From: a virus
Lineage: Duplodnaviria > Caudoviricetes
Strand: one strand, 5' to 3'
Virus record (IMG/VR): IMGVR_UViG_3300022201_000072
Coordinates: 1 to 57,371 of that record
Length of the DNA stretch: 57,371 nucleotides
In this document: one piece after another, positions 1 through 57,371 of the stretch
Layout of the letters: each line of letters opens with the position of its first letter
How positions within the stretch are numbered: the stretch's first letter is position 1
Made by a program: the position numbers and the translations under genes
The notes under the pieces: model-generated
Told to the model about the DNA's origin: nothing
The model's input: only the letters and a program-made list of their open reading frames with translations
Databases searched by the model: none

Positions 1-26
1 GAAAAAGAAAAAAAAAAAAAAAAATA

Positions 27-335
27 CTACAACATTTCTTTTGTTTCCGGCTCCACTTTTTCTGGCGTCTTCTTTTTCTTAATTTTTGGCACAGGTTTTG
101 AAAATAAAGTATTTTTGGTTATATCCGATTCTAACCAGTCGAATCTCGAAATAGGGATGCCGATTTCAGCGCTTGCCGCTTCTAATTTCCTCGCCAGATC
201 TCTATTACACCGACGTCCGCGTAAGATGTCATTAAGATACTGCTTAGATATTCCGGCATGCTCCGCAATCCTGGTCTTTTGTCCCCTTACCCACTCCGGT
301 CTCTTAAACTTCTTTAACTTACTGTTTTTCTTCAT
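27..335 (-). CDS. Cro/XRE-like helix-turn-helix regulator
   Basis: HTH-like segment KTRIAEHAGISKQYLNDILRGRR; AGAGG RBS upstream; divergent from the early region and, across the circular junction, directly upstream of the primase-helicase. Confidence 0.75.
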   Translation of the reverse strand: MKKNSKLKKFKRPEWVRGQKTRIAEHAGISKQYLNDILRGRRCNRDLARKLEAASAEIGIPISRFDWLESDITKNTLFSKPVPKIKKKKTPEKVEPETKEML

Positions 336-380
336 TATTGCCTCTTTTAAGATGTTATAAAATTACTATATAGCATGCTA

Positions 381-409
381 ACCATACATGCTAAAATACG
401 AAATGTCAA
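381..409 (-). promoter_or_regulatory. Leftward sigma70-type promoter for the HTH/primase operon
   Basis: TTGACA (409-404), 17 bp, TATGGT (386-381); palindrome TAGCATGCTA at 371-380 just downstream. Confidence 0.55.
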
Positions 410-483
410 TCCGTTTATTTACGAGTTTTTACAGCCTCAACGCCTGTGTGCGACTACGTTTATAGGCATTATAACAAATAATT

Positions 484-572
484 AAAATAATGCTTGACAT
501 AGTACGCAACTGAGCATACTATTAGATACAACAACACGCAAAAACATTAACCTGAGCCGGTATATTAAAATG
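484..572 (+). promoter_or_regulatory. Promoter-operator cassette copy R1
   Basis: AAAATAATGC-TTGACA(494-499)-N17-TACTAT(517-522); palindrome ATAGTACGC-aactga-GCATACTAT; AAAACATTAA leader; ATG at 570. Confidence 0.9.
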
Positions 573-797
573 AAACAGCTAAGATGTGAGTTGGTAAAAA
601 ACGGCATGTACGTAGAACACTTTAGTCTTATTGATGATTGGGAATCGAAAGTAAAAGAATGGGTAAAGAAAATAGATCCTGAAAAAGGGACTAAGCTGCT
701 TATGTATATGTCAGAATCAAATGCTTGTTTTACAAAAACGACTGTGCTTGTAAACGGCGAATATGTAATGGTCCCTGATAAAATAATAATCATTTAA
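570..797 (+). CDS. Hypothetical early protein (75 aa)
   Basis: ORF starts at the end of R1; its TAA overlaps the start of R2. Confidence 0.7.
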   Translation: MKQLRCELVKNGMYVEHFSLIDDWESKVKEWVKKIDPEKGTKLLMYMSESNACFTKTTVLVNGEYVMVPDKIIII

Positions 798-895
798 AAT
801 AATGCTTGACATAGTACGCAACTAAGCATACTATTAGATACAACAACACGCAACAACACGCAAAAACATTAACCCGAACCAGGAGAAACCAAATG
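796..895 (+). promoter_or_regulatory. Promoter-operator cassette copy R2
   Basis: TTGACA 806-811, TACTAT 829-834, core aactaa, duplicated CAACAACACG, AGGAG RBS, ATG at 893. Confidence 0.9.
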
Positions 896-1045
896 AAAAA
901 GCTTGATTATGATGCGTTAAAATTGATGCCGATTAAAAATAAAATTTTGTACATTCGATTTCTCATTAAAACGTACGGTTTTAGAGGTGTCTGTCTTCTA
1001 CCCTCTGATAAACGAAATCTCATTTGGCTAATTGCAACTATCTAA
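893..1045 (+). CDS. Small hypothetical protein (50 aa, MKKLDYDALKLMPIKNK...), not in the ORF track
   Basis: Hand-translated; AGGAG RBS from R2; TAA at 1043-1045. Confidence 0.65.
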   Translation: MKKLDYDALKLMPIKNKILYIRFLIKTYGFRGVCLLPSDKRNLIWLIATI

Positions 1046-1063
1046 CTCAAACCAGGAAAACAG

Positions 1064-1192
1064 ATGTATTTCAGAGTATTTTTAAATGATGGAAAAATAA
1101 CAGTCTCTTTAGACTGCGATGTTTGGGATGAATTTGACAATATACAGGACGCTTTAAATTTTATTTATGAGTGGTCTTTACTTTCAGAATAG
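1064..1192 (+). CDS. Small acidic hypothetical protein (42 aa, MYFRVFLNDGKITVSLD...), not in the ORF track
   Basis: Hand-translated; AGGA RBS; ends just before R3. Confidence 0.6.
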   Translation: MYFRVFLNDGKITVSLDCDVWDEFDNIQDALNFIYEWSLLSE

Positions 1193-1197
1193 TATTG

Positions 1198-1292
1198 AAA
1201 AATAATGCTTGACATAGTACGCAACTAAGCATACTATTAGATACAACAACACACAAAACATTAACTTTAAACCAAACCTGGAGCATAAAATG
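1198..1292 (+). promoter_or_regulatory. Promoter-operator cassette copy R3
   Basis: TTGACA 1209-1214, TACTAT 1232-1237, core aactaa, GGAG RBS, ATG at 1290. Confidence 0.9.
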
Positions 1293-1562
1293 ATAACACT
1301 TAACGAAGTTACTCAAAGACAAGACAATGCTAATTTTAACACTTACAAAAGATGTGATTGGGCCGGTACTTTTGACGCAATGACAGATGAAGAGAAAGCA
1401 GGATTGAAAGAACGATTAGACAGGCTGGAAAACATTGAAGAGAACGGTGATTTTGACGCACTTTGCGTTAAAGCGGACGGTTTCTCAGATAGCGAGTATG
1501 AAGAGTTCAGTGGAATGGATTTAGCGGACGAACTTATCATTCTGAGAGGCTTTTTTAACTAA
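1290..1562 (+). CDS. Very acidic hypothetical protein (90 aa)
   Basis: ORF under R3; D/E-rich composition. Confidence 0.75.
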   Translation: MITLNEVTQRQDNANFNTYKRCDWAGTFDAMTDEEKAGLKERLDRLENIEENGDFDALCVKADGFSDSEYEEFSGMDLADELIILRGFFN

Positions 1563-1569
1563 CCTAAAA

Positions 1570-1585
1570 GCCGGCATAGTCCGGC
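1570..1585 (+). terminator. GC hairpin after the acidic ORF (possible terminator or processing site)
   Basis: GCCGG-catagt-CCGGC; no clear U-tract. Confidence 0.3.
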
Positions 1586-1629
1586 ACAACCCATAAATTT
1601 AAATCTAACCTAATTTGAGGGGGTAAAAA

Positions 1630-2097
1630 ATGGATAAGCGCGTAATAAATTATAGATTCGTCGTGAATGACTCTTTTTGTCATCCGTGGGAACCTATGCC
1701 AGAAATAAAAGGAACTGATATTGGATCATTGATTGATTACCTTAAAATCTGTTCTGCTTATAAAGATACGTTAGGAGAACTTTGGAACCCGTCAAGATTA
1801 AAACTTGGTAATACGTGGGATAAACACATAGTGGCTTATGGAGAAAGGCAACAGTTCTATTTACCGACTGCGCCAAAAGAAAGTGATTTTTGTGTTCCCA
1901 AAAAAATGGGCGTCGAATGTTGCGGCGAGATCATAGAAGTTTACGAAGATTGGGGCTACGGTGTCTGTGCTGATATAGGATATGTATTGTACTGCGAAAA
2001 GTGCGGTAGACACACAAATGATATAAGCGGGGCTACGCTGAAATCACCACAAGCGGCTTTAGATAGGTGGGGTATTTGGCATTCAATCAAAAAGTGA
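1630..2097 (+). CDS. Hypothetical protein with C-terminal Zn-ribbon-like Cys motifs (Lar-like spacing)
   Basis: GAGGGG RBS; ECCG...CEKCG...AALDRW. Confidence 0.7.
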   Translation: MDKRVINYRFVVNDSFCHPWEPMPEIKGTDIGSLIDYLKICSAYKDTLGELWNPSRLKLGNTWDKHIVAYGERQQFYLPTAPKESDFCVPKKMGVECCGEIIEVYEDWGYGVCADIGYVLYCEKCGRHTNDISGATLKSPQAALDRWGIWHSIKK

Positions 2098-2106
2098 AAT
2101 TAATTT

Positions 2107-2201
2107 AAAATAATGCTTGACATAGTATGCTTAGTTGCATACTACTAGATACAACAGCAGTCAAAAACATTAACTTTAAACCTAACCTGGAGCATAAAAT
2201 G
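2107..2201 (+). promoter_or_regulatory. Promoter-operator cassette copy R4 (inverted core)
   Basis: TTGACA 2117-2122; ATAGTATGC-ttagtt-GCATACTAC; ttagtt is the reverse complement of the R2/R3 core aactaa; ATG at 2199. Confidence 0.9.
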
Positions 2202-2897
2202 AAAAAGCAAATCAGAGTCCGAACAAAAACCGCAGCCGCTGAAATTTCAGGAAATTGGAGCGTTGCAAAAGATTTCTTTCCACATATTGAAGTCAATCAA
2301 AAAACCGGCTATGTGAAAGTTGAATGTTATGAGACAAACGGCTATCAGCCAAAAGCAAGTGTGTCCTTGAACTGGATCAAAGTCGATACGAAATTAAATT
2401 CAACGTTTATCAGAGGCGAAGTTAGCTGTAGAAATTTCAAGCACGGCAAAGTTTCCGGTTCACAACAATTTTGTTATGCGATCTTCGAAGGTGATTCCGG
2501 CCACATATACACACATAGAGCGCCTGCGACGAAAGGGTGGATGAATGCAAAACCTCAAGAAATCAGAAAAAGACTGAGGAAATTGGGCGTGGGCGTTGAA
2601 AAAGTGGCAGTTCAACAAGGCGATTTTCTGTTAAAATCAGCGTTCAACGTACCGAATGTTCCAGCTGATTCTGAGTTCGAACATGAAACGATGGGTTCCG
2701 GCAATCACAAATTTCTTTCCCCGATTCTCTACGCTTATAAAGATGGTAAAAGATTCTATTACGTGAAAGATGAACCAGTTATGCTGGTACACACGGCAGT
2801 TGACGGCATAAAGCACCCTGACCAGATCGTGGAGCCGGGAAAGTACGTTGTTGGGACAACAGCAAATAGCCTCCGCCATTCGAATTATAAAGATTGA
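2199..2897 (+). CDS. Hypothetical protein with C-terminal QGD...GxH...HxD/E domain
   Basis: True start at 2199 after GGAG (the track start at 2127 lies inside R4); QQGDF, GSGNH, KHPDQIVEPGKYVV resemble a widespread phage QGD/His family. Confidence 0.75.
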   Translation: MKKQIRVRTKTAAAEISGNWSVAKDFFPHIEVNQKTGYVKVECYETNGYQPKASVSLNWIKVDTKLNSTFIRGEVSCRNFKHGKVSGSQQFCYAIFEGDSGHIYTHRAPATKGWMNAKPQEIRKRLRKLGVGVEKVAVQQGDFLLKSAFNVPNVPADSEFEHETMGSGNHKFLSPILYAYKDGKRFYYVKDEPVMLVHTAVDGIKHPDQIVEPGKYVVGTTANSLRHSNYKD

Positions 2898-2990
2898 AAA
2901 TAATGCTTGACACAGTACGCTAGGTTGCGTACTGTTAGATACAACAACACACAAACATTAACTTTAAACATAACTCTGAGAGATAAAATG
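2897..2990 (+). promoter_or_regulatory. Promoter-operator cassette copy R5
   Basis: TTGACA 2907-2912; perfect ACAGTACGC-taggtt-GCGTACTGT; ATG at 2988. Confidence 0.9.
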
Positions 2991-3242
2991 GAAACGACAG
3001 TTGAAGGCTATGAAATAATATGCTGTGAAACGCTGTACTTAATCGTCAGACATCGAGGCAAATACGCGCTGTATGATGATAAAAACAACTCAATTGTGGA
3101 TGGAGAATGGTTCAAGACGTTCAAAGAGGTTGGCTTTTTCAACGCTGCGCTTGAAAGCATGGCTCTTTTTTCACTATCAATTGACGAACTAGATCAAGTC
3201 CTAGATCAAGTCATTGATCTTAACGACTGTATAGGAGATTAA
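2988..3242 (+). CDS. Hypothetical acidic protein (84 aa)
   Basis: Start reassigned to 2988 at the end of R5. Confidence 0.7.
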   Translation: METTVEGYEIICCETLYLIVRHRGKYALYDDKNNSIVDGEWFKTFKEVGFFNAALESMALFSLSIDELDQVLDQVIDLNDCIGD

Positions 3243-3345
3243 AATGGTAAAGGGTATATAGCCCCCGACGAGAAATATAAAGAAATGGTCAAAATATGGC
3301 GTTTGTGTAAGAAGCACGGAATCCAAACGCCAAATGAATTAATCA

Positions 3346-3434
3346 AAAATAATGCTTGACACAGTACGCAATAGAGAGTACTAATAAATATAACAGCAGT
3401 CAAAAACATTAATTCTAACTTGGAGAGTAAAATG
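3346..3434 (+). promoter_or_regulatory. Promoter-operator cassette copy R6
   Basis: TTGACA 3356-3361; ACAGTACGC-aataga-GAGTACTAA; GGAG RBS; ATG at 3432. Confidence 0.85.
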
Positions 3435-3569
3435 GACCTCGGACTAATCGAAATCAAAAACACGTATCAAGCCTTGCAAATGGTTGACAAGAAACAATAT
3501 TGGAGAGATTGGGCTATCATCGCTCAAGTCAGAGAACAATATCGCGAATACCAGCATATGTGGAGTTGA
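3432..3569 (+). CDS. Small hypothetical protein (45 aa, MDLGLIEIKNTYQ...), not in the ORF track
   Basis: Hand-translated; first gene under R6. Confidence 0.65.
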   Translation: MDLGLIEIKNTYQALQMVDKKQYWRDWAIIAQVREQYREYQHMWS

Positions 3570-3571
3570 TA

Positions 3572-3745
3572 GTGGATACGAACAAACTACTCGATATTAT
3601 GAGCGACGACTCTTTGAGTGACGAAGAGCGCATCAAAGCGTCAAAGCAGTATATCAAGGAGCTTTCAAAAAACAAACCCAATCGTAAGCCATTGACTACA
3701 CGCGGTAAAGATTGGAATGTTCATGATAACTTTCCAAAAGGATAA
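3572..3745 (+). CDS. Hypothetical protein (57 aa)
   Basis: GTG start at 3572 after GGAG, same frame as track ORF 3500..3745. Confidence 0.55.
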   Translation: MDTNKLLDIMSDDSLSDEERIKASKQYIKELSKNKPNRKPLTTRGKDWNVHDNFPKG

Positions 3746-3749
3746 TAAA

Positions 3750-3917
3750 ATGGGCCACGGATTAGAAGAGTTTGAAGAGAGTGAGAAGTTTTTAACCGAA
3801 TACCGTGAAATATTAGATAAAGTTACAATTAAAACGATGTTAATCGCGTTCGCGTGGTGGACGCAAGGCCGATTTACAGAAGCGAGAGAGTTGATGACCG
3901 GGGGTGACGCGAAATGA
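3750..3917 (+). CDS. Hypothetical protein
   Basis: AGGA RBS, ATG at 3750; ATGA coupling to the next gene. Confidence 0.55.
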   Translation: MGHGLEEFEESEKFLTEYREILDKVTIKTMLIAFAWWTQGRFTEARELMTGGDAK

Positions 3918-4234
3918 AAGTAAAGGAAAAAGTATCAACAATTGTCTATGAAGTTATAGAACAGTCGGAGAATTACTATATTTGCCATGGGGCTAATGAT
4001 CAAGTGCGTGTATTTAAAAAAGAAGACTGTGAGATTTTACCAGCGGAGGTATGGATAGCGCGTGATAGCTCCGGTGACATCGCTTTTTTCTCCCAAAAAC
4101 CTTACGCTAAATTTGGCGTATTTAACAGCCAAACTCACGAAAAAGTGCATATCAATGACGAAGATATGTTATTTGACTGGGTTACATATCTATACTCACC
4201 TGTAAAACTAACAGAGACGCGAAATGAAACGTAA
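3914..4234 (+). CDS. Hypothetical phage protein with WIARDxxG motif
   Basis: WIARDSSGDIAFFSQKP matches a common small phage-domain pattern. Confidence 0.7.
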   Translation: MKVKEKVSTIVYEVIEQSENYYICHGANDQVRVFKKEDCEILPAEVWIARDSSGDIAFFSQKPYAKFGVFNSQTHEKVHINDEDMLFDWVTYLYSPVKLTETRNET

Positions 4235-4454
4235 AGAACTTGTTAATGTTAATCGCACTATCGTAATTCGAGAAGAATCAGACGAAGAATACCCTCTATC
4301 CGTTTCTCACGTAAAAGTATATAACGACACTGAGCAATTGGAAGATTACTTTCTTGTAGAAGAAGGAAATGAGGAATGGTGTTTAAGGCTATTAAAAAAC
4401 GAAGCCTTACAATTAGCTGCAGCGATTCAGCAACTCCTGAAGGAGGGGAAATGA
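4224..4454 (+). CDS. Hypothetical acidic protein
   Basis: ORF overlapping its neighbours in a tightly packed operon. Confidence 0.65.
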   Translation: MKRKELVNVNRTIVIREESDEEYPLSVSHVKVYNDTEQLEDYFLVEEGNEEWCLRLLKNEALQLAAAIQQLLKEGK

Positions 4455-4639
4455 CCGTATATTATTACAAATGCAAGAGTTGTCATGATGGCGTCCCGTG
4501 CCGATTAATCATTGAAATTGAAGACGACGATAAAATAAACGCGCCAATCTCATGTGTATACAATCATGCTTTTTGTGATTGGAAAGTAGATACAGAGCCG
4601 CCTTTTATCCGTAAAAACGACAGTGAAGAGGAAAAATAA
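4451..4639 (+). CDS. Small Cys-rich hypothetical protein
   Basis: GGAGG RBS, ATG at 4451; CKSC...PC...SC...FC. Confidence 0.65.
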   Translation: MTVYYYKCKSCHDGVPCRLIIEIEDDDKINAPISCVYNHAFCDWKVDTEPPFIRKNDSEEEK

Positions 4640-4865
4640 ATGAAAACAAATGAAGAAGTTAACACAGTACGAAAGTTTCAAATAGGGGCCAACACATTTC
4701 TTATCGAAGAAAAAAAACGTTAAATGGTTGGAAGAGATTGACAATGAGTTTTTTATTGACACTCAACTCAAATACACTATTAAAAACGGAGATAGTCAAA
4801 TTAGGCTATGCAATATGCTACTGCTACGGGACGCCTTAAACTCAATAATCGAGGAGGATGAATAA
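4640..4865 (+). pseudogene. Small gene frameshifted in an A8 run (or homopolymer error)
   Basis: Removing one A at 4710-4717 gives a continuous 74-aa ORF that fills the gap between neighbours. Confidence 0.55.
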
Positions 4866-4870
4866 AAAAG

Positions 4871-5044
4871 ATGGAATCTAAAACAGACCGATTAAAACGA
4901 CTGAATGACAAAGCTAACAAGATAGTTGAAACCTACGCGCATAGGATCGGCCACGTACTCGTGTGGACTCCGAAAGAGAAAAAAATTGAATACGATAATC
5001 TTCTTGATCAGATCGGCGAATTGATGGAAGGGGCAGAAGAATGA
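4871..5044 (+). CDS. Hypothetical protein (57 aa), not in the ORF track
   Basis: Hand-translated; ATGA coupling to 5041. Confidence 0.6.
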   Translation: MESKTDRLKRLNDKANKIVETYAHRIGHVLVWTPKEKKIEYDNLLDQIGELMEGAEE

Positions 5045-5313
5045 GAGATTTCGAATTTTACTCAAATGATTTTTGTAAAAAAATGAGGGTATCTGACTAC
5101 CTAAAACGTCTACTATGCTTGGTGATTGATGAAGTTGAAAACTTCAATGGTAAAAGGCCATTCGGTAATTCTGGGTGGCTATATGATATATACAGCGACA
5201 TGATAAAGCTAAAGTTAGTAGACGGTAAAATGGATGATCATGGATATGTTGAAGAATTAGACTGCAAAAAAGCAGACGAACTTTTAATGGAACTTATTAT
5301 GGGGCTGGAATGA
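5041..5313 (+). CDS. Conserved phage hypothetical protein (FxGKRPFGNSGW family)
   Basis: Motif FNGKRPFGNSGWLYDIY recalled from many phage genomes; function unknown. Confidence 0.75.
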   Translation: MRDFEFYSNDFCKKMRVSDYLKRLLCLVIDEVENFNGKRPFGNSGWLYDIYSDMIKLKLVDGKMDDHGYVEELDCKKADELLMELIMGLE

Positions 5314-5474
5314 CGAAGCATTACGCCTTAAGGCTTGAGGATGAAAAAAAATCCTGTGTTTATGATCTGGAATCCGTTGTAGAATTCCTGCATGACGCCG
5401 AAAAAGGAGAACGGTTTTTTATCTCTGTTGTTGAAGTCGAAGAAACTGAACTTGAAATTTTACCAGGAAAATAA
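5310..5474 (+). CDS. Hypothetical protein (54 aa), not in the ORF track
   Basis: Hand-translated; ATGA coupling. Confidence 0.6.
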   Translation: MTKHYALRLEDEKKSCVYDLESVVEFLHDAEKGERFFISVVEVEETELEILPGK

Positions 5475-5476
5475 AA

Positions 5477-5890
5477 ATGATGAAAAAAAAGGTATGTAAG
5501 CATTTTAACGGGGTCTATTCATCGGGCATGGAATATGGTGTTTGTGAAAAAGGCGTAGGCTACAGGCATCTTGTAGGCGGTGAAGATTTCGGTTGGTCGA
5601 AAAGAATCCCTTGTTTTAAAAAGCATGAGACAGAGGTTGCTTGTGAGATGTATTCTGAGCCGACAGAAGAAGATCTGATGAAAGCAGCGAAGGAAGAGGA
5701 AGAATGGATGGTCTGTTTTAAAAAGCAGGTTAACCTAATGTCTGATATTAAAAAAAATAATAAGTGGGGGGAAATCGGGGAAGACATTTGCCCCATCTGT
5801 AACAATAAAATTCATTGGTCAATTTCAAAATTTAACGGGCATCTTTATTTAGTATGCGAAACTAAAGGATGCATCTGTGTTATGGAGTAG
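5477..5890 (+). CDS. Cys/His-rich putative Zn-binding protein (paralog A)
   Basis: CKHFNG..CEKG..PCF..C..CPIC..NGH..CETKGC; paralog of 9048..9434. Confidence 0.8.
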   Translation: MMKKKVCKHFNGVYSSGMEYGVCEKGVGYRHLVGGEDFGWSKRIPCFKKHETEVACEMYSEPTEEDLMKAAKEEEEWMVCFKKQVNLMSDIKKNNKWGEIGEDICPICNNKIHWSISKFNGHLYLVCETKGCICVME

Positions 5891-5891
5891 A

Positions 5892-6138
5892 ATGATGAAA
5901 GATAAAGAACTTAAAAGCATGAGAGAACTTTATGAAATTAGAGGAATGGAGCTAAAAAAAAAGCAAATCATGCCATAATTGCCAGTATAAATTAATCATA
6001 ATAGGCTCCCAAATAGAATACAGCGATTATGGACGAAGCAGCATGATAACGCAGGAGAATTTTTGCAATTCACACAATGAGGTAATCCCGTACATGTATG
6101 ACGGTAATGCGTATTGTTACAGACATCGGCATAAGTAA
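5892..6138 (+). pseudogene. Small Cys-containing gene frameshifted in an A9 run (or homopolymer error)
   Basis: Removing one A at 5954-5962 gives an 81-aa ORF containing SCHNCQY...FCNSH...YCYRH. Confidence 0.55.
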
Positions 6139-6208
6139 AAAAAGATACAATGAACGAAACTGATATGCTGATTGAGGAATTCAGCGAATTGATGGAGGAA
6201 GAAGAAGA

Positions 6209-6457
6209 GTGGAATTAAAAAATGGAACTGAAAAATTGGATGAAAAACTTGATAGATTGATGAGGCTTGATAAACTGTCCGAATTAATCAATAGAATAGA
6301 TAATCATTGTTGCGCGTTAAATCTCGATATACCGGACAATATCCATTACGACGTACTAAAGCTCCATTACGACGCAATAAAGTCTGCACTGCCAGATGTA
6401 CGGGACGAACTTAAATCGATCTATCTTGAGATGGGCGGTGAAAATCATTGGAAATAG
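6209..6457 (+). CDS. Hypothetical helical protein
   Basis: ORF whose TAG lies within the start of R7. Confidence 0.65.
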   Translation: MELKNGTEKLDEKLDRLMRLDKLSELINRIDNHCCALNLDIPDNIHYDVLKLHYDAIKSALPDVRDELKSIYLEMGGENHWK

Positions 6458-6537
6458 TGCTTGACAAGGTACGCAATAGAGCGTACTGTTAAGTACAACC
6501 TATTTAATTTAATCAAAAAAACCTGGAGATAAAAATG
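6452..6537 (+). promoter_or_regulatory. Promoter-operator cassette copy R7 (diverged)
   Basis: TTGACA 6461-6466, TACTGT 6484-6489; GTACGC-aataga-GCGTAC; CCTGGAG RBS; ATG at 6535. Confidence 0.85.
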
Positions 6538-8559
6538 GATGAATTTAAGGTGTTTAGACAAGCATTATATAGATCGTTCGAACGGATGTCAGAACGTAGT
6601 CTATTCGTAACAGACGTATCAAAAGACGAGCTATGGGACACATATTTGGATAGTTTTCCAGAGGGAACGAACGAAATATTCCGGGAACGTCGAGAATACG
6701 ATTGTAACGCATGTAAAAGTTTCATAAGAGCTTGTGGCTCTGTTGTGACCGTGGTTAACAATAGATTGGAATCTATATGGGATTTAGTCAATCTTGAAGA
6801 CCACTTTCAAGTTGTAGCTAACGCCATGTCAAAGCTGGTAAAATCTAAGAAAATAAAGGACGTCTTTGTATCTTCCGAAAAAAGGATAGGAAAAGACTTT
6901 ACGCAACAGATTCATGGTGTCCCTCCCATCACTTTTGGTATTTGGAATCATTTTTACGTAGACGTTGGAAAAAGAAATATTATGTCCAACGATTTGATAC
7001 TTACGCACTTATCGCATAAACGAAGCGGGGTACATTTATTTAGACGGGCTTTAGAAGAAATATCTATTGAAGCGATTGAAATCGTTATGGACTTGATAAA
7101 CCAAAATTCAGTGTATCGTGGAGAAGAACACAAGACGTCGGTCAAAAAATTCCACGCTTTAAAGCTGGGTTATCGCTCTATAAACGACGAGAACGAACGA
7201 CTTAATTTTTGTTGGAACGCTAAAGAAGTCGATTCTGTTCTTCGGATTAAAAATACAGCTATTGGGACGTTATTAGTGGATATTTCAGACGGAATGGATC
7301 TTGACGGTGCTGTCCGTCTATTCGAGACAAAAGTTGCACCGGCTAATTACAAACGACCTAAATCGATTATCACTAAAAGAATGTTAGACGATGCTAAAAA
7401 GCAAGTAGATGAGCTTGGCTTCAACGATTCTCTAGGTCGACGATATGCAGTGGTTGACGACATAACAATCAACAACGTGTTATTCGCTGATCGATCGATT
7501 AAGAAAATTATGAATGTTTTCGATGAAATATCGGCAGATCTACCGGTTGATCTGAAAAAATTTAAAAAGCTGGAAGAGATCGATATTAAAACGTTCATTT
7601 CTGATATTGTTCCAAAAGCGGACAGTTTAGAATTGATGTTCGAAAACAGACACGTAGGGAATTTAGTAAGCTTAATTGCTCCCATAAACGCCGACGCAAA
7701 GCTTATTTTTAAGTGGGATAATAACTTTTCATGGTCGTACAAAGGCGAAGTAGCCGACTCTATGAAACAAAGGGTTAAATCGGCGGGCGGCAATGTTGAC
7801 GGCGTGTTGCGATTTTCTATTCAATGGAATGATGGAGATAATAACCAAAATGACTTCGACGCCCACTGTATCGAGCCGAACGGGAATCACATATGGTTTA
7901 GAAATAAAGGTCGCGAGCAACCCTCCACTGGCAGGCTGGACGTTGACATCATATCCCCTGGGAATATGGTGGCGGTGGAAAACATCACGTGGACGAATAA
8001 AAACAGAATGCAAGAAGGCGCTTATAGATTTTTCGTTCATAACTACAGTCATGTAGGCGGTAAAACCGGATTTACGGCGGAAATAGAGTATGAAGGCCAG
8101 ATCTATTCATACGCATATAACCAGGAGCTAAATCAAGATCAAAAAGTAACAGTGGCAATCGTTAGATTTTCGAGAGAGAACGGCATCGAGTTTATGCAGT
8201 CGTTGCCGTCCACCTCCGCCTCTAAATATATATGGAGGGTAAAAACACAAACGCTAAACCCGGTATCTATGATTATGGAGTCCCCAAACCATTGGGATGA
8301 AAAAGTCACCGGTAATAAGCACTATTTTTTTATGCTGAAGAACTGCTTAAATCCCGAAAAAACGAGAGGGTTTTTCAATGAGTTTCTTAAAGAAGATCTC
8401 AGTAAATACCGGAAAGTTTTTGAGGTGTTAGGCAGCAAGATGTTGACTGATAAAAGTGATAACCAGTTAAGCGGCCTTGGTTTCTCTTCTACTCAGCGAA
8501 ACGACATTATTTGTAAAGTGTCTGGAAGTTTTTCCAGAATCATTAAAATAACTTTTTAA
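6535..8559 (+). CDS. Large conserved phage protein (674 aa) with N-terminal CxxC and C-terminal YfaP/DUF2135(TerD-like) domain
   Basis: YDCNACKSFIR; LRFSIQWN..NDFDAHCIEPNG..GRLDVD..AVENITW. Confidence 0.75.
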   Translation: MDEFKVFRQALYRSFERMSERSLFVTDVSKDELWDTYLDSFPEGTNEIFRERREYDCNACKSFIRACGSVVTVVNNRLESIWDLVNLEDHFQVVANAMSKLVKSKKIKDVFVSSEKRIGKDFTQQIHGVPPITFGIWNHFYVDVGKRNIMSNDLILTHLSHKRSGVHLFRRALEEISIEAIEIVMDLINQNSVYRGEEHKTSVKKFHALKLGYRSINDENERLNFCWNAKEVDSVLRIKNTAIGTLLVDISDGMDLDGAVRLFETKVAPANYKRPKSIITKRMLDDAKKQVDELGFNDSLGRRYAVVDDITINNVLFADRSIKKIMNVFDEISADLPVDLKKFKKLEEIDIKTFISDIVPKADSLELMFENRHVGNLVSLIAPINADAKLIFKWDNNFSWSYKGEVADSMKQRVKSAGGNVDGVLRFSIQWNDGDNNQNDFDAHCIEPNGNHIWFRNKGREQPSTGRLDVDIISPGNMVAVENITWTNKNRMQEGAYRFFVHNYSHVGGKTGFTAEIEYEGQIYSYAYNQELNQDQKVTVAIVRFSRENGIEFMQSLPSTSASKYIWRVKTQTLNPVSMIMESPNHWDEKVTGNKHYFFMLKNCLNPEKTRGFFNEFLKEDLSKYRKVFEVLGSKMLTDKSDNQLSGLGFSSTQRNDIICKVSGSFSRIIKITF

Positions 8560-8573
8560 AAAGGAGATGAAAA

Positions 8574-8960
8574 ATGTTTGAACGCGCTACAAGATTAAAG
8601 CTCAGATTCGCGACAGGTAAAGGGTTAGCGACAATTGAGGATTTGTGGGACATCCCGCTCCTGGACAAATCAGGCGTTTCACTGGATGAAATTGCGAGAC
8701 GGCTAAACAGGGATGTTAGCATGGCAAGAGAAGAGAGTTTTGTCATTAAAAGAACAAATAACGACGATATCTTAGAATTGAAATTTTCGATTGTTAAACA
8801 CATCATTAAAGTGAAACTGGATGACGTCGAAAGAAAAGAAAATGCAGCCGCCAACAAAGCCAAAAAAGATAAGTTAATGGGAATCATCGCCGCCAAAGAA
8901 GAGGAAGGATTGAAAGAAAAGAGTCTCCCTGATCTGAAGAAAATGATAGAAGAATTGTAA
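8574..8960 (+). CDS. Conserved partner of the 674-aa protein (coiled-coil C-terminus)
   Basis: MFERATRLKLRF..GLATIEDLWDIPL; AGGAG RBS. Confidence 0.8.
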   Translation: MFERATRLKLRFATGKGLATIEDLWDIPLLDKSGVSLDEIARRLNRDVSMAREESFVIKRTNNDDILELKFSIVKHIIKVKLDDVERKENAAANKAKKDKLMGIIAAKEEEGLKEKSLPDLKKMIEEL

Positions 8961-8993
8961 AGCCCCTGGTTGTATTTCGATTTAATATTTAAA

Positions 8994-9027
8994 TATTTGA
9001 AGCGTTATATCTATAGCGCTTCAAATA
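8994..9027. repeat. 34-bp near-perfect palindrome
   Basis: TATTTGAAGCGTTATA-TC-TATAGCGCTTCAAATA (15/16 arm match). Confidence 0.85.
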
Positions 9028-9047
9028 CAAAAAATACAGGAGAACAG

Positions 9048-9434
9048 ATGATAAAAAAAGGCGTGTGTAAACACTACAACGGCGTGTACGGTGCAGGCAT
9101 GAAGCAAGGAACATGCGAAAAAGGCGTAATTTACAGAAGTCTTGTTGGCACTCCCTGTTTTAAAAAACACGATACCGATACTGTCTGTGAATTGTATTCA
9201 GAACCAACACAAAAAGATTTTGAGCGTCAAAAAGAAAAAGAAAAATTGTGGGAGCGTAATTTTGATAAGCTAATGATTGCGTTGTACTTTATAAAAAGTG
9301 AGCACAGTTGTGGCGATTCAGGCAAAATGAAATGTCCGGTATGCGATAAGACGCTGACTTGGTTAATATCCGGGTATAACGGTCACATCACGGCCCAATG
9401 CGAAACGAAAGGATGCATTTTCGTAATAGACTGA
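9048..9434 (+). CDS. Cys/His-rich putative Zn-binding protein (paralog B)
   Basis: Start reassigned to 9048 (AGGAG RBS); aligns end to end with 5477..5890. Confidence 0.8.
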   Translation: MIKKGVCKHYNGVYGAGMKQGTCEKGVIYRSLVGTPCFKKHDTDTVCELYSEPTQKDFERQKEKEKLWERNFDKLMIALYFIKSEHSCGDSGKMKCPVCDKTLTWLISGYNGHITAQCETKGCIFVID

Positions 9435-9435
9435 A

Positions 9436-10194
9436 ATGAATGTCTTTTACGAAAATGAACACGGCATATTATGGCACGGTGATTGTTTAGAAGTTATGAA
9501 ACTACTACCGATTGATATTGATAGGGTGGATATGGTTCTTTCGGACCCGCCATACGGAACAACTCAAAATAAATGGGATTCCGTAATTGATCTTGACGAG
9601 ATGTGGAAATCGGTAAATGAATTAGTAAACGATAACACGCCGATAATTTTAACCTCAGCGCAGCCGTTTACGTCTGCTTTAATCATGAGCAATATAAAAA
9701 AATTCAGATATCAGTGGGTATGGGCGAAAAGTCAAGCAGTCGGGCATTTAAACGCTTATAAAATGCCAATGAGGGAGCATGAGGATATCTGCGTATTTTA
9801 CAACAGGTTACCGACCTACAACCCACAAATACGCGATAAGCCCAAAGAAAATATTAGACCCGCTAAAAGAGTTAAAAAACTCAGCAAAGATAATTCATGC
9901 TATGGCAAACACACAAAAGGCTCAGATCGTAAATTACCAATTGATAAGTCTCTTCCGACATCGATTATAAAATTCAATAGCCCGCAAAATAACTTTCATC
10001 CGACCGAAAAACCGGTTGATCTTTTCAGCTATTTAATTTCAACCTACACAAATCAAGACGACAAAATTTTAGATTTCTGTGCCGGGTCCGGCACTACTGC
10101 GATAGCGGCGGAAATTACAGGTCGAAAATGGGTGTTAATAGAAAAAGAAGAAAAATACTGCGACACGATAGTGAAAAGACTAAATGTAAAATAG
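9436..10194 (+). CDS. Orphan N6-adenine/N4-cytosine DNA methyltransferase (beta class)
   Basis: SDPPY catalytic motif precedes HPTEKP and DFCAGSGTT SAM-binding motif; no cognate restriction enzyme seen. Confidence 0.93.
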   Translation: MNVFYENEHGILWHGDCLEVMKLLPIDIDRVDMVLSDPPYGTTQNKWDSVIDLDEMWKSVNELVNDNTPIILTSAQPFTSALIMSNIKKFRYQWVWAKSQAVGHLNAYKMPMREHEDICVFYNRLPTYNPQIRDKPKENIRPAKRVKKLSKDNSCYGKHTKGSDRKLPIDKSLPTSIIKFNSPQNNFHPTEKPVDLFSYLISTYTNQDDKILDFCAGSGTTAIAAEITGRKWVLIEKEEKYCDTIVKRLNVK

Positions 10195-10253
10195 TACTTG
10201 ACATAGTACTCTATACCGCGTACCGTAAGAACATACTGTATTAAAAACATTAA
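10188..10253 (+). promoter_or_regulatory. Promoter-operator cassette copy R8 (most diverged)
   Basis: TTGACA 10198-10203, TACCGT 10221-10226; ATAGTACTC-tatacc-GCGTACCGT; AAAAACATTAA leader; MTase TAG lies inside its 5' end. Confidence 0.75.
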
Positions 10254-10350
10254 ACGATACGAACTGTAACAGGTTAGAAAAAATAGGAGGTAAAAATGCA
10301 CTCGCCGACTAAAGCCCGGCATAATCAAAAACCACTTAACAAAACAGAAG

Positions 10351-10734
10351 ATGAAAATACTAACATTGTTTATTTTTACGATAAATTCAGTTACCGCATT
10401 GTTGGCCACTGAATATTTCACCTCTTTTTCAAAGCAAGATTTAGCACTTCAGTCTGTTTTTACTTTAGTGACCTGCTATGATTGGGTTCAAACAAAAGAG
10501 TTTAGAAGAGAAGGGCCGGGCCAAAAATATGAAAAAAACCCGATATTAGGGAAAGAGCCGTCACAAGAAAGAGTCAATACTCTGATATTTGGGGCGATAA
10601 TTGGCCACGCATTAGTGACATATGCACTACCAAAAAAGTACAGGGAGTATTGGCAAGTGTCTTTTATCTCAATCGAAGCCGTAGCAGTTAGCGCTAATCA
10701 TAGAAACGGCGTAAGAGTTATCGGTAATTGGTAG
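10351..10734 (+). CDS. Membrane-associated protein with D..QT...ExNP motif (DUF5658-like)
   Basis: Hydrophobic N-terminus; DWVQT...YEKNPILG; further hydrophobic helices. Confidence 0.7.
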   Translation: MKILTLFIFTINSVTALLATEYFTSFSKQDLALQSVFTLVTCYDWVQTKEFRREGPGQKYEKNPILGKEPSQERVNTLIFGAIIGHALVTYALPKKYREYWQVSFISIEAVAVSANHRNGVRVIGNW

Positions 10735-10761
10735 CAACTAATCAATTAACTGGAGAGACTA

Positions 10762-10989
10762 ATGGAAATGAATTTTGATGAGTTTAAAAAGCTTATTAAT
10801 TTGGTTAAAACTAATACGGTAGTCGAAGAATCAGATTATTCTCTTGAGATGGCGAAAATTTGGTTTTTAATCGGTGCGGGTAAAAGGACCGCCGCCATAA
10901 AAACTTTAAGGGACTTTAAAAGTTTAGATTTAAAAACAGCTAAAGGACAAATCGATGCTATGATGGAAGCTTCAGACTCCTTTGATTAA
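10762..10989 (+). CDS. Ribosomal L7/L12 C-terminal-like domain protein
   Basis: GKRTAAIKTLRDFKSLDLKTAKGQID resembles the bL12 CTD pattern KIxAIKxxRxxxxLGLKEAKxxV. Confidence 0.65.
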   Translation: MEMNFDEFKKLINLVKTNTVVEESDYSLEMAKIWFLIGAGKRTAAIKTLRDFKSLDLKTAKGQIDAMMEASDSFD

Positions 10990-11010
10990 TTTAAATTTTG
11001 AGGATTAAAG

Positions 11011-11319
11011 ATGAAAATAGACGATAGAAATAAAGATAAAATCGACCCGTTAGGCAAAAGGATTGGCGTAATAGAAATATCTTGCGCTATTATATGGAGG
11101 TCTACGTCGATTATAGCCCACGTTATGTCTAGGCTAAAACTAATACCGTTAAGCGTCGAGACTGATACCTTTATTTCAGTGATTAGAATTACCGGTATAT
11201 CGCCGGCTTTCAGCAAAGAGATAGAGGACAGTGAAAATCCTCCAAAATACGATATTATATTAGAAACAAATCCGAATAATCCAGATGAGCCGAAAATATC
11301 AGTCAAACTAATCGATTAG
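11011..11319 (+). CDS. Hypothetical protein
   Basis: GAGGA RBS, co-directional with the operon. Confidence 0.65.
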   Translation: MKIDDRNKDKIDPLGKRIGVIEISCAIIWRSTSIIAHVMSRLKLIPLSVETDTFISVIRITGISPAFSKEIEDSENPPKYDIILETNPNNPDEPKISVKLID

Positions 11320-11389
11320 CGCGATATCAAGATAAAACGCAATCGTTTTGATAATAATTACTTGAAAAAGGTATACAAGGAGATATAAA

Positions 11390-12631
11390 ATGTTAACAAG
11401 ATATAAAGCTGTCAGTCTTACGCGAGAAATTTGGAGACAAAAATCTATAGGTGTCTATACGCATCCAGACATTGATACGTCTGAATTTCTGAACAAATGC
11501 CCTTGTTGTCAATACGTTCACGAACAAAACGGTAACAAGTTTTTTGAGGCTGAAGAGTGCGAAAAGTATTGTCCTTTAGAATGGCCCAAGAATGATGAGG
11601 GCCGCAACACGTGTCGTGAAGGCGGTCTTTACGATAAATACCTTTCAGCAGATATTAAAACTGAAAGAAAAATAGCCAACCAAATATCTGAACTCCCAGA
11701 AAAACCAATAAAACAAGAGAAAGAAACGATATCAAGAGCTGAAGCAATAAGATTGACTAGAGAAATTTGGAGACAAAAATCTAAAGGTGTCTATACGCAT
11801 CCAGACATTGATACGTCTAAATTCCTGAACAATTGCCCTTGTTGTCAATACGTGTATGAACAATATGGTAGCGAGTTTTTTGAGGCTGAAGAATGTGAAA
11901 AGGATTGCCCTTTAGAATGGCCCAAGAATGATGAGGGCCGTAATGACTGTTGTAAAGGCGGGCTTTACTCTAAATACAAATCAGCAGATATTAAAATAGA
12001 TTTAATATCCGCAAGAAAAATAGCCAAACAAATATCTGAACTCCCAGAAAAGTCAATAAAACATGAGAAAGAAACAATATCAAGAGCTGAAGCAATAAGA
12101 TTGACTAGAGAAATTTGGCGTTGGAAATCTGAATCTGAATTACCAGTTCCAGACATTGATACGTCTGAATTTTTGAACAAATGCCCTTGTTGTCAATACG
12201 TGTACGAACAAAACGGTAGCGAGTTTTTTGATATTAAGGAGTGTGAAAAGTATTGCCCTTTAGAATGGCCCAAGAATGATGAGGGCTGTAAGTCGTGTAG
12301 TAATGGCGGTCTTTACGATAAATACGAAGCATCGAACGACCCCACAGTGAAAAGTGAAATCGCTAAACAAATATCTGAACTCCCAAAAAAACCACTTAAC
12401 AAAGGCGAGCAAAAGATAATTTCTTGCATGGATTCAGAACTTGAAGTATACATAAGGGGGCAAAAGATAATTTCTTGCATGATTTCAGAACTTGAATTGA
12501 ATAAAAAAATGGTCGATAAAATCTCTTCAACGGTTATAGAAAATTGGACCTGCATTAAAATTGAAGATAAGATCTCTACAAAAATCGATCAGTTAAAAAA
12601 AGAGCTTGAAGAACTTAAAAAGATAAAATAA
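11390..12631 (+). CDS. Protein with three tandem Cys-rich domains (CPCC-x16-C-x3-CP-x12-C)
   Basis: Three ~115-aa repeats also visible in the DNA (identical 40-mers at 11731 and 12079). Confidence 0.85.
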   Translation: MLTRYKAVSLTREIWRQKSIGVYTHPDIDTSEFLNKCPCCQYVHEQNGNKFFEAEECEKYCPLEWPKNDEGRNTCREGGLYDKYLSADIKTERKIANQISELPEKPIKQEKETISRAEAIRLTREIWRQKSKGVYTHPDIDTSKFLNNCPCCQYVYEQYGSEFFEAEECEKDCPLEWPKNDEGRNDCCKGGLYSKYKSADIKIDLISARKIAKQISELPEKSIKHEKETISRAEAIRLTREIWRWKSESELPVPDIDTSEFLNKCPCCQYVYEQNGSEFFDIKECEKYCPLEWPKNDEGCKSCSNGGLYDKYEASNDPTVKSEIAKQISELPKKPLNKGEQKIISCMDSELEVYIRGQKIISCMISELELNKKMVDKISSTVIENWTCIKIEDKISTKIDQLKKELEELKKIK

Positions 12632-12669
12632 TCAGTTATTTATTACTTTCTACTGAAAGGAAAAAAAAA

Positions 12670-13344
12670 ATGAAATATCTTGTGATTTTAAATGGTGGGT
12701 CTGGAAGACCGATGTTTTTGACGGACAACAATGATGAAGCTTGTCTCTTTGATTCTAAACGAGATGCTGAAAACTCCGGCAATGACAATGCATGCGGTGA
12801 AGCCAGAGGTTTTGATGTTGTTGAGTGGGACTATTTTGAAGATAAGATCTCCGCAAAAATCGATCAATTAAAAAAAGAACTGGAAGAACTGGAAGAACTT
12901 AAAAAGGCTAAAAAGGGCCATGTTCCGGGATACTATCAGCCAAATATTGGGGAAAGGTACTTTTTTTCTACAGAAGAGGCTATCTTGACTCGTTTTTGGG
13001 GCGGCGGAAAACACGATATTTGGTTGATCGATAATGGCCTATGTTTCAAAACAATAGAGGAAGCTGAAAAAGTTCGCGAATATAAAAAAGCAAAGCTTTC
13101 CCTTGTCCAGCGTATACATAAGTACAACGATGGGTGGAAGCAGGATTGGTATAATAGTAACATAGATAAATACTGTTTCACTATTGACGCTAGCCCCACT
13201 GAAATCATAAAAATCATGCGTTACCGTTGGGAGCAAAATCTTGAATCTTGCATGTACTTCAAATCATATGAGATCGGTAAAAAAATAATTGAAGATCTTG
13301 GAGAGGCAACAATTAAGCTCGCAATAAGAGGGGTTGAACTATGA
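12670..13344 (+). CDS. Mosaic hypothetical protein with a coiled-coil linker shared with the upstream gene
   Basis: EDKISxKIDQLKKELEELKK present in both proteins. Confidence 0.75.
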   Translation: MKYLVILNGGSGRPMFLTDNNDEACLFDSKRDAENSGNDNACGEARGFDVVEWDYFEDKISAKIDQLKKELEELEELKKAKKGHVPGYYQPNIGERYFFSTEEAILTRFWGGGKHDIWLIDNGLCFKTIEEAEKVREYKKAKLSLVQRIHKYNDGWKQDWYNSNIDKYCFTIDASPTEIIKIMRYRWEQNLESCMYFKSYEIGKKIIEDLGEATIKLAIRGVEL

Positions 13345-13685
13345 CACTCGCTCTGTATATATGTATTGCTAGAATAGCAGCTATTTGCGGTATTGCAATA
13401 TCATCATTAGTGTGGGGGTTTGCAGCTGCAGTTCTAACTCATCAATTTATCAACGATGAAGAATTAACTGTTCCGTTTATACAGATGAAACTAGACGGGT
13501 TTAATACTATATTTTATCTTACTGTATCCATATTCGTTTTTCCGTTTTTGGCTTGCCTGATTGGGATGATATGGCCAATAATACCGATATCGTTAATCGT
13601 ATTCGTATTTTTTCGTACACTGTTTGCTATTAGGCGAGTTATCAGATTAGAGAAGAAACTCGATAAAATGGAGAAAGAAACATGA
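13341..13685 (+). CDS. Membrane protein (paralog A)
   Basis: 2-3 hydrophobic helices; QFIND and IGMIWP motifs. Confidence 0.75.
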   Translation: MTLALYICIARIAAICGIAISSLVWGFAAAVLTHQFINDEELTVPFIQMKLDGFNTIFYLTVSIFVFPFLACLIGMIWPIIPISLIVFVFFRTLFAIRRVIRLEKKLDKMEKET

Positions 13686-14008
13686 CGTTTCGAATGTATG
13701 CTGATATCGGGGCAACTGTTGTCATTATTTTCTGGATAATAGCGCTAGTGATTTTTGTTTTTGTATTCGCTACATTTGCTTATCAATTTATTAATGATCA
13801 GGATTTTAATCTCGGTGATGATAAAAAATTAAGCTTAGAAGAGGTGGGTAGAATCTTAGGCGCTTGGTCTATTTTCGGGATTTTAGCCCCGATCATTATT
13901 GGTATGTTTTGGCCGGCAGCGGTGATGGCGTCAGTATGTTTGGTTTTGTATTTTATTCGATATTTGATCAGGATGGTTAAAATTGCAAAAAAAGAAATGG
14001 AGAAATAA
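13682..14008 (+). CDS. Membrane protein (paralog B)
   Basis: QFIND and IGMFWP motifs shared with paralog A. Confidence 0.75.
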   Translation: MTFRMYADIGATVVIIFWIIALVIFVFVFATFAYQFINDQDFNLGDDKKLSLEEVGRILGAWSIFGILAPIIIGMFWPAAVMASVCLVLYFIRYLIRMVKIAKKEMEK

Positions 14009-14009
14009 A

Positions 14010-14243
14010 ATGAAAGAACAAATAATAATGATCGTAGTCGTAGCTGCTGTTGTAATTGCGTTAATGGCGTTCATAAAGCTAAGCCAAGCGGACATAAACA
14101 AGATTACAACTGAAGACGGTCTTGAATGCGTAACCGCAAAATCATTGAATAGCTTTTCGATTGACTGCAATTACGAAAAACATAATCACATGACAAATTT
14201 TGGTGAATTCCCGTATTCAGAAATAATAGAAGAGGCGAAATAA
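14010..14243 (+). CDS. Signal-anchored small protein with two Cys
   Basis: N-terminal TM; TEDGLECV...SIDCNY; GGAG RBS. Confidence 0.7.
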   Translation: MKEQIIMIVVVAAVVIALMAFIKLSQADINKITTEDGLECVTAKSLNSFSIDCNYEKHNHMTNFGEFPYSEIIEEAK

Positions 14244-14408
14244 AAAACCGAATATATCAGAAATCACAATGATTTGTATCATAGACAGTTTAATCTATTC
14301 ATGTTAGTATAGCGCTACAGTGCTATAAAAACAGTAATTAAGTGTACTTACAGTTAAACTTCGTACACTATATATGTTAGCGACAAAAATCTTAACATTA
14401 AAACGAAT

Positions 14409-14660
14409 ATGAAGACGTTAAAATACAGAATAGAACATGAGATAACAGAAGACCACATAACCGCCGGAATAGTTGAATTATTAGTTTCGAAAGAAAAAAG
14501 GATATCAAAATTAAAAGTTGAATGGTCTGTAAGAGACGGACTAAAAGCTTCAGGCGAAGAGTGGAGAGAGTTTCACGGCGCTTACGAAGATTACCCGAAC
14601 GAGCTTTATCAAAAAGCAAAGACGATAGGTGCGTCTCTGTTTCCAGAAATTTATAAGTGA
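14409..14660 (+). CDS. Hypothetical protein
   Basis: ORF co-directional with the arm; weak RBS. Confidence 0.55.
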   Translation: MKTLKYRIEHEITEDHITAGIVELLVSKEKRISKLKVEWSVRDGLKASGEEWREFHGAYEDYPNELYQKAKTIGASLFPEIYK

Positions 14661-14900
14661 ACGCAGTAGGGCGCGAGTTATTAGCGTCCTTAGCGGCCCC
14701 GGTAAACTTTTATATACGCTTCGTGGCCGCTTAAAAATGAGCTGTGAGCTAACGGGAATCGAGCGCCACACTGCAACCGGTTCAGTGACAAGCATGCGGT
14801 AAATTCGTAACCACTAGCGCCTGACTATGTATAAAACCATAGAGCTGAGTTGCGGCGTAAGACGTGCCTTGGTTTGTATCGATAGACACTCACAGCTTTT
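14661..14900 (+). ncRNA. Putative structured non-coding RNA
   Basis: GC-rich gap with nested helices AGGGCGC/GCGTCCT, AGCGGCC/GGCCGCT, AGCTGTGAG/CTCACAGCT, CACTG/CAGTG, CTATG/CATAG. Confidence 0.55.
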
Positions 14901-14906
14901 AAACGC

Positions 14907-14993
14907 CCCCCTGTGGCGAAAATGGCAAATGCACACACTAATGGCGGTGACCGCCCACGAAAGGAAATGAGGGTTCAAATCCCTCCAGGGGGC
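14907..14993 (+). tRNA. tRNA-like element (Leu-type scaffold) with non-canonical anticodon arm
   Basis: Acceptor CCCCCTG/CAGGGGG, D-region TGGCGAAAATGGCAAATGC, T-arm GAGGG-TTCAAAT-CCCTC; no 5-bp anticodon stem; no CCA. Confidence 0.65.
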
Positions 14994-15025
14994 TTCAAAA
15001 ACATTAAACTAAAAAACTTAAAATT

Positions 15026-15253
15026 ATGAAAAGAGTAGTAACAGTTATTTTTAACGATACAAGCAGTGATTATTCATACTTCACCGACATCGACGGCCTT
15101 AAGAAAGGTGACTTGGTTGTTGTTCCAGTATCTAATTTTGCACACGATTTTGGCTATTCGATAGCGAAAATATACCACGTAGACCGCGTAAGACCGGAGG
15201 TGCAAGCCGCAGCGACAAAGTGGATAGTTCAAAAAGTGGATACGGATATATGA
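15026..15253 (+). CDS. Small beta-barrel (SH3/KOW-like) phage protein
   Basis: YSYFT..LKKGDLVVVP...ATKWIVQKVD pattern. Confidence 0.7.
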   Translation: MKRVVTVIFNDTSSDYSYFTDIDGLKKGDLVVVPVSNFAHDFGYSIAKIYHVDRVRPEVQAAATKWIVQKVDTDI

Positions 15254-16860
15254 GACAAAGACCAAAACTCTCATTAACACAGGCTTTAAATAAACCAACG
15301 TTTGTGTGGCGCGGAGGATTTGAAGATCGATTACTAGCTAAAAGTGCAGATTTCGAACACTGCTTAGCTCAACCGGGGGTATGGCGGACAAGGGACAAAT
15401 ATAAAGCGTTAAAACTGATAGACTACGCGGACGATTCAGCATTAAAAGTTCTTCTTCCGTTAGAAGAAAATGTAGCCGCTAGTCTTGAAATATTAGCGCC
15501 GTCTAACCGTGTCATATCCCCGGAAGGATGTTCTTATTTCCCGTTTCAAGAGTCCGGTATTGTACAAGCCAGTAATCGCAGAATATCACTATTAGCCGAC
15601 GATATGGGGACGGGTAAAACGGTTATGGCGAGCGGTATAAATAACTATTTGTTTTTTAAAAAATCGCTCGTTATCGGTCCGGCCTCCCTTAGATTGAAAT
15701 GGGTAAGGGAGCTACTGAAATGGGACATCAATTGTGATGAGGCTTATGCTATCCTGTACGGTAATCAGGAGCTAAAGAAAGGGGCCACTACCGTCATATC
15801 GTATAATTTAGCAGTCTCAATGATCGATCAGTTAAAAAGTGAACACTGGGACCATTTAATTTTGGACGAAGCCCACTATCTTAACAACCCGGAGACTGCT
15901 AGAACTATGTCGATACTAGGCAGAATGGACGATAACGGGGATTTTAAAGGCGGTCTTATCGATAACGCCGAAAAAGTCACGCTTTTAACAGGTACCCCTA
16001 TCACCAATCGCGCACACGAATCGTTTTTCATGCTTAGAGCCGTAGCGCCTGAAGTACTGGGGCGTAAATATATAAATTACGGCGCGTATCTCCAAAGATT
16101 CTGCAAATATTATGTTGGAGATCACGGCATAGCGGTAACGGGTAGCAAGAACGACTGGGAGTTGTACAATATGTTGAGGGGTAGCGGTTTCATGACTCGC
16201 AGATTAAAGAAAGCTGTTTTACCGCAATTGCCGGAAAAATTACACAGCCTAGTTGTTTTTCCTGCAGACAAAACGATTATGAGAATAATTGAAAAGGAGC
16301 AACCGTTCGACCCGGAGGAAATTATAAAATTAGGAGAGGGCGAAAACTCCTATCCAGCGCTCCCTGAATTGCGTAGAGAAATGGGAGAGGCAAAAGTCCC
16401 ACTTGTTCATGAATACGTCAATATGCTGCTTAAAACAACGAATAAAGTTATCATTGGGGCAATCCATAAAAATGTAGTTAGAGCGTTATATGAGGCTCTA
16501 ATCGACCACAACCCGGCCGTTATCGTAGGGGCTACGCCCCCGGTAAAAAGACAGTTGGAAGTAGATAGGTTTCAAGACGACGAAAGCTGCCGTATTTTCA
16601 TAGGAAACTTACAAGCTGCCGGTGAAGGGCTGGACCTTACTGCAAGTAGCGAAGTTGTTATTTCAGAGCCTGACTGGGTGCCTTTAAAAAATAATCAATT
16701 CATTGATCGTTCGCACAGAATCGGACAGACCGATAAAGTGAACGTTCATTATCTGGTCGTTGAGAATTCACTTGACGCCTACATCCTCAGTGTCGCTCTG
16801 TATAAAGCTCGCGATATTGATAAAATTTTAGATGGAGATATACGTGAAAATTACAATTGA
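15250..16860 (+). CDS. SNF2-family (HARP-like) helicase
   Basis: LLADDMGTGKT, LILDEAH, LLTGTP, GEGLDLT, QFIDRSHRIGQ; start 15250 by ATGA coupling. Confidence 0.93.
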   Translation: MRQRPKLSLTQALNKPTFVWRGGFEDRLLAKSADFEHCLAQPGVWRTRDKYKALKLIDYADDSALKVLLPLEENVAASLEILAPSNRVISPEGCSYFPFQESGIVQASNRRISLLADDMGTGKTVMASGINNYLFFKKSLVIGPASLRLKWVRELLKWDINCDEAYAILYGNQELKKGATTVISYNLAVSMIDQLKSEHWDHLILDEAHYLNNPETARTMSILGRMDDNGDFKGGLIDNAEKVTLLTGTPITNRAHESFFMLRAVAPEVLGRKYINYGAYLQRFCKYYVGDHGIAVTGSKNDWELYNMLRGSGFMTRRLKKAVLPQLPEKLHSLVVFPADKTIMRIIEKEQPFDPEEIIKLGEGENSYPALPELRREMGEAKVPLVHEYVNMLLKTTNKVIIGAIHKNVVRALYEALIDHNPAVIVGATPPVKRQLEVDRFQDDESCRIFIGNLQAAGEGLDLTASSEVVISEPDWVPLKNNQFIDRSHRIGQTDKVNVHYLVVENSLDAYILSVALYKARDIDKILDGDIRENYN

Positions 16861-17635
16861 AATAAACAGCGTTGAAGATGCTGAAGAAGTGAAAAAAACT
16901 ATTCAACAATTGGCCTCGAATGACGGTCAAACATCACATCTTGAGGGCGCGACTGTGACGTTTAAATCTGAGGCTACTAATACCGGTGATTTAAGTATAA
17001 ACCTCTTTGACGAAGATTTAAATATCGACAGTGATTTCACCGGCAGATCCGGCGAGAGTCAAAAATTACACAGTGACGATTTCGGGAAATCAGACGACGA
17101 AACGCCGAAAGAAAAACGCGCCAGGATTAAAGCTGAGCTGAAAAGTCTCGGTATTGATGTTGATAGCAGTAAAGCCGCTACTGATAAGCTTGAAGCAAGG
17201 CTTGCAAAAAAATTAGCCGATCTGAAAAAAGAACCTGTTGAAACTCCTGTTGGAACAAAACCGGGCGCTGACGAAAATGAAATAACAGATCTGCTTGACG
17301 AACTGGACAGCGCCTCTGAAAAAGAAAAAGTGACAACTGAATCTGTTCGAGAAAAGTGTAAAATCTATCTTAAACTCTCAAAAGTAGAAAAGTTGTATAA
17401 ACTTCTTGAAGATTACGGCGGCGATAGAAAACTGTCAGTGATTGAAACTAAAGGGCTTTTAAACACAGTAGACGACGCCTTGAACGTTCATATAGCTGGA
17501 TTGCAGTTTCGAGAAAAACACGGCGCCGACAAGACAAAAGAAATACTAATGCTTGTCGGTAAAAAACCATCTTTATGGGATGTAGACATCTCTACTCACG
17601 AGCTTTTGACAAAAGCTTTCCAAGAGGGACTATAG
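16844..17635 (+). CDS. Acidic/Lys-rich protein of the replication module
   Basis: GGAG RBS then GTG at 16844; position typical upstream of DUF2800. Confidence 0.7.
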   Translation: MKITIEINSVEDAEEVKKTIQQLASNDGQTSHLEGATVTFKSEATNTGDLSINLFDEDLNIDSDFTGRSGESQKLHSDDFGKSDDETPKEKRARIKAELKSLGIDVDSSKAATDKLEARLAKKLADLKKEPVETPVGTKPGADENEITDLLDELDSASEKEKVTTESVREKCKIYLKLSKVEKLYKLLEDYGGDRKLSVIETKGLLNTVDDALNVHIAGLQFREKHGADKTKEILMLVGKKPSLWDVDISTHELLTKAFQEGL

Positions 17636-18834
17636 TGTTGCATTCTAAATTGGGGGCGTCGTCCATGTATCGTTGGGCGGCTTGCCCCGGCTCCGTCGCC
17701 AAATGTAGGGATATCGAATCAGTAACGTCTATATACGCGCAAGAAGGGACGGACGCCCATAAATTGGGGGAATTAGCGTTGATTGAAAAAAAATCCCCTA
17801 GCCATTGGATAGGAAAAACTATTGGCAAGACGAAAATAACAAGCGACATAGCTAATCACGTAGCATCTTATGTGGCTACAATCCATCTTGATTGGCCTTT
17901 AGAAGACCGAGAACACATTCGTCTTGATGTTGAGAAGAAGTTTAATTTGGATTGGTTGATACCGGGTGCTGGTTTGTTCGGCACAAACGACGCTTGCCTC
18001 TGTGAACCGTTTGGTAAGTTAAGATTATACGATCTTAAATTCGGTTATGGAATCGTAGAGGTGGTGAATAACCCACAGTTACTTTATTATGCTACGGGTG
18101 CATTAGGGAAAGACGATTATGATGAGATTGAAATGATAATCGTTCAACCACGTGCAAGTCATCCAGAAGGCCCTATTAGACGCTGGACAGTTACTCAAGA
18201 GTATGTAATGGATTGGGTTCAGAAAGTATTAGTTCCGGCAATAGAGGCGACTCAACAACTAGACGCACCTTTAATACCTGGAGATCACTGCACATATTGT
18301 CCGGCAAAAGAAAAGATGTTATGTGATACTCAGAAAAAACATGTATTTAGCATCGCTAAGTCTGATTTTTCATCTGTTTCAAACCCGAAAATCGCAAAAC
18401 CGGAAGACTTGACAAATGAAGAACTGAACAAGTCAATTCTAAAATTAAAACTCGTAGAATCTACGCTTAAAAGCTGGAAAGAGTATGCGTTAAGTAGGAT
18501 GAAATCGGGCGGCGTACTTCCAGATTTTAAGCTGGTTGAGACCTCCCCGCGCCGCAAATGGGTGGATGAAGATTTTGTTGCTAAGACTTGTGAAAGTGCC
18601 ATAGGTGACGACGCATATAATCCGAAACAACTTAAATCGCCCAATCAAATGGAAACGGCATTTGCTCAGCACGGGCATAAGCCACACGCAAGAAAAGAGA
18701 TGTTGGGACACTTATGGAAGAAACCAAAAGGTGTGTTGGATATCGCCCCGTTGTCAGATAAGAGACAGGCCGTAAAAGCGCCGATTAGTTCAGATTTTAC
18801 GGACGTTGAAGACGTTAACGACTTTTTAAATTAG
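17635..18834 (+). CDS. DUF2800 Cas4-like PD-(D/E)XK exonuclease
   Basis: HSKLGASSMYRWAACPGS, EGTDAH, GTND, DLKFG, NPQLLYYA, GDHCTYCPA. Confidence 0.88.
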   Translation: MLHSKLGASSMYRWAACPGSVAKCRDIESVTSIYAQEGTDAHKLGELALIEKKSPSHWIGKTIGKTKITSDIANHVASYVATIHLDWPLEDREHIRLDVEKKFNLDWLIPGAGLFGTNDACLCEPFGKLRLYDLKFGYGIVEVVNNPQLLYYATGALGKDDYDEIEMIIVQPRASHPEGPIRRWTVTQEYVMDWVQKVLVPAIEATQQLDAPLIPGDHCTYCPAKEKMLCDTQKKHVFSIAKSDFSSVSNPKIAKPEDLTNEELNKSILKLKLVESTLKSWKEYALSRMKSGGVLPDFKLVETSPRRKWVDEDFVAKTCESAIGDDAYNPKQLKSPNQMETAFAQHGHKPHARKEMLGHLWKKPKGVLDIAPLSDKRQAVKAPISSDFTDVEDVNDFLN

Positions 18835-18846
18835 GAGGAAAAATAC

Positions 18847-19032
18847 ATGGAATTAATAAGCTGTAAGGCGTGTGGTGTAGTGCTTGATAAACAATCTCTT
18901 AGTTTTCCTGAAATTTGGGACGCTGAAGGTGATTTAATCCAAGAATACGCGATATGGGACGGTGATTCTCACGTGGCCGTCGTCCCCTGTCCTGTATGTA
19001 AAACGATTATACGAAAAGACGCCATGTTTTAA
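18847..19032 (+). CDS. Small Zn-ribbon protein
   Basis: CKACG...CPVC; AGGAGG RBS. Confidence 0.75.
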   Translation: MELISCKACGVVLDKQSLSFPEIWDAEGDLIQEYAIWDGDSHVAVVPCPVCKTIIRKDAMF

Positions 19033-19058
19033 ACTAATACAAACAATGGAGAAAAAAA

Positions 19059-19700
19059 ATGAGTGATCAAGTTTACGGTGAAAAAATTTTAACACCGCCT
19101 TTCCGGGTTATTTTTCCTACGCTTTTTGATGTGGATGCGGAACGGGAACAAAAGAAAAACGGAAAAGAATACAAGGAATACAGTGTAAACGCGCTATTTA
19201 ATAAAAGCGCTGATCTTAAACCGATGTTAAAAAGTGTTCACGAAGTAGCGACCGAAAAGTGGCGAAGCGTTCCGAAAAATCTTAAAAATCCATTCAAAAA
19301 CGGCAGCAAAGAAAAGGATCTGGACAAGTATCCATATTATGAAAACACAATTTATATTCGTTTTTCTTCTTACGATCAGCCGGGAATCGTCGACGGAAAA
19401 ATGGAGCCGGTTATAGATAAATCTCAAGTATATTCTGGATGTTGGGCAAGAGCTACAGTGGTGGCAAAAACTTATGGCGGGTCCGGGACCGGGTATCAAC
19501 CAGGGGTGTCTTTCAAATTACAGAATATTCAAATTTTGCCGAAAAGTTTCGTTGAACAAGAGTTAGGGCTAGAGGTAGAGGATAGCGCGTTAACCGGTCG
19601 GAGATCGTCACCGAATGAAGATTTCGACGGCATTGATTTTGAAGCTGATGACCCCGCAAATTATGAAACTGTTGAAGACGACATTGGATACGACTTTTAA
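19059..19700 (+). CDS. DUF2815 (T7 gp2.5-like) single-stranded DNA-binding protein
   Basis: NPFKNG, PGIVD, VYSGCWARA, GVSFKLQNIQ; acidic tail ending in F; lies between DUF2800 and polA. Confidence 0.88.
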   Translation: MSDQVYGEKILTPPFRVIFPTLFDVDAEREQKKNGKEYKEYSVNALFNKSADLKPMLKSVHEVATEKWRSVPKNLKNPFKNGSKEKDLDKYPYYENTIYIRFSSYDQPGIVDGKMEPVIDKSQVYSGCWARATVVAKTYGGSGTGYQPGVSFKLQNIQILPKSFVEQELGLEVEDSALTGRRSSPNEDFDGIDFEADDPANYETVEDDIGYDF

Positions 19701-19755
19701 GACGATTTTACTGAAGATGAAATCCCTTATTAATCTATAATTTTTATAAACGTTC

Positions 19756-19784
19756 CGTATTAACCGGTATATCCGGTTAATACG
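19756..19784. terminator. Perfect 12-bp inverted repeat between SSB and polymerase
   Basis: CGTATTAACCGG-tatat-CCGGTTAATACG. Confidence 0.6.
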
Positions 19785-19800
19785 TCAAATAAATTAATAA

Positions 19801-22011
19801 ATGGGAACTAAACTAACTATCGATTTTGAAACTCGTAGTGAATGTGATCTACGTAAATCAGGAGCCTGGAAGTACTCGGAACACCCAAGTACAGAGGTTA
19901 TATGTATGGCTATGAAGGTTAATGATAGACCCCCGGTTATCTGGATCAATCAAGCTATCGTTAAAGAGGCGTTCAGTTTGCCTATAATCTCAACAGAAAG
20001 TGCGCAACAGCTGCTATTGACAGCGGGTATTATCGAAGCGCATAACGCAGAGTTTGAACAAGCAGTTTACATAAACGTGATGATAAAAAAATACGATTGG
20101 CCTGAATTAATAGATAAAAAAGAAACCTCAGAATGGAGATGTTCGGCAGCTAAAGCGGCGGCTCATGCATTACCAAGGTCATTAGACGGGGCTTGTAAAG
20201 CGCTTAATCTTTCGGTTCAGAAAGATATGGAGGGCCACAAGATAATGATGAGACTTTGTAAACCTAAAAAACCGTCTAAAAAAGATCCCAGTATATGGGA
20301 CGAAGACCCGGAAAAGTTTCGTAAACTGCTAAAGTATTGCTTGAGAGACGTTGAATCAGAATATGCCATATCTGAAAGTCTGAGAGGTCTTGACCCGATA
20401 GAACAAAGAATATGGGATATCGATCAAAAAATAAACGCCCGTGGTATATATGTAGATCTTGACGGCATCGCAAATATAGTGCGTATGGTGGAACATTTTG
20501 AAAGTGAACTATCAACCGAAGCTTACGAGATAACAGAACACGCTATTAATAGCCCCAGACAAGTAAAAGCGTTTAGAGAATGGCTGAAATCAGAAGGTTT
20601 AGAAGCGCCAAATTTACAAAAACAGACTGTAACAGATCTGCTAGCTAAAGAGTTACCGGGAGACTTAAACGATAAAGGCGGTAAAGTCAGACGAATGCTA
20701 GAGATACGTCAACGACTGTCAAAAAGCTCCACTTCTAAATTTAAAAAGTTTTTAGCTATGGTGTGCAGTGACGGCAGAGTGAGGGGAACAATGATGTATC
20801 ACGGCGCTAGTACTGGCCGTTGGTCCGGGAAAGGAATACAGCCCCAAAACATGCCAAGGGGGACGTATAAAGATTCCGAAGACTGTTTACAATTCGTAGC
20901 TAAAAACGAATACGGCGTAATCGATGCGCTCTATGACTCTCCTGCAATAGCCGCCTCAAAGTTAATAAGGGCTGTTATAATGGCGGCTCCGGGGCACGAT
21001 CTTATATGTGCGGATTATAAGGGAATAGAGATGCGCGTTCTTGCTTGGCTGGCTGGATCTACTTGGCGGCTGAAAGCTATTCGAGAAAATATCGATTTAT
21101 ACAAGGTAGCTGCTATGAATACTTACGGGGTCGAATATGACGACGTGACCGCCGAACAAAGGCAAGTCGGGAAAGTAGAAGAATTAGCATTAGGCTACCA
21201 AGGTTCATGGCCGGCATTTTCATCCATGGCAAAAAATTATGGCGTTAAACCTCCTGACGACGTAGAGCTGGCTAAAGAGCCGGACCTTTTACATGAGGGC
21301 GCTCATTATACCGAACGGTTTTTAGAGGCTCATAAAGAAGAAACAAAAGAGTACAATAGAGATTGGAGACATAACGGCAGAACTTTGTCCGAAACAGACG
21401 CCAAGTTTAAAAAATGGGCCGCCCCCATTGTCAAATCGTGGAGAGATAACAACCCAGAAATAAAACAAATGTGGTGGGATTTTGAAGGGGCGGCACTAGA
21501 AGCGGTTAAGTCCGGCAGAACGCAGCGTGTAGGTAAGATTTTATTCGGAGTAAAAAGAAACTTTTTATGGATGCGGTTACCATCTGGTAGAAGATTAGCT
21601 TATTATGATCCAGAAATAAAATCAAAAATAATGCCGTGGAAAAAGATAGAAACCGATCCTGATACCGGTGAAGAGATAGAGGTTGATGTGTACAGAGATG
21701 TTGTAACGTATATGGGAATCGATTCTAAATCGAATTCAAAAAAATGGGAAAGAATCTCATCACACGGGGGCAAATGGGTTGAAAATGCTGTTTCAGGCAT
21801 ATCAAGAGACATAATGGCTGAATCAATGCCAAGGCTCGAAAAAGCTAAATACAGCATAATAATGCATGTTCATGACGAGATTTTAAGCGAAGTCCCAGAA
21901 AACTTCGGTTCACTAGAAGCTTTTGAAAATCTAATGGCCACGCCTCCGATTTGGGCGAAAGATTGTCCTATAGAAGCGGAAGGATGGAGAGGAAAAAGGT
22001 ATAGAAAATGA
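19801..22011 (+). CDS. Family A DNA polymerase (3'-5' exonuclease + polymerase; Leu at the 762-equivalent position)
   Basis: IDFET, AHNAEFE, YCLRDV, TGRWSG, DYKGIEMR, RQVGKVEELALGY, HVHDEI. Confidence 0.95.
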   Translation: MGTKLTIDFETRSECDLRKSGAWKYSEHPSTEVICMAMKVNDRPPVIWINQAIVKEAFSLPIISTESAQQLLLTAGIIEAHNAEFEQAVYINVMIKKYDWPELIDKKETSEWRCSAAKAAAHALPRSLDGACKALNLSVQKDMEGHKIMMRLCKPKKPSKKDPSIWDEDPEKFRKLLKYCLRDVESEYAISESLRGLDPIEQRIWDIDQKINARGIYVDLDGIANIVRMVEHFESELSTEAYEITEHAINSPRQVKAFREWLKSEGLEAPNLQKQTVTDLLAKELPGDLNDKGGKVRRMLEIRQRLSKSSTSKFKKFLAMVCSDGRVRGTMMYHGASTGRWSGKGIQPQNMPRGTYKDSEDCLQFVAKNEYGVIDALYDSPAIAASKLIRAVIMAAPGHDLICADYKGIEMRVLAWLAGSTWRLKAIRENIDLYKVAAMNTYGVEYDDVTAEQRQVGKVEELALGYQGSWPAFSSMAKNYGVKPPDDVELAKEPDLLHEGAHYTERFLEAHKEETKEYNRDWRHNGRTLSETDAKFKKWAAPIVKSWRDNNPEIKQMWWDFEGAALEAVKSGRTQRVGKILFGVKRNFLWMRLPSGRRLAYYDPEIKSKIMPWKKIETDPDTGEEIEVDVYRDVVTYMGIDSKSNSKKWERISSHGGKWVENAVSGISRDIMAESMPRLEKAKYSIIMHVHDEILSEVPENFGSLEAFENLMATPPIWAKDCPIEAEGWRGKRYRK

Positions 22012-22301
22012 ATTTATCAATAGAAATAGAAGCGTATAGCAAGACTTGCCCGCACGTAATGGAGGATGGAGTCGTACAAAACTGCTTTACTTCTAGCTGT
22101 ATGGGCTGGATTGAAGTATACCCAAGAATCAAGATGGAAAACCATTCTGGCGCTTATGAAAATCTCGTTAGCCATGCTGTCAAAAGGAAATGGTGTGCGC
22201 AAGCTCCGAGAAAAGAAGGGCCTGACAACAGTTCAGGTTTTGTAGTATTGGATGCCGTCGGCTATTGCGGAAAAAACAACTATCAAGCAGGTCAAAAATG
22301 A
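22008..22301 (+). CDS. Cys-containing hypothetical protein
   Basis: KTCP..C..SCMGW...GYCG; ATGA coupling at both ends. Confidence 0.7.
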   Translation: MNLSIEIEAYSKTCPHVMEDGVVQNCFTSSCMGWIEVYPRIKMENHSGAYENLVSHAVKRKWCAQAPRKEGPDNSSGFVVLDAVGYCGKNNYQAGQK

Positions 22302-22597
22302 AAATATCTAAAATAAATGAAAAGAAATTATCAGAAGATCTAATTTCTATAAGTTATGACGTGGGCCCGGATCATTCTGGCTATTGGGAGATAGATCGAG
22401 ATATGCTAAATTTGATCAGAACGTTTCAAGAAAGCGACGGAACATATATGTGGCAACCTGGACTAGGTCTTTACGAGTATAATACGTTATTAGGAAGGCC
22501 CATAAAAAAAATTGATAAAGGTATCTACCTTGTGTATATAACTAAATTCGGCACGAAACACAAGAAACGATTTGATTTAATAAAATATTTTAGATAG
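22298..22597 (+). CDS. 99-aa protein containing an HK97 major-capsid-like segment
   Basis: IRTFQESDGTYMWQPGLG..NTLLGRP aligns with MCP LRTLQGSDGHYIWQSSLG..NLIAGDP. Confidence 0.75.
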   Translation: MKISKINEKKLSEDLISISYDVGPDHSGYWEIDRDMLNLIRTFQESDGTYMWQPGLGLYEYNTLLGRPIKKIDKGIYLVYITKFGTKHKKRFDLIKYFR

Positions 22598-22604
22598 CAA
22601 TTAA

Positions 22605-22907
22605 CTAATCATTTAATTTAGGGATGATAATTCTGCCGAATATTGAAATCAAAGGGGCCACCTCGTTTCTTAACTCGTCGACCTCCTTTTGAAGATCTTC
22701 AATTTTTACCTCGTTTTTACAACAGGCCCTATCTGTATTCTTTGCTATTGTGCGGGAGTTTAATAGCTCGCCCGCAACTTTCATCTGAAAAACTTCAAGC
22801 TTTTTCTCAGTTTTAAGATGCATCCACAACAGACAAAGAATCCCTAGAAATATATGAGCTTGGTAGTCTTTGAAGATTATTTTCAAAATCGGCAGAACCT
22901 CTAACAT
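22605..22907 (-). CDS. TM + coiled-coil protein, holin-like
   Basis: One TM helix then coiled coil; last gene of the late operon; AGGAG RBS. Confidence 0.5.
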   Translation of the reverse strand: MLEVLPILKIIFKDYQAHIFLGILCLLWMHLKTEKKLEVFQMKVAGELLNSRTIAKNTDRACCKNEVKIEDLQKEVDELRNEVAPLISIFGRIIIPKLND

Positions 22908-23114
22908 GATCTCCTTTTTTACATTGTTTTAGCGTTCATCTCGATACGCACGTTAGCCAGTGCAGCATCTCTAGCGGCAGCGGTTGAGAATATCCATTTT
23001 TGAAAAGGGTTTGCCGTGCTTTTCATAAAAAAGTCAATATCATATGACGCAGGAGGGCCAATAATATCAACAGAGCATACGCTGATATGTCACTTTTATC
23101 TGATTATTTAATGT

Positions 23115-23777
23115 TTACTTAACCAACTCCGCTGTAAGTTTTATTTTTTGTGGAACTTTGCCGCTATCTGCCGCCACTAGACCGTCCATCTTTACCGGAT
23201 CTGTCTCATTCAACAATTCGGTCCTGTTGATGCCAGTGCCTTGATGGATTTCAAATCCAAATACATTGGCAAAATTGTCAATGCCAGCCTTCAGCGCCTG
23301 CATTGCTGGTAGGTTAGTATCAATGGCCACTCGTGCATCATCAATAGCCGCAAATCTTGGGTCAGTAGGAGGAACGCCTTGGTTGATGAGATCTTGTTCT
23401 GTTTGATCGATATTGGCTCTGAAATCCAAAACAGCCCTGTCATAAACAATACCGCATGTATGAATTGATGGATTATATAACCATACGCACCTATGCTCCC
23501 CGCAACAAACCTGGAATATGGCTTCATGGGTGAAATGATTACCGTAGTATTCTCCATCCGGGCCTACCCAGTAGGACCACACGCCGATTGCTGAGTACTT
23601 TCCAGGAGGAAGTGTAACGCTAGCATGGCCGTTCGGAGCGTGGATGACAAGATACTCCATTCCTGCATATTCAAGTAATGTTCCATCACAATTGAAAATC
23701 GTGATATACCAGTCGCGATTATCAACCTTGCATGGTTGATCCATTTGCGAAACAAAAAATTGAACTTCTGATAACAT
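23115..23777 (-). CDS. Hypothetical protein, Cys/His-rich beta-sandwich-like N-terminal half
   Basis: GHASVTLPPGKY; several C/H residues; AGGAG RBS. Confidence 0.7.
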   Translation of the reverse strand: MLSEVQFFVSQMDQPCKVDNRDWYITIFNCDGTLLEYAGMEYLVIHAPNGHASVTLPPGKYSAIGVWSYWVGPDGEYYGNHFTHEAIFQVCCGEHRCVWLYNPSIHTCGIVYDRAVLDFRANIDQTEQDLINQGVPPTDPRFAAIDDARVAIDTNLPAMQALKAGIDNFANVFGFEIHQGTGINRTELLNETDPVKMDGLVAADSGKVPQKIKLTAELVK

Positions 23778-23785
23778 AATTTCTC

Positions 23786-23941
23786 CTATTTTTTTTCAGA
23801 TTGAAGCTCTTTTAATTTCACTTCAATCTTTTTTAAAATGCCTTCTGCTACTATCATAGCAGAGGAATTGCCAGGCGTGAATTTAGCCTCAGCGAAAGAT
23901 TTATAAATAAGTTCAAGCTCTTCTTTTGTTAAATTTTCCAT
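23786..23941 (-). CDS. Small helical protein after the fibre gene (51 aa), not in the ORF track; possible fibre chaperone
   Basis: Hand-translated MENLTKEELELIYKSF...; AAGGA RBS. Confidence 0.6.
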   Translation of the reverse strand: MENLTKEELELIYKSFAEAKFTPGNSSAMIVAEGILKKIEVKLKELQSEKK

Positions 23942-23953
23942 AAAATCCTTTGG

Positions 23954-26900
23954 TTAAATTAAAACATCAACGTGAAAATTACAATAATACAGCGCATTAT
24001 TACCTGCTTGTACAAACTCAATGATAATGCCCTCTCCTAATGATCCTGACACTGTGTAACCAATATTTGTCCTTGTATAATCAATATATCCATTGGCATC
24101 CATAGCAGTATCTACCCCATAATCTGTCGCCATATCAACGATTTTTGTTGATGGCCTTCCAGTAAACCCAATGCCAGAATAAACCCATCCAGTAGCAGTG
24201 TGCGCCCACAAAATAATATTTGTATTAGAAACACTAGCAGCAGCCTTGCCGTCTGCCTCAAAATCTTCAACTAAAAAGTCCCTGTTTCTGAATGTATCGG
24301 CCTTTGCTACTCCATAATTGAATGAGAACGAGCCACTTGCCCCGGTTAACGTGTATGTGACTTGTCCCAGCCATCTTTTTGCCGTCTGAAAATATTGATT
24401 GGTTGATACCAAAAGAGTATCTGCAATTAAGATCTCTGAGTCACTTGTAGTTCTTGTCCCATCGTCTGCTATGGAAGTGCCTGATACTGTCAATACTTGG
24501 GTTGCTCCAGCTTGCGCTCCAACTACACAGTAAGCATGAGCGCCCAACGCCCTATTTACATCGCCAAAAACTTGGGTCACTGTGCCCCCTATAGTCAATG
24601 TTGCTCCTATTGTTGAATACTCATAGAATCCAGCAATAAAATTATTGTCAGTTGATCCATAGTCGCCCATCGTATATGATTTAGTCAGAATAGTAGAACC
24701 GACCGCACCCTTTGCCGGTTGGTCCCCTATTGAGCGTGCTTCTTTGAATCGTGCCTGTGTCTGATCATCCAAAGCAGTTGCCCCCTGCTTTAGTGCTATC
24801 CACCCGCGCAACACTGCACCCTCGATCAACTGTCCAGGTGATTCAATTATATCTTCCCCAGCAGCCCCAATAGCTTCACCCATTGAATTATAGATAGTCT
24901 GTCCATATGTTATTGCTAAGAGTTGGGACACTGGATAGTAATACAACCTTTGGAGAGTATACTTATCTGTTGGGACGGCAGTCTTTGCACCACTATTATC
25001 GTAGTTGTCTGGATCAATATCTGTTTGAATATCTGCCACATCAGCATCCTGTAACAAATACCAGTACGTCCCTATTGTTGTTTGTGCTGCATCGGTATGA
25101 ACGTTTGGAGATGTTGGGTTGCCAAGATTGTCAGCAGCATATCTGTAGGTTACTCCAGCAGATTTGTCAAGTAGCAGATTTGCTCCATTCGCGCTATAAA
25201 CATTGCCCCGTTTATTCATCGACCCTAATATATACGAAAGATCATTGGCAACATATCCCTGTCCTGTTGCTGAAGTTGTATATTGTCCTACGGCAGTAAC
25301 TGAATCTGTCACTCCATCTCCCCAACATCTTCCAACGATTGCAATTGTTCGTTTTTCAAGTTGTGTGAACTCGACATCGAATACGAATTCTCCAATTCCA
25401 GCAGTAGAAGATTCCTGGACTCCTATCCAAACAATAAAATCGGGAGATCCGAGATTTGGATCTATAGTTTGTTCATCCCAAGATATCTCCCGTATATTAG
25501 GAGATCCTGGAGTTGAATAATCGGCTATCAACGCCTTGCCAGCCGTCACATCTATCAATGAATCGTCAACACCATTGATAGAAAGATTTCCACCTTCCAG
25601 CACCCCTGTCGTAAGGTTGGTGATTATATCGTCAGAATCAACGACGGAACCGGTAAAGACAATTTTACCGTCTACTGAAAGACCATATTTTGTAGTGTCC
25701 TTCAATGCAATATCTTCCCTTTTCAGATACGGATAAATATCGGTTCCGTCGTTGACCTGTACCCCCCATATTGCGAAAGTGCTTGTTGAGTTATGGGTAA
25801 AATCGAGCCATTCACCAACGCTTGCACCAGCAGTTAAAGTCCTGCTGTATCTTTGCCAACCGTCACCAGATATGAAGATATTGGATGCACCACCATCAGC
25901 TAAATCGATAATAAGTATATTGTTGGTGCCAGATATAAATTTTGCCCAAAAGGAAACGGTATAGGTATTTCCGTTGACGATACCGAGCCCGCTTTGACGC
26001 AATCCCAAACCGGCAATATCCCATTGGACGTTGTCTACAAATTCGCCGTTCGGCCCTGTTGTAGCATTTGGTATAATTGTAGTATTGCCCAAGCCGTCCA
26101 CCCATACAGCATTTGTTAAATCTTCCGACCATCTTATCCTATTCTGGAGTCTGCCAAAACCACCGAATGCGTCTGTATCGCTGTCTAATGTGCATCTTGA
26201 CCATACTCTACCACTTGATTCACCTGTATTGATATACAGTGAACTATTTTCATCATTGACTCTTATTGCGACGCTTCCCGGAGGCTCAAAAAGAGATGAA
26301 CCAGGATTATAGTTAATAAGGTACAATTCAGACTCTACAGAAGAGCTTGCAAACTTTATAGGCCCGGCAAAATTTCCAATATTTAATGAAGTCGACTGAG
26401 CCTCAATATTAAATGTTGAAACATCTTCATCATAGTATATTTGAGATTGAATGAAACCAGCGGACGTTCGAAAATTAACCTCCGCATTACCGGCAGTTGT
26501 AACCGGTTTTAATTCCAAAGCGGTTGAATTTGTATCAATTACTAGGGTTGCTGTTCGGGTATCAGTAATAGAATTACCGGTGGTAGTGTCGAAAATAGCT
26601 AAGGCATTAAGTGTGGAACTTTCGTCATCTTTTGTAATTCCAACATTCCATCCGGTAGTTCCGCCGTCTACTCTCTTAAGATAGAAATTAGAACTTGTTC
26701 CGGCATCTCTTATTGCAAAAGCACCGCCATTGCCTGTTATATTTCCCAATGGTGAACGGCCTGTTACAAACAAATCTATAGTTCCGCCATTTGTTCCTGT
26801 TTTTACAAATTGGACCATTTCTTCAGTGTCAGCAGTAGAATTATTGAAATATAATCTACCACCATTCGCCGCAACATCTATTCTTAATAATGAAGTGGTA

Positions 26901-29503
26901 TTATATAATTCAATAAGACTATCGCTCAAACTGCCGAACGAAAAATTACTAAAAGATTGAATTTGGTAACTACCGTCAAAAACTCCCGAATAACTTGCGC
27001 CTGAAGTTGTTGTGACAAAAACATCATTGGTTGATTGATTGTATTTAATAGAATATCTTGAAAGCTGCAGATTATTCCTGATTTCAAAACCACTGACCCC
27101 TGTTGCTGAAACATTATCAAGTGAAAGAACTGTATTATTTGCACCAGATACAACAAAAGCATATGAATTTTGCAATGTTAAACCATCTGTACCATCCCAT
27201 GTTGCTATTGCATTATCTGTGCTTGTTGCTGGCCCCTGTACCCCGCTTGCTCCATGTAAAAAATCAATCCATCCAGTATTGCCTGTATCAGTTCTTTTAA
27301 TAAATAAATCTGAATTTATTCCATTATCAACTAAACAAAGATTACCGCCTGCGCCTGTTATTACTCCTTCAGGCGATACTTCGCTAACAAATAAATCAAA
27401 AGTGCCTCCATTTGTCCCGGTCTGTGTAAATCTAACAAGTGAATTCGTATTAGGTTGATTATTTGTTATTCTGTGTTGATAACTTTGTACCGATCCGCCC
27501 ACAACATAACTTGCATTATCATTATTGACGGTAATAGGATCAGATGAAAATGTTCTTAAATCAACGGCTCCGTTTGCGTCTAATCTATAGGAATGGCTTG
27601 CACCGGACAAAAACAAGGTTGTTCGAATCGCAGTTTCATCATATTGAAAAAGAGTTAATCTTGTTCCAGCAAAGCTTTCTAGGACTATTTGCGATCCAAT
27701 AGACGCACTTGGAGATTTTAATCTCAATTCTGTATCTGAAACTTCGCTTACTGTAATCAATGATGATGATTGCAGTAATTTTCCAGTTGCCCCATCAAAT
27801 AAAGCAAGACCAGTGTCAGTTGATGAAGCAGGGCCAACAACGTCTCCTAATAAAGATTGCCAACCTGTGTTGACTCCATCCGTGAGCTTAAAATAAATAT
27901 TAGGACTTGTTCCACTTACAGAGCAGATAGAAGCATTGTTCGCAGTAATAACGCCTTCAGGAGCTGTATTACTAACATATACTCTTGTGACGCCACCAGT
28001 TACATCATCTTTGGCAAGAACTAAAAGCGGTTCTGTATTTGGTTCAGTATTCGAAAATGAAAAGGAATACCCACCGGTAGATCCTGTCAATGTAAAAGTT
28101 GATTGGTCATTGTTAAGACTAACATTATAATTACCCAACGCTTCAATTCGCAATATATCATTAGATTCTAAAGTCAACCTATCTGCAGATTCAATCAGAT
28201 ATTGAGACCCTGATAAACTACCCTGACTTACTAAATTTAAAGTTTGATTGTAGTTTATCAAAAATCTATCTGCTGAAGCATTAGTTCTTAAACCAATAGA
28301 CGCTTGCCCTCCTGCGCCAAGAGTATCAACATAAAATCTTGTATTAGAACCAGATGGAACAACAAAAGAATTTGAATCCTGTAATAAATTTCCTTCTGTA
28401 CCGTTCCAAGTGACTACTGCATTATCCTTGCTTATTCCGGGCCCTTCAACACCAATATCAGCAGTAATTAAATCAACTGATTCAGCTAACCAACCATTAA
28501 TCGTAACAAATGGGACTGTTTGCCCGATAAATGGACCGCTTGTTTGTAGCCCACCTTTTAACTGAATACCTGAAAATTCTGTGTAAGTGTCTTGTCCGGT
28601 AAGAACCAGGGTATTATTCGGTGCCTTAAATACTGTTTGGTTATCGACATCCCCTGGTTCAACGGTAATTGTTGTGTCTACGATGTTTGGTCCTGTATCA
28701 TCTGTTCCAAGCCATGTTCGGACCCTTAATTCACCGCTTGCAGCAGGAATCAACGTATACTGCGAAACGTATATATCGATTGTATTTGTCGTTGATAATG
28801 ATTGTAAATCTGATAATATTGTGTCAAATACATCAGCCAATGGAATGTCAGACCTGGCAGATAATTTCCAATAAAAAGGTTGTTGATTGCCGGAGTCGTC
28901 ATATTTTACTATCACTGTGTAACTTTCATCACCATCAGCCGCAATAAAATTTAAAACTTCACTTCCAGAACTGATTTTTGCTCCAGATTGACCAAGCTCC
29001 AAACTCCCGGATGCAGTCTGAACAGTTGCCAAGCGCCAAAAATCAGGATCATAAGATGGTGGTGCGCTTGGACCTGACCAGACATAAGTTGAAGATGTAT
29101 TATCACCAACATTTATTATGACCGGTAAATCTGTTTCTAAAAGTCCTTGATTTGGTGGAGTCCCAAAAAATGTATCACGTGCAGCAATAGACGCAAAAAA
29201 ATAACTGTTTCCGGTTGCTCCTGCTGGTCCTGTTTCTCCCTGGACTAAACTAGTTACGTCGACCCATACCGAAGATGCGCGTTGTTGATACGCAACTTCT
29301 CCTGATCCATTATCCAATAACTTTATAATTAGGAACTCATCTGCATCAAGTCGTGCAAGTTCAGATGGGTTTGCGCCAAAATAAACATCTCTTGCCGCCG
29401 CATCCGCATACACCCCTTGATTATTATCTGATTGAATGAATAATTGAAACCCAGCGCCACTGCCGCCGCCAAAAGCCCCTATCCCACTGTCAAAAATTGG
29501 CAT
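23954..29503 (-). CDS. Giant tail fibre/adhesin (1849 aa)
   Basis: G/S/T-rich; short collagen-like GETGPAGATG; four GPxSSTDNA..WDG repeats; SPEGVITG repeats; carbohydrate-binding-like NRIRWSEDL module. Confidence 0.8.
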   Translation of the reverse strand: MPIFDSGIGAFGGGSGAGFQLFIQSDNNQGVYADAAARDVYFGANPSELARLDADEFLIIKLLDNGSGEVAYQQRASSVWVDVTSLVQGETGPAGATGNSYFFASIAARDTFFGTPPNQGLLETDLPVIINVGDNTSSTYVWSGPSAPPSYDPDFWRLATVQTASGSLELGQSGAKISSGSEVLNFIAADGDESYTVIVKYDDSGNQQPFYWKLSARSDIPLADVFDTILSDLQSLSTTNTIDIYVSQYTLIPAASGELRVRTWLGTDDTGPNIVDTTITVEPGDVDNQTVFKAPNNTLVLTGQDTYTEFSGIQLKGGLQTSGPFIGQTVPFVTINGWLAESVDLITADIGVEGPGISKDNAVVTWNGTEGNLLQDSNSFVVPSGSNTRFYVDTLGAGGQASIGLRTNASADRFLINYNQTLNLVSQGSLSGSQYLIESADRLTLESNDILRIEALGNYNVSLNNDQSTFTLTGSTGGYSFSFSNTEPNTEPLLVLAKDDVTGGVTRVYVSNTAPEGVITANNASICSVSGTSPNIYFKLTDGVNTGWQSLLGDVVGPASSTDTGLALFDGATGKLLQSSSLITVSEVSDTELRLKSPSASIGSQIVLESFAGTRLTLFQYDETAIRTTLFLSGASHSYRLDANGAVDLRTFSSDPITVNNDNASYVVGGSVQSYQHRITNNQPNTNSLVRFTQTGTNGGTFDLFVSEVSPEGVITGAGGNLCLVDNGINSDLFIKRTDTGNTGWIDFLHGASGVQGPATSTDNAIATWDGTDGLTLQNSYAFVVSGANNTVLSLDNVSATGVSGFEIRNNLQLSRYSIKYNQSTNDVFVTTTSGASYSGVFDGSYQIQSFSNFSFGSLSDSLIELYNTTSLLRIDVAANGGRLYFNNSTADTEEMVQFVKTGTNGGTIDLFVTGRSPLGNITGNGGAFAIRDAGTSSNFYLKRVDGGTTGWNVGITKDDESSTLNALAIFDTTTGNSITDTRTATLVIDTNSTALELKPVTTAGNAEVNFRTSAGFIQSQIYYDEDVSTFNIEAQSTSLNIGNFAGPIKFASSSVESELYLINYNPGSSLFEPPGSVAIRVNDENSSLYINTGESSGRVWSRCTLDSDTDAFGGFGRLQNRIRWSEDLTNAVWVDGLGNTTIIPNATTGPNGEFVDNVQWDIAGLGLRQSGLGIVNGNTYTVSFWAKFISGTNNILIIDLADGGASNIFISGDGWQRYSRTLTAGASVGEWLDFTHNSTSTFAIWGVQVNDGTDIYPYLKREDIALKDTTKYGLSVDGKIVFTGSVVDSDDIITNLTTGVLEGGNLSINGVDDSLIDVTAGKALIADYSTPGSPNIREISWDEQTIDPNLGSPDFIVWIGVQESSTAGIGEFVFDVEFTQLEKRTIAIVGRCWGDGVTDSVTAVGQYTTSATGQGYVANDLSYILGSMNKRGNVYSANGANLLLDKSAGVTYRYAADNLGNPTSPNVHTDAAQTTIGTYWYLLQDADVADIQTDIDPDNYDNSGAKTAVPTDKYTLQRLYYYPVSQLLAITYGQTIYNSMGEAIGAAGEDIIESPGQLIEGAVLRGWIALKQGATALDDQTQARFKEARSIGDQPAKGAVGSTILTKSYTMGDYGSTDNNFIAGFYEYSTIGATLTIGGTVTQVFGDVNRALGAHAYCVVGAQAGATQVLTVSGTSIADDGTRTTSDSEILIADTLLVSTNQYFQTAKRWLGQVTYTLTGASGSFSFNYGVAKADTFRNRDFLVEDFEADGKAAASVSNTNIILWAHTATGWVYSGIGFTGRPSTKIVDMATDYGVDTAMDANGYIDYTRTNIGYTVSGSLGEGIIIEFVQAGNNALYYCNFHVDVLI

Positions 29504-29513
29504 ACTTCCTCCT

Positions 29514-29783
29514 TTAATCCGCTTCTGTTATCGCAATAGTGGTCGATGCGTATCTTGATTGAATCCAAATCCCAAGTCCTGTTGCTGGCGCGACTCCCTT
29601 TGTCTCGCCTGGTCCTACTTCATGAAACGGTGTTCCAGATATAGGTGTTGAAGTTTGTTCTGATAAAAGCAAAGTTGTTGGGCCAACATTTTGCAGAGTG
29701 TAGGCTTGATCAACAACTAACGATAATGAACTAACAATATTAATCCATGTTGTACTGTCCACTGTTTCACCTAAAGTTGCCAT
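29514..29783 (-). CDS. Small virion beta-sandwich protein
   Basis: LQNVGP motif; lies between fibre genes. Confidence 0.65.
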   Translation of the reverse strand: MATLGETVDSTTWINIVSSLSLVVDQAYTLQNVGPTTLLLSEQTSTPISGTPFHEVGPGETKGVAPATGLGIWIQSRYASTTIAITEAD

Positions 29784-29792
29784 GTTGCCTCT

Positions 29793-30470
29793 CTAAATTT
29801 GAATTATGTTAAATGGGGGTGAAGGAGTTGATGTTATATCGGGAACGTTGAATGTTGTAGATCCGTCACCTACACCGTATGTTGTCCCGATAATTGAAAA
29901 CAAATTACCATAAATCGTTCTGCTAACAGCATTACCGTTGCACTGAAGATACCCCGGCGGAATCGATGTTTGTCCCAACATTATACCCCCTGTGCCGGGT
30001 GCCGGAATGGAAGGATTAACGATTTCGAATCTGTCTGTTGATAGCTTATAAACAGCTAATATTTGTTTGTCTGCAATTATCTGATTTGTAGCCAGTGCAT
30101 TCCCATCTGGGAGCTTTATATCTTTAACACCGATCGAATCAACATTTATTGTAGAGGCGCCCGTGTTGGTATTTGCAGCTTTAAACGAAACAAGCATATT
30201 GTCATAATACTTAGACACCTTTCTAAGACTGTCGATTGATGATATGACGTAAGCATTTGCTGTTCCTAAATCCTCATAAGACGCGCCGGCATTAGCGTAT
30301 GATGACATTGTTTTACCAAGCATGTCCAAGTCTGTGTTTGGGCCGCCTGCTGGATCTAATGTTAAACCGGCACTTTCAACTGCATTCTCCCATTCAGAAT
30401 TTAAGGCGTTAAAATCACCTGCAGGAAGGGTGTCACCGACACCGTCTGTTTTATCCGATATATTTCTCAT
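29793..30470 (-). CDS. Tail fibre with collar domain (paralog 3, no propeller)
   Basis: NTGASTINVD; PPGYLQCNGNAVSRTIYGNLFSIIGTTYGVGDGSTTFNVPD. Confidence 0.88.
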   Translation of the reverse strand: MRNISDKTDGVGDTLPAGDFNALNSEWENAVESAGLTLDPAGGPNTDLDMLGKTMSSYANAGASYEDLGTANAYVISSIDSLRKVSKYYDNMLVSFKAANTNTGASTINVDSIGVKDIKLPDGNALATNQIIADKQILAVYKLSTDRFEIVNPSIPAPGTGGIMLGQTSIPPGYLQCNGNAVSRTIYGNLFSIIGTTYGVGDGSTTFNVPDITSTPSPPFNIIQI

Positions 30471-31903
30471 AGTTTATATTTAATTATGTATTGCACTGTT
30501 GAATCTTGGCTTTTTAAAATTCCACCCGTGTCCTCTGCAATCCAGAATTCACCTTTAACCTCATCAACCGCCATACCCCTGTAATTAGAGCTGTTAATGA
30601 TAAGAATCTCGAAAGAACTTTCACCTCTTAGCGTTTTATAAACATCGCTATTTGACTCTTTGGCCCATAAATCCCCGCTAGAAATATTCAACGCAAGAAA
30701 AAACCAATTCTTAACAGGGGCCGACACGTCTGTCCAAGTTCCTAAGCCCCCTGTATTTTTGTAAATTTTATCTGTGGTTAGCTCACAAGCATAAACGTCT
30801 TGAGTGTTTGGGTTCACTATTATATCGGTCCACTGGACGCTTGGCGCAGCCACATCTTGAACCCAAGACCCGGCGCCGCTAGCATTTTTGTATATTTTTG
30901 AAGTAGAAAGAGAGCACACCCAAACATCCCCATTTGAAGCGTCTACGGTAATCCCATACCACGAATCGGAAGGCGCGGTTGCGTCTATTACCCAAACACC
31001 GAGACCGCCTGCATTTTTATAAATATCGCCGCTTGATGAGCAAGCCCATACGTCGCCATTAGAAGAGTTTACTGTAATGCCCTGCCAGGATGTAGCCGGT
31101 GCTGACGTATCAGTCCAAACACCTAAGCCCCCTGCATTTTTGTAAATATCATCTGTTATTTCGTCGCATGCATAAACGTCACCGGTTGATGAATCAACTG
31201 CTATCGCCCTCCATCCCGTAGATGGCGCCCCAGAATCAGTTAATGCAATGTCAGAAAAATTTAACCACGGAAGATTAAACGTTGTAGATCCGTCACCGAC
31301 ACCGTAACTTGTTCCAATAACTGCAAATAGATCGGCATACGTAGTTCTGCTAACCGCTGATCCATCGCAATATAAGTACCCATTCGGAAGTGCTTTAATT
31401 GCTTGAACTGACACAGCCCCAACCGGATCAGTTAACGCTGCTTCCTCTTTGTTTACTAATTCAAACCTTGTTTGCGATAAATTATATATTGCAAAATAAT
31501 AATTGCCTGAAATAATGTCGTCTGGTTCAAGTGCTGACCCGTCAGGTCTTGTAAAGCTCCTTGCTCCAATTGAATTAACATTTATTGTTGATGGCCCTGT
31601 GTTGGAATTACCCGCTTTAAAAACAACCATCATATTGTTAGAATATGTTACCACGGGTTTTAAATTCGTAGTTATTGACAATATATAGGCGTCAGCTGTG
31701 CCGGAGTCTTGATAAACAAGACCTGCATTGGCATAAGCTGCTATAGATTGGCTCAGCATAAATAAGTTAACGTCGGGCCCTCCTTCTGAATCAAGTGTAA
31801 AATCAGCACTAGTTACAATATTCTGTGATTCATTTTTTATCGAATTAAATTCAGCAGAATTCAATTCAGAAGTGCCGTCGATTTTTGTTGCAAGATCTCT
31901 CAT
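30467..31903 (-). CDS. Tail fibre with collar domain and beta-propeller-like repeats (paralog 2)
   Basis: Collar motif followed by ~44-aa IYKNAGGLGVW repeats. Confidence 0.88.
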   Translation of the reverse strand: MRDLATKIDGTSELNSAEFNSIKNESQNIVTSADFTLDSEGGPDVNLFMLSQSIAAYANAGLVYQDSGTADAYILSITTNLKPVVTYSNNMMVVFKAGNSNTGPSTINVNSIGARSFTRPDGSALEPDDIISGNYYFAIYNLSQTRFELVNKEEAALTDPVGAVSVQAIKALPNGYLYCDGSAVSRTTYADLFAVIGTSYGVGDGSTTFNLPWLNFSDIALTDSGAPSTGWRAIAVDSSTGDVYACDEITDDIYKNAGGLGVWTDTSAPATSWQGITVNSSNGDVWACSSSGDIYKNAGGLGVWVIDATAPSDSWYGITVDASNGDVWVCSLSTSKIYKNASGAGSWVQDVAAPSVQWTDIIVNPNTQDVYACELTTDKIYKNTGGLGTWTDVSAPVKNWFFLALNISSGDLWAKESNSDVYKTLRGESSFEILIINSSNYRGMAVDEVKGEFWIAEDTGGILKSQDSTVQYIIKYKL

Positions 31904-31919
31904 TCTTATTCCTTATGTC

Positions 31920-33362
31920 TTATGTCTTAATGTAAAGAGCCACTCCTTTTTGCAAGAAAACATTAGCGTTATCGCAATACATTATATCGGCTGTTGCAGA
32001 ATTAACAGCAACTTCATTTGTAGCACCAACAATAGCCGGTATTTCTTTGATTTCAATCCAATTCGATGTTCCGGTTATTTTTTTGAAAATAGTATCAGCA
32101 TTTTCATCAAGAGCAAATATATCCCCGGTCGTTTCATTCACCGCTATGCTTATCCATCCCCTGCTTGGGGCGCTTGTGTCTGTGGCCCAAACTCCAAGAC
32201 CCCCAGCATTTTTATAAATAAGCCCTCCTGACTCACAGGCCCAAACATCGCCGCTAAATGAATCAACAGAAATATCCCTCCATGATTCGAATGGAACAGT
32301 TTGTGAAGTCCATACACCGAGACCTCCAGCGTTTTTATAGATTAACGTGCCTGATTCTGGAATCGCCCAAATATCTTGATTACTGACATTGACAGTGATT
32401 CCAGTCCAACTTGCCACGGGTGCAGATTGGTCAACCCATGAGCCTACACCGCCTGCGTTTTTATAAATTTGATTTAATACATTTGAGCATATCCATACAT
32501 CATTGTTAGATGCATCGACAGTTACATCATTCCAGGATGAGTTTGGTGCTGATTGATCAATAAAAGAAGCTGTTCCGCCTGCACTCTTGTAAATCGATCC
32601 GTTTGGAAAACTAGAAGTTGATATCCAAACATCGCTATTTGAAGAGTTCACAGAAAGACCGCGTATTGCCGTTGCAGGAGATGTCAAGCTGTTATATTCT
32701 GCTTGGCTTTGCAGTGATGAAATAGCTCTAGGCAGATTGAACGTTGTTGAGCCGTCACCAACGCCGTAAGTTGTCCCGATAGCGGCAAATAGGTCAGAAT
32801 AAACAGTTCTACTAACTGCTGATCCATCGCATAATAGATACCCATTTGAATCCGCATTAAAAGCTAAGTGAATCATAGTTCCGGTAGGTGAACCAAAACT
32901 ATTACCTTTCACTAATTCAAATCGGTCGTCGGTTTCATTAAAGCTCAATATTGCGTATGTATCGGCTAATAAAGAATCAGGGACAAGACTATTTCCATTT
33001 TTATCTGTTATTGATTTTACAGCAAGTGAGTTGACCGTTACAGTAGACGCCCCTGTGTTAGTGTTTCCAATTTTGAAATAAACTGTCATTCCATTAAAAT
33101 AGTCTTCAATATACTCAAGACTTCCTGTCAATTCTAAAACATACGCGTTAGCTGCACCAGTATCCGTATACACCCTAGCACAACTAGAGTATATAGCCGC
33201 AGATTTCGCCAACATGTTTAAATCTGTATCGGGGCCGATAGCGGGGTCCAGCGCTTGCCCTGAAGATGTAACAGCATTTTCACCTTCTTCATTTTGCGCG
33301 TTGAAATCATCAGCTGATAGAGTATCACCTGAATTAGACGTTTTAAGCGGTAAACTTCTCAT
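31920..33362 (-). CDS. Tail fibre with collar domain and beta-propeller-like repeats (paralog 1)
   Basis: Same architecture as paralog 2. Confidence 0.88.
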   Translation of the reverse strand: MRSLPLKTSNSGDTLSADDFNAQNEEGENAVTSSGQALDPAIGPDTDLNMLAKSAAIYSSCARVYTDTGAANAYVLELTGSLEYIEDYFNGMTVYFKIGNTNTGASTVTVNSLAVKSITDKNGNSLVPDSLLADTYAILSFNETDDRFELVKGNSFGSPTGTMIHLAFNADSNGYLLCDGSAVSRTVYSDLFAAIGTTYGVGDGSTTFNLPRAISSLQSQAEYNSLTSPATAIRGLSVNSSNSDVWISTSSFPNGSIYKSAGGTASFIDQSAPNSSWNDVTVDASNNDVWICSNVLNQIYKNAGGVGSWVDQSAPVASWTGITVNVSNQDIWAIPESGTLIYKNAGGLGVWTSQTVPFESWRDISVDSFSGDVWACESGGLIYKNAGGLGVWATDTSAPSRGWISIAVNETTGDIFALDENADTIFKKITGTSNWIEIKEIPAIVGATNEVAVNSATADIMYCDNANVFLQKGVALYIKT

Positions 33363-33979
33363 ATGTCACCCTCATTAACTATCAAAACGTTTACATTAGC
33401 CGGCGCTAATGAGTCAAAAATACATTGTAAAAATTGCTTACCGCCTGTGCTAAACGGCAACGGGAAAGGCAGTATGAATGACGAATTAACGGATTCATCA
33501 TTAAGAATTGTTATAAATATGGTATGGGATGCTTCTTTTTGACCGTCTATAAAAACAATCGGAAAACTTAAAGCAAAAGTAGAAACCGCGACGCCCGGAG
33601 TCACGGCGATATCGAATCCAAAAAACGCCGCAACTCTTATGAAGTCCGCCGCCGTCTGAACACCTCCATATTTAGTAAACTTTTGCAAGACTTGCTTCCT
33701 TCTTGTTTCAATGTCGACGCTATTATCCAGACAATCGTCAGGGATACCGACAGATGTCTCCCAGTCGGATATAAGCTCATCTGTCTGATTAATATCCATT
33801 TCATCGTACAGCTTTTTTTCCAAATATTGGAAACGCTGGAATTCAGCTGCAATGCCTAGTAACAGCTTTCCTAAATTATCTTGGGCGTCGAAAGCTTTTT
33901 GGAGCGCTCTACCACTGGGAAGATGAGACGCCAACAAATATAAATGCTCTTCAAGTTCGATAGGATCAAAAAGACTCAT
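33359..33979 (-). CDS. Baseplate wedge protein, Mu gp48/YmfQ-like
   Basis: LPSGRA, LISDWETSVGIPD, FFGFDI, LAPANV. Confidence 0.85.
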   Translation of the reverse strand: MSLFDPIELEEHLYLLASHLPSGRALQKAFDAQDNLGKLLLGIAAEFQRFQYLEKKLYDEMDINQTDELISDWETSVGIPDDCLDNSVDIETRRKQVLQKFTKYGGVQTAADFIRVAAFFGFDIAVTPGVAVSTFALSFPIVFIDGQKEASHTIFITILNDESVNSSFILPFPLPFSTGGKQFLQCIFDSLAPANVNVLIVNEGDI

Positions 33980-35286
33980 GTAAACAGCACCTCGTTTAGA
34001 GTTCCCAATTCACCGGATGCTACAGTTATATCACCGCTCGGACTAGCAAGAACAAAAGAAAGCAGAGTATCTCCTGTAATTGGATCGATCGTATTAGTGA
34101 TAGCCGCTCGATATTTATCTTCAAGAATGTTAGTCTCAAGTGTCACCTCATCTTCATAAAAAGCACTTAAATTTTCAATTATTGCATTTTGCATAGTTGC
34201 CGTATTCGGTGAAATAGAAGTGAACGTGTAAGTTGTGCTGATCGCAGTAGGCGCTATCACAAAAACGTCATCAGGGTCACTTGTAGCCGGCAATAATACC
34301 GATATGGCGCTTCTAACTTCGGCTACTTCGGCGGTATCCGGGATTATATTATCGTCGTTATCTCTCACAAAGTATGTAGTCACTTGACCTATGCTTGGCG
34401 TTATAGGTTGGACCCATACACGAGTCACGCCTTGAATGGCGAGACAGACTTTTTCTATTGCCGCGATATTAAAATTTGATACTGGATTTGATCGAGCTTG
34501 TAATATCCGCACCAATAGCGCTGCGTTGGTCTCGACATCCTGTCCGCCTGTGGCCCCGTTAAAATCCATATAGCCCTCACTATCTACTCCAGTCACAGGG
34601 CTAGTAAGTGTCAACTTCGCACCACTGTCTAGATTCTGCGCGGAACCGAACCCCGTCGATGTGACGCCGACAGATGTGCATGTGCATGTTGCTGTTATCG
34701 TTCCGGTTGCAGGTGTTGTGGGGGATGTTGTTATCGTATAAATAAATGTTGTTAGGCTTAAAACCGTTATTGTAAAAGTGCCGTTATAGTCCGTCTCGTT
34801 AGCCCCGGCTATTACAACGGCTATATTCGATGCAAATCCGTGATTCGCTGTTGTAGTGGCTGTTACAGTAAAGCCGGATCTAGTTAACGACGATACACTA
34901 ACTACAGACGTTCCGATAGTAGCGTCTATGTCAGTTGTAAACAGATTACCATCGTCAGTTTTCAACTCAGTATCAGACGGTATTAAAGTTGATAATGTTC
35001 CAGTGATTACGAGATTACCAGTCGATTGAGTCAATTGAAATCTTGTTAGATTCTCATATTCCGCCCATCTGTCGAGTGAATCATTCGTTTTAGCCGATTG
35101 AGGGAACAGTTCATCATTTAACTGGCTGATAGAAAGAGTATTATCATAATGCCTGCCTGATATTGAATCAGACAACGCGCCGATAAAAGAGGTAAAAATT
35201 GTAGGATCAAGGTTAGGTAGTCTTTTAGAAATATCAGACCGACTCCTATTTACTATGTCTAAATATGTTGGTAGATTAAGTGACAC
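33976..35286 (-). CDS. Baseplate J-like protein (Mu gp47) with an inserted beta domain
   Basis: FPQSA..LDRWA, GGQDVET..L..RIL, GVTRVWV. Confidence 0.9.
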   Translation of the reverse strand: MSLNLPTYLDIVNRSRSDISKRLPNLDPTIFTSFIGALSDSISGRHYDNTLSISQLNDELFPQSAKTNDSLDRWAEYENLTRFQLTQSTGNLVITGTLSTLIPSDTELKTDDGNLFTTDIDATIGTSVVSVSSLTRSGFTVTATTTANHGFASNIAVVIAGANETDYNGTFTITVLSLTTFIYTITTSPTTPATGTITATCTCTSVGVTSTGFGSAQNLDSGAKLTLTSPVTGVDSEGYMDFNGATGGQDVETNAALLVRILQARSNPVSNFNIAAIEKVCLAIQGVTRVWVQPITPSIGQVTTYFVRDNDDNIIPDTAEVAEVRSAISVLLPATSDPDDVFVIAPTAISTTYTFTSISPNTATMQNAIIENLSAFYEDEVTLETNILEDKYRAAITNTIDPITGDTLLSFVLASPSGDITVASGELGTLNEVLFT

Positions 35287-35725
35287 CTGTGACCTCCCAT
35301 AAATTAACGTAATGATTTGTGGTATTGCCAGAATCAGACGTTATAGCGATCTCTAACCGGATACCCGCTGACGGTATTATCGAACCTGTAACGGCTATCG
35401 CTTTAGCAACACCGTCTTCCAAAAACCAATTATTGGCTAATTGAGCAAAATTTATAGAGTCGTTCAATGTTTCAGTGTTAAGAACTCTTTGATCGACTAG
35501 CCAAAGCAAACTGCCAAACGTCCTGCCATCTACTTTACTGGCCACGTCTCCCATCCAGCCCCTACGATTCTCAGGGACCAATACTCTGTCATCTGTGGCC
35601 CTCGCGTCCAATAACAGTGATAGTAAAATAGAAGTCTCAAAGCCTTGATCTAAAATAAAATCGCCATTTTCAAAACCGATTGTGTATTCGCCTGTTACAG
35701 TTGTTATTAATTTAATATCGGCCAT
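35276..35725 (-). CDS. Mu gp46-like baseplate protein
   Basis: SLLLDARA, RRGWMGD, GSLLWL. Confidence 0.88.
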   Translation of the reverse strand: MADIKLITTVTGEYTIGFENGDFILDQGFETSILLSLLLDARATDDRVLVPENRRGWMGDVASKVDGRTFGSLLWLVDQRVLNTETLNDSINFAQLANNWFLEDGVAKAIAVTGSIIPSAGIRLEIAITSDSGNTTNHYVNLWEVTGVT

Positions 35726-35727
35726 AA

Positions 35728-36303
35728 TTACGTTGGTGGAAGAGTAGGAGACTCAGTGTCCCCGCCGCTATCATTAGGCTGCGTGTGTGTGTGAGTTAAA
35801 AAACTTTTAGTACCGATAATTGCGTCCGTTTCAATAGTCGCTGTACCTGTCATATCAAGATCGCCTGTTATGTCGACGTCGCCGGTTACGGTTAGATTCC
35901 CCTCCATCGTAAGGTTGCCTGTTATGGACACGTCGCCTGTTATGTTTACGTTTCCGGCGTGATTAGTGTTCGGCGCTTCGATATCAATGTCCCCATTTTC
36001 TTTCAAATAAATGAATGTTCCGGTTAGCGTGTTTTCAAGACCGCATTCACCTCCTTTTGTTCCTTTTTTCCTATTTTTAAAATCATTTATAATACCGAAT
36101 TTTATCGATTCTTGCCCCTGTGAGCTTAAAAGAAGAACGTGAGAATTCTCAGGGGGGTTTGAAAATACTCCGTAAGTGGACAATCTAACAAACCGCGTGG
36201 CCTTTTCGTTTACCGTAGCTTGACCGACCGGAAAAACTGAGGTGTCTGGGTCGACTAAACTATAATACCCCTGCTTTATCATTGATAGTATTTTACCGAT
36301 CAT
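35728..36303 (-). CDS. Baseplate spike (Mu gp45/gpV-like)
   Basis: YGVFSNPP, beta-helix GxVxITG repeats, C-terminal HTH iron-binding motif. Confidence 0.88.
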   Translation of the reverse strand: MIGKILSMIKQGYYSLVDPDTSVFPVGQATVNEKATRFVRLSTYGVFSNPPENSHVLLLSSQGQESIKFGIINDFKNRKKGTKGGECGLENTLTGTFIYLKENGDIDIEAPNTNHAGNVNITGDVSITGNLTMEGNLTVTGDVDITGDLDMTGTATIETDAIIGTKSFLTHTHTQPNDSGGDTESPTLPPT

Positions 36304-37367
36304 GTTGTAGCCTCCAGGATTATTTTGTCCAAATCAGCTTGTAAAGTATATGCATTTTTATTGGTAAAGCTTAATTCAGTAGTTGACCCTGTTTCAAGAT
36401 TGAAATTGTATAAAATCTTATTACATAGCAGTTGATCGTATATATTGCACATCTCATCATCTATTTGATACAGCTTGTTTACCTCCCACACTGCATCATT
36501 GTACGTGTGGCCCTGCACGACGGCCTTATAAACAAGTCCAAACCTAGCCCGTCTTATGCCAAGTTCCCATTTAGCCCTGTCCGTTAAAGAAAAAGAATCG
36601 GTAGTCTCTTCACTGTAAAATTCATACCTTCTAGTTTCTCTTATCTCGTCGTCCGTTGCTGTACCGAATTGCCCTGACAACTCTGCAACGGTTGTTTCAT
36701 CTGTTAAATCAATAGGGTTCAATTGCCCTTGTGCAATATAAGCGTTGAAAAGTTTTGAAATATCGATTTCTCTCGATGCCGATAGGATATTATTGTCTGG
36801 TTCCCCGAATATGTTTTTCAAAGCATTATCAGATAGATCCGTCGAAGCTCGTATGATGTTTAAATCGCCTGAGCTATCCTCGTTTAATAGCACTTGCCTT
36901 TTTCTAGCGAATGATTCTAAAAACGCAAAAGCTGTTTGTCCGACTTCTGCGCTTGCAATATCTTCCAATACGGCTATATCGCCGGCTAGATTTTTAACAC
37001 GGGCATCCACCCCTAACTCATCTATAACGTTTCCACATAAATCCTGTAAACTTATCCTGTCAAACTCTTTTATAGCGCCTACTGTACTGTCAACAAGATC
37101 CGATAGCTTACTGCGGCCTTTTACTGCTATTGTGTGATCCGTACTATTATATCTAACCGCGTAGCTATCGACGTACCCGGTAAGCAATTTGAAACTAGAG
37201 TCCGCCGATACTTCAATCGAATCCCCCTCTCGTATCGGTAAAAAATCATCATTACTGGCAGTAGCTACAAACGAAAATGCACTGGTAAGCGTCTCCATAT
37301 TTTTAGAAACAGCAGCGGACACAAAATCAACGTAATCAGTTCCGTTTAATTTTATCGATAGTGTCAT
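36300..37367 (-). CDS. Baseplate hub (Mu gp44/gpP-like)
   Basis: LLTGYVD, GRS..DLVD, GQTAFAFLE; gene order. Confidence 0.88.
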   Translation of the reverse strand: MTLSIKLNGTDYVDFVSAAVSKNMETLTSAFSFVATASNDDFLPIREGDSIEVSADSSFKLLTGYVDSYAVRYNSTDHTIAVKGRSKLSDLVDSTVGAIKEFDRISLQDLCGNVIDELGVDARVKNLAGDIAVLEDIASAEVGQTAFAFLESFARKRQVLLNEDSSGDLNIIRASTDLSDNALKNIFGEPDNNILSASREIDISKLFNAYIAQGQLNPIDLTDETTVAELSGQFGTATDDEIRETRRYEFYSEETTDSFSLTDRAKWELGIRRARFGLVYKAVVQGHTYNDAVWEVNKLYQIDDEMCNIYDQLLCNKILYNFNLETGSTTELSFTNKNAYTLQADLDKIILEATT

Positions 37368-38593
37368 CTTGTAACCGCGTCTATTGATCGATTAAAATTC
37401 GCTACATTAACAGTAGGGTTTAATGATGCAAGAGTAGTCACGTTGTCAAGATTCCCATAATATCGATAAGCTGTAAGAGCCATGGAAGACCGATTAAAAT
37501 CTAAAGCAGTAACTCTCCATGTATTCGCTAACTGATCGTCTAAAGATATTCTTGTATTGACTCTAAGCTGATCAACTGCAGATCTAAGAGTTTGATCAGA
37601 AACTAATGAAGCTATACCGTCAATTGATACATTTTCTTGAAAATATCTTGTATAAGCGTCTTCAGCAGTTTCTAAAGAGGTTGATAAATCCTCGCTTGTT
37701 CCGAAATCGGTGTTGGCGAATGACTCAAAAAGTCCAATCGTTGCGGTGACTCTTGTATGCTCGTCGATTATAGATTTATTGCTTTCATTTCTTTCACGTT
37801 GAACCGTGTTTGTTTTCCCAAGACTGCTAGAGTTCCCGGACGGCCCTAAATTAAAATTTAACAGGCTGTCCCAAGCGATACTTAAAGCGTCTACTGTGGC
37901 CGGTATTGATAGAGCCGCTAAATACATGTCTTGAACCGACTGTTGGACCCCCGCAGCCGTCTGCGCTATTCTGTTAACTCTATTTCTTATTCTTGTTATC
38001 GTTCCATTGAATGTAGCAATACCAGCTTCTAACGGATCGATAACGGCGTCCATCGCGTCTTGAACAGAGTCAACCGCGCCAAGGATAGAATCGGCAGCAG
38101 AGGCTAGCTCTATACCATTAGTAGGCTCGACATACCCAGCACCTAAAGCGTTATTGGCGGCTAATCGTCCCGCGTCAGCCGAACTTGACGCCGTTTGTTT
38201 TGTTGCCGGTTCCGCATTGGGTAGCACCTCTACGTCAGATATCGCAAATTTCATATTGAACGTAAATTCACCGGCCCTATTCTGATTGAACGTAACCGTA
38301 TACGGTAATGAGCGAACTTGTACAGCCCCATAGATTGGATGGATTAATTCACCAACGCCGGGTAAATCTAACACTCTTTCAAGATTGGCCCTTTGTTGAA
38401 AATAATCATCCCCGTGAACAATTCCAGACAAGCTAAATATAGGCGGGAAGACCCCTAAAGGCTCCACAAATCGCCTGTTGCTATTAGGGTATTCATGAAT
38501 GACTGATTTTTGCCCTCTGTCGGTGCTAAGACTCGGTACTAAAAAACCAACATCTCTGAATGACGCTGCGTATAGACTGTCCGTTCTACTCAT
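37364..38593 (-). CDS. Mu gpN-like DNA circularisation/tail-tube initiator protein
   Basis: ASFRDVGF, HEYP, GELIHPIYG. Confidence 0.88.
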   Translation of the reverse strand: MSRTDSLYAASFRDVGFLVPSLSTDRGQKSVIHEYPNSNRRFVEPLGVFPPIFSLSGIVHGDDYFQQRANLERVLDLPGVGELIHPIYGAVQVRSLPYTVTFNQNRAGEFTFNMKFAISDVEVLPNAEPATKQTASSSADAGRLAANNALGAGYVEPTNGIELASAADSILGAVDSVQDAMDAVIDPLEAGIATFNGTITRIRNRVNRIAQTAAGVQQSVQDMYLAALSIPATVDALSIAWDSLLNFNLGPSGNSSSLGKTNTVQRERNESNKSIIDEHTRVTATIGLFESFANTDFGTSEDLSTSLETAEDAYTRYFQENVSIDGIASLVSDQTLRSAVDQLRVNTRISLDDQLANTWRVTALDFNRSSMALTAYRYYGNLDNVTTLASLNPTVNVANFNRSIDAVTR

Positions 38594-38594
38594 A

Positions 38595-40319
38595 TTAAAA
38601 TCCCATTATCCCCATATTTACACCCAAATTTCCAGGTAAGGAGCTATCAATAGTGGCGCTATTAACTCTTGAACCTCTTTCCGCTGCAACTTCGATCCTT
38701 CCACTAAGGACGCCTTTCATCATTTTATCAGGAGAGACGTAGCCCTCCAAGGCTTGATCTCCGATTTTTTTCCATCTTTCATATTCTCTCATCTTAAATT
38801 CGAACGGCATTTTAACGACTTCTACTATCTTTTTTATCGCCGCAATTTTAAGAGTGAATTCATCTATTTTTCGCGTTATCATGTTTATTACGTGCGTAGA
38901 GATAAAGCCGATTGCTTCTATAATCGATTTAACACCTCCAAACTCTTTTAATAGTCCTGATACAGACGTGTTAAGCGGTTTTATGGATTCCCCTAATCTC
39001 TTGAAAGCATTTTGTAGTTTTTGACTTTTCGTTGCTGCATACGCTACACCTAATCCCAATGTAGAAATCGCCATTATAGCCAAAGCTGCAGGAGATAGCA
39101 TAAACCCTATAGATGTAGTGATAACGCCGATCACTATTGATATGGCGGTCATAACGGAAAATAATGCGGTGAACCCTATAGTTATTTTAGTGATCATGGG
39201 ATTTGCTTTTAAGAATTCTGTAAACTTTGTGACAAATTTTACAATAATAGGAGTCATCTGCTTTATGGCGGGTAAAAAAGCATCACCAATAGCGATAAAC
39301 GCAAAATCGGAAACTGCTTTTATTCTGCCCAAAGCCGTTGCGGTTCCTTTCAATTTAATTTCTAACTCTCTTATCATCGATCCAGCAAAACCGCTTCCCG
39401 TCCCCACAAGTTTTAACGTTTTTCTAAGCAGATCTAAACGACCAACAGCTTTTAAAGCAAACCTTCCGGCCTCATCTCCAAACTTCTTGTATAGCGCTAT
39501 TGCTCGCCGTTCTGGTTTCATCCTGGCGAACTTCCCAAGATAGTCTTCAATAGTTTTGCTTGGGTCTTTTAGCATCTTCCGCATCATCCCCGGCATTTTT
39601 GACATTTTTCGAATCATCATGTTTAGTCCACTTGCCGCTAATTCAGGCGTAACCTCTATTTGATCAGCAAACGCCGCCCATCCAGCTACCAATTGAGTTG
39701 GCATTTTTATGTCTTTTAACGTACCGGACGTTCTTTTTATTATTTCTATTACTCTTGACCCGCTGGCGGATGTATTGTCGGCCAGGAAGTTAACAGCGTC
39801 CAACAATTTAGTCGTACCCGTCATAGTCAAGCCAAGCATGGTTTTTATTTTTCCAATTGTTTCCGCTGCTGCGCCCTCCATCATGTCAAAAGCGACAGAA
39901 GTTCTTCCCACAATTTGCACAAACTTATTCATATTTTTTGGTAATGTGCCAAGTTTCCCTCCTTGCACTACGATCTGAGCTATATCTTTTGGCAGCTTTC
40001 CTAAAGCAATTGCGGTTTTAAATACGCTGGACCGCATCTTATCAAATTGTTCCGGCGTCTTAAATTTAACGACTTTTTGCACATCAAGCATAACCGATTC
40101 AAAATCGATAGCTTTTTTGATCGGAAAAGCAATAGCCGCTATACCCCCAGCAGCGCCAAGAGTACCGCTAAGGCTAGTCAAACTGCTACCCATCTTATTC
40201 AAACTCTTACTGGCCTTATTCGCGTTGTCTTTGATTTTACAAGTGGCCCTTGCTATTTTAGACGCTTTAGCCGTGTACCTATCAATGATGCTGTATACAT
40301 ATGAAATATCAAAAGCCAT
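38595..40319 (-). CDS. Tape measure protein (574 aa)
   Basis: AIDFESVMLDVQKV, helical K/A-rich body, hydrophobic C-terminal segments. Confidence 0.88.
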   Translation of the reverse strand: MAFDISYVYSIIDRYTAKASKIARATCKIKDNANKASKSLNKMGSSLTSLSGTLGAAGGIAAIAFPIKKAIDFESVMLDVQKVVKFKTPEQFDKMRSSVFKTAIALGKLPKDIAQIVVQGGKLGTLPKNMNKFVQIVGRTSVAFDMMEGAAAETIGKIKTMLGLTMTGTTKLLDAVNFLADNTSASGSRVIEIIKRTSGTLKDIKMPTQLVAGWAAFADQIEVTPELAASGLNMMIRKMSKMPGMMRKMLKDPSKTIEDYLGKFARMKPERRAIALYKKFGDEAGRFALKAVGRLDLLRKTLKLVGTGSGFAGSMIRELEIKLKGTATALGRIKAVSDFAFIAIGDAFLPAIKQMTPIIVKFVTKFTEFLKANPMITKITIGFTALFSVMTAISIVIGVITTSIGFMLSPAALAIMAISTLGLGVAYAATKSQKLQNAFKRLGESIKPLNTSVSGLLKEFGGVKSIIEAIGFISTHVINMITRKIDEFTLKIAAIKKIVEVVKMPFEFKMREYERWKKIGDQALEGYVSPDKMMKGVLSGRIEVAAERGSRVNSATIDSSLPGNLGVNMGIMGF

Positions 40320-40506
40320 TATCCCTTTCCGCTTGCATATTTATTTTAACCGCTTGTTGTTTAAGCTTGATTAACGCTTTAAGAGACATTTTTTCAGCGT
40401 ATTCAAAACTTAATCCGCCCTCATAAAATTTAACCAGATCGCAAATGACTCCTAGCCATTCATTTTCGGCTACTCCCCGTTGAACAAGGAGGGAAACGAA
40501 AAATTT
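40309..40506 (-). CDS. Tail assembly chaperone -1 frameshift extension (G-T type)
   Basis: -1 frame overlapping the chaperone end; candidate slippery site A-AAT-TTT at 40506-40500. Confidence 0.6.
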   Translation of the reverse strand, partial: KFFVSLLVQRGVAENEWLGVICDLVKFYEGGLSFEYAEKMSLKALIKLKQQAVKINMQAERDNGF

Positions 40507-40910
40507 GAAGCGTACCCGCAAAGCATATCAATAAACTCGTTCATGTCCATTCTATTCATTAAATCGGCCTTAATAAACGTTTTTGAATCGAGTTTTGCTG
40601 TTTTTTCCGCCAGCTTCTTAAATGCACTTGCTATATCGATGACTTTTATTTTCTGAGACGCAAAAATAATTGTACGTATCTCAGATAGTGAAGGTGCGCT
40701 GTCGGGGCCTCCCTCTTTATCAATATCTAAATCCTTTGAAAATTCAGCAAGACCCATCATAGCTCCCATTAGAAGTTGTTCAAACTCCGTAGACTCTTTT
40801 AAAACACTCATCGTTGGTGGAGAAAATACAATCGTAGAGGTTTGTTCGAATTTACCGTCAACGCTATACTCTAATGGTGTTTTCAATTGAAATAGGTAAT
40901 TCTCATCCAT
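40470..40910 (-). CDS. Tail assembly chaperone
   Basis: Position between tube and TMP; FQLKTPL motif. Confidence 0.75.
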   Translation of the reverse strand: MDENYLFQLKTPLEYSVDGKFEQTSTIVFSPPTMSVLKESTEFEQLLMGAMMGLAEFSKDLDIDKEGGPDSAPSLSEIRTIIFASQKIKVIDIASAFKKLAEKTAKLDSKTFIKADLMNRMDMNEFIDMLCGYASNFSFPSLFNGE

Positions 40911-40934
40911 GTAATCCTTTTTTTTTTATTTTAG

Positions 40935-41318
40935 TTATAGAATCGGTGACCCTTCCCATGCTATTTCGAACTCCCCGTCCGCCCCAATCATCACTTCAGG
41001 CTCTTCAGTGATAACCATGTCTTGAAAGGGTAAAACAATTTCACCTTCATAAGCTCTAATAGTATTTGAAAAATTCGATAGCCAATCATCAAGACCCTGT
41101 AAATTAACAGCCGTATTAAATAGTTTAAATTTTGCCATTGATTTTTTTGTCTCAGCGTCTTCAGTTATAACGACGTCTATTGCATCGCCGCCAGCGCTCT
41201 GAGTTTTAACGGTTTTGTTCCCTTTCCCTTTTTTATAAGAAAAGGAGTTTGGGACTATCGACCACACTTCATCGTTGATTTCAACAGTCGGGTTACTTAA
41301 CGTTCTTGATGCTGCCAT
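40935..41318 (-). CDS. Tail tube protein
   Basis: 127 aa immediately after the sheath. Confidence 0.8.
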   Translation of the reverse strand: MAASRTLSNPTVEINDEVWSIVPNSFSYKKGKGNKTVKTQSAGGDAIDVVITEDAETKKSMAKFKLFNTAVNLQGLDDWLSNFSNTIRAYEGEIVLPFQDMVITEEPEVMIGADGEFEIAWEGSPIL

Positions 41319-41323
41319 ATTTC

Positions 41324-42859
41324 TTAATCTCCGAAATTAATTTGAATCGTTCCAATAATGACCCTTAACTGGGATACTAACAGCGGCGCTTGATTGATAG
41401 TGACTGATCCGGCGGCGACATTTACGGCTACAGAGAGATTTAAATTATAATCCTTCTTAGCTGCTGTGCTCCGCTGCACTAATGTTTGAATTGCCAGCTC
41501 ATCATACAGCTGATTGCAGAAAGCTCTAATACTCGCTTCATTGGCGATATCTCTGCCGGCTACCGTGTCGCCAGCGGTCAATCTCGACTGAGCGTATCTT
41601 GACTTTAAATTATTGAAAAAGAATTCACGAATAACCGAAGCGGTGTCAACTGTATTCAGATACTTATAGCTTGTGTCTGGATTACCGGCTACGTCGGTCA
41701 AATATGTTGTCACAAACTCGCCGAAAATCGTCCCGTTATAAGCTCTATTCGGCCCGAATGTAGCAACGCCGTTATTGTTTAACTCATTAATATCGACTTG
41801 ACTAAACTCGTCTGATGCGGACGCTACAGGCAAATTAGGGAGCGACGTATTAAAATACGGAAGGCTCGACAATTCAGGGCCGCCAAACTGATCGCCCGGC
41901 GCAACAGTCGTCAAGTACTGTGTTAGCACGGCGTCCTGTTGTCGTCTTAACGCTCTAATAGCGCACATCTGAGCACAAGCTACATCCGGCATCTCAAGCG
42001 TAGACGGACCTTTATTAAACGTACCATCAACGATTTTTGTGTCGGGTACAACTATAGACTGTGAGTTAAACGTCGATACGTACGATTTTACATTGGCCAG
42101 TGTATCAGATTTAACTTGAAGTGCAACACCGTCCATCACTGCGTTAGCGACGTTAAATCTTGCGTCTAACAAGGTCTGAATTTCGCTAATATCATAAGCA
42201 GAAGGCCAAAGAATCGTTTGATATCTAATGTTATCGATTACATCCAATACGCCGGTTAGCGTAGGGTCGGTAGCTCCGCCGGTCCAGCCTGTCGGGGTCA
42301 CTGTTACGGCTGGGATTGTACCCTCGAATTTTATACCCCAGTCATTCGACAGTGTTCCTCCATTCTCAGCCGTAGCCGTTACAACACCGACAGCGTTTGC
42401 AAGAGTGAATGGAGCGTCCGTAAACGCCGCAAACGCGGTCACTACAGCGTCGCCAATCTCCGTTACTGTATCAAGCGCCGTGACCGTTATTTCTGCCCTG
42501 TAATCTTCCGCCGACCCAATAGTCACGTAAACCGTAGCGTCGGCTGACGCCGGACCCACTGTAAACGCTAATACGGCTGTACCTTTTACCGCTGAGCCGG
42601 CATCATCTAAGGGGATAACGTCAAGATCAGTAACTTGATTCTCCGTCTTAAATTTCCTGATCAGTCCTGCCATGTGGCTTCTCTTACCAAATAACGTATT
42701 TTCTGATCCGTCATTAGGGAAATCGGAAATCAATTCCCCAGATGTCGCTGTCCCAGCAGCGAGTTTTTGTCCAACAATTAACGCCCTTTGATCCGATACA
42801 CCTGCCAACTGTTGAGCGGGAATAATCGATAGGGTTACACTCGGTTCACTTATCGGCAT
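41324..42859 (-). CDS. Tail sheath protein (Mu gpL-like)
   Basis: ALIVGQKL, LFGKRS, GGATDP, VTTYLTDVAGNPDTSY. Confidence 0.92.
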   Translation of the reverse strand: MPISEPSVTLSIIPAQQLAGVSDQRALIVGQKLAAGTATSGELISDFPNDGSENTLFGKRSHMAGLIRKFKTENQVTDLDVIPLDDAGSAVKGTAVLAFTVGPASADATVYVTIGSAEDYRAEITVTALDTVTEIGDAVVTAFAAFTDAPFTLANAVGVVTATAENGGTLSNDWGIKFEGTIPAVTVTPTGWTGGATDPTLTGVLDVIDNIRYQTILWPSAYDISEIQTLLDARFNVANAVMDGVALQVKSDTLANVKSYVSTFNSQSIVVPDTKIVDGTFNKGPSTLEMPDVACAQMCAIRALRRQQDAVLTQYLTTVAPGDQFGGPELSSLPYFNTSLPNLPVASASDEFSQVDINELNNNGVATFGPNRAYNGTIFGEFVTTYLTDVAGNPDTSYKYLNTVDTASVIREFFFNNLKSRYAQSRLTAGDTVAGRDIANEASIRAFCNQLYDELAIQTLVQRSTAAKKDYNLNLSVAVNVAAGSVTINQAPLLVSQLRVIIGTIQINFGD

Positions 42860-42925
42860 TTTTTTACCTCCTTAGAATCAATTAACGCCCTTACAGATGA
42901 ATTACAAAACATATTAGTCTGTGTA

Positions 42926-43135
42926 CTACTCTTTCTTTTTATCGCTTTTTACCGGCTTTTTAGCGCCGTCCACAAAAGATATACAGTCATCGATTTTGGA
43001 ATCTTTTTTCCTATCCCGCCAATACCGATCAATCGGTATCCCGTTTTTTGTTTTTATATTTACAATATCCCCGACACTCTTACCCGCGACCGGTTTATTG
43101 ATTCTGATCTTCTTCACTTCGTAATCTTCAATCAT
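42926..43135 (-). CDS. Small Mu gp38/DUF2635-like protein
   Basis: YWRDRKKD motif directly upstream of the sheath. Confidence 0.7.
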   Translation of the reverse strand: MIEDYEVKKIRINKPVAGKSVGDIVNIKTKNGIPIDRYWRDRKKDSKIDDCISFVDGAKKPVKSDKKKE

Positions 43136-43146
43136 ATATCCCCTTT

Positions 43147-44226
43147 TTAACTATCTAATTGAATATCTAAAACAGTTAACTCTTCCACGTCTTCATTGTT
43201 TTGGTCTGTCGTCTGAGTGTAACTAATATCTCGAAAAGCTCTTGTATCTTCGTTAATTACGGAGTCGTCAAGAGTCATATCATTAGTTATCTGGAACGTG
43301 TACTGATAAACAAATGTCGCTCTATCATACTCCACAAAATTGTGACTTGTTAAAATAGCAATGAAATCTGAACAACCGCTTAGTCCAGTATCAAACCTAG
43401 CCCCATACAACGATTTCAAAATTGGAGAAAGCAAATCATGCCGGGCGATATCCATTGCTGCAACGGCTGATATTTCTTGACTAACGTTTTTGACAATGAA
43501 AACAGAAAACCCATCAATCAACCTCACCCTAACGTCTTCTCCATTTGCGATAGTCGCTACAGAATCGCTGTAAGCGTTCCTACTCTTTGATACTTCAGCG
43601 TCAGCCATAACAACGAACATCCACAAATCATTAACGTTTTGTTCTGTGTATTCTTGTATGGCGCGTTCTATATTTACTGAACCGGCTATTCTGACGGCTG
43701 TTTTAACTGTTCCTCCGGTGTATACTCCATCGATAAATGAGCCGGCTATCGTAAATATAGGGGGCGCAACGACCGTCACGCTATAGCGACCGTTAACGCC
43801 GTCCACTCTTACCTCTCGGACATATTCATTCCCGTTTAGAGTTGGAATTGTATTTGTTGATCGAACACTAAACGATGTCCTATTCGGCACAGCTACTAGT
43901 GAGAATGACCCGTTCCAATTGGTATCAGTGAACCCGTTAATCTCCACTGTTTCGTATCCTGGATAATTAAGCGTAAGATCGTGAGCGACCGCCGTTCCGA
44001 AAGTGAATATCAATCCGTCTTGAGATACAGAAGTTATATCGTTGTTAAATGCAACATCGCTGATAGTGACAGCTTGTCCGTTTACCAAGCCGTGGCTAAC
44101 AGATGTACTGATTATAGCCGTGTTTCCAGAAGTTGATATATTTGCGATGCTAAGCGTATTGCTGAAATAATCTGTATACTTCGGCAGCACTAATTGTAGT
44201 TGATTAACGACATCCGTCAATTTCAT
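43147..44226 (-). CDS. Tail terminator-like protein with inserted beta domains
   Basis: Gene position; HGL..GQAVTI and HDL..NWNGSF inserts. Confidence 0.65.
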   Translation of the reverse strand: MKLTDVVNQLQLVLPKYTDYFSNTLSIANISTSGNTAIISTSVSHGLVNGQAVTISDVAFNNDITSVSQDGLIFTFGTAVAHDLTLNYPGYETVEINGFTDTNWNGSFSLVAVPNRTSFSVRSTNTIPTLNGNEYVREVRVDGVNGRYSVTVVAPPIFTIAGSFIDGVYTGGTVKTAVRIAGSVNIERAIQEYTEQNVNDLWMFVVMADAEVSKSRNAYSDSVATIANGEDVRVRLIDGFSVFIVKNVSQEISAVAAMDIARHDLLSPILKSLYGARFDTGLSGCSDFIAILTSHNFVEYDRATFVYQYTFQITNDMTLDDSVINEDTRAFRDISYTQTTDQNNEDVEELTVLDIQLDS

Positions 44227-44708
44227 CTTGATCCAATTTGTTGCTTTATATTTTGGAGAAAAGCCACTTCAACGTCTTTCTGCTTATCTTCAACCGTTAC
44301 GCTAATATGCGGCCTTGCGTCCATTTTCACAGAACCGTCTTCATTTTCTGTACCTTTTTCTAACCATTTTCCATATTTTAGAGTGTCCTTGTTGCCCTCC
44401 CCAAACTCCATTTCATATGACCCTTTATTAGAAGCTTTACCTCTAACCTTATAATTCACGCTTCTGGCCAAATCGCCAGATAGTTTTGCAGGTGGCTCAC
44501 CGGCAGCAGAAGCTTGATGGCGCCTACCGTTTATAGTGTAAATCCTTCCTGTACGCGGTCCTGTTCTAAGCATCTTTCTTAAATGACGAACGTTATCTTT
44601 ACCGATTTCATAAAGAGTCTTTCTTATAGCTCGATTATGAGGCTTTTCGATATCGATTAATTCAACCATCACTTTTTGACTTCCTTTATTCAGTGTAACT
44701 TTTATCAT
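44223..44708 (-). CDS. HK97 gp10-like neck protein
   Basis: HQASAAGEPPAKLSGDLARS, YGKWLEKGT..KMDARP. Confidence 0.85.
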   Translation of the reverse strand: MIKVTLNKGSQKVMVELIDIEKPHNRAIRKTLYEIGKDNVRHLRKMLRTGPRTGRIYTINGRRHQASAAGEPPAKLSGDLARSVNYKVRGKASNKGSYEMEFGEGNKDTLKYGKWLEKGTENEDGSVKMDARPHISVTVEDKQKDVEVAFLQNIKQQIGSR

Positions 44709-45130
44709 TGATTGGCCTCAAGCGTATCTTCGCCCATCAAAACACAATAGAGTACAAGAAATCTTTGCCGTTTGTCTGGATCATCTGTGCTCTTAATCTC
44801 GTAGTTGTAGCCTATTGCCGTTTTAGGGTCCGTGTAGTTGACGATATTCTCTGTGTCAATATCCGTTCGGTATCTTATTGTGAATAGATCCGTTATAGAT
44901 TCATCAACCCCTACATTTGAAAATATTTCATTTCCGCCGGTAAATCTTGAAGAACTTACAACAGTATCGACCTTTGACCAAACCTGCGCCACTTCCGTAT
45001 AAGATTCAGTAAAATTAGCCGTTCCGAAAACAGGCGGAGTAATGGCCCTCTCCATTAATCGTATTCTCGTGCGCATATCGCCTATTTGCGGAGATTTCGA
45101 TTTTCTTCGTTTTACGGTTAATTTACCCAT
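44705..45130 (-). CDS. Head closure/stopper (SPP1 gp16-like)
   Basis: IGDMRTRIRL, VWSKV, FTIRYR. Confidence 0.85.
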   Translation of the reverse strand: MGKLTVKRRKSKSPQIGDMRTRIRLMERAITPPVFGTANFTESYTEVAQVWSKVDTVVSSSRFTGGNEIFSNVGVDESITDLFTIRYRTDIDTENIVNYTDPKTAIGYNYEIKSTDDPDKRQRFLVLYCVLMGEDTLEANQ

Positions 45131-45713
45131 AAGCGTTAACTATCCTGTAGCCTTTCATTATCATTTTCGTTTCAAACGGCATTTCTTGTTCTGCATCAGT
45201 AGAGACATCACCTCTATTCTCGTACCAAAACAACACAAGTTGTTGTATGGCTGTTTTTATATCTTCCGGTACGTTTGCAGCCGCCCCGTAACCCGCTACG
45301 AATGATACCTCTATAGGATACGGCATATTTAAAGAGGCGTTAAAATTTGTATCGATGCTTGATTCGATTAATATTCTTGAAAATGACGATTTGTTCTTGA
45401 TATAGTAATCGGTGCCTTCCACAAGCGCCACCCCGTTAGCTGTAACAGACGAAACACTTATAAGAGGTGACCTTTTAATTTCAATATAAGGTAAAGGCTC
45501 ATAGATAGACGAGCAAACACTATCAAATTTACCGGTTATCGTGCGCTCAACAAACAGCCTATTTGTCATTTTCTCAAGCCGTATTGTTGCTGCGACTATC
45601 AGCGCCGTAACTAACGCGGTATCAGTCGCCATGATATCCCTACACCAATTGGCCGCTGTCGAATAGTCAATCGGTTGCGACACGGGCGGCGTCGTCACTA
45701 CGTAAAAATCCAT
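45123..45713 (-). CDS. Head-tail adaptor (gp6/gp15-like)
   Basis: FVAGYG..VPEDIKTAI..LVLFWYENRG. Confidence 0.9.
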   Translation of the reverse strand: MDFYVVTTPPVSQPIDYSTAANWCRDIMATDTALVTALIVAATIRLEKMTNRLFVERTITGKFDSVCSSIYEPLPYIEIKRSPLISVSSVTANGVALVEGTDYYIKNKSSFSRILIESSIDTNFNASLNMPYPIEVSFVAGYGAAANVPEDIKTAIQQLVLFWYENRGDVSTDAEQEMPFETKMIMKGYRIVNAYG

Positions 45714-45748
45714 ATATTTATAATGTCTTTATTGTTATTGTGCTGTTA

Positions 45749-46141
45749 TTAGTATTGTAACCCGTCCATATCCGCGTCGGATTTAAGGTCTATCAATTCC
45801 TCTATCATATTCTCGACGCTCAACTGTTTACTGACCTTTTTACCTAAATTAATTTCACCCCAGTTTTGTAATATCTGTTTTTTTTCTTGCGTGATATCGG
45901 TTTTAGATGTCAGTTCGTATAGCTCAGACTCTAATGTGCCCTCTTCTTCTTCTTCTTCTTCTTCTTCTTCTTCTTCTCCTTCCACCTCTTCGTCCGTTTC
46001 TTCTGCAAACCCATAGCTTATCAGTCTTTCGATATGATCCGGGTTATCTGTTACGTATAATTCCCCCTCTTCAAAATCTATAATCGGCCCCCAAGCATGG
46101 TGGAGTGCGACTTTACCGGTTTTAAGAATCTTCAAGTTCAT
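45749..46141 (-). CDS. Acidic protein with a poly-Glu tract
   Basis: (GAA)n tract at ~45943-45976; lies in the head-completion region. Confidence 0.65.
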   Translation of the reverse strand: MNLKILKTGKVALHHAWGPIIDFEEGELYVTDNPDHIERLISYGFAEETDEEVEGEEEEEEEEEEEEGTLESELYELTSKTDITQEKKQILQNWGEINLGKKVSKQLSVENMIEELIDLKSDADMDGLQY

Positions 46142-46160
46142 TTTTTTTTATATCGAATGT

Positions 46161-46182
46161 AGCGGAGCTATTCGGCCCCGCT
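46161..46182 (-). terminator. Hairpin after the capsid/decoration genes
   Basis: AGCGGGGC..GCTCCGCT stem on the minus strand. Confidence 0.5.
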
Positions 46183-46216
46183 GTTAAAAGAATATCTTGA
46201 TTAAAACTCTATATCT

Positions 46217-46624
46217 CTATTGATTGGGCGTCGGTTGGTGCATTGGGAAGACTCTAATTACAGACCCCGCCAAAGTACCGCCGGTAGACGTCCCAGTAGA
46301 GACTACAGAGGCCCTTACATAACGCTTTTTACCTATGTATCCTATTCGCTTAGCCGTATTATCATCAGCGGCGACGAACGAAATACTTCCCAAGGTTTCG
46401 TCTGCAGAAACAGCGGCGGCGTCAGCTAACGCCGCGTCGTCTCCTTCTTCAAGGGATACGGTATAAGTGCCGTCTGTAATAGTCCCCGACTGAAAAATAA
46501 ATTCCAAAGCTTCAAACGTCATCGTATCAATTATGTTCCCGGCAGTTGTCGTATCGGTGGATACTGCTTGACTGTTAAAAGCGCTATCTACCAACGATTT
46601 ATAATGTATTTCGCCTACTAACAT
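46217..46624 (-). CDS. Probable capsid decoration/cement protein
   Basis: Follows the MCP; IDT..F...GYIGKKRYVR pattern. Confidence 0.65.
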   Translation of the reverse strand: MLVGEIHYKSLVDSAFNSQAVSTDTTTAGNIIDTMTFEALEFIFQSGTITDGTYTVSLEEGDDAALADAAAVSADETLGSISFVAADDNTAKRIGYIGKKRYVRASVVSTGTSTGGTLAGSVIRVFPMHQPTPNQ

Positions 46625-46671
46625 TTTATTTCTCCTATATTAATGTTATTGTTGTTATCCACAAGATTCGA

Positions 46672-47877
46672 TTACGCTTTTATCTTTAATGCAACAAAAG
46701 CTTCAGGAAGAACGACTTGACCGGTATTATACCGATAAAAGGTCATCTCAATTATGGCCTTTCTCTTCTGTGAGTAATCGTCTCTTATCACAGTCATACC
46801 GGTTCTATCTATAACGGTATACCCCCGCATAAAATCGGCATAAATTATAGGCAGCGCTCCAACGGCTATGCTAGGCATATCTTGCATAAGAATATACGGG
46901 TCGCCAGCAATTAAATTGGGTGCAGAGGGGCCCAAACTAGATTGCCATATATAATGTCCGTCTGACCCTTGCAAAGTCCGAAGAAAAGCCAAAGTTTGTC
47001 TATTAAAAGCAAACATTGGATTTTGGCCAACTTTCAATTGACCCGTAAGCAATAGAAGATCGTTTCCTTCAACCACGCCCGACCCGATAGTGTCAACGGC
47101 GCCTGCAACAATAGAGGCGTTTACAAGAAAACCTTCCGGCTGCTTAGATCCGGTCCCCAGTACAAATTTATTCCCTTCCTTTTGCGCGAAAGCTAAAGCG
47201 TTATCTGAATTAATTTCAGCTTCCAGAGGGAACTCCGAATCTCCTAATTGATCGGCTGTATAACCGACGGTATTTGTCAATCTATACGCCGTCATTTGCT
47301 CATTGGCGTATACACTTTGACTGTCCTGGCCTTCTTCGGCCTCACCCTCGTAAAACGCCTCTGGAATGGTTGTTCTTACTGCCATCTCGAAAGTCTTTTT
47401 TGATACGGTCTTTACCCTAGATACTTGACGAACTGGAGAGATTTCGATAATCTCTTTCAGCATTACGCTATCCATTTCAGTTGTGGTTAGATATCCACCG
47501 GTTGGACCGCTATCCATTCGCAACACCTTTCTTTCTTCAAGCGCAAGCTCTTCGTGGCCAAAACGCATCGCCTTCATTAACGACTTGTATTCTGGGGTGT
47601 CTTTATAGCTGCCAATACCGCGTTGGGCGCTTTTAGCGACTACAAGCTCTAAAGATTCAATCCTTTCTTTTAACTCAATGGCTTTCTTTTTTTCTTCAGT
47701 TAATTCCGACACAATGGAAGCGCTCTTTTTTTCGTTCGCTTCCAACGTTGCTGAAACTCGGTCAACAGCCTCTTTGTAATCATTTGACTCTTTTCCGTAA
47801 TTCTCGAATTTTACTCTCAATTCATCGACCGCCGCTTTTACATCCTCCGGCTGTACGTTTTTAGATTCATCTCCCAT
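46672..47877 (-). CDS. HK97-fold major capsid protein with delta domain
   Basis: N-terminal coiled coil, GGYL, FVLGTGSKQPEG, SDGHYIWQ, ADFMRGY. Confidence 0.95.
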   Translation of the reverse strand: MGDESKNVQPEDVKAAVDELRVKFENYGKESNDYKEAVDRVSATLEANEKKSASIVSELTEEKKKAIELKERIESLELVVAKSAQRGIGSYKDTPEYKSLMKAMRFGHEELALEERKVLRMDSGPTGGYLTTTEMDSVMLKEIIEISPVRQVSRVKTVSKKTFEMAVRTTIPEAFYEGEAEEGQDSQSVYANEQMTAYRLTNTVGYTADQLGDSEFPLEAEINSDNALAFAQKEGNKFVLGTGSKQPEGFLVNASIVAGAVDTIGSGVVEGNDLLLLTGQLKVGQNPMFAFNRQTLAFLRTLQGSDGHYIWQSSLGPSAPNLIAGDPYILMQDMPSIAVGALPIIYADFMRGYTVIDRTGMTVIRDDYSQKRKAIIEMTFYRYNTGQVVLPEAFVALKIKA

Positions 47878-47885
47878 TTTTTATC

Positions 47886-48635
47886 CTATATTTTTATAGT
47901 TTTAATTGATCGTAGAATATCGCTCCAACCGTCATCTATCCAACCGTCATCTATTGCCGTAATACGGCCAACCTCTCGTTGACCCTCTTCAGAGTTTTCT
48001 GAATCGTCGCGATTCTTAGACCCCTTAATTAGCGACACCATACGTTTTGATTGGCTTCTACTTAATTTAATGCCTGAATGAAATAAATTTTCTAACGTTC
48101 TAGCATCCATAAGATCAATGTCGTCAACGGACACTATACCCTCTGATTTTATCTGTGCCCTTTCATTCATGGGGATTGTGACCAATGACCCTTCCCAAAG
48201 GAACACTTTTTTAAGCACCCTGATATCATCCTGGAATTCAACATCGTCCATACTCATTACAGAATAACCAATAGACATGCTGTTAATGGATTTAACGCGC
48301 ATCTGCGGGATAATTCTTTCCCGAACAAAACTATCCTCTTTTGGCATTTTGGCGCTTATGTCAAGCCCGATATTATCCTCTGCTAATTTCGTAAAAACGC
48401 CCAATGGCGGGTCATCACTTTCATGCGACCATAACAAAGAGGGCGTGTGCTCTTCTAATGAATCCAAAAAAGCCCCTTTCATTACGACGTCTCCCCCGCG
48501 ATCAACATTTCCAAAAGTGGACAGATACCCTTTGAAATAGAAATAATCATCGTCTTCATCAAATTTCTTTACTTCTAAAGGGAAAGTTTTATATTCGACT
48601 TGTACCCTTACGCCGTCCTTATATTCGTATCTCAT
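47886..48635 (-). CDS. HK97-family prohead protease
   Basis: GYLSTFGNVDRGGDVVMKGAF, LLWSH, SIGY, LWEGSLVTIPMN; start 48635. Confidence 0.93.
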   Translation of the reverse strand: MRYEYKDGVRVQVEYKTFPLEVKKFDEDDDYFYFKGYLSTFGNVDRGGDVVMKGAFLDSLEEHTPSLLWSHESDDPPLGVFTKLAEDNIGLDISAKMPKEDSFVRERIIPQMRVKSINSMSIGYSVMSMDDVEFQDDIRVLKKVFLWEGSLVTIPMNERAQIKSEGIVSVDDIDLMDARTLENLFHSGIKLSRSQSKRMVSLIKGSKNRDDSENSEEGQREVGRITAIDDGWIDDGWSDILRSIKTIKI

Positions 48636-49441
48636 CGCCTCACCCTTATAATGCTGAAAAATTGCGAACATCTACAATTAGCTAAGTTTTTTAATGTTGC
48701 GCCTAAACTTGAATCACCTGGATACATTAACAGTTCGCCACCAACAAAAAAAGCTTGATTAATCGGAACTCTTTGACCGCCCGCCGCTGAATGTATCGGT
48801 CTCACTAAACTATCACCCACCGTCAACCACATTTTTATTGACTGTGACAATACGGCTAAGCCAGTAACCTTTACAATTGTCATGGGGTCGATGCCTGCCA
48901 AAGTCGTGGCCTCCATTATTCGTGTGCTTTCTGCGCTGGATTGCGTCTCTGTCATTGCTATTGCATTGACTCTGCCCGCCGATTTTCGTTTAAAAAGGGC
49001 CGCGCTTGTCAATCCGAGTGATACGTTGTCCGTGTCCAGATCTTGATCTTGATGCATCTCCCTTGCTTGTGATAATGATTCATCTAATTGTCTTTGATTC
49101 GTGGCCGTTATTATTTGCGAATTCTTTTCCGCTCGTTCAGTCCTCCATAATAACAAAGCCGTTAATAAAAGCCGTTTCTCGTCATCTGAAAGCCCTCTAT
49201 CATCTTCCGGTAACGTCAACTCAACGTCACCCTCGAAAGCATCCTGAACCCTCGCGTATTGCTTTCTTAACAGCGCTTGCCATTCACCTTTATACTCATT
49301 TGCATCAAGTGTTCTTCCCCGCAAAGAAATAACACTCGTATTGTCTTTATTCATGCGAGCGAATAGGCTTTTTATTTCGACAATAAATTGTTTCTCCAGT
49401 TGTATCTTTTTTTCTTCCGCCGTCTGCGCAGCTTCCGCCAT
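48632..49441 (-). CDS. Mu gpF/SPP1 gp7-like head morphogenesis protein
   Basis: IAMTET, KMWLTVGDSLVRPIH, YPGD, NCRC. Confidence 0.88.
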   Translation of the reverse strand: MAEAAQTAEEKKIQLEKQFIVEIKSLFARMNKDNTSVISLRGRTLDANEYKGEWQALLRKQYARVQDAFEGDVELTLPEDDRGLSDDEKRLLLTALLLWRTERAEKNSQIITATNQRQLDESLSQAREMHQDQDLDTDNVSLGLTSAALFKRKSAGRVNAIAMTETQSSAESTRIMEATTLAGIDPMTIVKVTGLAVLSQSIKMWLTVGDSLVRPIHSAAGGQRVPINQAFFVGGELLMYPGDSSLGATLKNLANCRCSQFFSIIRVRR

Positions 49442-49442
49442 G

Positions 49443-49559
49443 TTACAGCCCTAAAAAATACGTAACCACATCAAAAACTACATACAGGATAGCTGGAACG
49501 CCAACACAAGCTAAAACTACCAATATATTAAACAAACTGTTTATGCTTTGGTGATTCAT
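49443..49559 (-). CDS. Small single-TM protein (38 aa), not in the ORF track
   Basis: Hand-translated MNHQSINSLFNILVVLACVGVPAILYVVF...; ATGA coupling; fills the gap exactly. Confidence 0.55.
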   Translation of the reverse strand: MNHQSINSLFNILVVLACVGVPAILYVVFDVVTYFLGL

Positions 49560-49756
49560 TCAGCACCCTCCATTGCGGCTCTGACAAAGCAATCTTTGGC
49601 CTCTAATAACTTCCTGAGTCCGGCGGATTTTTCCGGGCAATCAGGAAGCGCCATATTATATTCAATGGCCATATTGCATATAGGCTTACTTGTATCGAAA
49701 AGCTTACCTTTAAGATGCGAAAAAGAAAAAAACTTCATTATTGGATTGTGGCCCAT
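49556..49756 (-). CDS. Conserved 66-aa helical phage protein (possible Acb2/Tad1-like hairpin)
   Basis: FFSFSHL..SKP...LPDCPEKSAGLRKLLEAKDCFVRA; start 49756 after AGGA. Confidence 0.75.
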   Translation of the reverse strand: MGHNPIMKFFSFSHLKGKLFDTSKPICNMAIEYNMALPDCPEKSAGLRKLLEAKDCFVRAAMEGAE

Positions 49757-49757
49757 T

Positions 49758-51095
49758 TTATGTCCTATTATTATCGTCTGTGAAAAGGTCTGTACCAATC
49801 GGGACTAGATTGGCCGGTTGATATAGCGTGTTGCCGCCCTCGTCGGTTAACGGTTCCCGCCCTGGAAGCAGAGATCTTAATTCGTTAGTTGTTTCAACTG
49901 CTATTCTCTTTCTCTTCTCTACTTCGCTCAGCATACGCTGTTTAAGCGCGTTAATCGATTCAGGGTTGTAAGTGATGCGCTCTTTTAAAGGGTCTTTCTT
50001 ATATCTTGGCATAAGCAGAAAAGACAATCCTGAAAAGATAGTATCCGCGTTAGGTAAAACAGCGTCATCGTAAAACAACTCTATTGCCGTAATCATGTTA
50101 TTAAACGTACTAGCATCATTCGTAACTAGCGGTAGAGGTATTCTATATCGAAGATACACCGCAGCGGACGCCATATTCGTCATATTAACATAATCCATGT
50201 CTTTGTTGTTGACGCCGAACTCAGTTACATTTGATACGTCTGCATTTGACATGACGCCTATTTTACCGGCGTTATTCGCTCCGCCGTATTGCTCGTTAAT
50301 TCTTTGAATACGCTCGTTATGTTCATCAATGTTTACTTCATCATTGTCATTGAAGAAAATAAGCAACGATAGCCTTCCGCCATTATTTAATAGTTGCAAA
50401 TTATGATATTTACCTTGTATCAACTGTCTTGCCTCAAGCGCTGCCGCTTGCAAAGGTGAATCTGATTCAGTCTGATCGAATCTTGATGAGTATCCTCTTA
50501 TATGATATATCTCCTTTAAAGGCCCGTCATAAAATCTTATATCGTTCCTTCCAGTGGTTTCTCGTTCATAGCTGCCCGGCAGAACGCCTCTTGTTGCAAT
50601 ATAACTGCGCGGGTAATCGTCCATATCTTGCACAATAGATACGTTCTGAAGAGATACAGGCCATATTTCAAGAGGTGGGGAATTAACATTGCCCGCCAGT
50701 GTCATAAGACTATCGTGTTTAAGCAGATAGTTACGAGCAACGGCGCCAATGAAATCGCGCCAATGGTTAAACCCGTTCGGTTTACTGAGAATGTCAAGAA
50801 CAGGGTGTGTATCAACAAATTTACCGTCCGCCGTCTGAACAACCGGTTTAATCTGTTCGATAGCGTCAGCGATCATATCCACCGCCGTTGCTACTGCCGA
50901 ACTTTCGCGATAAAAACCCATAGCTTGCGCCGCTGACACGTATCCGCGACCGCCGAAAACATACTCCATAAATGATCCGGGTTGCAGACTATATACGTGG
51001 CTCTTTCTCTGAATATTTTCCTTAATATCTCTTGACTCAACCTTTGGCTCAACCTTTGGCTCAGCCGACTTAAAGATATTAAACAGGCTCTTCAT
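49758..51095 (-). CDS. Portal protein (HK97 family)
   Basis: VATAVDMIA, LSKPN, SPLQAA, GANNAGK, TTNELR. Confidence 0.92.
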   Translation of the reverse strand: MKSLFNIFKSAEPKVEPKVESRDIKENIQRKSHVYSLQPGSFMEYVFGGRGYVSAAQAMGFYRESSAVATAVDMIADAIEQIKPVVQTADGKFVDTHPVLDILSKPNGFNHWRDFIGAVARNYLLKHDSLMTLAGNVNSPPLEIWPVSLQNVSIVQDMDDYPRSYIATRGVLPGSYERETTGRNDIRFYDGPLKEIYHIRGYSSRFDQTESDSPLQAAALEARQLIQGKYHNLQLLNNGGRLSLLIFFNDNDEVNIDEHNERIQRINEQYGGANNAGKIGVMSNADVSNVTEFGVNNKDMDYVNMTNMASAAVYLRYRIPLPLVTNDASTFNNMITAIELFYDDAVLPNADTIFSGLSFLLMPRYKKDPLKERITYNPESINALKQRMLSEVEKRKRIAVETTNELRSLLPGREPLTDEGGNTLYQPANLVPIGTDLFTDDNNRT

Positions 51096-51336
51096 CTATG
51101 TCCTTTTTTATGTCTGACACGTTACGTTCCATATATTCCGTTAACAGTTTGAAACCTTCTGTCTCAGCCTCATTTGTAAACCCCCTGAATTTACATCTAG
51201 CCGGGATTACTTCAAGAAGATTGCCGTTATTATCGTATTTAAAGCAGACCGCCCACCCAAAAAGATGGAGCGCTCTGTTTATCCACCACAACAGGCCGGA
51301 TTCTTTAAATTCATCCCAAGTTCGTTTTTCAATCAT
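51079..51336 (-). CDS. Conserved phage hypothetical protein (GLLWxIN..LHxFGW..PAR..FRGF family)
   Basis: Recognisable motif string; inserted between terL and portal. Confidence 0.75.
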   Translation of the reverse strand: MIEKRTWDEFKESGLLWWINRALHLFGWAVCFKYDNNGNLLEVIPARCKFRGFTNEAETEGFKLLTEYMERNVSDIKKDIDEEPV

Positions 51337-52949
51337 ATTAGTACCTTTGCAGATCTAACGGGCCAATACAGCATCATTACAGCGTCAGCCTTGTTCGGCG
51401 ACTTTGCCCCCTTTGGTTTTTTATCGATTATAATCTTCCCCGAATTGTTAGTTGAGTATGTTGGTTGTGATAATTGCTTAACTAAATCATGCACTTTTGG
51501 TATTTTTGATGAGATGCTTATCAGCTCGTCTACCGGGTACACCTCCCCGAATTTAACAGATTTATATGTTTTTTCGAATCGAGTTCTCAATTGCCACCAT
51601 CCTTGTGATTTTAGATTCTCATAGAAATCTTTATTCTTTCTCGATTTCTTATCACCTTTAATTATTGGCGCTTTCGGTCTCAATGGTGACGCTGTCGCAC
51701 ACCAAGGCAGTATCTTTATTTCGTCTTTACTTAAAATATTCTCTTTAATGAGACGGTTACATTCCGATTTTACTCCGGCTCCTACGCCTATCGAATCGTA
51801 TTGAAAGTTTGTTGCGCCTGCCTGCCTGCATTTAAATATAGATTTTCTTGTCGACTCTCCTACGTCTGAGTGTTCGCCTCTCCAATCTTCACAAGCTGTC
51901 AACAGTATCCCAGTTTTTACGGCCAGTGCATTAGCGTCGTTTCCTTCATCCGCTACGTCCAGCGCGGCGCTTGTCATGCCCTCAATCTCTAAACCTAACT
52001 TTATGTGCGCATCAAGCGCAGCCTTAACCCATGCGCCTGTTATAACCACCCCCTCTACCGCCGCCGTCGTATCTCTATCTATCTCCTGTGCCACAACATG
52101 AGAAAGGCCCTCTCGTTCTGCTTTTGCGACTTTCTGATCGTACCATTCTTGCGTTTTAAGCGGGTGGTCCTGCCAATCCATGTAAAATACCCGCGTTATT
52201 TTGGGCGGTATGTTGTGGCCTTCAAACCATTCCTCTCCTGCTTCTACGCGCCTATCAAACACCGTTCCGGGGCCGTTAACAGATGAAATGTCAATCTGTA
52301 TATCTGTATTCTCGCTAAGTGACGACTCTATAAGCTCAGGCCGCTCATAATGGCTAGATTCATCTTTGAAGTACATCTTAGTACGTCCGCCCCTGCCTAT
52401 TTGGTCGCCAGCCTCGCCCTTGATAATGTTGCCATTAACGGGGTTTATTATTTTTCTGTGTGAGAAACAATTTTCGCTAAAACCGGAAGGCTGAAAGAAA
52501 CTAGGAAGATTTCGTATAAAAATCCTCATCTTCTCAAATATACTATCCGGGTCTTTCGAGCTATCAACAAGCTCTTCTTTTCTACTCCCCCAGCCTATCG
52601 CTAAACCCTCCACAAATGTCCAGCCCCAAACAGAAAAGCCCCCGGCACCCCATGTAGCGCCGTAATCCCTGCACTTCTCTGCAGCTCCACTTTCACCGGT
52701 CAGAAAGCAATCGTACAAAAAATTAATGAACTCTATTTGCCGCTTAAACAGAACAAACGGCATAAGCGCCGGCACCCCTGTACCGGCGTTTCTAGGGTCA
52801 TATGTGACTCCCCAGTCATTTATAAACGCCGCCGGTCTCGTGCTGTAGTAATTATACGCGCTCTTAATCAGCTTCTTATTGCCTTTCAGCATTAAGAAAC
52901 GGCGCTGTCTCTCCTTATTTATCGCATTATAGTCCGGTCGTTTTGGCAT
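51333..52949 (-). CDS. Terminase large subunit
   Basis: EKCRDYGATW, GRGGR..YFKDE, ALDVADEGND, YDSIGVGAG, SPNKADA. Confidence 0.92.
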   Translation of the reverse strand: MPKRPDYNAINKERQRRFLMLKGNKKLIKSAYNYYSTRPAAFINDWGVTYDPRNAGTGVPALMPFVLFKRQIEFINFLYDCFLTGESGAAEKCRDYGATWGAGGFSVWGWTFVEGLAIGWGSRKEELVDSSKDPDSIFEKMRIFIRNLPSFFQPSGFSENCFSHRKIINPVNGNIIKGEAGDQIGRGGRTKMYFKDESSHYERPELIESSLSENTDIQIDISSVNGPGTVFDRRVEAGEEWFEGHNIPPKITRVFYMDWQDHPLKTQEWYDQKVAKAEREGLSHVVAQEIDRDTTAAVEGVVITGAWVKAALDAHIKLGLEIEGMTSAALDVADEGNDANALAVKTGILLTACEDWRGEHSDVGESTRKSIFKCRQAGATNFQYDSIGVGAGVKSECNRLIKENILSKDEIKILPWCATASPLRPKAPIIKGDKKSRKNKDFYENLKSQGWWQLRTRFEKTYKSVKFGEVYPVDELISISSKIPKVHDLVKQLSQPTYSTNNSGKIIIDKKPKGAKSPNKADAVMMLYWPVRSAKVLI

Positions 52950-52961
52950 TCTTTTACAGCT

Positions 52962-53282
52962 CTATCGATTTCCAGATAGTACCTTCATCGCTGTATGCTT
53001 ATTCGCGAATATACCGGTCTTAAACCCGTACCCTCTAACGATATCGTATATCTCGTCCATCATTGGCTCAAGCCCTTCAATCGATTCGATGCAATCCGCT
53101 TTACACACAAGATGGATATACAGATCGTCTCCGCGCTCCCATGGCGGCGATTTAACTTTTTTAACGTAAGCGTCTTTTATCTCGCTCATGCAGTCGTCAA
53201 TATCGTCTCCGCTATCGATAACCATCTGAACATAATCTTTAATTAGTTCTTTATAACCTTCACTACCTCTAATATCATGCAT
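52962..53282 (-). CDS. Hypothetical acidic protein
   Basis: ORF between the tRNA and terL. Confidence 0.65.
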   Translation of the reverse strand: MHDIRGSEGYKELIKDYVQMVIDSGDDIDDCMSEIKDAYVKKVKSPPWERGDDLYIHLVCKADCIESIEGLEPMMDEIYDIVRGYGFKTGIFANKHTAMKVLSGNR

Positions 53283-53391
53283 ATTTTCCGATTAGTTTAT
53301 TTTTATATGTAGGTCTTTTAATTTTCGTCACGTCTCACGACGTTACGTTTAACCGCATATCGACCCCTATATGATGTTCGACCGTTCTTCG

Positions 53392-53462
53392 ATGCGGGTC
53401 CGGGAATCGAACCCGGCTATATAGCGCATGAGGCTATCAGTCAACCAATGACTCAACCCGCA
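53392..53462 (-). tRNA. tRNA with CAT anticodon (Met, possibly Ile2)
   Basis: Full cloverleaf: TGCGGGT/ACCCGCA, AGTC/GACT, ATAGC-CTCATGC-GCTAT, CCGGG-TTCGATT-CCCGG; CCA not encoded. Confidence 0.9.
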
Positions 53463-53463
53463 C

Positions 53464-54057
53464 TTACATTATATCGTCAAGAATCGAATCAATATCGATC
53501 TCTTCTCCTTCTCCTTCTTCTTCTTCTTCCCATGATGTTCGAACAGACGCGGTACGGTCGACGCCCTTCTCAAGCGCTTCTGCGTATAAACTTGCTGTCT
53601 CTTCATCACCGGCCACCACTGTATCTGCTACCGTATTATTGATAACAACTTGCGGTGAAACGTCTGTTATCCCATGAATATTATTCGCCAATAGCTTTAG
53701 AAGCCCTGTATTCACATCCTTAGCAGGTCTTTCTGAATGTTCCTCTAGTTTTTTCCTAAAAGCGATTTCACCTATCATTCTGCCGTTATTGTAAGCCTCT
53801 CTGAACGACGGGTGTCTCTGTATCCATCTTCGTACGGTAGGTTGCGAGCACTGCAATGCTGCGCATACGTGGCACATAGAGGAATTACTACTCTGCATCA
53901 CTTCAAAAACAATAGCGTCGTACTTCTTCTTGTACTTATCGGGATGCGGTATCAACGCCCCATTAGGCATTTTTTGCACAGCCGTTTCATACTCTTCTGA
54001 GTACTGTTCGTCTGACATCACGCTATTTATCCAATCTGTGTGCTTATATGAAGGCAT
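53464..54057 (-). CDS. Terminase small subunit
   Basis: HTH CAALQCSQPTVRRWIQRHPSFREAY; upstream of terL. Confidence 0.75.
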   Translation of the reverse strand: MPSYKHTDWINSVMSDEQYSEEYETAVQKMPNGALIPHPDKYKKKYDAIVFEVMQSSNSSMCHVCAALQCSQPTVRRWIQRHPSFREAYNNGRMIGEIAFRKKLEEHSERPAKDVNTGLLKLLANNIHGITDVSPQVVINNTVADTVVAGDEETASLYAEALEKGVDRTASVRTSWEEEEEGEGEEIDIDSILDDIM

Positions 54058-54123
54058 AAGGTTTGTACGTGCTATGGTGTACTACTTTGCTAATACTGCT
54101 ATTGTAAATTAATATTGACCTGT

Positions 54124-54152
54124 ATCATATCCGTATTAAATATAAAAAGCAA
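54124..54152 (-). promoter_or_regulatory. Candidate late-operon promoter
   Basis: TTGCTT-N17-TATGAT upstream of terS with an AT-rich UP region. Confidence 0.55.
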
Positions 54153-54171
54153 GCTTTTTATTATTATTTAA

Positions 54172-54672
54172 TTATTTCATATATTTATCCTTAGCCCACT
54201 TCGCTATTAGTAAAGCGTCCGCTCGATTATGATGTTTAGTTTTAAATTTTAAAGGAGCGTCCTTAAAAAGCTCTTTCGCTACAAAAAAACTAGGCTTATC
54301 GCTCTTATTTTTTTTCCTAGGGACAACGCCCGCCTGCCAAGTTCTCGGAAGAACTAAAACGGGGCTAACCCCTAATGCTACGCAAGCCATCTGCCACATT
54401 CCGAAATTTTCACCAAATTTAAAATTAGCAGATCCTTTCTGACTCATTCTACTGGTTCTGCCCGTCTTCATATCCGTCTTAACATAAGACATCGCCCACA
54501 CATGCTCAATCGCTATCACTTCAGCCCCCCATAAGCACACTTTCTCCTGCAGCCAAAGAAAGGCCGATTCCGGCCCTTCCCAGTCGTAAATATCAAGCTC
54601 ATTATCTGATAAAAAAGTAGCCGCGCCTGTTAAACCTGGATCAATCCCTATAACGGGCAAACTACTATGCAT
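54172..54672 (-). CDS. RuvC-like Holliday junction resolvase
   Basis: IGIDPGLTGA, IAIEHV, FKFGENFG, PRTWQ, RADALLIA; start 54672. Confidence 0.9.
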   Translation of the reverse strand: MHSSLPVIGIDPGLTGAATFLSDNELDIYDWEGPESAFLWLQEKVCLWGAEVIAIEHVWAMSYVKTDMKTGRTSRMSQKGSANFKFGENFGMWQMACVALGVSPVLVLPRTWQAGVVPRKKNKSDKPSFFVAKELFKDAPLKFKTKHHNRADALLIAKWAKDKYMK

Positions 54673-54889
54673 CTTTTCCCCTCGCATCAGTAAATTTCTT
54701 AAAAGATAAAGTCTTCCCTTCACATATCGATAAAGAATATTTAGACGGGCCGACTTGTACGGGCTCTTCAAAAAGCGCACACCAATCACCGCAAATATTC
54801 CCGTCTATAGTTTTAGGGCAATACGATATTTTAAACGCGCCAGCTCTTTCCATTTCAAGATTACCTCGTTTGTTTATCTTACCTTTCAT
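54665..54889 (-). CDS. Small Cys-rich hypothetical protein
   Basis: YCP..CGDWCALF..C. Confidence 0.7.
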   Translation of the reverse strand: MKGKINKRGNLEMERAGAFKISYCPKTIDGNICGDWCALFEEPVQVGPSKYSLSICEGKTLSFKKFTDARGKDA

Positions 54890-54982
54890 TTTTATTCATC
54901 TCCGTATTCTGTATATTAAAAACATAATAGGGCGCAAGATTTTTACCTATACGCGCCTTATAAAAATTTAAAAGACCAACGG

Positions 54983-55300
54983 TTAAAAACTTTAAAAACT
55001 TTAAAAACTTTAAAAACTTTAAGCATAATAAAAATTATGGGCGGCGCAAATATTCGCGCCCATTTTATTTATTTTAAAAAGTTAACCGTTAGTTCTCTGC
55101 TCCCCCAAAGGGGGGAGAGCAGGAAACTTTGAACTTTTGCTAGTGAACAGTTCACCTCTATTTGATCAATTTGGCCTTTAAAATCAATTAGTCGCAAATT
55201 TAAAGTTCACCGCAGTTCACTAAAAGTTCACTGCATACGAAAAGTCCAAAAGTTCACCTTTTTTCACTAAAAGTTCACCCCTGTTTCATCAAGTGAACTG
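54983..55300. repeat. Putative replication origin: iterons plus AT-rich tandem repeat
   Basis: (TTTAAAAAC)x4 at 54983-55022; AGTTCAC at 55149, 55204, 55214, 55225, 55251, 55272, inverted at 55293. Confidence 0.7.
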
Positions 55301-55315
55301 TGGGCGCGATTATAA

Positions 55316-57289
55316 TTATTCTATTTGCGTCATATAATCGAATCCTGCGCCTGTTAATTTTTTATCCTCTGTTATATACCCTTCCTCTTTTAATTTAGCT
55401 ATTAGCTTTGTGACATTGCTTTTCGCGCACCCTAATTCATCCGATATTTCAACATTCTTATATCCATCACTTATCATTCGCAATACTTCATATTTCTTAT
55501 TGCCCCCTGGCTTTGAGAATTCCCAGTACGCGCCCTCATCTGATTTCTGTATCAGTTGCATTTGGATATCTGTAATTTTAGGAAGGTCTTCGTGATTCAA
55601 TCGCGCCTTTTCGAAATTAACGTCGAATCGAGCGCCGTCGGTTCTTTTATATCCGACGGGGTGGGATAATTTTATCGAAAAGTCTATATTGTCCAGCCTT
55701 GCGCTGGTCCCGCGCTGAGTACCGCCTTTATTCGTGTGATGCATTAGTATTGTAGATACCCCGTTGTATCTTAGATCCAGCAGCCACTGATTGATGTCGT
55801 TCCAATCTTCTTTCGTATTCTCGTCACCGTCAGGCGTCATAGACGCCAAATTATCAATTACCCACACCTTAATTCCCAGTTCCAACAGCACCTCTTTCAT
55901 CGCCGTCCGCCACTTCTCACTTGTTAATCGGGCTTTAGGAGCCCCTTTACTTGTCGCGTAAGCATCCGAATAGATGTGAAAATCAGGAACGTCCCGTATT
56001 CCTAGACCTCTCACTCTCTCTTGTACGTCATGTCCTGTCATTTCTGCGTCCAGATATAGAACAGGTGCAGATTCCCTAAATTCCCATGGTCCTAAATCTT
56101 CGCCCATTGCGATAGCTTTAAGCACTGATAGAGCAAACCACGATTTTCCGGTCCCTGCATCTCCGTAAACCAGAGAAATCGATTGAGACGTCACCCACGG
56201 GTGTAAGTATGCAGTTTTAGGCTCGAACGCTACCTCTTTAAACTGATCAACAGGCATTACAACGTTTATTAGCCCTTTTTTTCTCTCTTCTTTCCCTCCC
56301 TCTTCGCCCTCCCCAATCCGCCCTATATCACCTATCCGTCTACTCTCCGGTTCTATAAGCTTTATCGCTTCGCCTCTCTTTTCACACCCATTTTCGACGC
56401 TCTTAAAATCGGCCTGCGGCGTTTTTGACGCGGGGGGACTACGGGCATAGTTAAAAGCATTCTCTAACTTCTTGATCAGTTCTTCGTAGCCCCAAGGAGG
56501 TTGACAACGGTCGTTCCAATAGTCTTGTATTAATTCGACCGCTGTGTCTTCAGATACGCCTAAATCTCTAACACGACAAGCAACTTTATATAGATTGCTG
56601 TCCCCTCCATCGCCTTCAATCGACGGCGGCGCTCTATGTTCGAGGTAGTTTATTGCGCGTTTTATGTTAGAATCTTGATCCAGATCAGTAAGCGGGGTTT
56701 GGTCTTTGTTTTTCCTTTCGAGCGGTTTTCCTGCCAGATCATTTATCCAGTCTGGTACGGGCGTTACAGTATCGAGCGGATTGGTTTTATTTAGCAGTTT
56801 GTATTTTCGTCCACCAAATGATGACCCCGGTATAACGACGTAACCGCCGTCTGATCTAACATCTAGCCCGTTTCCTATTTTTCCCTCAGAACAGGCCGTC
56901 AATCCTTGGAAATAATAATGCTTGCCTTTTGATGGCGTTTCAACTATCATCAAATTATTATAAGGCAGTTCACCATATAATAATTCCAGGTCTAGCAGGG
57001 AGTCGGCGCCCTGCTTATCCTTCTTGTTGTCCTCATCCAGCACCATCAAACCCGACTTTCCACAATCCAGTGCCCAATCGCAGCCCTCGTACATCTCCGC
57101 CAGTTCAAGCACCTTTATTGCATCATTAGTTGATTGTTCTCTCCACAAAAATCCAGAATACGGCTCTTTTGTTCCTGGTCGTATCGGGAACACAAACCAA
57201 TCTCTATTCTCCGCGTAATCGAATGCATAATCTAGCGACAATAGTTTGTCTTGTTCGCTAGTATTATTATACTTTATTTCACTAAGCAT
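55316..57289 (-). CDS. Bifunctional primase-polymerase fused to PriCT and RepA-like AAA_25 helicase with C-terminal HTH
   Basis: VFPI..KEP, VLDED, TPSKGKHYYF, LDVRSDGGYVVIPGS; GDAGTGKS, VIDN, HHTNK..QRGTS. Confidence 0.92.
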   Translation of the reverse strand: MLSEIKYNNTSEQDKLLSLDYAFDYAENRDWFVFPIRPGTKEPYSGFLWREQSTNDAIKVLELAEMYEGCDWALDCGKSGLMVLDEDNKKDKQGADSLLDLELLYGELPYNNLMIVETPSKGKHYYFQGLTACSEGKIGNGLDVRSDGGYVVIPGSSFGGRKYKLLNKTNPLDTVTPVPDWINDLAGKPLERKNKDQTPLTDLDQDSNIKRAINYLEHRAPPSIEGDGGDSNLYKVACRVRDLGVSEDTAVELIQDYWNDRCQPPWGYEELIKKLENAFNYARSPPASKTPQADFKSVENGCEKRGEAIKLIEPESRRIGDIGRIGEGEEGGKEERKKGLINVVMPVDQFKEVAFEPKTAYLHPWVTSQSISLVYGDAGTGKSWFALSVLKAIAMGEDLGPWEFRESAPVLYLDAEMTGHDVQERVRGLGIRDVPDFHIYSDAYATSKGAPKARLTSEKWRTAMKEVLLELGIKVWVIDNLASMTPDGDENTKEDWNDINQWLLDLRYNGVSTILMHHTNKGGTQRGTSARLDNIDFSIKLSHPVGYKRTDGARFDVNFEKARLNHEDLPKITDIQMQLIQKSDEGAYWEFSKPGGNKKYEVLRMISDGYKNVEISDELGCAKSNVTKLIAKLKEEGYITEDKKLTGAGFDYMTQIE

Positions 57290-57371
57290 CTAAACGTTCC
57301 TGTGTTTAATAATTAAAAAGAAGAAGAAGAAGGAAAAAAAAAAAAAAAATATTACAAAATTTTTTTTTTTT

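Follow-up and report, generated by a model that had tools for sequence, protein, structure and literature searches.

A stop codon between the two motifs of a phage SSB tail, with a bacterial SSB-like tip in frame behind it

The SSB encoded by ORF6 of phage Enc34 has been described as an OB-type core followed by an unstructured acidic C-terminal segment; it prefers ssDNA in a gel-shift assay and is about 15% identical to gp2.5 (PMC5686142). In T7, the gp2.5 tail is reported to bind the T7 polymerase, with the terminal Phe being required (PMC12339929), whereas E. coli SSB is given the C-terminal tip DFDDDIPF (PMC3936761). A preliminary description of the locus studied here had set DDDIPF-like bacterial tails against the acidic-Phe tails of gp2.5-type proteins, a background that is sound as these two sources present it (PMC3936761, PMC12339929). 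Here we compare with these systems a phage SSB gene whose frame continues, behind the stop codon, into a peptide of the bacterial type.

The window, meaning the whole stretch of DNA that was analyzed (57,371 nt), is a linear virus record in IMG/VR, estimated to be 69% complete. Comparison of 39 ORFs with PHROGs identified structural genes of a contractile-tail phage (sheath, baseplate, tape measure, major head, portal, and terminase), and the SSB gene lies within a replication module (Table 1). The family A DNA polymerase encoded downstream is the likely partner of the SSB tail. The C-terminus of the DUF2800 exonuclease (18790-18834) reads ...SSDFTDVEDVNDFLN, an acidic-aromatic tail similar to the ends of DFL[NS] type seen in SSB relatives (e.g., P0015, ..DSDFLN) and to the SSB's own DF-x-DDFTED. 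T7 gp2.5 and gp4 have a docking code in common, and by analogy one may also be common to this phage's replication proteins.

We noted several other features of the window. Directly downstream of the polymerase gene, a 110-aa ORF (22265-22597, plus strand) matches the middle of Phage_capsid PF05065 (positions 144-207 of 280, E 4.2e-7), and a full-length major head gene is present on the opposite strand at 46672-47877; by this partial match, the 110-aa ORF looks like a capsid-gene fragment where the replication and structural modules meet. The ORFs at 5477-5890 and 8970-9434 (both on the plus strand) are probably paralogs because they end in near-identical peptides (ETKGCICVME and ETKGCIFVID). 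The latter is in frame with the upstream gene at 8574-8960, separated from it by one TAA and two codons, and the two look like separate genes because the phrog_2018 match of the upstream one is complete. On the minus strand, 29793-33362 holds three successive ORFs (224, 477, and 479 aa) with a common tail-collar/tail-fibre N-terminal region (phrog_9116, phrog_19618), which by annotation are tandem receptor-binding paralogs.

The SSB matches PF10991 (Enc34_ssDNA-bd, formerly DUF2815) with an E-value of 5.4e-23 and 82 bits against a cutoff of 26, and phrog_112 ("Gp2.5-like ssDNA binding and annealing protein") with an E-value of 5.3e-30. Residues 3-162 also match PDB 4klk_A ("Phage-related protein DUF2815") at the sequence level, with an E-value of 2.4e-9. 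By these profile matches, the gene encodes a phage SSB of the Enc34/T7 gp2.5 type. In most relatives, the best-matching stretches correspond to approximately residues 8-160 of the SSB. The translated tail contains F189, which is invariant in our alignments A1-A3, followed by a DDPxNY motif and an internal DDIGYDF motif. Counted on the sequence, 13 of the last 30 residues are D or E, and the protein ends in YDF.

Table 1. Coordinates of the SSB gene, its neighbors, and features at its 3′ end
Feature	Position	Strand	Basis or remark
SNF2-type helicase	15220-16860	+	replication module
267-aa protein	16832-17635	+	replication module
DUF2800 PD-(D/E)XK exonuclease	17575-18834	+	replication module
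61-aa ORF	18847-19032	+	zinc-ribbon matches, all sub-threshold
SSB, 213 aa	19059-19700	+	Enc34/T7 gp2.5-type, standard code
Predicted OB-fold core, residues 9-161	19083..19541	+	extent of PF10991 match
Translated acidic tail, residues 184-213, SPNEDFDGIDFEADDPANYETVEDDIGYDF	19608..19697	+	alignment with relatives
TAA inside tail, next base G	19698..19700	+	proposed: GAA (Glu) or TTA (Leu) altered at one base
Ten in-frame codons DDFTEDEIPY, bacterial-SSB-like tip without start codon	19701..19730	+	frame reading; relatives' ends
Second in-frame TAA, probable ancestral stop	19731..19733	+	frame reading
Predicted helix, post-stop end 19723-19734 (TC CCT TAT TAA T) with 19793-19806, over polymerase AUG 19801	19723..19806	+	predicted folds; weak, unreplicated
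Perfect 12-bp hairpin, CGTATTAACCGG / CCGGTTAATACG, 5-nt loop	19756..19784	+	inverted repeat I1
Family A DNA polymerase, 736 aa	19801-22011	+	PF00476 E 5.4e-25; phrog_17 E 1.3e-104

The last residues encoded by the SSB ORF (19059..19700) are ...NYETVEDDIGYDF; their final codon, TTT, occupies 19695-19697 and the TAA 19698-19700. Past this stop, the same frame reads GAC GAT TTT ACT GAA GAT GAA ATC CCT TAT TAA, encoding DDFTEDEIPY and then a stop, with a second TTT at 19707-19709. Re-reading the sequence confirmed the starting observation that the gene ends EDDIGYDF-TAA and continues in frame as DDFTEDEIPY-TAA. A bacterial SSB-Ct tip was not found at the end of the translated protein, as EDEIPY lies behind the stop and the standard code gives a YDF end. 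The post-stop stretch is not a separate ORF because it contains no ATG, GTG, or TTG. Among the 70 window ORFs of at least 100 aa, only the SSB has five D/E in its first ten post-stop codons (the other 69 have three at most), and because this acidic content is unique, we do not regard the peptide as a product of chance.

Reassignment of TAA was ruled out, as TAA is the commonest stop in the window (TAA 30, TGA 24, and TAG 16 among the 70 ORFs) and itself ends the extension. The C-TTT-TAA-G context (19695-19740) permits +1 re-pairing of the Phe-tRNA, and the +1 frame is open for 14 codons (KTILLKMKSLINL) within a 41-aa ORF at 19615-19740; no stimulator was seen there. A +1 frameshift at U-UUU-AAG is conceivable, but it would give ...YDF-KTILLKMKSLINL, which is basic/hydrophobic and not an acidic tip, with no RF2-like Shine-Dalgarno (SD) sequence upstream.

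Only one public run (X1) matches the window DNA, and as it may be the source sample, we do not treat it as independent; no RNA runs matching the window were found. The Logan contig of this run, a separate assembly, is identical to the window over 19300-20100 at a word depth of 37.5, with the caveat that minority alleles are invisible in contigs. Because the second assembly is identical at this depth, TAA represents the read consensus, not an isolated error. An error that conceals a sense codon at 19698-19700, a concern raised in the preliminary description, therefore does not explain the stop at the level of contig consensus.

No relative more than 50% identical to the SSB was present in any collection searched. 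Pattern searches of viral contigs returned eight matches for the SSB, none of them confirmed, and no matches for PolA. The best identity was 37% in a tblastn search against 50,697 phage records, 47% (core only) in a full HMMER scan of 1.84 billion representatives, and 44% over the best segment in a metagenome scan, and a word-indexed search of 5.8 billion proteins matched the SSB to itself only. Alignment A1, and A2 on metagenomes, were too divergent for pattern scans; related loci were instead retrieved with A2 from viral contigs and with A3, a smaller alignment, from metagenomes.

To describe how members of this family end, we used the best 149 representatives from the 1.84-billion-protein scan. 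Ten of the 149 end in xP[FYW], as bacterial SSBs do (e.g., DDIPF, DELPF, and DSDLPF), and ten end in [DE][FYW], as in gp2.5 (e.g., NDDF, DDDF, and SEDF). Another aromatic end is found in 21, a hydrophobic residue at position -2 in 67, and the remaining 41 have other ends. From these counts, YDF and EIPY are both ordinary ends for the family. Relative P0022 ends SDEIPY, its last five residues being those of the post-stop peptide, and two of the related loci that we fetched end ..DEYDF (L015) and ..DGYEF (L068). The claim that the peptide behind the stop is a bacterial-type SSB tip is thus borne out, since relatives' ends identify it as a genuine tip of this family.

We then read the window tail through, with X in place of the stop, and aligned it with 23 relatives. 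The extended tail aligns over its whole length, comprising DDPxNY, an internal acidic-aromatic motif, a short linker, and a terminal tip that in two-motif relatives follows the pattern [DE][DE][ILV]P[FYW]. Opposite the internal DDIGYDF of the window stand GDWM (P0010), DDDWL (P0022), GFDFL (P0072), EDDIF (P0117), and DDF (P0062), and opposite EDEIPY the same relatives have DDIPS, DEIPY, AIPW, DDIPF, and EVPF, respectively. P0042 ends naturally at the internal motif (..DDDDDWM) and, judged by the alignment, is a natural analogue of the short form encoded in the window. The alignment and P0042 together indicate that a two-motif tail is native to the family and that the window stop falls exactly between the motifs.

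To look for the same arrangement elsewhere, 160 related SSB loci were fetched (80 from viral contigs and 80 from metagenomes), the gene was placed by tblastn, and the frame was read past the stop. Four loci ran off contig ends, leaving 156 parsed loci with 139 distinct combinations of tail and post-stop sequence. Among the 156, no locus has a tip-like end or reaches four D/E within 12 codons after the stop, so a stranded tip is not a family trait.

We propose, with a probability of about 0.6, that a single nonsense change in a modular two-motif tail produced a 213-aa SSB with a usable gp2.5-like YDF end and a ten-codon remnant. The ancestral tail would have consisted of the internal acidic-aromatic motif (DDIGYDF), a short acidic linker, and a terminal bacterial-SSB-like tip (EDEIPY), and a one-base change from GAA or TTA to TAA would have put a stop directly behind the internal motif. 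The genome would now make the 213-aa SSB ending ...YDF, with the ten post-stop codons persisting as an untranslated, still undecayed remnant. As a ..YDF-like end is a natural terminus in other family members, the 213-aa protein probably still works, a judgment drawn from family end-types. Truncation of a longer tail, and at a recent date, is the most likely direction and timing of the change.

The codon that was lost may be read in two ways. The column of the stop holds M or L in relatives in the 23-relative alignment, which suggests a change from TTA (Leu) to TAA. On the other hand, repeat D3 pairs TTGAAGACGA (19672-19681) with TTTAAGACGA (19696-19705) at 9 of 10 positions, the sole mismatch being the first base of the stop, and P0126 carries DDFEDDFEDD; together, these suggest a change from GAA (Glu). 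Both codons are common in the 25 window genes (GAA 471 and TTA 314 uses). The tail DNA (19635-19733) has a degenerate 24-nt (8-codon) periodicity, with repeat pairs at 19635/19659 and 19672/19696, and tandem duplication of acidic-aromatic modules may have lengthened the tail.

Downstream of the second stop, the spacer contains a hairpin (19756-19784) found nowhere else in the window, located 17 nt upstream of where the polymerase gene starts and with predicted pair probabilities of approximately 1.0. Because it lacks a T-run, it is not a typical intrinsic terminator; it may serve as a translational operator or as a processing site. A terminator scan of 18700-20000 found no terminator-like sites, and the same interval contains three promoter-like sites against 2.9 expected.

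Folding predicted a nested RNA structure at 19676-19855 that links the SSB gene's 3′ end with polymerase codons 1-18 and covers the AUG, with an outer helix between 19676-19706 and polymerase codons 7-18; the fold z-scores are -2.1 (151 nt) and -2.7 (281 nt). Within the 370 nt upstream of the polymerase start, no segment pairs better with it than the second-stop segment (-10.1 kcal/mol duplex); the first-stop segment ranks 153rd of 266. Across the record, 40 of 11,470 windows pair as well as the second-stop segment. Among the 36 relatives whose spacer is 40 nt or longer, only 2 had the best partner of the polymerase start at the SSB stop, and we dropped pairing between SSB end and polymerase start as a family rule on this count. 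The polymerase gene has no SD-like motif, which is not unusual because 10 of 25 window genes lack one. As a model, the helix over the polymerase start is weak evidence for recoding, and such pairing would be equally expected if the ORF had ended at 19733 until recently.

Two features sit less comfortably with a recent relic. The remnant is intact (its ten codons are free of stops and frameshifts and end in a canonical tip), which would fit continued selection through translation equally well, and the post-stop end, as the best predicted partner of the polymerase start, would give a role to ribosomes that reach the second stop. Both would be accommodated by programmed recoding, in which a few ribosomes pass the UAA, either through near-cognate readthrough or because the Phe-tRNA hops from TTT at 19695-19697 to TTT at 19707-19709, to yield a major ..YDF form and a minor ..EDEIPY form with different partners. 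We consider this improbable, even with the intact tip, the -10.1 kcal/mol pairing of the last extension codons within 370 nt, and the z-scores of -2.1 (151 nt) and -2.7 (281 nt) in its favor. Matched codons do flank the stop, as the preliminary description had pointed out, and according to a 2016 review by Atkins and colleagues, synthetic stop-hops of such design work in E. coli; the same review, however, states that no natural in-frame case is known (PMC5009743). The match itself is not beyond chance: TTT makes up 320 of 474 Phe codons in the 25 window genes, so two Phe codons would both be TTT about 46% of the time, and the repeated Asp-Phe motif leads to the same expectation. Nine nucleotides separate the take-off and landing codons, whereas in classic synthetic stop-hops they directly abut the stop. 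The MFE fold has no local take-off hairpin in 19690-19722 (19707-19722 is unpaired, and the take-off codon lies only within the long-range helix), and no GGAGG-like or SD-like motif precedes the landing codon in 19698-19706. The stop is UAA-G, and UAA, which both release factors recognize, is described as the least read-through stop in bacteria (PMC5289835). An ARAGORN search of the window, from a record about 69% complete, found only tRNA-Met and no suppressor. The absence of the tip behind the stop in all 156 relatives, the failure of the polymerase-start pairing as a family feature (2/36), and the 40 equally good windows of 11,470 also count against recoding, and the earlier suggestion that readthrough or hopping yields two SSB isoforms finds no positive support. 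A more elaborate version, in which stop-hopping or UAA readthrough makes an SSB with a host-type tip and the same rare ribosomes melt the helix over the polymerase start, setting both the isoform and a low polymerase-to-SSB ratio, is modeled on the predicted fold and would be less probable again.

The stop could also be a variant of the sampled lineage (a defective or neutral mutant, or the consensus of a mixed population), with functional relatives making a 224-aa two-motif protein and the 213-aa form being impaired. This is unlikely, yet it is the alternative that we would take most seriously: the sequence comes from one sample (one run) and an incomplete linear contig (estimated completeness 69%), contigs hide minority alleles, and the capsid-gene fragment beside the polymerase gene suggests some gene debris. 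Against it, TAA is the consensus in two assemblies at a depth of 37.5, which puts the truncated allele in the majority at the least; the short end resembles relatives' natural termini, and no other split gene was found among the 39 ORFs compared with PHROGs. The preliminary description had offered a relic of recent tail replacement as its second option. A relic does fit better than two isoforms, but replacement is the poorer fit, as the alignment points to truncation of a native two-motif tail. Insertion of a foreign or duplicated segment carrying a new tip and stop ahead of the old tip (through a homing-nuclease footprint or slippage) would be in keeping with the degenerate direct repeats at 24-nt and 39-nt spacing in the tail DNA and with the 12-mers encoding EDDI and EDEI, which are 83% alike. 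We nevertheless judge it very unlikely, given that the 100-nt gap between SSB and polymerase holds no nuclease or other ORF, that likeness between the two halves was confined to the 12-nt motif with no longer duplication found on reading the sequence, and that the internal motif aligns with the native internal motifs of relatives. Finally, ten stop-free codons are common, and many of the 70 ORFs have at least ten open post-stop codons; that an unrelated open stretch happens to resemble an SSB tip has a negligible probability all the same, since the acidic content is unique among the 70 ORFs and the 156 related loci and the end matches a family tip exactly.

If the favored reading, a nonsense change in a two-motif tail, is true, the locus captures one way in which SSB docking tips can change. 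In a tail of repeated acidic-aromatic modules, a stop after any module would leave a new valid-looking tip, and such modularity may partly account for the variety of ends seen in the family. For annotation and readthrough screens, the case is a caution: a motif can lie intact in an extension behind a stop, and this by itself is no evidence of recoding. If recoding were true instead, a tailed-phage replication gene would here show either UAA readthrough or a natural in-frame stop-hop, none of the latter being known according to the 2016 review (PMC5009743).

Compared with known systems, the locus is like synthetic stop-hops and T4 gene 60 bypassing in that its take-off and landing codons are identical (both TTT) and a stop occupies the A site, but it has a 9-nt gap, and no stem-loop, SD, or nascent-peptide stimulator was identified. 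The Qbeta A1 protein likewise has a C-terminal extension in frame behind a stop; its readthrough uses a leaky UGA, whereas the stop here is UAA-G and the extension only ten codons long. Read through, YDF-x-DDFTEDEIPY follows the E. coli SSB-Ct in having an acidic run and then Ile-Pro-aromatic at the extreme end, with Tyr in place of Phe; it differs in that the peptide sits behind a stop, and also in that the protein is no tetrameric SSB of the PF00436 type. T7 gp2.5 is only distantly related in sequence, and binding of PolA by the window tail is putative, but the window protein likewise ends in acidic residues and Asp-Phe. The closest comparison is with Enc34 ORF6 and the PF10991 family. The window SSB has at most 47% core identity to any known member, and a stop breaks its tail and leaves a second tip stranded beyond, an arrangement absent from the 156 related loci; in common with the family, it has the PF10991 profile and 4klk_A match, a predicted OB-type core with an acidic C-terminal segment, and a neighborhood of the DUF2800 nuclease, SSB, PolA type.

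What the first reader, a model, noticed from the sequence alone, without database searches (positions are those of the whole stretch)
22298..22597. Mini-protein carrying a major-capsid segment, encoded in the replication arm (candidate capsid decoy)
Seen: WEIDRDMLNLIRTFQESDGTYMWQPGLGLYEYNTLLGRPI aligns without gaps to this phage's own MCP segment FAFNRQTLAFLRTLQGSDGHYIWQSSLGPSAPNLIAGDPY (~47014-46895) with 16/40 identities, and fits the HK97 A-domain pattern LRxLxDxDGxYxWQP..TLLGxP. The gene is intact, translationally coupled to the polymerase operon, on the opposite strand and 24 kb from the head genes, so it should be expressed before the MCP. Established: several defences sense capsid proteins (CapRel-SJ46, Lit, PifA), and satellites use capsid homologs (Ccm) to redirect assembly. 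Inference: a stand-alone A-domain mimic that pre-empts capsid sensors or poisons assembly of competing HK97-type phages or satellites.
Basis: partly seen in the sequence, partly recalled or inferred. Interest (0 to 1): 0.8.

Follow-up and report, generated by a model that had tools for sequence, protein, structure and literature searches.

The report
Stand-alone mini copy of capsid domain
An uncultured sediment phage carries, at the end of its DNA-replication genes, a small intact gene that encodes only one trimmed piece of a head-shell protein; the piece looks like a working gene with two known relatives, and it may act by imitating the shell protein, but its job is untested.

Summary
The 99-aa ORF at 22298-22597 is homologous to the conserved late segment of HK97-type major capsid proteins (MCPs). 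It passes the curated cut-offs of Pfam PF05065 and TIGR01554. Profile-profile probability is 98.7%, aligning mini residues 13-73 with own MCP residues 272-333.

It is not a wreck of a full-length capsid gene: no other MCP-like piece lies within 21000-24000 in any frame. It is not a recent copy of this phage's MCP either (33% identity, not nearest in a tree).

Two other short proteins (82 and 89 aa) from metagenomes share its ends, a loop deletion, a WE(I/L)D motif and a conserved C-terminal tail. The three group together (support 90/92). So this is a small, real family of stand-alone domain-sized capsid paralogues.

The gene has normal codon use, the lowest GC of 55 ORFs, and ATGA overlaps linking it to PolA through ORF97.

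The decoy or assembly-poison function is untested. A 2026 paper reports that three sensor families bind the MCP A-domain, which makes a mimic role plausible. Genomic context of the two relatives could not be fetched. This scan has noted similar mini-capsid genes on other DNA, mostly in giant phages.

The parts
22298..22597 (+). Mini-capsid gene (99 aa, P0001), stop included
   Evidence: The ORF is intact. In-frame codon log-likelihood is 0.225, rank 20 of 55 ORFs, against -1.23 and -0.85 in the other two frames. GC is 32.3%, the lowest of 55 ORFs. A second assembly of the run shows the same letters.
22331..22516 (+). Core homologous to HK97-type MCPs (about residues 12-73)
   Evidence: An MCP-profile HMM matches 22331-22513, on HMM positions 258-320 of 388, with i-E 2.4e-13. 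This is the only MCP-like piece in six frames of 21000-24000. hhalign aligns residues 13-73. Pfam and TIGR01554 matches pass their cut-offs.
22517..22594 (+). Family-specific C-terminal tail (residues 74-99), modelled as a beta-hairpin
   Evidence: The tail is conserved among the three minis at 7/24, 9/20 and 8/18 identities, similar to the core. hhalign does not align it to MCPs. MAFFT places it on the MCP 'GDF..GY' strands after a loop deletion of about 9 residues. The AF2 model gives strands 76-81 and 87-91.
22289..22292 (+). Weak Shine-Dalgarno-like AGGT, 5 nt before the ATG
   Evidence: Read directly from the sequence.
22008..22301 (+). ORF97, a Cys/His-containing orphan, coupled upstream to PolA and downstream to the mini gene by ATGA overlaps
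   Evidence: It has no Pfam, PHROG, NCBIfam or PADLOC match.
19801..22011 (+). Family A DNA polymerase, the large gene of the operon that the mini gene closes
   Evidence: PF00476 matches at 88.6 bits and phrog_17 at 352 bits.
46672..47877 (-). The phage's own HK97-type major capsid protein (401 aa, P0002)
   Evidence: PF05065 scores 158.7 bits over profile positions 1-279 of 280. It lies next to an S78 protease and a portal gene.
46879..47064 (-). MCP residues 272-333, the segment homologous to the mini protein
   Evidence: Shown by hhalign, BLASTP and the search of the window's own genome.
22605..22907 (-). Last ORF of the converging late arm; its stop lies 8 bp from the mini gene's stop
   Evidence: GC skew changes sign at about 22500-22650. 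It matches no family.

Best explanation
The ORF at 22298-22597 is a real accessory gene. It encodes a stand-alone, trimmed copy of the conserved late segment of an HK97-type major capsid protein. That segment is, from recall, the axial or A domain. It corresponds to own-MCP residues 272-333 and is followed by a family-specific C-terminal hairpin.

The gene belongs to a small family of at least three members with a single origin. It is neither debris of a full-length capsid gene nor a recent duplicate of this phage's own MCP. Its low GC suggests it was picked up as a moron-like gene at the junction of the two transcription arms.

It is translationally coupled to PolA through ORF97. It should therefore be made with the replication proteins, before the head proteins; this timing is inferred.

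The most likely mode of action, also inferred, is molecular mimicry of the conserved capsomer-forming part of the capsid protein. The mini protein would occupy a partner that otherwise binds monomeric MCP. My leading candidate partner is a host capsid sensor, which it would bind without activating, acting as an antagonist decoy. The second candidate is an MCP itself, treated here as a rival explanation.

Sub-odds:
- Real gene and real family: about 0.85.
- Acts by mimicry of MCP: about 0.5.
- Sensor antagonist specifically: about 0.25-0.3.
For: Homology:
- Pfam PF05065 and TIGR01554 matches pass the curated cut-offs.
- hhalign gives 98.7% probability.
- 0 of 2000 shuffles reach the observed alignment score.

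Not debris:
- Only one MCP-like piece exists in six frames of 21000-24000.
- Codon use is typical, at rank 20 of 55, with strong frame contrast.
- Stop and start codons overlap as ATGA at both junctions.

Family:
- phmmer over 1.84 billion representatives returned 8 proteins at E<=1e-3. They were the query itself, two short proteins (P0004, 82 aa; P0006, 89 aa) covering query residues 29-89 and 10-84, three MCP-like proteins and two repeat proteins.
- All three minis match the capsid models in the same region.
- They share N and C ends, a loop deletion of about 9 residues relative to 17 MCP segments, and invariant E and D where MCPs have V/I and N.
- The tail is as conserved as the core.
- The three lie on one side of a branch with support 90/92, and the phage's own MCP is not their nearest neighbour.
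- The minis keep the MCP consensus residue in 35/64 cells of highly conserved MCP columns, against 28/94 and 3/85 in less conserved columns.

Fold:
- With the 20-row alignment, AF2 gives pLDDT 85.2 and pTM 0.73.
- The best Foldseek hits are HK97-type MCPs, with TMq 0.42-0.57 and probability up to 1.0.

Acquisition: GC is 32.3%, the lowest of 55 ORFs (mean 40.5, sd 2.9), and only 2% of 300-nt windows are as low.

Plausibility of a sensor target:
- Passages of PMC9712102 state that CapRel-SJ46 contacts an A-domain loop as well as the P-domain.
Against: - No functional test of any kind was done.
- Only three members are known. Each is a singleton cluster on one contig.
- The DNA and context of the other two could not be fetched, so selection (dN/dS) and conserved location are unknown.
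- The 120 best PolA homologues include none on a contig of 57,994 or 5,686 nt, so shared synteny is not shown.
- None of 80 loci around distant PolA relatives, and none of 5 whole related records, has a mini gene.
- The confident model leans on 17 MCP segments among its 20 rows. With the 3 family rows alone, pLDDT is 43.7.
- Foldseek E-values are modest: the best are 7.6e-3 in PDB and 4.3e-4 in BFVD.
- Net charge is not conserved, at +3.7, -8.3 and -2.5.
- Known capsid sensors are activated by binding MCP, so a mimic might trigger them.
- SeAvs7 also contacts the P-domain and E-loop, which the mini protein lacks.
- The detection of the two relatives depended on the same conserved motif, which is an ascertainment bias.
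Confidence: 0.4

Rival explanations
1. Assembly interference or control. The free domain docks on the capsomer-forming face of an MCP, which could be that of a co-infecting HK97-type phage, of a capsid-forming satellite, or the phage's own. It thereby blocks or delays hexamer and pentamer formation, acting as a dominant-negative 'microprotein'.
For: It retains the most conserved MCP residues of this segment. It is equally distant from its own MCP and from others (33% against 30-45%), so it is not tuned to its own capsid. PMC13581612 describes this A-domain region as penton- and hexon-forming. The best PDB fold hit is the capsid of a capsid-forming PICI, 9gyi, which shows that satellites use the same MCP subfamily.
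Against: No target is identified. The mini protein lacks the P-domain and E-loop that make most inter-subunit contacts (recalled). Poisoning its own assembly would be costly. The family is rare.
Confidence: 0.2
2. The capsid-derived scaffold has been exapted for an unrelated job, for example binding a replication or host protein. In that case the resemblance to MCP is only historical.
For: It is translationally coupled to PolA and ORF97 at the end of the replication operon. It has family-specific residues and a tail that MCPs lack. Charge varies among members.
Against: The residues it keeps best are exactly the MCP-conserved ones. That pattern is what fold retention or retention of an MCP-like surface would give. 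No relative near other PolA genes carries it.
Confidence: 0.15
3. Functionless leftover. A captured piece of a foreign capsid gene happens to remain open.
For: All three members are singletons. GC is the lowest in the window. It is absent from all related loci examined. No selection measure is available.
Against: Three proteins only 35-45% identical to each other keep the same start, end, deletion and tail. At that divergence an unselected frame would be broken. There is no flanking MCP debris. Codon use is normal and the start is coupled to the upstream gene.
Confidence: 0.12

Closest known systems
HK97-type major capsid proteins (Pfam PF05065, TIGR01554; phiC31 gp36-like / COG4653 group; solved examples RcGTA capsid 6tb9/6tba and cf-PICI EcCI2 capsid 9gyi)
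   Same: There is significant sequence homology over about 60 residues. A profile of the three minis matches 6tba residues 277-319 at E=2.5e-4. These proteins are also the best fold matches.
   Different: The mini protein covers only about a fifth of the family model and lacks the N-arm, E-loop, spine helix and P-domain. It carries a loop deletion and its own tail, and it sits in the replication operon. It cannot be a shell-building subunit.
Whole-gene capsid paralogues and satellite capsid homologues (T4 gp24 vertex protein; Ccm of PICIs) - recalled, not tested here
   Same: A second gene derived from the MCP, used to modify or redirect capsid assembly.
   Different: Those are full-length HK97-fold proteins that enter the lattice. 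This one is a single trimmed domain of 99 aa.
MicroProteins: small single-domain derivatives that titrate the partners of their multi-domain relatives (concept from plant and animal regulators, recalled)
   Same: Small, single-domain, derived from a larger protein's interaction domain, and encoded as a separate gene.
   Different: No interaction has been shown. The concept has not, to my knowledge, been applied to phage capsid proteins.
Mini-capsid genes noted earlier in this scan on other DNA (e1-6007789, e1-5632988, e1-5973440, e1-5934570, e1-5905476, e1-6052581, e1-5635688)
   Same: Small conserved genes descended from pieces of the phage's capsid protein, lying among non-structural genes, with function unknown.
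   Different: Most of those are in giant or T4-like phages and some carry tags or export leaders. This one is an HK97/phiC31-gp36-type segment in a phage of about 57 kb or more, with no tag seen. I read those notes but did not check them.

Membership tests
HK97-type major capsid protein (PF05065 / TIGR01554) | Sequence match to the family model above the curated cut-off | tested here: met
   PF05065 scores 30.0 bits against 24.2. TIGR01554 scores 33 bits against 27.5. Automatic annotation would therefore name this ORF a major capsid protein.
HK97-type major capsid protein (PF05065 / TIGR01554) | Complete HK97 fold (N-arm, E-loop, P-domain with spine helix, A-domain), meaning near-full coverage of the model | tested here: not met
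   It covers only profile positions 145-207 of 280 and 251-318 of 385. No other MCP-like piece lies nearby in any frame.
HK97-type major capsid protein (PF05065 / TIGR01554) | Encoded in the head module next to portal, protease or scaffold genes | tested here: not met
   It lies after PolA on the other strand. The real head module is at 46.6-51.1 kb.
Stand-alone mini-capsid family defined here (P0001, P0004, P0006) | Length of 82-99 aa, shared N and C ends, a loop deletion of about 9 residues relative to MCPs, a WE(I/L)D(R/K)(E/D) strand, and a conserved C-terminal hairpin | tested here: met
   Shown by the alignments and the conservation counts. The three lie on one side of a branch with support 90/92.
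Stand-alone mini-capsid family defined here (P0001, P0004, P0006) | Purifying selection and a conserved non-structural location | not testable with these tools
No DNA or context was obtained for P0004 or P0006. Only one sequencing run holds the window.
Satellite capsid-redirecting MCP homologues (Ccm type; recalled) | Full-length HK97-fold protein encoded by a satellite with its own integrase and packaging genes | tested here: not met
   The protein is 99 aa and single-domain. It lies in a phage genome with a full replication and virion gene set.
Known defence-system components (PADLOC-DB) | Match to a defence protein model | tested here: not met
   0 families at E<=0.1 for all three minis.
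Catalogued phage anti-defence proteins | Homology to a described anti-defence protein, or a described capsid-mimic mechanism | not tested
   No anti-defence library is on hand. In the main text of the EVADES preprint (10.1101/2025.06.06.658234, find mode) 'capsid' occurs 0 times, and the 'mimic' passages shown concern DNA mimics.

The most novel reading that the evidence does not exclude
Phages deploy stand-alone capsid A-domain 'microproteins', made early with the replication enzymes, as competitive antagonists of host sensors (Avs7/8/10-like, CapRel-like). Those sensors recognise the conserved capsomer-forming face of monomeric capsid protein. This would be counter-defence by mimicry of the phage's own molecular pattern.
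Probability: 0.2. Interest if true: 0.85.

Novelty: new variant of a known kind. Interest (0 to 1): 0.55.

Why it matters
Capsid proteins are now known to be a main molecular pattern by which bacterial immunity recognises phages. According to PMC13581612 (passages and section 12 read), several unrelated sensors converge on the same conserved A-domain surface, a surface the phage cannot easily mutate.

A small, separately encoded copy of that region, made before the capsid protein, would be an obvious way to blunt such sensors or to sabotage competitors' shells. In four literature searches and one catalogue text I found no description of such a gene.

This ORF and its two relatives give a concrete 82-99-aa reagent to test the idea in laboratory strains.

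On the practical side, the ORF passes the NCBI and Pfam capsid cut-offs. Pipelines will therefore call it a 'major capsid protein', which would mislead head-gene counts and phage classification.

Tried and rejected
Searches for relatives:
- megablast of 19801-23800 against GenBank phages found no match.
- tblastn of P0001 found 8 records, of P0006 30 records and of P0004 none. All matches lie at under 60% identity and cover at most 65% of the query. The features under them are annotated as capsid, head or hypothetical proteins.
- The word-indexed search of 5.8 billion proteins at similar length found only the query itself (1 candidate). With the 3-row profile it found only the 3 known members among 68 candidates.
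- Scans of viral, metagenome and genome contigs with P0001 or the family alignment gave 24 loci. In all 24 the match lies in a frame of 381-577 aa or in a frame cut by a contig end (L017, L021). No complete short ORF was found.
- P0004 and P0006 as single queries in viral contigs found nothing.
- A family-specific degenerate DNA pattern in viral contigs gave 0 matches.
- PolA as a single query in viral contigs found nothing.
- The PolA alignment gave 80 loci at 37% identity or less, none with a mini gene within about 8 kb.
- P0018 gave one locus, L107, with other genes after PolA.
- 0 of 5 whole related records match the family profile. The tool notes that an empty answer shows little.

Other tools that gave no lead:
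- ESM Atlas returned no usable feature hit, and its own model is poor, so its structural rows are not meaningful.
- AF2 with the 3 family rows alone gave pLDDT 43.7, which is unusable.
- Complex prediction of the mini protein with own MCP residues 120-401 gave no answer (score 0.00, controls not run). This is neither for nor against binding.
- The look-up of sequencing runs listed one DNA run, which may be the source sample (a sediment metagenome), and no RNA holder.
- Read laying only showed that a second assembly of that run covers 21000-24000 in one contig with 0 differences. This is not independent evidence.
- The terminator and promoter scan of 21500-24200 found no more sites than in shuffles.
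- PADLOC gave nothing.

Literature: searches listed no paper on stand-alone capsid-domain genes of phages. I saw only the listings of those searches. I saw passages of 10.64898/2026.01.04.697583, PMC13581612 (plus section 12), PMC9712102 and 10.1101/2025.06.06.658234. Supplements were not consulted. The supplementary data on truncated targets in PMC13581612 might say whether an isolated A-domain activates Avs7/8/10.

Considered and rejected:
- A frameshifted or split MCP pseudogene, because there are no flanking pieces.
- A recent duplication of the phage's own MCP, because identity is 33% and it is not nearest in the tree.
- An assembly chimera, because the same sequence appears in IMG, Logan and ENA records and in a single Logan contig.

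Full report
**What is there**

The window is a 57,371-nt IMG/VR viral record, classed as linear and estimated 69% complete.

- The plus-strand arm up to about 22.6 kb carries replication genes: an SNF2 helicase, a DUF2800/PD-(D/E)XK exonuclease, a gp2.5-like SSB and a family A polymerase.
- From 22.6 kb onward, genes run on the minus strand. They include a 1849-aa fibre-like protein, tail genes, the MCP (46672-47877), an S78 prohead protease and the portal.
- GC skew changes sign at about 22500-22650.
- The ORF in question, 22298-22597, is the last gene of the plus arm. Its ATG overlaps the stop of a 97-aa orphan ORF as ATGA. That ORF overlaps the PolA stop in the same way.
- A weak AGGT lies 5 nt upstream of the ATG.
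- The stop of the last minus-strand ORF is 8 bp away.

**Is the resemblance real?**

Yes.

- BLASTP gives E=3e-8 over 55 residues.
- None of 2000 shuffles of the mini protein approaches the observed local score: 81 against a maximum of 51.
- Independent family models agree. PF05065 scores 30 bits against a gathering cut-off of 24.2. TIGR01554 scores 33 bits against 27.5, on positions 251-318 of 385. phrog_10 matches weakly at E=0.01.
- A profile of the mini family against a 15-row MCP alignment gives 98.7% probability, with mini residues 13-73 aligned to own-MCP residues 272-333.
- I call this the axial (A) domain from recalled HK97 gp5 domain limits. The model's helix-strand-helix-hairpin-sheet pattern agrees, but no tool drew the border.

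**Debris or gene?**

- An HMM of full-length MCPs run over all six frames of 21000-24000, with stops read through, finds one piece only, at 22331-22513. The two other rows are noise at i-E 4.6 and 6. There is therefore no broken capsid gene around it.
- In-frame codon usage is ordinary for this phage, at rank 20 of 55 ORFs. The two other frames score strongly negative.
- GC is 32.3%, the lowest of 55 ORFs and 2.8 sd below the mean. Only 2% of 300-nt windows are as low. This fits a horizontally acquired accessory gene.
- A second assembly of the only run that holds the sequence, probably the source, covers the region in one contig without a difference.

**A family**

- The exhaustive phmmer search of 1.84 billion representatives returned 8 proteins at E<=1e-3.
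  - One is the query itself.
  - Two are large repeat proteins whose matches are repeated low-complexity stretches (P0003, P0007).
  - Three are MCP-like proteins or fragments (P0005, P0008, P0009).
  - Two are short proteins: P0004 (82 aa) and P0006 (89 aa).
- Both short proteins start with Met a few residues before the first helix and end within a few columns of P0001's end.
- P0006 passes the capsid cut-offs. P0004 falls just below, at 21.8 and 20.6 bits. Both match in the same model region.
- Aligned with 17 MCP segments, the three share several features that MCPs lack.
  - They have a gap of about 9 residues where MCPs carry the 'MPDI..G' loop.
  - They have invariant E and D, in the motif WE(I/L)D, where MCPs have V/I and N. 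This may reflect a strand that is buried in the full protein and exposed in the fragment; that reading is inference.
- Their C-terminal tails are as conserved as the core, at 29-45% against 35-45% identity.
- In a maximum-likelihood tree the three lie on one side of a branch, with support 90/92. The branch is not starred. The phage's own MCP is not their nearest row.
- The minis keep the MCP consensus in 55% of cells at strongly conserved MCP columns, against 30% and 4% elsewhere. Because they were found through this motif, that gradient is partly ascertainment.
- Each member is a singleton cluster on one contig. The contigs are 57,457, 57,994 and 5,686 nt.

**What I could not get**

The neighbours and DNA of P0004 and P0006 are therefore unknown and dN/dS cannot be computed.
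- Among the 120 best PolA homologues (44-51% identity at the top), none sits on a contig of 57,994 or 5,686 nt. One, P0043, sits on 58,006 nt, which proves nothing.
- No mini gene occurs in 80 loci around distant PolA relatives, in L107, or in five whole related records.
- The family is therefore sporadic. However, the sensitivity of a 99-aa single-sequence search in so large a library is low, so 'three' is a minimum.

**Fold**

- With only the three family rows AF2 is unsure, at pLDDT 43.7.
- With 17 MCP segments added it gives pLDDT 85.2 and pTM 0.73. The elements are helix 8-21, strand 27-32, helix 34-40, and strands 67-71, 76-81 and 87-91.
- Foldseek ranks HK97-type capsid proteins first. 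In PDB these are 9gyi, 6tb9 and 6tsu. In BFVD they are several 'phiC31 gp36-like' MCPs. TMq is 0.42-0.57.
- This is consistent with a compact isolated domain, but it is not independent of the alignment used.

**How it probably works**

Shown:
- A conserved, intact, domain-sized capsid paralogue.
- Placement at the end of the polymerase operon.

Inferred:
- Production before the head proteins.
- Action by imitation of MCP.

The idea gained weight from a 2026 paper, of which I read passages and section 12.
- Avs7, Avs8 and Avs10, despite different architectures, all bind that interface and appear to target monomers (PMC13581612).
- CapRel-SJ46 also touches an A-domain loop (PMC9712102).

A free A-domain core could compete for such sensors without supplying the P-domain and E-loop contacts that SeAvs7 also makes. 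Equally, it could trigger them, which would be self-defeating.

The rival explanations are capsomer poisoning of competitors or satellites, exaptation to an unrelated role, and a functionless leftover. I rate the sensor-antagonist reading at about 0.25-0.3, assembly interference at 0.2, exaptation at 0.15 and leftover at 0.12.

**Known or new?**

- Full-length capsid paralogues (T4 gp24) and satellite capsid homologues (Ccm) are known; this is recalled.
- I found no description of stand-alone capsid-domain genes in four searches.
- In the main text of the EVADES anti-defence catalogue preprint the word 'capsid' does not occur.
- This scan has flagged comparable mini-capsid genes in other phages, mostly giant ones. 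I did not check those notes. They suggest the phenomenon is wider than this window.
- I class it as a new variant of a known kind, namely paralogues of virion proteins. It is worth a bench test, with moderate interest because the function and even the selection on it remain unmeasured.

Noticed in passing
22008-22301 (+): ORF97 sits between PolA and the mini gene, with ATGA overlaps on both sides. It contains several Cys and His residues and matches nothing in Pfam, PHROGs, NCBIfam or PADLOC. It may be a functional partner of the mini protein.
   Followed up: partly
22221-22237 (-), inside ORF97: This is the only terminator-like hairpin downstream of the minus-strand late arm. It lies beyond the mini gene, so late transcripts might run antisense through 22298-22597. 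The scan found no more sites than in shuffles (2 against 1.7 expected), so this is weak.
   Followed up: no
BFVD hits of model me349f9e5cbdb: Several small uncharacterised phage proteins rank among the fold matches: A0A7R8R4Y4 (106 aa, prob 0.99), UPI001CE5850F (127 aa), A0A8D6UFH0 of Enterococcus phage Aramis (107 aa), A0A2H4IBH4 of Erwinia phage Y3 (125 aa) and A0A1Y0SV83 of Pseudomonas phage Noxifer (138 aa). These may be further stand-alone capsid-domain-like proteins. Their sequences could not be fetched.
   Followed up: no
22605-22907 (-): This 100-aa last ORF of the late arm has a hydrophobic N-terminal stretch and a charged, coiled-coil-like C-terminal half. It matches no family, and its stop lies 8 bp from the mini gene's stop. 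It could be a lysis-type membrane protein.
   Followed up: no
P0043 (PolA homologue): This PolA is 44% identical to the window's and lies on a 58,006-nt contig (NCBI, Logan). P0004's contig is 57,994 nt (Logan, ENA). They might be the same or a sister phage, which would place a second mini gene in a related genome. This is unresolved.
   Followed up: partly
P0003 and P0007: The second-best phmmer hit (E=4e-13, 13 stretches) and another hit are huge repeat proteins matched through short repeated stretches. They are false relatives produced by repeats, which is a reminder not to read that table by E-value alone.
   Followed up: yes
22298-22597: The ORF passes the curated cut-off of TIGR01554, an 'equivalog' model, so annotation pipelines are likely to label this 99-aa protein 'phage major capsid protein'.
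   Followed up: yes
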